NCBI GenBank assembly: GCA_017882885.1 | Contig: JADGOQ010000008.1 | Span: 1 to 22,183, forward strand | Reading direction: 5' to 3' | Source: Actinomycetales bacterium | GTDB taxonomy: Bacteria > Actinomycetota > Actinomycetes > Actinomycetales > Actinomycetaceae | DNA: 22,183 nucleotides | Shown: piece after piece, positions 1-22,183 of the stretch | Numbering within the stretch: the first letter of the stretch is position 1 | Layout: every line of letters begins with the position of its first letter | Notes under the pieces: generated by a model | What the model was told of the DNA's origin: nothing | What the model saw: only the letters and a program-made list of their open reading frames with translations | The model's database searches: none | Made by a program: the position numbers and the translations under genes

Positions 1-686
1 CCCTGGCCGACGAGCTCGCCGCCGCTGGCGTCGCGGTGGTGCACTGCCCGGTGGTGCGGACGGAGCCGCTGCCGGTCACCGGCCTGGCGGACCACCTGGC
101 CTGGGTGGGCGACGACTGGCTGGTCGTCACCTCTCCGCGCACCGTGGACTTCCTCCTCGAATTCGCCACCCGGGAGGTTGTCCCGGCGGGGGCGCTCGCG
201 GCACCCCGGTGCGCCTGCGTGGGGGCGGCCACCGCCCGGGCCGCGCGGGCGGCGGGACTGCGCGTCGCCGTCGTCGGGGACGCCGACGCCGAGCGGCTCG
301 TGGAGCTGATGCCGGTGGCGGGGCCGTCGTCGCCCACGGACGTCCAGGTGCGCGCCCTACTCCCCGGATCGGCCCTCGCCCGCCCCGCCCTGGGCGAGGG
401 CCTGCGCGCGAAGGGGTACGACGTCCGCTCGCTGACGCTCTACCGGACCGTCAACGCGCCGCCGCCACCGGGCGCCCTCCAGCGAGCCGCGGAGTGCGAC
501 GCCGTCCTCGCCGCCGCGACCTCGCAGGTGGAGGCGTGGGTGGAGCTTGGCGGGCCGCGCGACGTCCGGTGGATCGCGATGGGCCGACCGACGGCGTCCG
601 CGATCCGCCGCCACGGCATGTCGTGCGTGGTCGCCCCGCACCCCACCGCCGCGGGCCTTCTCACCGCACTGAAGGAGCTGCCATGA
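1..686 (+). CDS. hemD: Uroporphyrinogen-III synthase (HemD), 5' end truncated by window edge
   Basis: ORF 36..686 translates to a HemD-like sequence ([14 protein letters not shown]...). The reading frame stays open back to nt 3 ([14 protein letters not shown]), so the true start lies upstream of the window. The stop overlaps the hemB start (ATGA at 683-686). Synteny is hemD-hemB-hemL. Confidence 0.7.
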
Positions 687-1648
687 TCCGCCCCCGCCGA
701 CTCCGCTCCACGCCGGCCATGCGCCGCCTGGTCCGGGAGACCCACCTCCATCCCGGGGCGCTCATCCAGCCGCTCTTCGTCAAGGAGGGGCTGGCGGAGC
801 CGCACCCAATCCCCTCGTTGCCAGGGATGGTGCAGCACACCACCGAGTCGCTGCTGGCGGCGGTGCGCGCGGCGGTCGACGCCGGCGTGGGCGGGGTGAT
901 GCTGTTCGGCATCCCGGCGGAGCGGGATCCGGAGGGCTCCGCGGCGCTGGATCCGGACGGGGTGCTGAACACCGCACTCCGTGCCGTGCGGGCCGAGGTG
1001 GGCGACGAGCTGGTGGTGATGGCCGACCTCTGCCTCGACGAGTTCACCTCCCACGGGCACTGCGGGGTGCTGAATGAACGCGGCGCCGTGGCCAACGACG
1101 CCACGCTGGAGATCTACGCCGCGATGGGGGTGGAACTGGCCCGGGCGGGAGCCCACGTCGTGGGGCCGAGCGGCATGATGGACGGCCAGGTGGCCGCGAT
1201 CCGGCGGGCGTTGGACCGTGCGGGGCACGTGGACGTCGCGATCCTTGCCTACGCCGCCAAGTACGCCTCGGCGTTCTACGGCCCGTTCAGGGACGCCGTC
1301 GACAGTTGCCTGCGGGGGGACCGGCGCACCTACCAGATGGACCCGGCCAACCGGCGGGAAGCGCGGCGCGAGGTGGAGCTGGACATCGCCGAGGGCGCGG
1401 ACATCGTGATGGTCAAGCCCGCGCTGTCCTACCTCGACGTGGTGGCGGATGTGGCCGCCACATCCCCGGTGCCGGTGGCCGCCTACCAGGTGAGCGGGGA
1501 GTACGCGATGGTGGAGGCCGCCGCCGCGAACGGCTGGATCGAGCGGGAGGCTGCGATCGCGGAGTCGCTGGTCTCGATCCGCCGCGCGGGGGCGGACATG
1601 ATCCTGACCTACTGGGCCACCGAGGTGGCGGAAGGACTGCGTGGCTGA
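683..1648 (+). CDS. hemB: Porphobilinogen synthase (delta-aminolevulinic acid dehydratase, HemB)
   Basis: Translation from ATG 683: [36 protein letters not shown]... followed by [18 protein letters not shown], a classic HemB N-terminus and active-site region. The ATG lies inside ORF-track ORF 209..1648, whose N-terminal Arg/Gly-rich extension looks spurious. ATGA overlap with the hemD stop. Product is 321 aa. Confidence 0.9.
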
Positions 1649-3017
1649 CGTGACGATGGAGGGCAACACGACAATGGATGGCTACACGACAATGGAGGCG
1701 CTCTTCGACCGGGCGCGGGCGGCGATCCCGGGCGGCGTGTCCTCACCGGTGCGGGCCTTCGGCTCGGTCGGGGGAACCCCGAGGTTCATCGCCTCCGCAC
1801 GCGGCCCATACGTCACCGACACCGACGGCGTCGAGCGGGTGGACCTCGTGGGCTCCTGGGGTCCGGCGTTGCTGGGGCACGCCCACCACGTGGTGGTGGA
1901 GGCCGTCCGGGAAGCGGCGGGGCGCGGGCTCAGCTTCGGGGCGCCCACGACCGCGGAGGTCGAGTTGGCCGAGATGGTGCGGGCACGGGTGCCGGCGGCG
2001 GAGCTCGTGCGCTTCGTGTCCTCCGGCACCGAGGCGACCATGACGGCGATCCGGCTCGCCCGCGCGGCCACCGGCCGGGACCTCGTGGTGAAGTTCGCCG
2101 GCTGTTACCACGGGCATGCGGACGCGCTGCTGGCCGAGGCCGGTTCCGGGGTCGCCACGGCATCGTTGCCGGGCTCCGCCGGAGTCACGGCCGCCACCGT
2201 GGCGCAGACCCTCGTGCTGCCGTACAACGACCCCGCGGCACTCGCGGCGGCGTTCGCGGAGCGCGGGGACGAGATCGCCTGCGTCATCACGGAGGCGGCA
2301 GGCGCGAACATGGGGGTCGTGGCCCCGCGAGCGGGCTTCAACGCAGCGATCCGCGAGCTGACGGCGCGGCACGGTGCGCTCATGATCAGCGACGAGGTCC
2401 TCACCGGTTTCCGGGTGTCCCCCGCCGGCTGGTTCGGCCTCGAGGGCGTGGTGCCCGACCTGCTCACCTTCGGGAAGGTCGTGGGCGGCGGCATGCCGCT
2501 CGCCGCCCTCGGTGGGCGCGCCGACCTCATGACCCGGCTGGCACCGCTGGGGCCGGTGTACCAGGCGGGCACCCTCTCGGGGAACCCGCTCTCCACTGCC
2601 GCCGGGATTGCCACGCTGCGATTGGCCGACGACGCGGTGTACGCCCACATCAATGAGGCAGCCGCCGTGATCGGGCGGGCCACCAGTGCGGCACTGGCAG
2701 CGGCGGGCATGCCGCACACCCTGCAGCGCGCCGGGAACCTCTTCTCCGTCATGTTCGGCGAACTCGCGGACACGTCCGGTCCGCACGGGCCGTGGGGTGC
2801 GGGCACGGTGGCGGACTACGCGGGCGCCAAGGCCCAGGAGGGCTGGCGGTACCCGGCGTTCTTCCACGCGATGCTCGACGCGGGCGTGGCTCTGCCCCCG
2901 AGTGTCTTCGAGGCGTGGTTCGTCTCCGTGGCGCACGACGACGACGCCGTCGGACGGGTGCTCGAGGCGCTTCCCGGGGCGGCCCGTGCGGCCGCGGAGG
3001 CTCAGCCGCCGAGCTGA
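1641..3017 (+). CDS. hemL: Glutamate-1-semialdehyde 2,1-aminomutase (HemL)
   Basis: [32 protein letters not shown]...[19 protein letters not shown] is a canonical HemL N-terminus, with PLP aminotransferase class-III features throughout. The start is ambiguous: GTG 1641 (GGAAGGA SD 4 nt upstream, 8-nt overlap with hemB), ATG 1656, ATG 1674 or ATG 1692. The conserved core begins at 1692. Confidence 0.88.
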
Positions 3018-4390
3018 GCCAGGACCGCCGCGGCGGCGGCCTGGCCCGAGGTGACGCAGTCGGGCAGCCCCACCCCGCGGTAGCTCGCGCCGGCGAGCTG
3101 CCACCGGGGCCGATCCGCGAGTGCCGCATCGATGGTTGCGAGGCGGTCCTTGTGGCCGACCGTGTACTTCGGCATGAGGCCGTCCCACCGCGCGATTCGC
3201 CGGAGGATCGGGGACTCGCCCGCTCCGAACGTCTCGGCGATGTCGCGCTCGACCGCGGCGTACACCTCGTTGTCAGGCCGCTGGTGGAGCGCCCGCGACC
3301 GCTCAGGGAGGAAGGACCGGATCAGGACGGTGCGGTCCGGGGCGCGGCCCGCCCACTTGCCGGAAGTGACGGTGCACCCGCTGGAGGGGCTGCGAGGTGT
3401 CCTGCCCGTTCCGGCGTCAAGGAAGCCATGCCCCACGGGTGGAGTCGGGAACGCCTCGGCGCGATACCCGAGGGACACGACGGCGGTCGAGGCGTGCGGG
3501 ATGGCACGCAGGGCGACCGCTGCGGCCGGTCGCTCCCCCTCGACCATCGCGGCGGTCGTGGGAGAGGGCGTGGCGAGGACGACGGCGTCGGCCACCAGCA
3601 CCTCCCCGGAGGCGAGGCGGAGGTGGGACCGTCCGGCGTCGTCGGTGGTGAGGGACACGGCGGCGACGCCGAGCCGCTCCACATACCCCGCTTCGGCACG
3701 GAGGTGGGCCATGAGGGCGTCGATGAGGTCGCCGAGCCCGCCACGCAGGGTGCGGAACGGGGATCCGGCGCCCTTGGGTGCCTTCCGGCCTGCCTTGAGG
3801 CTGGCGAGGATGAGGCTGCGGCTCTCGTCCTCGTAGGCCCGCAACATGGGCAGAACGGCGTCCAGGCTGAGCTCCTCGATCGAGGTGCCATAGATGCCGC
3901 CGATCAGGGGGTCGGCGAGACGCTCGATGATCGCGGGGCCGAGGCGGTGGCGCAGGAACTGCCCGATCGCCATGTCCTCCGGGCCGAGGTACCGCGGGAG
4001 GAGGACGTCGAGGCCGGCGTGGAGCTTCTGCGGCCAGGTGAAGAGGCGGGTGCGCACGAACGGGCCGAGGCGGGTGGGGAGCACCAGGCCCATTCCCTCC
4101 GGCATGGCGACCATCTCGCCGTCTCGCCGGAGGTACACGATCCGCGGCTCGGTGACGGAGATGATGTCATTCCCGAGGCCGAACCGACTGGCCAGTGCGG
4201 CTGCGGCGGGGCGGTAGGAGACGAAGGAGTCCGGCCCGTGCTCGACCAAGAAGCCGTCCACGTGCTCGGTGCGGATCTTGCCGCCCGCCTGGGGCGCGGC
4301 GTCGACCAACGTGACCTCGACCCCCGCGTCCACCAGGTCGACGGCGGCGGCCAGCCCCGTGACGCCCGCCCCGACAACGACTGCCCTCAC
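3002..4390 (-). CDS. hemY: Coproporphyrinogen/protoporphyrinogen oxidase (CgoX/HemY, FAD-dependent)
   Basis: N-terminal dinucleotide-binding motif [56 protein letters not shown] is typical of HemY/CgoX. The start is taken as GTG 4390, which overlaps the upstream rSAM stop (GTGA) and has a GGAGG SD 8 nt upstream. The ORF-track start at 4501 adds 37 implausible residues. Product is 462 aa. The 3' end overlaps hemL convergently by 16 nt. Confidence 0.85.
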
Positions 4391-5481
4391 CCGGCCGCCT
4401 CCACGAGCTTCGCGTACGCCGGGGGGACGTAGGTGCAGAACGGGTCCTCTGCGAGGGGATCCCCGAAGGCGGCATACGCCCGCGCCCGCGACCCGCCGCA
4501 CATCTGCTGGTACTGGCAGTGGTGGCAGCGGCCACCGAACTGCCTCGGGTCGTGGAGGGACCGGAAGAGGGATGCGGTGCGGTAGACGTCCACCAGGCTG
4601 TCGGTGCGGACGTCCCCGACGGGGAGCGGCAGGAACCCGGCTGGGCAGATCTCCCCGAGGTGCGAGACGAAAACGACGCCGTGCCCGTCCCGGACCCCGA
4701 AGCTCCGCATGATCGGGCTGCGGCGGATCTCCTCCGGAGAAACACCCTCCTCACGCAGGACCTCCACGGCAACTCGACGGTAGGAGGGCGCCTCTGTGGT
4801 GGCGACGACGAATGGTGCGCGCCTGGACGTCCGGTGGACCCACCGCATGAGCTCCTCCCCGTCCTCGGGTGGGAGTGGCTCCAGGACAGTGCCCCGGCCC
4901 ACCGAGATGAGGAAGAACAGGCTCCACCGTGCCAGACCGCGCGGTTCCAGCAGCTCGTAGACCGCCGGGATATCCGGAGCCGTCTCGGCGGTGACGAGGG
5001 TGTTCACCTGCAACGGGAGTCCGAGCTCCTGTGCCCAGCCGATCGCGTCCAACGTGCGTCCGAATGTCCCCAGGACTCCGCGGATGGCGTCGTGACGCGC
5101 GGCAGTGGAGCCGTCGAGGCTCAAGCCGAGGCCGGAGACCCCGTGGTCCCGCAGCCGCTCGAGGACGTCCCGGGTCAGAGCTTCGGTGGCCGCGGGCGTG
5201 ATGGACACGCTGATGCCGAGACGCCGCGCCTCGTCGACCAACTCGAGGAGGTCGGGCCGCTCGAGAGGGTCCCCCCCGGTGAGGATCAGGGTGGGCATCG
5301 GGTCACCGAACTGGGGGATCTGGCGCAGGAGGGCGATGCTCTCCTCGTGGGTGAGCTGGCCTGGGTGTGCGTGCGGCATCGCTGCGGCGCGGCAGTGGCG
5401 GCACGCGAGCGCGCAGGCCTGCGTCATCTCCCAGTAGATGTTCAACGGGGTCAGCGAGTAGTCGCGGGGGGCGTGTCTCAC
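4387..5481 (-). CDS. Radical SAM protein with C-terminal SPASM domain (TIGR04053-like/AhbD-like; possible anaerobic heme-pathway enzyme)
   Basis: CxxxCxxC motif (CALACRHC) sits 16 aa from a GTG start. A C-terminal Cys-rich SPASM region follows (CPAGF...CHHCQYQQMCGGSRARAYAAFGDPLAEDPFC). Translationally coupled (GTGA) to the downstream hemY. Confidence 0.85.
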   Translation of the reverse strand: MRHAPRDYSLTPLNIYWEMTQACALACRHCRAAAMPHAHPGQLTHEESIALLRQIPQFGDPMPTLILTGGDPLERPDLLELVDEARRLGISVSITPAATEALTRDVLERLRDHGVSGLGLSLDGSTAARHDAIRGVLGTFGRTLDAIGWAQELGLPLQVNTLVTAETAPDIPAVYELLEPRGLARWSLFFLISVGRGTVLEPLPPEDGEELMRWVHRTSRRAPFVVATTEAPSYRRVAVEVLREEGVSPEEIRRSPIMRSFGVRDGHGVVFVSHLGEICPAGFLPLPVGDVRTDSLVDVYRTASLFRSLHDPRQFGGRCHHCQYQQMCGGSRARAYAAFGDPLAEDPFCTYVPPAYAKLVEAAG

Positions 5482-5561
5482 CTGGTCAACCTATCGCGAC
5501 CTCACCCGTCCACCGGAACGGAGGTCACAGCCCGAGGGGACCGGGGCCGGACCGTGGTTGC

Positions 5562-5969
5562 TCACCAGAGGACGCGAACCCCCGGTAGCGCAGCGAATGC
5601 TGAGTCGCGCGTGATGAGGGTCCAGCCCTCGAGCATCGCCTGGGCCGCGAGCATCCGGTCGAACGGGTCGCGGTGCTCCCAGTCGAGACTGCCCGCCAGG
5701 AGCGCGTGCTCGGCGGTGATCGCCGCGTCGATCGCGCGCAGTCTGGATGTGTGGCGGCCATGGCCCGCAACCAGCACATCCGCTTTCTCAAGCTTGCCGA
5801 GCCGGTGCTTGGTCGCGATCTCCCAAGCGCATGCGGCCGAGACCATGAGCTGGGAGTCACCCGCCTCGATTGCTGTGCGCGCCTCCACACCGAGACGATC
5901 GGGTGCTGTGATGGCCCAGATGAAGGCGTGCGTGTCCAGCAGGAAGGGTCCCGAGTTCAGCCTTCCCAT
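5562..5969 (-). CDS. vapC: Type II toxin VapC (PIN-domain ribonuclease)
   Basis: FLLDTHAFIW...LVAGHGRH...LITRDSAFAALPGVRVLW matches the PIN-domain acidic-residue pattern. Product is 135 aa and overlaps the upstream antitoxin ORF by 13 nt. Confidence 0.85.
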   Translation of the reverse strand: MGRLNSGPFLLDTHAFIWAITAPDRLGVEARTAIEAGDSQLMVSAACAWEIATKHRLGKLEKADVLVAGHGRHTSRLRAIDAAITAEHALLAGSLDWEHRDPFDRMLAAQAMLEGWTLITRDSAFAALPGVRVLW

Positions 5970-6142
5970 GTCGCAAGTTCCTCTTCTGGGAGGTCCTCGA
6001 AGAACGAATTCGGAAGTTCGTACTCCACGAAGCCCAACTCACGCGGTCCCGCACCCCCGAGTGCGATCAGTTTGGCCACCGGCTTGTTGCCCCTCGCGAT
6101 GATGATCTCCTCCCCGGCCTCGACCTCCGCAAGCAGGGCCAC
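5957..6142 (-). CDS. vapB: VapB / Phd-YefM-type antitoxin, N-terminally short
   Basis: AEVEAGEEIIIARGNKPVAKLIAL matches the Phd/YefM beta2-beta3 core, and the acidic C-terminus (FFEDLPEEELATWEG) is typical of the toxin-binding tail. GTG start at 6142. Only 9 residues precede the GEE motif, whereas canonical members have about 20. Confidence 0.6.
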   Translation of the reverse strand: MALLAEVEAGEEIIIARGNKPVAKLIALGGAGPRELGFVEYELPNSFFEDLPEEELATWEG

Positions 6143-6779
6143 GCCGCCGCTCCCCCGTCCGCGTCCACAAGCCCGAACTGCCGCGCCGGTGGCTCTCCAC
6201 GATGTGCACGTCCACGATCCCCATTGCTGCCATGCACGCGAAGACGTTCACCGGCCCCACGAAAGTGAAGCCCCGCGCGCGCAGGTCCTTCGCAAGCGCC
6301 TCGGACTCCGGCGTCTGCGCCGGCACGTCGTCGCCGGTCCGCGGCAGTGGCGTGCGCTTCGGCTGGTACGACCACATCAGCCCCGCCAGCCCACCGTCGA
6401 CGTCGTCGGCGTCCCGCAACGCCACCGTGGCCTGCGCGTTCGTGATGGTTGCGAGGATCTTCCGGTGGTTGCGAACGATGGCGGCGTCGGCCATGAGCCG
6501 CTCGACGTCCTCGGGCCCGTACGCCGCCACCACGTCCGGGTCGAAGCCGTCGAAGGCCTCCCGGAACGCCGGCCGCTTGCGCAGGATCGTCCCCCACGAC
6601 AGCCCCGACTGGAACGCCTCCAGGGCAAGCCGCTCGAACACCCTGCGCTCGTCCCGCACCGGCATGCCCCACTCGGTGTCGTAGTAGTCGCGCATCAGCG
6701 GGTCGTGCGCCGCCCACGCCGGCCGCGCCAGCCCGTCCTCACCCACCACGAGCGAGAAATCGTCGTTGGTCTTCGCCAT
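6039..6779 (-). CDS. tag: DNA-3-methyladenine glycosylase I (Tag); 3' end ill-defined
   Basis: MAKTNDDFSLVVGEDGLARPAWAAHDPLMRDYYDTEWGMPV...LEAFQSGLSWGTIL...VGPVNVFACMAAMGIVDVHIV is a strong Tag match for about 195 aa. A strong SD (GGGGGAGGGG) precedes ATG 6779. After ...VHIVE the ORF continues for about 50 low-complexity residues in a frame that overlaps vapB before reaching a stop at 6039. Confidence 0.8.
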   Translation of the reverse strand: MAKTNDDFSLVVGEDGLARPAWAAHDPLMRDYYDTEWGMPVRDERRVFERLALEAFQSGLSWGTILRKRPAFREAFDGFDPDVVAAYGPEDVERLMADAAIVRNHRKILATITNAQATVALRDADDVDGGLAGLMWSYQPKRTPLPRTGDDVPAQTPESEALAKDLRARGFTFVGPVNVFACMAAMGIVDVHIVESHRRGSSGLWTRTGERRRGPACGGRGRGGDHHREGQQAGGQTDRTRGCGTA

Positions 6780-6944
6780 CCCCTCCCCCTTCAGTTGGTG
6801 GCAGGCTACCCGCCCGCGTGCCGACGACGCCGCCCGGGGTGGCGGGCCGCTGTGGACGACGTCGCGCGAGCGATCCTGTGGAAACCCGGCCGGGGTGCGG
6901 GCCAGGGGTGCGCAGCCCGGCCACGGCTGCCTTGGCCCGCCCGC

Positions 6945-7472
6945 TCAGGCCCCGGCGCCCAGCGCCCCCGCCACCAGCGCTTCCTTCGCCACGTCCGGCA
7001 CACCGGAGACGCGGGCCAGCACGACGCCGTCGGGCCGCACGACGAACGCCGTCACCGTCTCCGTGCTCACGATCCCGGCCGCGCGGCAGAACGCGGCGAC
7101 GTCGGTGTAGGCGGTGAACGTGCGCGCGAGCACCGCGGGGACGCGGATGCCGGCCGTCATACCGCCGTCGATGAAGCCGCGGACCGGCCGGAATCGCCGC
7201 CCGAGCACCGGCACCTCGATGACCAGCGACGACGCGCCCGGATCGAGCCCGAGGGGCGACGGCGCCACGCCGGCCTTCGCCGTCGCCCAGCCAATCCACT
7301 CGTCGACGAGGGACTGGTGCCACTGTTTGAACGCGCAGATCACGAGCGCGCGCGGCACCGGGAGGTCCCGAGGCAGCACCCACTCCGCGCCCTGGAGTGA
7401 GCGCACCTCGAGGTCGGGGAAGCGCGGCAGGTCCGCCCCGCCGCCGGGGCTGGTGACGCTCGAATCGCTCAT
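6945..7472 (-). CDS. Hypothetical protein (175 aa)
   Basis: Long ORF with high GC3 and an ATG start; divergent from padR. No family recognised (LEVRSLQGAEWVLPRDLPVPRALVICAFKQWHQSLVDEW). Confidence 0.5.
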   Translation of the reverse strand: MSDSSVTSPGGGADLPRFPDLEVRSLQGAEWVLPRDLPVPRALVICAFKQWHQSLVDEWIGWATAKAGVAPSPLGLDPGASSLVIEVPVLGRRFRPVRGFIDGGMTAGIRVPAVLARTFTAYTDVAAFCRAAGIVSTETVTAFVVRPDGVVLARVSGVPDVAKEALVAGALGAGA

Positions 7473-7550
7473 GCCCCGATCATCGCGCAGCGGCGGGCGT
7501 TTGGGGAGACCCCGCAGAAACTTGCACTACCCAGATGCTTGCCATGCATG

Positions 7551-7571
7551 CTACTGTGTACCACACACTAG
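7551..7571. promoter_or_regulatory. Imperfect 21-bp palindrome CTAcTGTGTaccACACAcTAG, candidate PadR operator
   Basis: Seen directly: a TGTGT-N3-ACACA core with flanking CTA/TAG, 23 nt upstream of padR GTG 7594 in the 121-nt divergent intergenic region. A TAGAAT -10-like hexamer lies at 7569-7574, and TTGCCA at 7539-7544. Confidence 0.4.
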
Positions 7572-7593
7572 AATTCGACCCGGAGGAGGGACC

Positions 7594-7929
7594 GTGGGCA
7601 AGGACGAACGCTCCGTCCAGCTGCGCAAGGGAGTCATCGAACTCGCCATCCTCGCGCTGCTGCGAGACAAGCCCCGCTACGGCGGTGAGATCGTGGACGA
7701 GCTCGCCGCCCACTCGGGCCTCGAGTCCACCGCCGGCACGGTCTACCCGCTGCTCACGCGGCTCAAATCCGCCGACTTCGTCTACACCACGTGGCAGGAG
7801 TCACCCGTGGGTCCGCCCCGCAAGTACTACACGCTCACCACCACCGGCCGGACCGAACTGCGCGCCCTCGCCGACTCGTGGCGCGAAATGAACGGTGCCC
7901 TCGCCGGCATCCTGGAGGACGACCGATGA
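7594..7929 (+). CDS. PadR-family transcriptional regulator
   Basis: GTG start with GGAGGAGGG SD 3-12 nt upstream. LRKGVIELAILALLRDKPRYGGEIVDELAAHSGLESTAGTVYPLLTRLKSADFVYTTWQESPVGPPRKYYTLTTTGRTEL is a canonical PadR winged helix. Product is 111 aa. Confidence 0.85.
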   Translation: MGKDERSVQLRKGVIELAILALLRDKPRYGGEIVDELAAHSGLESTAGTVYPLLTRLKSADFVYTTWQESPVGPPRKYYTLTTTGRTELRALADSWREMNGALAGILEDDR

Positions 7930-8837
7930 CGCGCCACAATCCTTCCCCCTCCCCGACGGCCGCCGCTCACGAGCTGCCAGACGCCGCCGCCCACTTCCTC
8001 GACGATGTCGCCTCCCACTTGGCCCCCCTCCCGGCCGCGGCCCGCCGGGCCGCGGTCTCTGACCTGCGCGACCTCCTCGCCGAGGGCATCGAACCGGCCG
8101 AACTCGGCCCCGCCAACGAATACGCGGCCACCCTCCGCGCCACGCTCGGGGCCGAGGGCGACGACGGTGACGAGGTCCAGGCGCGGGTCTTCGGCATCCC
8201 CGTGGACATCCGCGGCGCCACGAGCGCGCGCGTGCGCTCGCGCATGTTCGACCCCACGGACCCCCGCATCCTCGTACCCCGCCTCCTGGGCGCCGGCTGG
8301 AGCCCGAATTTCGGCGCGATCGCGGTCCGCCTCGGCCTCATCCGGCCGGACGACCTGGACGCCGATGTCGTCGCCCACATTCCCGAACGCGTCACCGCCG
8401 TCACCCGCGCGGTCCCCTGGCTGCTCGCCGCGAAGACCGCCGCCCTCGCGGCCGTCGCGTGGCGGAGCGGCGAGTCGGTGCCGTCGCACTGGAACAGCGC
8501 GGGGCGGGTGGACGGGTGGTCGGACCGCCGAGTGGCGCTGCTCCCGCTGCTCGCCATCTCTGGAGCCGCGGCCTGGTGGGGCACCCGCCCGACGCCGTCG
8601 CCGGAGGACCGCCTCGTCCGCGCCGCCATCGGCGCGTGGGCCGGGGCGACCACCACCTCCATCGCCGCGGTGACAGTGACGAGCGCGTGGCGCCCCGACG
8701 CGGCGCACCCGGAAGCGGCGATGATTGCCGTCGCGCCCTTCGTCACGGCCGCGGCAATGCTCATCTGCCCGGTGCGCGCCGGAGTGCGCGCCCTCGGACG
8801 TGGCACTGTGGAAGCAACCGCAAAGGACACCCAATGA
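7926..8837 (+). CDS. HAAS/DUF1700-type sensor fused to a DUF1648-like membrane domain
   Basis: ATG 7926 overlaps the padR stop (ATGA). The N-terminus (ELPDAAAHFLDDVASHLAPLPAAARRAAVSDLRDLLAEG) is DUF1700/HAAS-like, the family usually encoded next to PadR. The mid-region (VPSHWNSAGRVDGWSDRR) is DUF1648-like and is followed by hydrophobic TM segments. Confidence 0.7.
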   Translation: MTRHNPSPSPTAAAHELPDAAAHFLDDVASHLAPLPAAARRAAVSDLRDLLAEGIEPAELGPANEYAATLRATLGAEGDDGDEVQARVFGIPVDIRGATSARVRSRMFDPTDPRILVPRLLGAGWSPNFGAIAVRLGLIRPDDLDADVVAHIPERVTAVTRAVPWLLAAKTAALAAVAWRSGESVPSHWNSAGRVDGWSDRRVALLPLLAISGAAAWWGTRPTPSPEDRLVRAAIGAWAGATTTSIAAVTVTSAWRPDAAHPEAAMIAVAPFVTAAAMLICPVRAGVRALGRGTVEATAKDTQ

Positions 8838-9166
8838 ACGACTTCGACACAATCCTCAACCTGCCCCCAATCGCCCTGGTGGCGCTCGGGATCCTCATCG
8901 TGGTGGAGCTGACGCTCCTGGTGATCGGCGTGGTTGCCTGGTCAGGCACGCCGGACGACCACATGCCTCCGCCGAATCGCTGGCTGTGGCTGGCCATCGT
9001 GGTGCTCCTGCAGATCTTCGGGCCGATCGCGTTCCTGATCTCGCGTCGCTCGCAGGCGAAGTACGCGATCACCGACGACGCAACTCCCGCTCCCCCTGCA
9101 CCGCGCCCCTCCGCCGACGCGACGGTCGACCTCCTCTACGGCCCGCGTGAGGACGAGCGCCGGTGA
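8834..9166 (+). CDS. Small membrane protein with PLD-nuclease N-terminal (PLDc_N, PF13396-like) domain
   Basis: ATG 8834 overlaps the upstream stop (ATGA). Two TM segments are present, and the motif WLWLAIVVLLQIFGPIAFLISRR is typical of PLDc_N small proteins found with PadR/ABC modules. Confidence 0.7.
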   Translation: MNDFDTILNLPPIALVALGILIVVELTLLVIGVVAWSGTPDDHMPPPNRWLWLAIVVLLQIFGPIAFLISRRSQAKYAITDDATPAPPAPRPSADATVDLLYGPREDERR

Positions 9167-10095
9167 ACGTCGTCGAGACGCGGGACCTCACGAAGGTCTA
9201 CGGGGACGTGCGCGCGCTGGACGGCGTCGCGCTCGAGGTGCCGGAGGGCTCCGTGTTCGGCTTCCTCGGGCCGAACGGCGCCGGCAAGACCACGATGCTG
9301 CGCGTCCTGCTGGGGCTGGCGCGGCAGACGTCGGGCAGCGCCACGATCTTCGGCCACGACACGGTCCGCGACGGCGAGCACATCCGTAGCCGCGTGGGCT
9401 TCCTGCCCGACGTCCCAGGCTTCTACCCGTGGATGACCGGCGCCGAGTTCCTGCACTTCGCCGGCTCCTTGTTCGGCATCCCGGAAGCCACGATTGCCCA
9501 GCGCGTGGACGGGCTGCTGGACATGGCGGGCCTCGCCGGCAACCCCCACCCCGTGGGTGGCTATTCGCGCGGGATGAAGCAGCGCCTCGGGATCGCGCAG
9601 GCCCTGGTCAACGCCCCGGACCTGCTGGTCCTGGACGAGCCCACCTCCGCCCTCGACCCCCTCGGTCGCGCCGAGGTGCTCTCGATGATCAGCTCGCTGC
9701 GTGGCCGCACCACCGTGCTGTTCTCCAGCCACCTGCTGGGTGACGTCGAGCGGATCTGCGACCGAGTCGCCGTCCTCGATCGCGGACACCTCGTGGTGCA
9801 GGGGTCGGTGGAGGACCTGCGGCGCGCCCACGGCGGCGCCACCACGTTCCGCCTCGCGGTGACCGACGGCGTCGACCGGCTGGCGGCGGCCGTGGCGGCC
9901 GAACCCTGGTGCGTGCGCTGCACGCCCGCCGTGCGTGACGACGGCGCCCTGGACGTCGTCGTCGGCGACCTCGCCGGCGCCCGCATGCGGGTACCGGTCC
10001 TCGTGGCGGGGCTGGGATTGGGGCTGCGGCGCTTCGACGAGGTCGAGGCGTCCCTGGAGGACGTGTTCGTGGACCTCGTGGGGGGACGGCGATGA
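9163..10095 (+). CDS. ABC transporter ATP-binding protein
   Basis: GTG start overlaps the upstream stop (GTGA). Walker A GPNGAGKTT, ABC signature YSRGMKQRLGIA, Walker B LLVLDEPTSALD, and an H-loop are all present. Confidence 0.9.
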   Translation: MNVVETRDLTKVYGDVRALDGVALEVPEGSVFGFLGPNGAGKTTMLRVLLGLARQTSGSATIFGHDTVRDGEHIRSRVGFLPDVPGFYPWMTGAEFLHFAGSLFGIPEATIAQRVDGLLDMAGLAGNPHPVGGYSRGMKQRLGIAQALVNAPDLLVLDEPTSALDPLGRAEVLSMISSLRGRTTVLFSSHLLGDVERICDRVAVLDRGHLVVQGSVEDLRRAHGGATTFRLAVTDGVDRLAAAVAAEPWCVRCTPAVRDDGALDVVVGDLAGARMRVPVLVAGLGLGLRRFDEVEASLEDVFVDLVGGRR

Positions 10096-10850
10096 GCGGC
10101 TTCCGGGCGTTCCTGGCCAAGGACCTGCGCGAGATCGTGCGCACGTGGCGTATCTGGGTGCTGCCGGGCTTCCTGCTGTTCGCGGCGCTGACCGGCCCTC
10201 CGACCGCGCGTTACACCAAGGAACTGCTCTCCTCGCTGGGCGGGGACATGTTCAACCCGTTGCTCCCCGACCCCACCTGGGTGGATTCCTACGCACAGTG
10301 GACCAAGAACCTCAGCCAGCTCGTGACGTTCGCGCTGATCATCATGCTGGGCAGTGCGATCTCGGCCGAGAAGCGCTCCGGCACGGCCGCGATGGTGCTG
10401 ACCAAGCCCGTCTCGCGCGCCGGTTTCGTGATGTCGAAGTTCATCTCGACGGCAGTCCTCGTGGTGGGCGCGACCCTCGTGGGAATGCTCATCACCTTCG
10501 GGTTCACGCTCGTGTTCTTCCCGGACGCCCCCTTCTGGCCGCTGCTGGCGGCCACCGCCGCGTGGCTCCTGTTCGCGTTGCTGCTGGTGGCGGTGGTGCT
10601 CGTGGGGTCAGCGGCCGTGGACTCCGGCGCCGGGGCCGCGGGAATCGGGCTCGGGTTCTTCGTGCTGCTGATGATCGCCGGGATCTGGGGGCCGCTGGTG
10701 CGCTGGACCCCGGCCGGCATGGTGAACGCGCCGGTTGCGCTGGGTGCGGACATGGACGTTGCGATCCTGTGGCCCGCCCTCACGACGGCCGCGCTCACGG
10801 CAGTCTTCGTGGCTCTGGCCGTCCGGGTGTTCGAGCGCCGGGAACTGTAG
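10092..10850 (+). CDS. ABC-2 type transporter permease
   Basis: ATG overlaps the ATPase stop (ATGA). About 6 hydrophobic TM helices; N-terminus MSGFRAFLAKDLREIVRTWRIWVLPGFLLF is typical of ABC-2 permeases. Confidence 0.8.
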   Translation: MSGFRAFLAKDLREIVRTWRIWVLPGFLLFAALTGPPTARYTKELLSSLGGDMFNPLLPDPTWVDSYAQWTKNLSQLVTFALIIMLGSAISAEKRSGTAAMVLTKPVSRAGFVMSKFISTAVLVVGATLVGMLITFGFTLVFFPDAPFWPLLAATAAWLLFALLLVAVVLVGSAAVDSGAGAAGIGLGFFVLLMIAGIWGPLVRWTPAGMVNAPVALGADMDVAILWPALTTAALTAVFVALAVRVFERREL

Positions 10851-10856
10851 TGCCCA

Positions 10857-10891
10857 CGCGGCGGACGGCGCGCCGTCACCAGGCCGCCGTC
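10857..10891 (+). terminator. Possible GC-rich stem-loop terminator after the ABC operon
   Basis: The 14-bp perfect palindrome GACGGCGCGCCGTC (about 10864-10877) lies within the larger imperfect inverted repeat cggcgg...ccgccg, 7 nt after the permease stop. There is no U-tract, as is typical of actinobacteria. Confidence 0.3.
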
Positions 10892-11040
10892 CCCGCCAAG
10901 CCGCCCCCTCACCGCGCGCCGTACCCCCGCCGCCGCCCGACCGGACGCCTTCGCCCTACCGCCACGGCCCGGGCGACACGGACCGCCCCCGGTGAAAGTG
11001 TGACAAAGACCACTCAGAGGCGTATCCACAGGGGTCGAAC

Positions 11041-12675
11041 GTGCGTTCGATGTTGTCAGTGGCTGCGGATAGCGTTGAACACGTGACATCAACTCCTCGG
11101 CACGACGAGACCACGGACCTTGGCAGGGCGTGGGATGCGTCGGTGCCTGAGGGGACGTGCGAGTACCGGTTCAACCCCGCGCGTTTCCCCAAGGGGGAAT
11201 TCGCGGAGGACCTGCACATGCGGGTCCTCACCAACGCGGCCTCGCTGGGCGTGAACGGCGTGCTGGACACCCTGGACGGCCTCGCGGACCTGGACGCCGG
11301 GCCTGAATTGCTCCTCGCCTCCATGGCCGCCGCGCAGCGTGCGGAGGCCCGCGCCGCGGCACTGAAGGCCCACTACGCCACCAAGCTCGCCGAGCGGGAC
11401 CTCCACACGTACGCCGACCGTGACGGGGTGATCAACATCCTCGCCGAGGAGGTGGCGATGACCCTGGGCGCCACCCGGATGGCTGCCGACAGGATCATCC
11501 GCACCGGCGTTGTGACCTCCACGCTCCTCACCGCCACCGGAGCGGCGATGCGCGCCGGGACCCTGATGGCGGACAAGGCATGGGTGATCGTCGACGCGCT
11601 CGGGGACCAGACCCCGAATGTCGCGTGGGCCGTGGAAGCACTCGTTCTTCCCACCGCCCCCCAGCGCACCACCACCGAACTCCGCCGCGATATCGCGCGC
11701 GCCCTCATCGAGATCGACCCCGACGACGCAGACGAGCGCCACCGGACCGCCCGTGATCGCCGGCACGTCACGCGCCCCCAGCCACTGCCGAATTCCATGG
11801 CCCGCATCTCGGTGGTCCTGCCCGCCGACCAGGCCGTCACCGTTGACGCCGCCCTCAACGAGATCGCCCTCGCCGCGCACTCCGCAGGGGACCCACGGTC
11901 ACTGTGCCACCTCCGCGTCGACGCGTTGGCGGACTGGGCCACCACCGTCACCCGGGACGGCTGGGACCTGACCACCCTCACAGGCTCACCAGAACGCACC
12001 GCGCGAACGCAGGTGCAGGTCACCGTCCCGCTCGAACTGCTCGCCGCCACCCTGCCGGGATGGACCCCACCGCCCAGCGTCGCTGAGATCCTCAACCGAG
12101 AGATCCACGGACCCGACGGCAAACCCCAAGGCGACAGCCCGGCTGGCGGACACCGCTCGGAAGCCGCATGGCTCGAAGGCTACGGACCCGTCGCCCCCGT
12201 GATCGCCCTGCTCCTCGCTGCCGGCGGGACTTGGCGGCGCCTCGTCACCGACCCCCTCAGCGGCGCACCCCTCAACATCGGCCGCGCCCGGTACGCACCG
12301 CCCGCCAACATCGCCACCGCTGTACGGTTCCGGGACCACGTCTGCTCCCGGCCCGGCTGCTCCGCCCCCGCCTCGCGGTGCGAACTCGACCACGTCCACA
12401 CGTGGGCGTGCGGCGGCGACACCTCGGTGTTCAACCTGACGTGCCTGTGCTGCCGTTGTCACCGCATCAAGACTCTCGGTGGAGGCGGCCCCGGCCCCCT
12501 CAAGCCCGACGGCACCCGCGACTGGATCACCGCCGACGGCCGCCAGTACACCAACCATCCGCACCGCCAACCGCGACAACGCGGCGGGCCCCCACCCGCG
12601 GAGCCGCCACCAGCGGAACCACCACCTGAGGATCAACCAGCTTCGGTTCCTGACGATGCGCCACCACCCTTCTGA
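11041..12675 (+). CDS. DUF222 / HNH endonuclease domain protein (REP13E12-like family)
   Basis: The C-terminal HNH motif (CELDHVHTWACGGDTSVFNLTCLCCRCHRIKT) follows a long DUF222-like helical N-terminal region, and a Pro-rich tail follows it (PPPAEPPPAEPPPEDQ). The start is uncertain: GTG 11041 per the ORF track, but the first ~20 codons have low GC3, so ATG 11218 (MRVLTNAASLGV...) is an alternative. Confidence 0.7.
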   Translation: MRSMLSVAADSVEHVTSTPRHDETTDLGRAWDASVPEGTCEYRFNPARFPKGEFAEDLHMRVLTNAASLGVNGVLDTLDGLADLDAGPELLLASMAAAQRAEARAAALKAHYATKLAERDLHTYADRDGVINILAEEVAMTLGATRMAADRIIRTGVVTSTLLTATGAAMRAGTLMADKAWVIVDALGDQTPNVAWAVEALVLPTAPQRTTTELRRDIARALIEIDPDDADERHRTARDRRHVTRPQPLPNSMARISVVLPADQAVTVDAALNEIALAAHSAGDPRSLCHLRVDALADWATTVTRDGWDLTTLTGSPERTARTQVQVTVPLELLAATLPGWTPPPSVAEILNREIHGPDGKPQGDSPAGGHRSEAAWLEGYGPVAPVIALLLAAGGTWRRLVTDPLSGAPLNIGRARYAPPANIATAVRFRDHVCSRPGCSAPASRCELDHVHTWACGGDTSVFNLTCLCCRCHRIKTLGGGGPGPLKPDGTRDWITADGRQYTNHPHRQPRQRGGPPPAEPPPAEPPPEDQPASVPDDAPPPF

Positions 12676-12719
12676 GCCAGAGCGGGTTACTCCCCACAAG
12701 GTGCGGCCCGGAGGTACCC

Positions 12720-13085
12720 ATGCGACATGATGAGGTCGTGGAGCGGGTGCTGCTCGTGGTCGAGCAGATCCCGGCGGGGCGGGTGGCGTCCTACGGCGGG
12801 ATCGCGGCGATCACCGGCACGAGCCCTCGGCTGGTTGGACGGATCATGAAGGACCACGGGTCGGGGGTTCCGTGGTGGCGGGTGACCTCACGCGACGGCG
12901 ACTTCGGCGGCGCCCTCCTCACCGAGGCGCTGCCGCACTGGGACGCCGAGGGCATCCGCGTGAAGCCCAACGGGCTGGGCTGCCGCTTCGCCGACCACGC
13001 CGCTGACTTCGACGAGTTGCGTGACGCCTACCTCACCGTGCTGCGCGCACGGGAACGTGGACTGGCCGAGGAAGGAGAGCGCTGA
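12720..13085 (+). CDS. MGMT-family alkyltransferase-like protein (ATL; Cys replaced by Trp in PCHRV motif)
   Basis: GGAGG SD 7 nt upstream of ATG 12720. VERVLLVVEQIPAGRVASYGGIAAITG...VPWWRV matches the MGMT C-terminal DNA-binding domain, but the motif reads PWWRV instead of PCHRV. That substitution is the hallmark of non-catalytic ATL/YbaZ proteins. Confidence 0.8.
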   Translation: MRHDEVVERVLLVVEQIPAGRVASYGGIAAITGTSPRLVGRIMKDHGSGVPWWRVTSRDGDFGGALLTEALPHWDAEGIRVKPNGLGCRFADHAADFDELRDAYLTVLRARERGLAEEGER

Positions 13086-13118
13086 CACGTTCCAAAGAGA
13101 CCCTTGCAAACTATTCTC

Positions 13119-13136
13119 TGCAAAGGTACCTTTGCA
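13119..13136. promoter_or_regulatory. Perfect 18-bp palindrome TGCAAAGGTACCTTTGCA, candidate ArsR-family operator
   Basis: Seen directly: the palindrome lies 3 nt upstream of ATG 13140. An additional TTGCAAA half-site at about 13104-13110 sits in the 54-nt intergenic region after the ATL gene. Confidence 0.5.
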
Positions 13137-13139
13137 TCC

Positions 13140-13715
13140 ATGGCCACCGTGAACGTCACCACCACCACCGCCGACACCTTCAAGGCGATGGCCCACCCGC
13201 TCCGGATCCGGATGCTGGAACTCATCTCCGGCACCCCGATGACAGCGAGCATGCTCGCCACCACCCTGGGCGAATCCACCGGCTCCACCTCCTACCACCT
13301 GCGCCAACTCGAGCGCCACGGCCTCATCCGCGAGGACGAGGAGCGCGGCACCCGCCGCGAGCGCTGGTGGAAGGCCGTCGGTCCGCAGGCAATCTCGGCC
13401 GAGGTCCTCCGCGGGGACCCCACTTCGGCGCGGATCCTCGGTGAGTCGGTGATCGGGCGGTGGAACCGTGAGGTGGAGCGGTTCTACAACGCGGTCGTCG
13501 CGGACACTCTTCCGCGCGACGTCGCCGAAGCCTCCGGACTCCGCCGCGCCCGCCTCCACCTCACGACCGCGGAGATGGGCCAGTTCGGCGACGAACTCAT
13601 GGAACTCCTCGAGCGGTGGCACGCCGCACCCGGCCACACCGACCCCGCGCGCCCAGGCGTCATGCCCGTCATCGCGCAGTTCGCCGTCTTCCCCGAGATG
13701 GAGGAGGAGTCATGA
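13140..13715 (+). CDS. ArsR-family (winged HTH) transcriptional regulator with C-terminal extension
   Basis: FKAMAHPLRIRMLELISGTPMTASMLATTLGESTGSTSYHLRQLERHGLIREDEE is an ArsR/SmtB HTH. The start is taken as ATG 13140; the ORF-track TTG 13104 would place the palindrome inside the coding sequence. Product is 191 aa. The stop overlaps the MFS start. Confidence 0.7.
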   Translation: MATVNVTTTTADTFKAMAHPLRIRMLELISGTPMTASMLATTLGESTGSTSYHLRQLERHGLIREDEERGTRRERWWKAVGPQAISAEVLRGDPTSARILGESVIGRWNREVERFYNAVVADTLPRDVAEASGLRRARLHLTTAEMGQFGDELMELLERWHAAPGHTDPARPGVMPVIAQFAVFPEMEEES

Positions 13716-15046
13716 CCGCCGCCACCCCCACCAAGCCCCGCCTCGGCCGGCCGTTCGGCGCCCTCGTCACCGGGGTGCTCGCCTCCAACGCCAGCGACGG
13801 CTTCGCCTACTTCGCCGCGCCGCTCCTGGTCCTCACGATCACGAAGGACCCGGTCGCGGTCGCGGCCGTGACCGCGGTGATGCAGGCCGTGCCCGCCATA
13901 TTCGGCGTGATCGCCGGCTCCCTCGCCGACACCCGCGACCGCCGCCTCCTCATGACCGCGGCGGCGCTGGTGCGCGCCGTCGTCCTCGCGGCCCTCGTGG
14001 TGCTGATCGTGAACGACGCCGTCACCCTCCCGGCGTTGTTCGTGGCGCTCGCGCTGTTCTCGGCGGCGGAGTTGACGTTCGACATCTCGTCGTCGGCCTC
14101 CGTCCCCGACGTCCTCGACGACCTCCACCTCCTCGAACGCGCCCACGGCGTCATCGGGGCGGGGCAACAGGTGCTGCAGGGCTTCATCGTGGGCCCGTTC
14201 GCGACGCTGTTCTTCGCGTGGTCCGCGCAGTTGCCGTTCACCGTGGGGGCCGTGCTGGTCCTGGTGAGCGCGGTGGCAGTGATCGCGCTGCGTCGCCTGC
14301 TCGACGCGCGTGACGGCATGGCGGCGGGCATCGCGACCGACGGCGCGGGTGCGAGCGTCCGCACAGAGGCCGCCCCCCTCTCCTTCCGCGAGCGCATGGC
14401 CGGCGGGGCGAGCGAGGTGTGGAACAACCGGCCGTTGCGGAACATCGTCATCTTCACGATCGTGCTGGTCACGCTGGTGGGCTTCGGCCAGGCGGCGTAT
14501 GCCTACTACATGGTCGAGTTCCTCGATGTCCCCACCGCGGTCCTCGGCCTGGTGTTCATGGCGCTCGGCGTGGGCGGGATCCTCGGCTCCGTCACGGTGC
14601 ACGCCCTGGCGGCCCGCTTCACCCGCCGACTCACCATGTTCGCCGGCGTGTTCCTCGTCGCGGCAGGCTTCGGGGTCGTGGGGTTGGCCCCGGCCGGCGC
14701 GTGGGCGCCATGGGTCACCGGCCTCGGATTCTTCGCCGCCGGCCTCGGCTCGGGCTGGTGGAACGTGCTCGCGATCGCCGCCCGCCAGCGCATGGTGCCG
14801 CGGGAGAAGCTCGGCCGCGTCAGCGGCTTCGTGACCACGGTGAACGCGTTCATCGCGCCGGTCGCGGCTCTCGCCGGCGGCTGGGTGACGCGCATGGACG
14901 CGCGCCTGCCGTGGTACGTCGCGGCCGTGGGGAGCGTCCTCGCGGTGCTCCTCATGGGTGGGCTGATGCGGTCCATCGACGACGTCGCCGCAGCTCCCGG
15001 CCCCGACGGCGAGCCGTCGAGCAACCGCATGAGCGACCCCGCATGA
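13712..15046 (+). CDS. MFS transporter (putative efflux pump)
   Basis: ATG 13712 overlaps the arsR-like stop (ATGA). The 444-aa product has about 12 predicted TM helices and MFS-like motifs (GSLADTRDRRLLM). Confidence 0.85.
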   Translation: MTAATPTKPRLGRPFGALVTGVLASNASDGFAYFAAPLLVLTITKDPVAVAAVTAVMQAVPAIFGVIAGSLADTRDRRLLMTAAALVRAVVLAALVVLIVNDAVTLPALFVALALFSAAELTFDISSSASVPDVLDDLHLLERAHGVIGAGQQVLQGFIVGPFATLFFAWSAQLPFTVGAVLVLVSAVAVIALRRLLDARDGMAAGIATDGAGASVRTEAAPLSFRERMAGGASEVWNNRPLRNIVIFTIVLVTLVGFGQAAYAYYMVEFLDVPTAVLGLVFMALGVGGILGSVTVHALAARFTRRLTMFAGVFLVAAGFGVVGLAPAGAWAPWVTGLGFFAAGLGSGWWNVLAIAARQRMVPREKLGRVSGFVTTVNAFIAPVAALAGGWVTRMDARLPWYVAAVGSVLAVLLMGGLMRSIDDVAAAPGPDGEPSSNRMSDPA

Positions 15047-15052
15047 GCGACC
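15025..15052 (+). repeat. Perfect 14-bp tandem direct repeat (CCGCATGAGCGACC x2) forming the MFS stop / AlkZ-like start junction
   Basis: Seen directly: copy 1 is 15025-15038 and copy 2 is 15039-15052. The TGA stop of the MFS gene and the ATG of the next gene both lie in copy 2 (ATGA). Confidence 0.9.
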
Positions 15053-16125
15053 TCGCCCTCCTCCGCGTCGTGGCCCAGCGGCTGGCGGGTCCGCGGCCCG
15101 CCACCCCCGCCGACGTCGTAGGGCACCTGTCCGCGCTGCAGGGCCAGGACCTGCCGGGCGCGATTCGGTCGGTGGCGCTGCGGATGGCCGACGACGCCGG
15201 CGAGAACATGGTGCGGGACGCTTTCGCCGCGGGAGACGTGGTGCGTTCGTGGCCGATGCGGGGGACGCTGCACCTGGTGCGGCCGCGGGAGCTGTCGTGG
15301 ATGCTGTCGCTCACGCGGGAGCGGATGGAGGCGGGCGCCACGCGGCGTCGGGAGCAGCTCGGCATCGATGACGCCCTGTACGAGCGCGCCCTCGCCCTCG
15401 CGGTGGGCGGGATCGAGGAGCGCGGGCCGCTCTCGCGGGCTGACCTCGTGGACCTGTGGGCGCCCGACGGGATCACCGCGGTCCCGGGCCGCGCGTACCA
15501 CCTCATCGCGCTGCTCGCGATGCGCGAGGTGATCGTGCAGGGGCCGCCGCACCCGTCGCGGGCGGGCGAGCAGCTGTTCACGCTCTTCGACCGCTGGATC
15601 CCCGACCCGATCCGGCTCGCCCGCGAGGAGGCCCTCGCCACGTGGGCGGACCGTTACTTCCGCGGCCACGGCCCCGCCACGGTGCCGGACTTCGCCCGCT
15701 GGGCCGGCCTCCCCATGACCGAGGTCCGCCGCGGTCTCGCGGGCGGCGCCGCGGGACCGGCGGCCGGCACCCCGGGACTGGCGCGCGTCGTCGTCGACGG
15801 CGTGGAGTACTGGATGGACCCGGCCACGCCGGACCTGCTGGCGGACCACCGCCGCGAGGCCGAGGCGCTCCTGCTGCTCCCCGGCTTCGACGAGCTGCTG
15901 CTGGGCTACGCGGACCGGTCGGCCACGCTGCCGCCGCGGTGGGCGGAGGCGGTGGTGCCCGGGAAGAACGGCGTCTTCCGGCCCACGGTGGTGCACCGCG
16001 GCGTCGTGATCGGGACGTGGGCGCGGGTGGGGTCGGGGAGGGGCGCGCGCATCGAGGCGACGCCGTTCGCGCGCTTCACCGGCGCGCAGGAGGCCGCCCT
16101 CGCGCGCGTCAGCCGAGGTACCTGA
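15043..16125 (+). CDS. Winged-helix DNA glycosylase of the AlkZ/YcaQ (HTH_42) family
   Basis: N-terminus LALLRVVAQRLAGPRPATPADVVGHLSALQGQDLPGA carries the Q-x-Q(D) catalytic-type motif of AlkZ/YcaQ. Product is 360 aa, with family-typical blocks (SWPMRGTLHLV, LLLLPGFDELLLGY). ATGA overlap with the MFS gene. Confidence 0.75.
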   Translation: MSDLALLRVVAQRLAGPRPATPADVVGHLSALQGQDLPGAIRSVALRMADDAGENMVRDAFAAGDVVRSWPMRGTLHLVRPRELSWMLSLTRERMEAGATRRREQLGIDDALYERALALAVGGIEERGPLSRADLVDLWAPDGITAVPGRAYHLIALLAMREVIVQGPPHPSRAGEQLFTLFDRWIPDPIRLAREEALATWADRYFRGHGPATVPDFARWAGLPMTEVRRGLAGGAAGPAAGTPGLARVVVDGVEYWMDPATPDLLADHRREAEALLLLPGFDELLLGYADRSATLPPRWAEAVVPGKNGVFRPTVVHRGVVIGTWARVGSGRGARIEATPFARFTGAQEAALARVSRGT

Positions 16126-16245
16126 GTACTCTCGGCCCTGAGGAGGTCCCATGCCCGGCACACAGAGCAGCGTCATCCTCAGGTTCCGAGAACGCCCACC
16201 TGGGACCTGGCCCGGCCGCTGGAGACAGCCGGTCCCTGAGGGTCC

Positions 16246-16440
16246 TCACTCCTTGGGCGGGCGGCCACGCCTAGGCAGGGGTCCGGCGTCGCGGGGGGCG
16301 CGGCCCGCCTTGCGGAGCGCCTCCCGCAGCAGCATCTCCACCTGGGCGTTGACGGAGCGCATGTCGTCGGCCGCCCATTTCGCGACGGCGTCGTGAATGG
16401 CCGGGTCGAGCCGCAGCAGGATCGCCTTGCGTTCCGCCAT
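16246..16440 (-). CDS. Arc/MetJ-type ribbon-helix-helix DNA-binding protein
   Basis: 64 aa. ILLRLDPAIHDAVAKWAADDMRSVNAQVEMLLREALRKAG fits the RHH beta-alpha-alpha pattern of Arc-family proteins. Strong SD (GGAGGTGG) precedes ATG 16440. It lies 31 nt downstream of the SPFH gene on the same strand. Confidence 0.65.
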   Translation of the reverse strand: MAERKAILLRLDPAIHDAVAKWAADDMRSVNAQVEMLLREALRKAGRAPRDAGPLPRRGRPPKE

Positions 16441-16471
16441 CAGCCACCTCCCGCCGTCGCCGCGGCATCCC

Positions 16472-17503
16472 TCACGTGTAGAGCGAGCCGGCGTTCACCA
16501 CAGGGGTGACCCGCGAGTCGCTGGTGAGGACAACGAGGAGGTTGGAGACCATGGCCGCCTTGCGCTCGTCGTCGAGCTCGACGATCTGGTCCCTGTCGAG
16601 CCGCTCGAGCGCCTTCTGCACCATGGTGACCGCGCCCTCCACGATCTTCTCGCGGGCCGCGATGATCGCCGTGGCCTGCTGGCGCTGCAGCATGGCCTGG
16701 GCGATCTCGGGGGCGTAGGCCAGGGACGAGATGCGCGTCTCCACCACCTCGAGGCCGGCGAGCACGATCCGCGCCGCCACCTCGGCCGCGAGTTCCTGCG
16801 CCACGAGCTCGGTGGAGCCGCGGAGCGTCTCCTCGCCGGGGCCGGCGTTGTCGTAGGGGTGCGAGGTGGCGACGTGCCGCAGCGCGGACTCGGGCTGGAC
16901 GGCGACGAACTTGTCGTACTCCTCGACGGCGAAGACCGACTTGGCCGTGTCCGCCACCTGCCACACCACGATGGCCGCGATGTTGACGGGATTGCCGTCG
17001 GCGTCGTTGACCTTGAGCTCGTTGGTCTCGAAGTTGCGGACCTTGACCGAGACCTTCTTCTTGGTGGTGAACGGCACCGTCATGAGGAGACCGGTCTTGC
17101 GGATGGTGCCGATGTAGCGGCCGAAGAATTGCACCACCTTGGTGTCTCCGGGGCTGATGATCGTGAGGCTCGAGAACATCACCATCGCCACGAGGAAGAG
17201 CAGGCCGCCCAGCAACCCCGAGGGGGCAGGGTTACCGACTCCCGAGTCTGCGGCGACGGCCGCGCGGATGATCAGCCAGACCGAGAGCCCGGTCAGTACC
17301 AGTGCGACGAAGAACGCGAGCAGGCCGCTCACGTACCAGGCCTTCTTCTCGGCGATGTCCACGCGGGTCCCCTGGCGGCCCACGGGCCGGCCGGCGGGCG
17401 CCCCGCCGACGGATTCGCCTTCGGTATCGGTGTCCGGATGGGGCACCTGGGTGCCTGGGACCGGGAGTCCGTGCGCCGGTCCGGGTGCCTGTTGGTTGCT
17501 CAC
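16472..17503 (-). CDS. SPFH/band-7 (stomatin/prohibitin-like) membrane protein
   Basis: An N-terminal TM segment ([24 protein letters not shown]) is followed by an SPFH domain ([24 protein letters not shown]...) and a coiled-coil C-terminus. The start is taken as GTG 17503 with a GGAAGGA SD 7 nt upstream. ORF-track starts 17722 and 17551 are rejected because the codons there (ATA, TTA, TAT, CAA) are rare in this genome. Confidence 0.8.
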
Positions 17504-17529
17504 TGTCGTGTCCTTCCGCGAGCTTAATT

Positions 17530-17548
17530 GGATATCTATATGATATCC
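17530..17548. promoter_or_regulatory. AT-rich palindrome GGATATC-N5-GATATCC in the SPFH/VOC divergent promoter region
   Basis: Seen directly: a 7-bp perfect inverted-repeat with a 5-bp spacer, in the only AT-rich island of the window (17521-17560). It overlaps the candidate SPFH promoter on the minus strand (-35 TTGCCC 17569..17564, 18-nt spacer, -10 TATCAT 17545..17540). Confidence 0.45.
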
Positions 17549-17600
17549 CATTTGGGAGCCCTCGGGCAAGGGTGGGATGCAGGGCGGGTGGCCTCGACCA

Positions 17601-17629
17601 TTGACGTGCCCGGGTCCGCGAACCATAGT
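17601..17629 (+). promoter_or_regulatory. Candidate sigma-A-type promoter driving a leaderless VOC-family gene
   Basis: -35 TTGACG (17601-17606), 17-nt spacer, -10 CATAGT (17624-17629). The predicted TSS lies about 7 nt downstream, coinciding with the A of ATG 17636, and no SD is present. Confidence 0.4.
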
Positions 17630-17635
17630 CGGACG

Positions 17636-18112
17636 ATGACGACCGCGATCACTTGCCTCTGGTACGACTTTCAGGCCGAAGAGGCCGCCGACTTCTACAC
17701 CTCCCTCATCCCGGACGCCCACCTGGGTGCGGTGACCCGCTACCCCGAGGGCAGCCCTGGCGAATTGGCGGGGAAGGCGCTCACCGTCGAGTTCGAGATC
17801 GCGGGGCAGCGCTTCGTCGGCCTCAACGGCGGGCCGGAGTTCCCCTTCACGGAAGCCGTCTCGATCCAGCTGCTCTGCGACAGCCAGGACGAGGTAGACC
17901 GTTACTGGGACGCCCTGACCACCGACGGCGGCGCCGAGTCCGTGTGCGGGTGGCTGAAGGACCGCTGGGGCCTGTCCTGGCAGATCGTCCCCACGCGCCT
18001 CACGGAACTCCTCAAGGACCCGGACCCCGCGGTCGCCGGCCGGGTGAACGCGGCCATGATGCAGATGCGGAAGATCGACGTCCCCACCCTCGAGGCCGCC
18101 GCGGCCGGCTAG
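17636..18112 (+). CDS. VOC-family protein, PhnB-like (3-demethylubiquinone-9 3-methyltransferase-domain fold)
   Basis: MTTAITCLWYDFQAEEAADFYTSLIPDA...LTVEFEIAGQRFVGLNGGPEFPFTEAVSIQLLCDSQDEVDRYWDAL matches the PhnB-like VOC family. Product is 158 aa. The ORF-track start at 17528 adds rare-codon residues and is rejected. Confidence 0.75.
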   Translation: MTTAITCLWYDFQAEEAADFYTSLIPDAHLGAVTRYPEGSPGELAGKALTVEFEIAGQRFVGLNGGPEFPFTEAVSIQLLCDSQDEVDRYWDALTTDGGAESVCGWLKDRWGLSWQIVPTRLTELLKDPDPAVAGRVNAAMMQMRKIDVPTLEAAAAG

Positions 18113-18140
18113 CTGGGAGGCGGCCGGCTAGCCGGCCCGC
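18100..18140. terminator. Bidirectional GC-rich hairpin between convergent genes; stop codons of both genes lie in the repeat arms
   Basis: GCCGGCTAGC (about 18104-18113) and GCTAGCCGGC (about 18127-18136) form a 10-bp inverted repeat with a 13-nt loop. A GCGGCCGGCTAGC direct repeat is also present. The VOC gene stop (TAG 18110-18112) and the DinB-like gene stop (18128-18130, minus strand) both sit in the CTAG cores. Confidence 0.4.
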
Positions 18141-18703
18141 GGCCCGGGTCCGAGCGGCCGTCCAACGTCGTGCAGGTGGTGGAGGACGTCGTGCAGGAAG
18201 TACTGGCACAGCGTCAGCACCGTGAACTCCGACCCGTTCGAGCGCACGCCCCGCCTGCCCTCCTGCTCGGGACCGACCTCCCGCACGCGGGCGGCGAACG
18301 CCCCGACGGCGGCCACCAGCGCCGTCGCGACCTCGGCGGGCGCCTCAGCGGCATAGTCGCCCGCGATCGCGGCCGCGTCCTGGTCCCAATCCGGGAACGA
18401 CGGCGTCGCCTCCGCGAGCATGAGGTCCAGCCGGGTGCGGAAGACCCGGGCAACGTCGCGGACGTGGGCGGCATACTCGGTCGGCGACCACGTGCGGGGA
18501 CGCGGGCGGGTGCGCAGGTGGGCGGCGTCGTCGGCCGCGAGGAGGTCCACCCAGTCCCGGCCGGCGCGCTCGGTGAGGTCCGCCACCTCGGCGAGAGAGT
18601 ACTCGTACGCCGCCACGCCACATTGCGGGCAACGCTCGCGCAGGACCCAGGTCCAGTCCTTCCTGTCCGGTGGGGGCGGTTCGGGGCGGTCGTGCTCAGT
18701 CAT
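18128..18703 (-). CDS. DinB/MDMPI_N-like (DinB_2) putative metal-binding protein
   Basis: TWSPTEYAAHVRDVARVFRTRLDLM...FTVLTLCQYFLHDVLHHLHDV shows a His-rich pattern as in DinB_2 / mycothiol maleylpyruvate isomerase N-terminal-like proteins. A CPQCG motif lies near the N-terminus. The start is taken as ATG 18703 (MTEHDRPEPPPP), because ORF-track start 18760 would overlap the divergent neighbour. Family assignment is tentative. Confidence 0.5.
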   Translation of the reverse strand: MTEHDRPEPPPPDRKDWTWVLRERCPQCGVAAYEYSLAEVADLTERAGRDWVDLLAADDAAHLRTRPRPRTWSPTEYAAHVRDVARVFRTRLDLMLAEATPSFPDWDQDAAAIAGDYAAEAPAEVATALVAAVGAFAARVREVGPEQEGRRGVRSNGSEFTVLTLCQYFLHDVLHHLHDVGRPLGPGPRAG

Positions 18704-18737
18704 CCGCCCATGATGCCAGCGCCGCGGCGGATCCGGA

Positions 18738-18968
18738 ATGTCGCGCGACCGCGTGGGCACTTCGGGTTACACGGCCGACGTCGTCAACCTCTCGCTCGAG
18801 ACCATGGAGGCGCTGGTCGAGCGCTTCCGCATCGCGGCCAACCCGCCGGACATCCTCATCTCCGTGCCGAGCAACGTGTGCTCCACCTTCGACTTCCACC
18901 GCGCGAACGAGGTCATCGAGGTGGGGCGCGCGCTCACGGCCGCGGAGTTGGACCGCGCTGGATTCTAG
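18738..18968 (+). CDS. Hypothetical small protein (76 aa)
   Basis: The ORF has very high GC3, consistent with real coding. It occupies the gap between two minus-strand genes. No family recognised (LSLETMEALVERFRIAANPPDILISVPSNVCSTFDFHRANEVIEVG). Confidence 0.4.
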   Translation: MSRDRVGTSGYTADVVNLSLETMEALVERFRIAANPPDILISVPSNVCSTFDFHRANEVIEVGRALTAAELDRAGF

Positions 18969-18978
18969 GGGTCGCGAG

Positions 18979-19674
18979 TCAGAGGGTCGAGCCGTACCCC
19001 GCGACACCCCGCGGCGCCACACCCAGGTGGTTCTCCACCCTTCTCACTCCGGGGGTGTTCTCGGCGGCCACCTCCGCGGCGTTCTTCTCCTTCTGGCTCT
19101 CCACCAGCCCCCACAGCTCGACAACACCATCGGAGACGACGACGTTGATGGGCGAGAACTGGTCCCCGAGAACGGACTCGATCTCTTTCAGGATGGACTC
19201 GCGGATGGCCTTGTCATCGCCGGCGACCACGGACTCGCGTGCCTGTGCGGACACCGCGCGCAGGACGTCGGTCCGCGTCACGATCCCCACCAGCGTCCCG
19301 CCGCGCACGACGGGCACCACCTTGATGTTGTGCTCGCGAATCAGCTTGCCCACCGCCTCCAGCGGGGTGTCCTCCGCGACGGTGAACGGCTTCGGCGTCA
19401 TGACCTCCAGTGCCGTGCGGCCGTGGGACTTGACGTAGTCGCCCGCAAGGTCGGCGCCGGAGGGGACCGTCCTCCGCCACCACGACCTGCGCCCTGCTTC
19501 GTCGACCCGGCGCACCAGGTCTCCCTCGGTCACGACTCCGATGACCCTCTGCTCGGCGTCCACCACCGGAACTCCGTTGAGGTGGTTGTCGAGGAGCGTC
19601 TTGATGATTTCCTTGACTTCGGTGTCTGGGCCAATCGTGATCACGTTCGTGGTCATGACGTCAGATGCTTCCAC
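18979..19674 (-). CDS. CBS-domain pair protein with C-terminal BON domain
   Basis: Two CBS motifs (VMTTNVITIGPDTEVKEIIKTLLDNHLNGVPVVD and VMTPKPFTVAEDTPLEAVGKLIREHNIKVVPVV) are followed by a BON-like C-terminus (INVVVSDGVVELWGLVESQKEKNAAEVAAENTPGVRRVEN). GTG start 19674 with a GGGAGG SD 7 nt upstream. Confidence 0.85.
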   Translation of the reverse strand: MEASDVMTTNVITIGPDTEVKEIIKTLLDNHLNGVPVVDAEQRVIGVVTEGDLVRRVDEAGRRSWWRRTVPSGADLAGDYVKSHGRTALEVMTPKPFTVAEDTPLEAVGKLIREHNIKVVPVVRGGTLVGIVTRTDVLRAVSAQARESVVAGDDKAIRESILKEIESVLGDQFSPINVVVSDGVVELWGLVESQKEKNAAEVAAENTPGVRRVENHLGVAPRGVAGYGSTL

Positions 19675-19885
19675 GGTGATGCCTCCCTGACGGCGGAGGG
19701 GGCGATTTGCCCCAACATTTCAATATTTCCCTGTGTGAGGTGGGCCACAAGGTCGCCGGCGCTCATCAAGGATGCCCGCCTTGCGGAAGTGGCGACCCCG
19801 ACCCAGTGCCCTTCGTCCCGCGGCTATCATCAGCACACGGGCAGCACCTGCCGCGCGACCCGATCGCACGGCGTCAGGAGGGACA

Positions 19886-20815
19886 GTGGGCCACGACCAC
19901 GGCCACCCCCAGTCGGGGCACGCCCACGCCGCCACCCCCCGCAAGCGCCTCGCGATCGCCTTCACGATCACGTTCGCGATCCTGCTCGCCGAGGTGGTGG
20001 GCGCGTGGTTGACCGGCAGCCTCGCCCTCCTCGTGGACGCCGGCCACATGCTCACCGACGCCGGCGGGCTGCTCCTGGCGTTGGTGGCCGCCACCCTCGC
20101 CCTGCGGCCCGCCACGACCCGCCACACGTGGGGATTCCGCCGCGCCGAGGTGCTCGCGGCCGGAGCTCAGGCCACCGTCCTGCTCGCGGTCGGCACCTAC
20201 GCCTTCGTCGAGGGAATCCAGCGCCTCGCCACGCCGCCCGAGGTGAGCTCCGCGGAACTGCTGGCGTTCGGCGTGATCGGCATGGTCGGAAACGTCGCCT
20301 CGGCGCTGGTCCTCGCCGGCGGCCGGTCCGCGAACCTGAATATGCGCGCGGCGTTCCTCGAGGTGGTCAATGACGCGCTCGGGTCGGCGGCGGTGATCGC
20401 CTCCGCCGTCGTCATCGCCACGACGGGCTGGACGCGGGCCGACGCCGTCGCCGGCATGGTCATCAGTGTCCTGATCGTCCCGCGCGCGCTCGCGATCCTG
20501 CGGGAGGCGGGCAGCGTGCTGCTGGAGTCGACCCCCCGCGGCCTGGACCTCGACGAGGTGCGGCGGCACATCATGGAGTTGCCGCACGTCGTCGGGGTGC
20601 ACGACCTGCACGCCTCCACGATCGCCTCCGGCCTGCCGGTGCTCTCGGCGCACGTGGTGCTCGATGACTCATGCTTCACGGACGGCCACGCCCCGGAGAT
20701 GCTGGACGAGTTGCAGGACTGCGTGGCCGAGCACTTCGACGTCAGCGTGGCGCACTCGACGTTCCAGTTCGAGCGGGCCAAGCACGCGGACCACGAGCGG
20801 GACGCGCACCAGTAG
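19886..20815 (+). CDS. Cation diffusion facilitator (CDF) family metal efflux transporter (CzcD/ZitB-like)
   Basis: His-rich N-terminus (GHDHGHPQSGHAHAA). Six TM helices with CDF signatures (LAIAFTITFAILLAEVVGAWLTGSLALLVDAGHMLTDAGGLL; HTWGFRRAEVLAA). A C-terminal cytoplasmic domain follows. The start is taken as GTG 19886 after an AGGAGGG SD; the ORF-track N-terminal extension from 19772 is unlikely. Confidence 0.85.
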   Translation: MGHDHGHPQSGHAHAATPRKRLAIAFTITFAILLAEVVGAWLTGSLALLVDAGHMLTDAGGLLLALVAATLALRPATTRHTWGFRRAEVLAAGAQATVLLAVGTYAFVEGIQRLATPPEVSSAELLAFGVIGMVGNVASALVLAGGRSANLNMRAAFLEVVNDALGSAAVIASAVVIATTGWTRADAVAGMVISVLIVPRALAILREAGSVLLESTPRGLDLDEVRRHIMELPHVVGVHDLHASTIASGLPVLSAHVVLDDSCFTDGHAPEMLDELQDCVAEHFDVSVAHSTFQFERAKHADHERDAHQ

Positions 20816-20821
20816 GCCGTG

Positions 20822-21064
20822 TCAGATCCTGGCCCTCAGGTAGGTGAGCACGTCCCGCAGGGTGACAAGCCCGGCGTAGTCGGCCTCCGGGATGTCGACA
20901 GCCAGGTCCTGGTGCAGGCCGATCAGGAAGGTCAGCCAGTCCAGCGAGTCGAGGTCCACCTGGGTGCGGAGTGGTTTGGTGTCCCGCAGGTCGTCGTCCT
21001 CCACCTCGGGTGCGACCCGCTTCAACGCGGCGATGACGGTCGCCCGCAGTTCGTCGTCGGTCAT
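20822..21064 (-). CDS. Acyl carrier protein (standalone, phosphopantetheine-binding)
   Basis: 80 aa with the PPant attachment motif VDLDSLDWLTFLIGL (DSL serine). ATG 21064 overlaps the stop of the upstream E2 gene (ATGA). Confidence 0.75.
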   Translation of the reverse strand: MTDDELRATVIAALKRVAPEVEDDDLRDTKPLRTQVDLDSLDWLTFLIGLHQDLAVDIPEADYAGLVTLRDVLTYLRARI

Positions 21065-22183
21065 GACAGTCCCTTTCCACCCTCCGTGGCCGGCTTGTCG
21101 AGGTCCTCAGGCCGTTGTAGCCAGTCGCGCAGGGCGGCCAGGAAGAGTGCCCCACGGTGTCCGTCGGACACGCGGTGGTCGGCGGCGAGGCTGGCGGTGA
21201 CCACCGGCGCGACGCCGAGCACGCCGTCGTCGACCCAGGGCCGGACGGCGATCCGGCCGAAACCGACGATCGCGACCTGCGGCGGATAGATGACGGCGTG
21301 GACGGCCTCGACGCCCTGGTCGCCGAGGTTGGTGACGGTGATGGTGGGGTCGGACAGCTCCGAGCTCTTCAGGGACCCGGAGCGCACCCGCCGCACGAGG
21401 TCGGTGAGGTCGGCCATGAGCTCGCTGAGGCTCTTGTCGCCGACGTCGTGGATCGCCGGCGCGACCAGCCCGCCCTGCCGCAGCGAGATGGCGACGCCGA
21501 CGTGCGCCGCCCTGACCGGCTCGAACGCGCCGTCCCGGAAGAAGCCGTTCAGCTCCGGGAAGTCGGTGAGCGCCAGCGCCACCGCCTTCAGTTGCACCAC
21601 CGCCATCAGCAGCCGGTCGGTGATCGGGCGTGCGGCATTGGCGGCGGTCAGCCAGTCCACTGCCCGGCCCATCGGGACCGGCTCGGAGAGGTAGTAGTGC
21701 GGGATCTCGCGCTTCGAGCGGCTCATCGCGGCCGCGATGGCCTGCCGCATCGCGGCCTGCCGGTCACCGCCCGCGGGTTCGAGGGGCGGAGGTGATTCGG
21801 CGGGCGGGGTGGCGGCCGCTGCCCGAGTGGCGACCGCAGCGTCGACGTCGGCGAGCGTGACCGCGCCGCCGGGGCCGCTGCCGACGACGGCGCCCACGTC
21901 GACGCCGAGCTTCTCGGCGCGTTTGCGCGCGGCCGGCGAGACGAGCGGCCGGGGCCGGAGCCTCGCCGAGCACCTCGCCCGGCTCGAGCAGTGTCGCCAT
22001 GACCTCGCCCACCGGGATCTTCTCCCCGACCTCGGTGATCAGCTCCTGGACCGTGCCCTCGAACCAGATCTCGACCTCGATGGCGGCCTTGGAGGTGTCG
22101 ACGACTGCCACCACTTGGCCCTTCGTCACGTGGTCGCCGGGCTGCACGAGCCACTCGAGGAGTTTGCCCTCGTCCATGTCGGC
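21061..22183 (-). CDS. 2-oxoacid dehydrogenase E2-type acyltransferase (lipoyl domain, subunit-binding domain, catalytic domain); 5' end beyond window; apparent frameshift in linker
   Basis: The frame ending at 21061 encodes the peripheral subunit-binding domain (SPAARKRAEKLGVDVGAVVGSGPGGAVTLADV) and a catalytic domain with DHRVSDGHRGALFLAAL (the DHRxxDG active site). A different frame (ORF 21764..22177, open to the window edge) encodes a lipoyl domain (GDHVTKGQVVAVVDTSKAAIEVEIWFEGTV...) that then runs into Arg-rich out-of-frame residues. The two frames must be joined in the Ala/Pro linker around 21930-21970. Confidence 0.7.

Follow-up and report, generated by a model that had tools for sequence, protein, structure and literature searches.

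How bacteria with the coproporphyrin-dependent (CPD) pathway make heme in the absence of O2 is only partly settled, since the decarboxylase ChdC (HemQ) needs H2O2 and the oxidase CgoX needs O2 in vitro. The window, i.e. the whole stretch of 22,183 nt analysed here, raises this question at a single locus, where a radical SAM (rSAM) gene runs directly into hemY within a group of heme genes (Table 1). Profile and sequence searches found no hemH, hemA, hemE or Chlor_dismutase-like sequence within this 22-kb window, which agrees with the original prediction that hemQ and hemH are missing from it. That prediction had also placed an rSAM gene with a CxxxCxxC motif in a locus with hemD, hemB and hemL, all of which are found as described, and had offered two identities for the product, i.e. 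an AhbD-like anaerobic decarboxylase or a TIGR04053 protein of unknown role. Both are supported, and they appear to be one and the same, with TIGR04053 as an AuxII-only branch of AhbD-like enzymes. The gene, from an uncultured actinobacterium, is most likely that of a putative O2-independent coproheme decarboxylase (heme b synthase), and we give a probability of about 0.75 to the reading that its product is a radical SAM heme synthase of the AhbD type working in the CPD pathway.

Table 1. Features of the rSAM-hemY locus in the window
Feature	Position	Strand	Description	Basis
Radical SAM gene	4387..5481	-	GTG start, 364 aa, TIGR04053 family, AhbD-like, predicted AuxII-only type	ORF and translation, HMMs
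Radical SAM [4Fe-4S] motif codons	5392..5415	-	C23-x3-C27-x2-C30	Translation; invariant in 36 homologues
AuxII motif codons	4435..4527	-	C319-x2-C322-x5-C328-(S331)-x17-C349	Alignments with M. barkeri AhbD
Spacer between PIN toxin gene and rSAM start	5482..5561	-	80 nt	Sequence
GTGA overlap	4387..4390	-	rSAM stop TGA (4389-4387) and hemY start GTG (4390-4388)	Sequence
hemY	3002..4390	-	462 aa, FAD-dependent coproporphyrinogen III oxidase, CgoX type	TIGR00562, Pfam Amino_oxidase
hemL	1656..3017	+	Glutamate-1-semialdehyde 2,1-aminomutase	NF000818 (579.8 bits), TIGR00713 (533.8 bits); gene call on contig L001
hemB	683..1648	+	Porphobilinogen synthase (ALAD), 321 aa	Pfam ALAD on identical contig L001; tblastn, 79 % identity to hemB of L090
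hemC/hemD fusion, 3' part	3..686	+	Uroporphyrinogen-III synthase domain, cut at window edge	Weak HemD NCBIfam matches; tblastn

The GC content of the rSAM frame by codon position (0.72/0.50/0.88) is typical of a real gene in a window with 71.6 % GC, and its matches to TIGR04053 (E=4.9e-135) and Pfam Radical_SAM (E=1e-19) rule out a chance ORF. On inspection, no Shine-Dalgarno sequence was visible in the upstream spacer, where a TAGGTT (5488-5493) ends 6 nt ahead of the start codon; a leaderless rSAM transcript would thus be possible. A scan for sigma-70 consensus promoters gave none near the rSAM-hemY operon, the single terminator-like site found was not above shuffled expectation, and the Rfam scan of the window returned no RNA family.

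The direct junction with hemY through a GTGA overlap, also foreseen by the original prediction, is what the minus strand reads (GGGTGAGGG), and suggests translational coupling of the two genes. An identical 4-nt overlap occurs in a Demequina locus (L007), in both pairs of locus L091 and in a Microthrixaceae locus (L177). The HemY protein scores 197.8 bits on TIGR00562 (cut-off 97.85), and among solved structures B. subtilis HemY (3i6d) comes closest to it with 232 bits, as compared with 145 bits for the M. xanthus PPO (2ivd). The rSAM-hemY pair is convergent toward hemCD-hemB-hemL, with the 3' ends of hemY and hemL overlapping by 16 nt. On an identical JGI contig (L001) the truncated hemCD gene is a full 536-aa Porphobil_deam and HEM4 protein with hemE ahead of it, so that hemE sits just past the left end of the window.

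By profile models, the rSAM protein is a member of NCBIfam TIGR04053, as judged from its score (450.5 bits, cut-off 395; residues 7-353 against profile positions 2-366 of 366), the CX3CX2C motif and the C-terminal Fe-S cysteine motif. NCBI gives this family no functional name, and a full-text literature search for 'TIGR04053' found no paper. The next-best model was that of AhbD, which is TIGR04545 and not, as had been assumed, TIGR04055, the NCBIfam model of NirJ2. With 269.6 bits (E=4e-80, positions 15-353 against 2-339 of 339) the protein falls below the AhbD cut-off of 500 and outside that family as modelled; the cut-off is strict, as full-cysteine representatives themselves reach only 426-498 bits. 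Next in rank are NirJ2, NirJ and AhbC, all of them tetrapyrrole radical SAM enzymes, and the scores on these and on NirJ1 are likewise under the cut-offs (NirJ2 162.8 vs 500, NirJ 151.5 vs 515, AhbC 138.6 vs 650, NirJ1 122.2 vs 650). On TIGR04053, representatives carrying Glu/Ser in place of the AuxI ligands reach 434-470 bits and full-cysteine ones 346-417 bits; on AhbD, the corresponding values are 247-347 and 426-497 bits. The representatives of the two families form a continuum, in which TIGR04053 behaves as the AuxII-only branch. In Pfam, the protein matched Radical_SAM and Fer4_12 only. No HemN-family model was found there or among the best 25 of the 45 NCBIfam matches, and identity with HemN/CgdH or HemW was rejected based on HMM scores and gene context.

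The cysteine pattern places the protein more precisely. The radical SAM motif reads C23-ALA-C27-RH-C30, and its three cysteines as well as C319, C322, C328 and C349 are invariant in an alignment of 36 members with 42-84 % identity. The latter four align with C312, C315, C321 and C342 of M. barkeri AhbD, whose cysteines C312/C315/C321/C324/C342 served as the comparison set (PMC10452713), while the M. barkeri AuxI ligands C223, C256, C274 and C324 correspond to E230, V263, A281 and S331, with S331 standing where the CX2CX5CX2C motif of SPASM domains has its fourth cysteine. Of the predicted SPASM auxiliary-cluster domain, the AuxII cysteines are thus present, but the AuxI ligands are missing and Pfam SPASM (PF13186) is not matched. 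AuxI cysteines are present in the AhbDs of methanogens and sulfate reducers, not in all AhbDs, and the AuxII-only AhbDs of non-methanogenic archaea, a type of which no enzyme had been assayed according to the same study, carry glutamate, serine and serine at these sites (PMC10452713). Judged from the alignment, the replacements in the window protein come close to this archaeal pattern and would make it an 'AuxII-only' AhbD type; its clade differs by an alanine at the second serine position and by a clade-specific Cys279 two residues upstream. An AF2 model from the 36-sequence alignment reached a pLDDT of 87, compared with 70 and a poor C-terminal domain for a model from 15 close sequences, and the solved folds nearest to it were PqqE, SuiB, BlsE and anSME.

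The link between rSAM and heme genes is conserved in close relatives. In the clade with at least 77 % identity, hemY directly follows rSAM in all 15 of the 15 loci with enough downstream DNA, and in three shorter contigs of the same organism a cut gene begins at the same place. Fuller contigs of this clade add hemE, hemA and hemH, and no hemQ. One of the clusters (L090) carries hemA, hemH, hemE, hemCD, hemB, hemL, hemY and rSAM without hemQ, i.e. every CPD step except that of ChdC/HemQ on a single contig, and Brooklawnia-type loci contain rSAM-hemY, hemE and hemA-hemH. A second rSAM lineage, 43 % identical, shows the order hemY-rSAM, again with a 4-nt overlap, either beside nrdG (L091) or near ctaA (the Microthrixaceae locus), and the HemY partners form two lineages of their own, each going with one of the rSAM lineages. 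The homologue of Cryobacterium breve adjoins narGHJI, a link to anaerobic respiration.

Nevertheless, approximately 150 Acidobacteria-type homologues with about 70 % identity (from Bryobacterales/Terriglobia, Roseiflexus and Acidimicrobiia) stand alone, without any heme gene in the surrounding 10 kb, as do several genes of clade B (from Cellulomonas fimi and a Demequina sp.), and the heme linkage is therefore lineage-specific. The co-occurrence of rSAM and hemY holds for all relatives with at least 77 % identity, but not for these standalone homologues, and the gene is far from being absent from relatives' heme loci, a counter-argument raised beforehand, since all close relatives have it there. 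De novo neighbour clustering of 83 loci, mostly from Bryobacterales, gave no conserved partner gene, which makes the context uninformative for the Bryobacterales clade. Apart from the seed of the search, i.e. a 179-aa Chlor_dismutase-family ORF (L175), no ChdC was found near rSAM in 176 loci or the window; as the seed is atypical, this negative result is weak.

Evidence in the same direction as the synteny is given by gene fusions. In P0255 (447 bits on TIGR04053, six cluster members from several assemblies), ferrochelatase is joined to a domain of the TIGR04053 type, and in P0298/P0396 from a Polyangiales MAG the partner of such a domain is HemY. Full-cysteine AhbD-type domains are fused to the siroheme decarboxylase AhbA/B instead, and AhbA/B fusions were seen only for such full-cysteine relatives. 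Together, synteny and fusions link the TIGR04053 branch to the coproporphyrin pathway through CgoX and CpfC. Among the representatives tested, with archaeal AuxII-only AhbDs outside the comparison, the AuxI site follows a simple rule, i.e. Glu/Ala plus Ser in CPD-linked and cysteines in siroheme-linked proteins.

From the observed family membership, cysteine content, synteny and fusions we infer the substrate, the reaction and the use under anoxia as follows. The co-translated HemY/CgoX would oxidize coproporphyrinogen III to coproporphyrin III, the ferrochelatase CpfC, encoded outside the window and inside the cluster in relatives, would insert iron, and the rSAM enzyme would convert the resulting Fe-coproporphyrin III (coproheme) into heme b without O2 or H2O2, thereby taking over the job of ChdC/HemQ. 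By analogy with M. barkeri AhbD, the [4Fe-4S] cluster at C23/C27/C30 would cleave SAM reductively, and the 5'-deoxyadenosyl radical would take a beta-hydrogen first from the ring A and next from the ring B propionate, with two SAM spent per heme. The substrate radical would hand an electron on through the heme iron to AuxII (C319/C322/C328/C349), the only auxiliary cluster, with release of CO2.

Reviews report that AhbD occurs in CPD organisms without other Ahb genes, and assign it the role of anaerobic coproheme decarboxylase in Gram-positives with the CPD pathway (PMC13564367, PMC12670364, PMC10548856). Since AhbD has already been given this role, the novelty of our finding is low, and it represents a solid annotation rather than a discovery. 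In H. volcanii, deletion of ahbD impairs only anaerobic growth, which is rescued by heme (PMC5746218). Against the AhbD reading speak the score far under the TIGR04545 cut-off, the standalone homologues and the use of O2 by CgoX in vitro, which is awkward beside an O2-labile partner; the CgoX of S. aureus, however, works anaerobically too (PMC6620371). The role given to AhbD in the reviews rests on genomic grounds, and the AhbDs studied biochemically are all of the archaeal or sulfate-reducer type. The locus and its relatives therefore provide candidates for a test, with a near-full CPD cluster without hemQ (L090) and paired or fused CgoX and CpfC partners, and it seems reasonable to annotate TIGR04053 proteins beside hemY as 'putative AdoMet-dependent heme synthase'.

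It is tempting to go further for the Demequina/Brooklawnia-like clade. Here, TIGR04053 may have replaced ChdC outright, making the terminal heme steps constitutively independent of O2 and H2O2, and may form a dedicated co-inherited module, perhaps a physical complex, with a specialized CgoX that uses an electron acceptor other than O2; it would then represent the first bacterial class of AuxII-only heme synthases. We put this combination forward tentatively, with the odds somewhat against it, on account of the two diverged lineages of rSAM/HemY pairs, the 4-nt overlaps in both gene orders, and the rSAM-HemY and rSAM-CpfC fusions. If true, AuxI would be dispensable for coproheme decarboxylation.

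Another role in tetrapyrrole metabolism is unlikely. The protein would then modify side chains for another cofactor, as NirJ or AhbC do, or assist HemY, e.g. as its redox partner, so that HemY could function in the absence of O2, and would not decarboxylate coproheme. The missing functional name of TIGR04053 and the many members that stand alone, away from heme genes, would fit such a role, and co-inheritance, even fusion, of rSAM and HemY in two diverged lineages could mean a joint activity. On the other hand, the protein matches AhbD much better than NirJ, NirJ2 or AhbC, neither the window nor the surroundings of any clade-A locus contain nir or ahb genes (ahbABC included), and the one CPD step lacking from L090, that of ChdC, is a gap that AhbD activity fits.

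Quite improbable is also a metal-free substrate, i.e. conversion of coproporphyrinogen III into protoporphyrinogen IX, analogous to HemN/CgdH, or of coproporphyrin III into protoporphyrin IX, after which HemY and ferrochelatase would run a protoporphyrin-type route. The upstream position of rSAM and its apparent translational coupling to hemY in the window clade could be read in this way, as could the HemY fusion in the Polyangiales MAG, M. xanthus, the model relative of this group, having a protoporphyrinogen oxidase; moreover, with M. barkeri AhbD, coproporphyrin III and Zn-coproporphyrin III also give rise to substrate radicals (PMC11306076). However, the second lineage has the two genes in the opposite order, which makes gene order uninformative on the sequence of the steps, and Fe-coproporphyrin III is the substrate of the closest characterized family. 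In addition, each of the three HemYs tested, whether paired or fused, has B. subtilis HemY (CgoX) and not M. xanthus PgoX as its closer relative, and the ferrochelatase fusion P0255 fits a hand-over of coproheme.

A SPASM-type peptide (RiPP) maturase lying beside heme genes by chance would fit the weak partial matches (GDL-motif, StsB, PqqE, MftC), mostly over the radical SAM core, and the presence of PqqE, SuiB and SkfB among the nearest solved folds, but the family of the protein and its gene context in effect refute this reading. All RiPP models stay far under their cut-offs (PqqE 89.4 vs 381, MftC 86.4 vs 265), PF13186 is unmatched, the full set of seven to eight SPASM cysteines is lacking, and there is no AuxI site, which many RiPP maturases use. 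Moreover, the association with heme enzymes is conserved, both as linkage and as fusion, and neither a precursor peptide, as the original prediction had considered, nor any conserved small ORF was found close by, the gene upstream being a different one in each lineage (PIN toxin, ammonium transporter, TetR).

The proposed coproheme decarboxylase is best understood in comparison with known systems. AhbD (EC 1.3.98.6; M. barkeri, D. vulgaris) is its closest characterized relative, though under the family cut-off, with full-length homology, the CX3CX2C and C-terminal CX2CX5C...C AuxII motifs, a predicted SPASM/Twitch-type fold with SuiB among the top neighbours, as for the AhbD model (PMC10452713), and coproheme as the proposed substrate in common. 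The window protein differs from AhbD by the absence of all four AuxI cysteines, by an association of window-type genes with CPD genes (hemY, hemL, hemB, hemCD, hemE, hemA, hemH) without ahbA/B/C, and by fusion partners, i.e. CpfC or HemY as opposed to AhbA/B. Archaeal AuxII-only AhbDs, such as that of A. pernix, share the Glu/Ser replacements and the retained AuxII (PMC10452713), but are thought to take siroheme-derived coproheme, whereas the window enzyme is bacterial and CgoX/CpfC-linked. H. volcanii, whose HVO_2144 may be of the AuxII-only type, has an aerobic ChdC (PitA) in addition to ahbD, which it uses for anaerobic growth and carries near denitrification genes (PMC5746218), comparable to the Cryobacterium homologue beside the nar genes.

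With ChdC/HemQ, the rSAM enzyme would share the net reaction, and its gene is placed beside hemY much as hemQ is in the heme cluster of actinobacteria. Both are also known as fusions with ferrochelatase, a HemH-HemQ fusion occurring in Cutibacterium. There is, however, no kinship in sequence or fold: ChdC is cofactor-free and H2O2-dependent, while the rSAM protein would be an O2-sensitive Fe-S/SAM enzyme. In vitro, FMN can stand in for H2O2 with ChdC (PMC13564367). HemN/CgdH, together with HemW, belongs to another radical SAM subfamily without a SPASM/Twitch domain and, as part of the protoporphyrin pathway, has a porphyrinogen without metal as its substrate, but resembles the proposed enzyme in the radical SAM oxidative decarboxylation of the ring A and ring B propionates and in being the O2-independent counterpart of an oxidase.

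The radical SAM gene (rSAM) encodes the predicted CxxxCxxC motif as C23-x3-C27-x2-C30, followed near the C-terminus of the translation by C319-x2-C322-x5-C328...C349, and its codon-position GC content (0.72/0.50/0.88 in a window of 71.6% GC) has the pattern of a genuine high-GC gene. As the original prediction had proposed, its TGA (4389-4387) overlaps the GTG (4390-4388) of hemY, whose 462-aa product is a flavin amine-oxidase protein that scores above the cut-off of TIGR00562 (protoporphyrinogen/coproporphyrinogen oxidase). The pair is convergent with three plus-strand heme genes, i.e. the expected hemD, hemB and hemL, and no intrinsic terminator was detected between hemL and hemY (window 2990-3020). 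A JGI contig of identical sequence (L001) extends leftward into the remainder of hemCD and then hemE. Within the window, no hemH, hemA, hemE or Chlor_dismutase-like gene was found, in agreement with the earlier remark that hemQ and hemH are missing from it.

Features of the window and their positions
Feature	Position	Strand	Remarks
hemC/D fusion, hemD end	3..686	+	
hemB	683..1648	+	
hemL	1656..3017	+	3' end shares 16 nt (3002-3017) with the hemY 3' end
hemY	3002..4390	-	CgoX type
rSAM	4387..5481	-	GTG start, 364 aa
PIN-domain (VapC-like) toxin gene	5562-5969	-	directly upstream of rSAM
Phd/YefM-like antitoxin ORF	5957-6142	-	61 codons, precedes the PIN toxin gene; begins 'VALLAEVEAGEEIIIARGNKPVAKL...'
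tag	6039-6779		3' end overlapped by the antitoxin ORF by about 100 nt
Operon: PadR regulator, DUF1648 membrane protein, 110-aa ORF, ABC ATPase (DrrA-like), ABC-2 permease	7594-10850	+	
DUF222 + HNH endonuclease protein	11041-12675	+	544 aa
O6-methylguanine-DNA methyltransferase DNA-binding-domain protein	12720-13085		121 aa, after the DUF222 + HNH gene

On the 5' side of rSAM lie an 80-nt spacer, the PIN-domain toxin gene and tag, and the other genes of the window encode transporters, regulators and repair functions. The N-terminal segment typical of such antitoxins seems to be missing from the antitoxin ORF, and the toxin-antitoxin pair may have inserted beside the heme operon. The operon starting with the PadR regulator is transcribed away from the tag/PIN/rSAM genes and is kept in the sister contigs L002 and L004-L006 from JGI. 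DUF222 + HNH proteins often accompany mobile DNA in Actinobacteria.

Among the NCBIfam models, the rSAM protein passes TIGR04053 (450.5 bits vs a cut-off of 395), and the models ranked right after it are tetrapyrrole radical SAM enzymes throughout, i.e. AhbD ('heme b synthase', TIGR04545; aligned end to end at 269.6 bits vs a cut-off of 500), NirJ2 (162.8 bits), NirJ (151.5 bits) and AhbC (138.6 bits). The proposed SPASM auxiliary-cluster domain stood only in part: C319, C322, C328 and C349 are present, but Pfam matched Radical_SAM and Fer4_12 only and not SPASM, and an alignment with 150 cluster representatives from a search of 1.84 billion proteins places E230, V263, A281 and S331 at the positions of the four cysteines that bind the first auxiliary Fe-S cluster (AuxI) in Methanosarcina barkeri AhbD. 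Full-cysteine relatives carry TC(A/G)P, RGC, PCG and CGGC motifs there. E230 and S331 are invariant among 36 TIGR04053 members (42-84% identity), a second TIGR04053 lineage has Ser at the A281 position, and the window clade carries an additional cysteine, Cys279, two residues before A281. Non-methanogenic archaeal AhbDs have been described as retaining AuxII alone, three AuxI positions being occupied by Glu, Ser and Ser (Fix et al., PMC10452713). Of ten representatives scored with NCBIfam, those of the E/S type pass TIGR04053 (434-470 bits) with AhbD second (247-347 bits), and the full-cysteine ones score best on AhbD (426-497 bits; TIGR04053 346-417 bits). Because these scores grade between both models, TIGR04053 is best regarded as the AuxII-only branch among AhbD-like enzymes and not as an unrelated family.

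Homologues number in the thousands (760 clusters at 50% identity, E<=1e-30), the closest named genomes being Demequina sp. TTPB684 (81%) and Brooklawnia MAGs (80%), followed at ~70% identity by a very large Bryobacterales/Terriglobia set plus Roseiflexus and Acidimicrobiia MAGs. Heme-gene context was assessed by tblastn with heme-enzyme seeds across 173 loci. In the clade of at least 77% identity, the pairing with hemY recurs directly after rSAM in 15/15 loci with sufficient downstream DNA, and in three shorter same-organism contigs a cut gene begins at the place of hemY. Brooklawnia-type loci also have a convergent hemE and then hemA-hemH, and one locus (L090) combines hemA, hemH, hemE, hemCD, hemB, hemL and hemY with rSAM, i.e. 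all steps of the coproporphyrin-dependent (CPD) pathway except the coproheme decarboxylase ChdC/HemQ. Across ~150 loci of the 70% tier, tblastn gave no clear heme gene within 10 kb, only weak aminotransferase-/hemA-like matches (27-29% identity), and de novo neighbour clustering gave no conserved partner gene. The ~70% identity between the window actinobacterium and these distant lineages (loci L012-L089 and L099-L173) is unusually high and points to strong constraint or to horizontal transfer. In Demequina sp. TTPB684, rSAM-hemY lies apart from the remaining heme genes, and a prophage-like block (L007 1-8450; RusA, HTH regulators, many small ORFs, SNF2 helicase) is found directly upstream of amt-rSAM-hemY.

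The second TIGR04053 lineage (43% identity to the rSAM protein, 491.9 bits on TIGR04053) occurs in Cellulomonas, Cryobacterium, Pengzhenrongella, Demequina and Microthrixaceae. In Microthrixaceae (L177/L178) it follows hemY with an ATGA overlap, with ctaA 2 kb away, in Cryobacterium breve it adjoins narGHJI, and the copies of Cellulomonas fimi and one Demequina sp. are solitary. The partner HemYs form two lineages mirroring those of rSAM: members of the first share 69-82% identity, members of the second 45-48%, and identity across the two lineages is about 30-37%. The window, Microthrixaceae and fused Polyangiales HemYs have Bacillus subtilis HemY (3i6d, coproporphyrinogen oxidase) as best solved relative, at 191-232 bits vs 119-145 bits on Myxococcus xanthus PPO. 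One actinobacterial contig (L091 15650-18183; also L092) carries both pairs within 8 kb, i.e. rSAM1-hemY1, then hemA-hemH, and hemY2-rSAM2 (4-nt overlap; 43% and about 35% identity to the first pair) beside nrdG, the anaerobic ribonucleotide reductase activase gene. Within 9 kb of the C. breve TIGR04053 gene (L175, CP075584.1) lie a short Chlor_dismutase-family gene (903-1442, 179 aa) and narG, narJ and narI (respiratory nitrate reductase, 1453-8366), with a multicopper-oxidase-like protein (886 aa) downstream.

Fusions were sought among the longer cluster representatives, where the partners sort by cysteine type. TIGR04053-type domains are fused to ferrochelatase (P0255, 700 aa, 447 bits on TIGR04053; its cluster has six members, drawn from JGI, NCBI and ENA, of which one lies on a 2.1-Mb contig) and to HemY (P0298/P0396, 832 aa at full length, Polyangiales MAG), and AhbD-type domains to siroheme decarboxylase AhbA/B (P0337, P0342, P0357, P0360 and P0371), with full AuxI cysteines in four of the five and Asp at one position in P0371. 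Therefore, the fusions link the AuxII-only form to CPD enzymes and the full-SPASM form to the siroheme route. Two further TIGR04053-type proteins (P0243, P0286) are fused with a Pyridox_ox_2 (PNPOx-like flavin/heme-binding) domain and a GNAT acetyltransferase.

What the analysis shows directly is the family of the protein, its cysteines, its synteny and its fusions, and these support the original reading of an AhbD-like anaerobic heme-pathway enzyme. From them we infer, with a probability of roughly three in four, that rSAM is an oxygen-independent coproheme decarboxylase of the CPD pathway; its substrate, its chemistry and its physiological use under anoxia are part of this inference. CgoX (HemY) would yield coproporphyrin III and CpfC (the HemH ferrochelatase) coproheme, whose ring A and ring B propionates rSAM would turn into vinyl groups. 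By analogy with AhbD, a 5'-deoxyadenosyl radical would take the beta-hydrogen, an electron would pass to AuxII and CO2 would be lost, with two SAM consumed per heme (PMC10452713, PMC11306076). Two rival readings are each unlikely: some other function in tetrapyrrole metabolism or as an accessory protein (a redox partnership with HemY among them), and action on a metal-free substrate. A RiPP maturase is almost certainly the wrong assignment, as those models reach ~100 bits or below, mostly confined to the radical SAM core, and the Pfam SPASM profile is unmatched. More tentatively, and with some doubt, TIGR04053 may have wholly replaced ChdC in the window clade, forming a dedicated module together with a CgoX that is specialised and O2-independent.

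Supporting precedent for an anaerobic coproheme decarboxylase comes from Haloferax volcanii, where ahbD sits amid denitrification genes and its deletion harms anaerobic growth only, which heme restores (PMC5746218). Published work already contains this proposal, and the window gene represents a known arrangement: co-localisation of ahbD with hemY/hemH/hemQ was pointed out in a 2023 review (PMC10548856, citing Dailey 2015), and JGI annotates many homologues as 'AdoMet-dependent heme synthase', the NCBI name being the neutral TIGR04053. No structure of AhbD, NirJ or a TIGR04053 member is present in the PDB, where the best sequence match is PqqE (E=1e-14). An AF2 model from 36 homologues (pLDDT 87) has the SPASM/Twitch radical SAM folds of PqqE, SuiB, BlsE, SkfB and anSME as nearest neighbours, and SuiB was likewise the top neighbour of the AhbD model of Fix et al. 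(PMC10452713).

What the first reader, a model, noticed from the sequence alone, without database searches (positions are those of the whole stretch)
20822..22183. E2-type lipoyl acyltransferase translationally coupled to a standalone ACP
A 2-oxoacid dehydrogenase E2 (lipoyl domain, subunit-binding domain and a DHRxxDG catalytic domain) ends in an ATGA overlap with an 80-aa ACP carrying a DSL phosphopantetheine site. Canonical E2s transfer the acyl group to CoA and are not paired with an ACP. An E2 coupled to an ACP is the signature of specialised systems in which a lipoyl-bound acyl or hydroxyethyl unit is delivered onto a carrier protein. The glycolicacyl-ACP extender-unit pathway of quinocarcin/naphthyridinomycin-type clusters is one example. 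The E1 partners would lie beyond the right edge of the window.
Basis: partly seen in the sequence, partly recalled or inferred. Interest (0 to 1): 0.6.

Follow-up and report, generated by a model that had tools for sequence, protein, structure and literature searches.

The report
PDH-type E2 with dedicated carrier protein
The E2 and small carrier-protein genes are the tail of a five-gene unit (acetate-activating ligase, pyruvate-dehydrogenase E1 alpha and beta, E2, carrier protein) that is widespread, moves between phyla, often sits among low-oxygen stress genes, and that I found described in no paper.

Summary
On the minus strand, an E2 (lipoyl domain, E3-binding domain, DHRVSDG catalytic domain) ends in an ATGA overlap with an 80-aa carrier protein (DLDSLD). 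There are two caveats. The E2 runs off the window edge, losing 10 aa. It also carries a 50-bp, frame-breaking deletion in its Ala/Pro linker that six near-identical contigs lack.

Those contigs show what lies to the right: an AcsA-type acetate-CoA ligase, PDH-type E1 alpha and E1 beta, E2 and ACP, all tightly coupled. The same five genes in the same order occur in 79 of 80 species-level genomes retrieved (Betaproteobacteria, Mycobacterium, Nitrospira, Pseudomonas and others) and on 13 plasmids. No other neighbour is conserved, and no PKS, NRPS or FabH gene is conserved beside it. The flanks are often dormancy-type genes (USP, HSP20, CBS, phosphoribosyltransferase, nitroreductase).

So the ACP is an integral partner, but this is not a quinocarcin-like natural-product pathway. 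My best reading, which is inferred and not shown, is that the ACP carries acetyl groups between E2 and the ligase. That would give a self-contained pyruvate/acetate thioester module used under oxygen limitation. The main rival is an accessory PDH plus Acs that both make acetyl-CoA. It is a new variant of a known kind and is uncharacterised.

The parts
20822..21064 (-). Carrier protein (ACP) gene, 80 aa, with the phosphopantetheine-attachment serine in DLDSLD (Ser40). It is the last gene of the operon and converges on a cation-efflux gene that ends at 20815.
   Evidence: Translation. Pfam PP-binding 28.8 bits. It falls below every NCBIfam housekeeping-ACP cut-off, with a best score of 29 against 70 bits. 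AlphaFold model pLDDT 92.3. Foldseek TM 0.89 to holo-PfACP. The Ser, IAPE and IPE.DY motifs are invariant or nearly so across the family.
21061..21064 (-). ATGA overlap between the E2 stop codon (TGA) and the ACP start codon (ATG), implying translational coupling.
   Evidence: The + strand reads 'tcat' at 21061-21064. The same 4-nt overlap is seen in 25 of about 82 homologous loci.
21070..21085 (-). Purine-rich Shine-Dalgarno-like stretch (GGAGGGTGGAAAGGGA on the minus strand) inside the 3' end of the E2, 5-20 nt upstream of the ACP start.
   Evidence: Read directly from the sequence. Not tested further.
21061..21944 (-). E2 peripheral-subunit (E3/E1) binding domain and acyltransferase catalytic domain, with DHRVSDG and the TITVTNLG Thr. 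It is in the same frame as the E2 stop codon.
   Evidence: Translation. Pfam E3_binding 43.7 bits and 2-oxoacid_dh 191.3 bits. The closest solved structures are PDH E2 cores, with human DLAT at 197 bits against 81-92 bits for BCKDH E2. The catalytic His and Asp are invariant in alignment A1.
21945..21954 (-). Junction of a 50-bp deletion in the Ala/Pro linker. It is the single remaining copy of the direct repeat CCCGGCCGC. The deletion shifts the lipoyl domain out of frame with the rest of the E2.
   Evidence: Pairwise alignment with L003-L008 shows a 50-nt gap in the window only. The sequences are shown.
21955..22183 (-). E2 lipoyl domain with the lipoyl-lysine in VDTSKAA. It is in a different frame from the catalytic part and is cut by the window edge, losing its first 10 residues.
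   Evidence: Translation. Pfam Biotin_lipoyl 56.1 bits. Compared with the intact 400-aa P0001. The Lys is invariant in A1.

Best explanation
Shown.
- The E2 and ACP are the last two genes of a conserved, self-contained and horizontally mobile five-gene operon.
- The gene order is: AcsA-type acetate-activating ligase, PDH-type E1 alpha, E1 beta, E2 (lipoyl + E3/E1-binding + acetyltransferase) and a dedicated ACP.
- The operon carries no E3, phosphopantetheinyl transferase or acyl-consuming enzyme of its own. It must therefore rely on housekeeping E3, PPTase and lipoylation.

Inferred mechanism.
1. E1 alpha/beta decarboxylates pyruvate and reductively acetylates the lipoyl arm of the E2.
2. The E2 transfers the acetyl group to the phosphopantetheine thiol of the dedicated ACP, which is chemically the same arm as in CoA.
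3. The AcsA-type ligase interconverts that acetyl thioester with free acetate and ATP or AMP + PPi.
4. The ACP would thus be a tethered acetyl carrier linking the only two acetyl-thioester enzymes in the operon.

The one linear route that uses all five proteins without any outside specialised partner is pyruvate + NAD+ + AMP + PPi -> acetate + CO2 + NADH + ATP. Because the module so often sits among dormancy/hypoxia-type genes, I propose it supports survival metabolism under oxygen limitation. In this particular window the E2 is frame-shifted, so the local copy may be inactive or mis-assembled.
For: Module identity:
- Near-identical contigs give the order ligase (588 aa), E1 alpha (327 aa), E1 beta (323 aa), E2 (400 aa), ACP (80 aa). 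Three junctions overlap by 4-8 nt and one has a 2-nt gap.
- The ligase passes NF003313 acetate-CoA ligase at 929 bits (cut-off 729). E1 alpha passes TIGR03182 PDH at 447 bits (cut-off 394). E1 beta passes NF006667 at 385 bits (cut-off 321).
- The ligase is closest to B. subtilis-type AcsA (PDB 9g79, 563 bits). It keeps the acetate-pocket motif DNWWQTETG in 73 of 75 copies and the catalytic SGK[IVL]MRR lysine in 74 of 75.
- The E2 keeps the lipoyl Lys, the PSBD and the catalytic His and Asp.

Conservation and mobility:
- The five genes occur in the same order in 79 of 80 genomes across at least four phyla.
- The window's actinobacterial E2 is 72-73% identical to copies labelled Azospira and Azonexus, but only 55-62% identical to the copies in Mycobacterium and Mycolicibacterium genomes.
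- The cassette is on 13 plasmids, including a conjugative Desulfotalea plasmid where a lipoate-protein ligase gene follows the ACP.
- No other neighbour is conserved.
- The ACP family has its own invariant motifs and fails the housekeeping-ACP models.

Context:
- Genes for USP, HSP20, CBS, phosphoribosyltransferase, nitroreductase, PNPOx, hibernation factor and a GAF kinase lie within +/-8 kb in 32 of 59 long loci.
- Eight slow-growing Mycobacterium loci carry a DosR-box-like palindrome upstream of acsA.
- Flavoprotein genes are inserted inside the operon in several Betaproteobacteria.

Precedents:
- An E2-type domain loads an ACP in QncN/L/M and SclQ1-4 (PMC6335953).
- An AMP-forming Acs runs physiologically in the ATP-forming direction in Syntrophus (PMC4992975, PMC13404658).
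Against: - No experiment or structure shows that this E2 or this ligase uses the ACP rather than CoA.
- The ligase passes a curated acetate-CoA ligase model and keeps the Arg that contacts the 3'-phosphate of CoA (S. enterica R584 = R538 here; role from PMC10455477). That fits continued use of CoA.
- The one ligase peculiarity I found, Leu in place of the A8 Arg (S. enterica R526) in 75 of 75 copies, is shared by more distant relatives and is therefore not cassette-specific.
- A PDH step makes NADH, which is awkward under hypoxia unless a sink exists.
- The hypoxia link is by neighbourhood only. It is strongest within one mycobacterial lineage (shared synteny), is seen in about half of the long loci, and has no DosR-like box in the window's own organism.
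- The reverse Acs reaction is near equilibrium or slightly uphill under standard conditions (general knowledge).
Confidence: 0.4

Rival explanations
1. An accessory PDH plus an acetyl-CoA synthetase. E1/E2 and AcsA each make ordinary acetyl-CoA (from pyruvate and from acetate) as an acetyl-CoA supply island, for example for storage lipid or PHA synthesis under stress. The ACP has a side role, or takes acetyl from acetyl-CoA.
For: The curated models name the genes acetate-CoA ligase and pyruvate dehydrogenase E1. The ligase keeps the CoA 3'-phosphate Arg. The E2 catalytic residues and PSBD are canonical. Hypoxia loci such as lxa contain acetate and PHA genes (PMC3721108).
Against: It gives the ACP no role, yet the ACP is kept in 79 of 79 testable loci across phyla, is often translationally coupled to the E2, and has family-specific invariant motifs. 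The E2 falls well below the PDH E2 equivalog cut-off, at 217 against 445 bits. The hosts are expected to have a housekeeping PDH already (general knowledge; not checked genome-wide here).
Confidence: 0.3
2. An acetyl-ACP primer supply. Both the E2 (from pyruvate) and the ligase (from acetate) load acetyl onto the ACP. An unlinked host enzyme, such as a ketosynthase or acyltransferase for stress lipids, then consumes it.
For: Both enzymes handle acetyl units and the ACP is the only extra thiol in the operon. E2-to-ACP transfer has a precedent (PMC6335953).
Against: No ketosynthase or acyltransferase is conserved nearby. The cassette moves between phyla and onto plasmids, so it would need a universal consumer able to recognise a divergent ACP that fails the housekeeping-ACP models.
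Confidence: 0.15
3. A Qnc/Scl-like C2 extender-unit pathway. The E1 takes a two-carbon unit from a ketose phosphate, the E2 makes glycolicacyl-S-ACP, and an NRPS or PKS uses it.
For: The domain inventory matches SclQ1-4: ThDP protein, Pyr/TK_C protein, lipoyl + acyltransferase protein and ACP (PMC6335953).
Against: No NRPS or PKS family recurs in the flanks of the loci examined. The E1 subunits pass the pyruvate-dehydrogenase models. The operon has an acetate-type ligase with the small-acid Trp pocket. Its context is chromosomal stress islands and plasmids.
Confidence: 0.04
4. The ACP serves lipoylation. It would carry octanoyl (or lipoyl) groups to modify the cassette's own E2 in hosts or conditions where the normal supply is lacking.
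For: Octanoyl-ACP is the normal lipoylation donor (PMC9307952). The Desulfotalea plasmid adds a lipoate-protein ligase gene right after the ACP.
Against: The only ligase in the operon has the acetate-size pocket, WW in 73 of 75 copies, so nothing here could load a C8 acid. No LipB or LipA gene is conserved nearby. LplA uses free lipoate, not acyl-ACP (general knowledge).
Confidence: 0.05

Closest known systems
QncN/QncL/QncM (quinocarcin) and SclQ1-4 (scleric acid) glycolicacyl-ACP systems
   Same: They have a ThDP-dependent E1-like pair, a lipoyl + acyltransferase E2 module and a small dedicated ACP encoded together. An E2-type domain hands a lipoyl-bound C2 acyl group to the ACP instead of CoA (PMC6335953).
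   Different: Those systems sit inside NRPS clusters and use ketose phosphates. Here no NRPS or PKS family recurs nearby, the E1 subunits pass the pyruvate-dehydrogenase models, the E2 keeps an E3/E1-binding domain, an AcsA-type ligase is an obligatory fifth gene, and the context is stress islands and plasmids. Sequence relatedness to QncL could not be tested because I had no QncL sequence.
Heterotetrameric-E1 pyruvate dehydrogenase complex (pdhA-pdhB-pdhC-lpd of Gram-positive, alphaproteobacterial and mitochondrial type)
   Same: E1 alpha and E1 beta pass the curated PDH models. The E2 has lipoyl, PSBD and catalytic domains with the canonical His and Asp, and its closest solved structures are PDH E2 cores.
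   Different: There is no E3 gene. The E2 scores about half the PDH E2 equivalog cut-off. The operon always carries an ACP and an acetate ligase, and it is accessory and mobile.
AMP-forming acetyl-CoA synthetase, B. subtilis AcsA type (NF003313/PRK04319), including Acs enzymes that run towards ATP (Syntrophus Acs1)
   Same: The ligase scores 929 bits to the family model and 563 bits to the solved AcsA. It has the acetate-pocket Trp, the catalytic Lys and the R584-equivalent Arg. The reverse, ATP-forming physiological use is documented (PMC4992975, PMC13404658).
   Different: It is always operon-linked to E1/E2/ACP. It has Leu at the A8 Arg position in 75 of 75 copies, a feature shared with a wider subclade. 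The thiol substrate is unknown.
Hypoxia/dormancy gene islands (mycobacterial DosR regulon; Burkholderia cenocepacia lxa locus)
   Same: The flanks repeatedly hold USP, alpha-crystallin HSP20, CBS, phosphoribosyltransferase, nitroreductase, hibernation-factor and GAF-kinase/response-regulator genes. The lxa locus likewise bundles such genes with acetate-forming enzymes (AckA, Pta) (PMC3721108).
   Different: The main text of the lxa paper does not mention such a cassette in B. cenocepacia J2315, and to my recollection M. tuberculosis lacks it. Regulation by oxygen has not been tested for any copy.

Membership tests
2-oxoacid dehydrogenase E2 (dihydrolipoamide acyltransferase) | N-terminal lipoyl domain with the lipoyl-lysine | tested here: met
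   Biotin_lipoyl 56.1 bits. VDTSKAA, with the Lys invariant in 20 family members.
2-oxoacid dehydrogenase E2 (dihydrolipoamide acyltransferase) | Peripheral-subunit (E3/E1) binding domain | tested here: met
   E3_binding 43.7 bits. The SPAAR motif is invariant.
2-oxoacid dehydrogenase E2 (dihydrolipoamide acyltransferase) | Catalytic domain with DHRxxDG His/Asp and an active-site Ser/Thr | tested here: met
   2-oxoacid_dh 191.3 bits. DHRVSDG and TVTNLG are invariant.
2-oxoacid dehydrogenase E2 (dihydrolipoamide acyltransferase) | All domains in one intact reading frame in this window | tested here: not met
   A 50-bp deletion at about 21945-21954 puts the lipoyl domain out of frame. Six of six near-identical contigs are intact. 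The N-terminus is also cut by the window edge.
Pyruvate dehydrogenase complex (acetyl-transferring) | E1 alpha and E1 beta reach the curated PDH model cut-offs | tested here: met
   TIGR03182 447.4 bits (cut-off 393.9). NF006667 384.8 bits (cut-off 321). Both were tested on the near-identical contig L003.
Pyruvate dehydrogenase complex (acetyl-transferring) | E2 reaches a curated PDH E2 equivalog cut-off | tested here: not met
   The best score is TIGR01349 at 217 bits against a cut-off of 445.
Pyruvate dehydrogenase complex (acetyl-transferring) | E3 (dihydrolipoamide dehydrogenase) encoded with the complex | tested here: not met
   No E3 gene is called in the loci with gene calls (L003-L012), and no extra neighbour family is conserved. 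A housekeeping E3 is presumably used.
Pyruvate dehydrogenase complex (acetyl-transferring) | Acetyl group is delivered to CoA | not testable with these tools
   This needs an enzyme assay comparing CoA with holo-ACP.
Acyl carrier protein (PP-binding) | PP-binding profile match, four-helix fold, and a conserved Ser at the start of helix II | tested here: met
   PF00550 28.8 bits. Model pLDDT 92.3 with helix II starting at Ser40. TM 0.89 to holo-PfACP. The Ser is invariant.
Housekeeping fatty-acid-synthesis ACP (AcpP/AcpM equivalogs) | Reaches the NCBIfam equivalog cut-offs | tested here: not met
   The best score is 29.1 bits against 70; AcpM scores 22 against 146.
QncN/L/M - SclQ1-4 glycolicacyl-ACP system | E1-like ThDP pair + lipoyl/acyltransferase + ACP encoded together | tested here: met
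   Gene order in L003 and in 79 other loci. Domain list from PMC6335953.
QncN/L/M - SclQ1-4 glycolicacyl-ACP system | Embedded in an NRPS/PKS cluster that consumes the acyl-ACP | tested here: not met
   No NRPS or PKS gene is called in the loci with gene calls, and no such family recurs in the flanks of 82 loci clustered.
QncN/L/M - SclQ1-4 glycolicacyl-ACP system | Ketose-phosphate donor, glycolicacyl product | not testable with these tools
   The E1 subunits pass the PDH models, which argues for pyruvate, but specificity needs an assay.
QncN/L/M - SclQ1-4 glycolicacyl-ACP system | E2 groups phylogenetically with QncL/SclQ4 | not tested
   The QncL and SclQ sequences could not be obtained with the tools.
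AcsA-type acetate-CoA ligase (NF003313) | Reaches the curated cut-off; acetate-pocket Trp; catalytic Lys | tested here: met
   928.8 bits against 729. DNWWQTETG in 73 of 75 copies and the SGK[IVL]MRR lysine in 74 of 75.
AcsA-type acetate-CoA ligase (NF003313) | The three conserved Arg residues used for CoA binding and thioester formation (S. enterica R191, R526, R584; PMC10455477) | tested here: inconclusive
   The R584 equivalent is present. R191 probably corresponds to R163, but the loop alignment is uncertain. R526 is Leu in 75 of 75 copies, and Leu also occurs in more distant relatives.
Hypoxia/dormancy regulon (DosR- or lxa-type) | Clustered with hallmark regulon genes | tested here: inconclusive
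   Seen in 32 of 59 long loci: Actinomycetota 18 of 23, Betaproteobacteria 13 of 30. The mycobacterial cases share ancestry. There is no formal background control.
Hypoxia/dormancy regulon (DosR- or lxa-type) | Regulator binding site upstream, or induction by low oxygen | tested here: inconclusive
   A DosR-box-like palindrome occurs upstream of acsA in 8 orthologous Mycobacterium loci and a ninth, weaker match in an actinobacterial MAG (L077). None occurs in the window's organism. Expression is not testable here.

The most novel reading that the evidence does not exclude
The cassette encodes a CoA-independent 'pyruvate-to-acetate' energy module. A PDH-type E1/E2 passes acetyl from its lipoyl arm to a second swinging arm, the dedicated ACP. 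An AcsA-type ligase, running in reverse, then converts acetyl-S-ACP + AMP + PPi to acetate + ATP. This would give non-growing, oxygen-starved bacteria substrate-level phosphorylation from a portable five-gene unit. The frequently adjacent phosphoribosyltransferases, which release PPi (general biochemistry), and the operon-inserted flavoproteins might supply PPi or AMP and re-oxidise the lipoyl arm, but that is pure speculation.
Probability: 0.15. Interest if true: 0.85.

Novelty: new variant of a known kind. Interest (0 to 1): 0.6.

Why it matters
Pyruvate dehydrogenase complexes are textbook CoA-dependent machines. A widespread version that is always sold as a package with its own carrier protein and an acetate ligase would add a new way of handling acetyl units.

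The package is common. It occurs in 79 of the 80 best species-level genome matches, on megaplasmids and a conjugative plasmid, and its ACP family has thousands of sequence clusters in metagenomes. Carriers include environmental and opportunistic mycobacteria, Burkholderia and Cupriavidus relatives, wastewater Rhodocyclaceae and Nitrospira.

Its repeated placement among dormancy-type genes makes a concrete hypothesis testable: that it supports survival without oxygen. The test needs five proteins and a knockout. Current annotation hides the unit behind five generic names (acetate-CoA ligase, pdhA, alpha-ketoacid dehydrogenase beta, dihydrolipoamide acetyltransferase family protein, acyl carrier protein).

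Tried and rejected
1. Ligase signature for ACP use. The conserved A8 Arg (S. enterica R526) is Leu in 75 of 75 cassette ligases, and the literature says this Arg matters for the thioester step (PMC10455477). However, a search of 50%-identity representatives showed Leu in 17 of 32 scorable relatives, some only 43-54% identical. I dropped it as evidence.

2. Conserved neighbours. Clustering all flank ORFs from 82 loci gave no family beyond the five genes in more than 12 loci. There is therefore no hidden sixth component and no conserved PKS, NRPS or FabH.

3. Distant ACP relatives in other contexts. The profile search saturated with close family members all named 'acyl carrier protein', which was uninformative.

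4. Fusions. I found no E2-ACP or ligase-ACP fusion. The one long ligase relative is an intein insertion.

5. Literature. I found no paper describing this cassette. The lxa-locus and micro-oxia Burkholderia papers do not mention it, and Gerasimova 2011 on DosR regulons was not held.

6. NCBIfam has no dedicated model for the ACP or the E2.

7. Phylogeny against QncL/SclQ4 was not possible because I had no sequences.

8. I did not attempt an analysis of E2 CoA-pocket residues. I had no reliable residue map and no access to model coordinates.

9. The matching contig length (39802 bp) of L004 and L077 is a coincidence. L077's proteins are only 55-74% identical.
Full report
**1. What is in the window**

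The window is 72% G+C. Its gene content looks like an ordinary actinobacterial chromosome: hemD, a class-III aminotransferase, an amine-oxidase-type flavoprotein, a radical-SAM protein, 3-methyladenine glycosylase, an ABC transporter pair, DUF222, MGMT, an MFS transporter, AlkZ-like, Band_7, DinB_2, CBS+BON and a cation-efflux protein.

An 80-aa ORF lies on the minus strand at 20822-21064. It reads MTDDELRATVIAALKRVAPEVEDDDLRDTKPLRTQVDLDSLDWLTFLIGLHQDLAVDIPEADYAGLVTLRDVLTYLRARI.
- It matches Pfam PP-binding at 28.8 bits.
- It folds in silico as a four-helix ACP with Ser40 at the N-terminus of helix II (pLDDT 92.3).
- It superposes on holo-PfACP at TM 0.89.

Directly upstream and overlapping by ATGA (+ strand 'tcat', 21061-21064) is an E2. 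It has a lipoyl domain, an E3/E1-binding domain and a catalytic domain with DHRVSDG.

**2. Two caveats**

First, the E2 runs off the right edge and lacks 10 residues.

Second, the window's E2 is split between two reading frames. Six metagenomic contigs that are 99.3-99.8% identical to the window over this stretch all carry 50 extra bases in the Ala/Pro linker. In the window, the sequence between two copies of CCCGGCCGC has been lost. This is the signature of slippage or recombination between short repeats, or of an assembly collapse. As written, the local gene would produce a lipoyl domain detached from its catalytic core.

**3. What lies beyond the edge**

The near-identical contigs (L003-L008) show the operon:
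- an AMP-binding ligase (588 aa)
- E1 alpha (327 aa)
- E1 beta (323 aa)
- E2 (400 aa)
- ACP (80 aa)

Three junctions overlap by 4-8 nt and one has a 2-nt gap. The operon is convergent with the cation-efflux gene and divergent from a xanthine-dehydrogenase-like cluster.

| Protein | Curated model | Score (bits) | Cut-off (bits) | Result |
|---|---|---|---|---|
| Ligase | NF003313 acetate-CoA ligase | 929 | 729 | passes |
| E1 alpha | TIGR03182 PDH E1 alpha | 447 | 394 | passes |
| E1 beta | NF006667 PDH E1 beta | 385 | 321 | passes |
| E2 | TIGR01349 PDH E2 (best hit) | 217 | 445 | fails |
| ACP | best housekeeping-ACP model | 29 | 70 | fails |

The ligase is closest to the solved B. subtilis-type AcsA (563 bits). 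It keeps the small-acid pocket motif DNWWQTETG and the catalytic lysine. The E2's nearest solved relatives are PDH E2 cores, not BCKDH or OGDH E2.

**4. The five genes form a conserved, mobile unit**

E2 homologues at 65-76% identity to the window's protein come mostly from Rhodocyclaceae, not Actinobacteria. A scan of one genome per species with an E2 profile returned 80 loci. tblastn with the five proteins found ligase, E1 alpha, E1 beta, E2 and ACP in that order in 79 of them. The 80th contig ends inside the E2.

Carriers include:
- many Betaproteobacteria (Azoarcus, Rhodoferax, Curvibacter, Variovorax, Paraburkholderia, Sulfuritalea)
- Pseudomonas and Methylococcaceae
- a deltaproteobacterial MAG
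- Nitrospira
- Propionibacteriaceae
- many Mycobacterium and Mycolicibacterium species

The ligase search additionally found copies named as Thauera.

Further points on conservation and mobility:
- The E2-ACP junction is the same 4-nt overlap in 25 of about 82 loci, and the gap is at most 44 nt in nearly all the others.
- The ACPs share invariant IAPE, DLDS(M/L)D and IPE.DY motifs.
- A profile search finds thousands of 90%-identity clusters of this ACP, all named only 'acyl carrier protein'.
- Clustering every flank ORF from 82 loci found no further conserved neighbour. The next-best family is in 12 loci, reflecting mycobacterial synteny.
- The cassette is on 13 plasmids. These include Burkholderia, Paraburkholderia phymatum, Cupriavidus and Rhodococcus megaplasmids.
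- One is a conjugative Desulfotalea psychrophila plasmid, where a lipoate-protein ligase gene follows the ACP.
- The window's E2 is closer to betaproteobacterial copies than to those in Mycobacterium and Mycolicibacterium genomes, which indicates transfer between phyla.

**5. Context**

The flanks differ between loci but repeatedly contain dormancy/hypoxia-type genes.

| Locus | Organism | Neighbouring genes |
|---|---|---|
| L095 | Rhodococcus sp. DK17 pDK1 | USP, GAF sensor kinase + response regulator, pfkB, ppsA |
| L049 | M. europaeum | Rv2030c-like phosphoribosyltransferase/erythromycin-esterase protein, nitroreductase, Pyridox_ox_2, USP, S30AE hibernation factor, Band_7, flavodoxin |
| L090 | Nitrospira | HSP20, PRT, tandem USP |
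| L009 | Azoarcus sp. CIB | two HSP20 genes |
| L031 | Betaproteobacterial MAG | CBS protein just upstream of the ligase |
| L093 | Burkholderia plasmid | PRT, CBS, nicotinate PRT |

- Across the 59 loci of at least 15 kb, 32 have at least one such gene within +/-8 kb: Actinomycetota 18 of 23 and Betaproteobacteria 13 of 30.
- Eight slow-growing Mycobacterium loci carry CCAGGGTCCTTGGTCCCCAG, or a one- or two-base variant, 120-290 bp upstream of acsA.
- By my recollection this resembles published DosR boxes. The eight sites are orthologous, so they count as one event.
- Several Betaproteobacteria have flavoprotein genes inserted inside the operon: Flavodoxin_5, Flavodoxin_2, nitroreductase and PNPOx.
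- The window itself has a CBS+BON protein and Band_7 nearby.
- This evidence is circumstantial, and I had no background control set.

**6. Mechanism**

*Shown.* All catalytic elements for oxidative decarboxylation of a pyruvate-type 2-oxoacid, for acyl transfer from lipoyl to a thiol, and for adenylation of acetate are present and conserved. A carrier protein with an invariant attachment serine is always co-encoded.

*Inferred.*
- The two acetyl-thioester enzymes and the one extra thiol belong together, with the ACP carrying acetyl between the E2 and the ligase.
- The cassette is self-contained and moves between phyla, and its ACP is unlike housekeeping ACPs.
- An external, lineage-specific consumer of acetyl-ACP is therefore unlikely. 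A closed internal route is more parsimonious.
- The only linear route that uses all five proteins is pyruvate -> acetyl-lipoyl -> acetyl-ACP -> acetate, with ATP formed from AMP + PPi.
- AMP-forming Acs enzymes are known to run this way in Syntrophus (PMC4992975, PMC13404658).
- E2-to-ACP transfer is known from QncL/QncM and SclQ (PMC6335953).
- Hypoxia loci such as lxa carry the analogous AckA/Pta pair (PMC3721108).

*Against.*
- The ligase keeps the Arg that binds the 3'-phosphate of CoA (PMC10455477).
- Nothing excludes that both enzymes simply make acetyl-CoA.
- I rate the ACP-as-acetyl-shuttle model at about 0.4 and its ATP-forming version at about 0.15.
- The rivals are: plain accessory PDH + Acs about 0.3, acetyl-ACP primer supply about 0.15, lipoylation about 0.05, and Qnc-like about 0.04.

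**7. Comparison with the known, and novelty**

- The architecture resembles SclQ1-4 and QncN/L/M. It fails the defining context test (no NRPS) and has PDH-type E1 subunits, a PSBD and a ligase.
- It resembles a Gram-positive/mitochondrial-type PDH, but lacks E3 and always carries the ACP and the ligase.
- No NCBIfam model reached its cut-off for the ACP or the E2, and no paper I could search describes the unit (ten searches).
- I classify it as a new variant of a known kind: real, widespread and uncharacterised.
The natural-product example was not.

**8. Verdict**

Interest is 0.6, because a PDH obligatorily paired with its own carrier protein and an acetate ligase is unexpected and directly testable. 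The mechanism remains inferred, and the copy in this window may be defective.

Noticed in passing
window 21945-21954 (compare L003 10261-10310): There is a 50-bp deletion between two CCCGGCCGC direct repeats in the E2 Ala/Pro linker. It is present only in the window and absent from six near-identical contigs. It breaks the E2 reading frame.
   Followed up: partly
L061 4173-5388 and 6428-6992; L075 6456-7014; L088 6354-6945; L072 6248-6992; L035 7469-7949; L058 7499-7949: In several Betaproteobacteria, flavoprotein genes are inserted inside the cassette. Flavodoxin_5 or Flavodoxin_2 lies between E1 alpha and E1 beta, a flavodoxin plus a nitroreductase lie between the ligase and E1 alpha, and PNPOx lies between E1 beta and E2. 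They might re-oxidise the lipoyl arm, or might simply be co-regulated stress genes.
   Followed up: partly
L038, L049, L059, L064, L066, L070, L071, L076: 120-290 bp upstream of acsA: A conserved palindrome, CCAGGGTCCTTGGTCCCCAG (or a one- or two-base variant), resembles a DosR/DevR box in slow-growing Mycobacterium species. A ninth, weaker match occurs in L077. No such site lies upstream of the cassette in the window's own organism (L003).
   Followed up: partly
L094 9950-10960 (Desulfotalea psychrophila LSv54 large plasmid): A lipoate-protein ligase gene directly follows the ACP on a conjugative plasmid of a sulfate reducer. The cassette appears to travel with its own lipoylation enzyme there.
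   Followed up: no
window 18979-19674 (-), and roughly 16400-17500 (-): A CBS+BON domain protein lies two genes from the ACP, and a Band_7/SPFH protein lies further along (coordinates inferred from the L003 gene calls). Related CBS and Band_7 genes recur beside the cassette in other phyla (CBS in 12 loci, Band_7 in 7 of 86).
   Followed up: partly
window 36-5481: A group of tetrapyrrole-type genes is present: HemD (uroporphyrinogen-III synthase), a class-III aminotransferase (HemL-like), an amine-oxidase flavoprotein (protoporphyrinogen-oxidase-like) and a radical-SAM protein. They seem unrelated to the finding.
   Followed up: no
L003 5910-6275, L004 5686-6363, L007 1986-2573: The short-chain dehydrogenase gene just upstream of the ligase is called with different lengths (121, 225 and 195 aa) in near-identical contigs, and its Pfam match is split. 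It is probably a decaying gene, and it is not conserved in other carriers.
   Followed up: no
P0368 (949 aa, representative library): A relative of the cassette ligase carries an intein with a LAGLIDADG endonuclease domain inserted in the AMP-binding domain.
   Followed up: no
L009 1768-4554 (Azoarcus sp. CIB): About 1.7 kb upstream of the cassette, on the opposite strand, is a 928-aa protein with PP-binding, AMP-binding and PlsC-type acyltransferase domains (Aas-like). It is not conserved in other loci.
   Followed up: no
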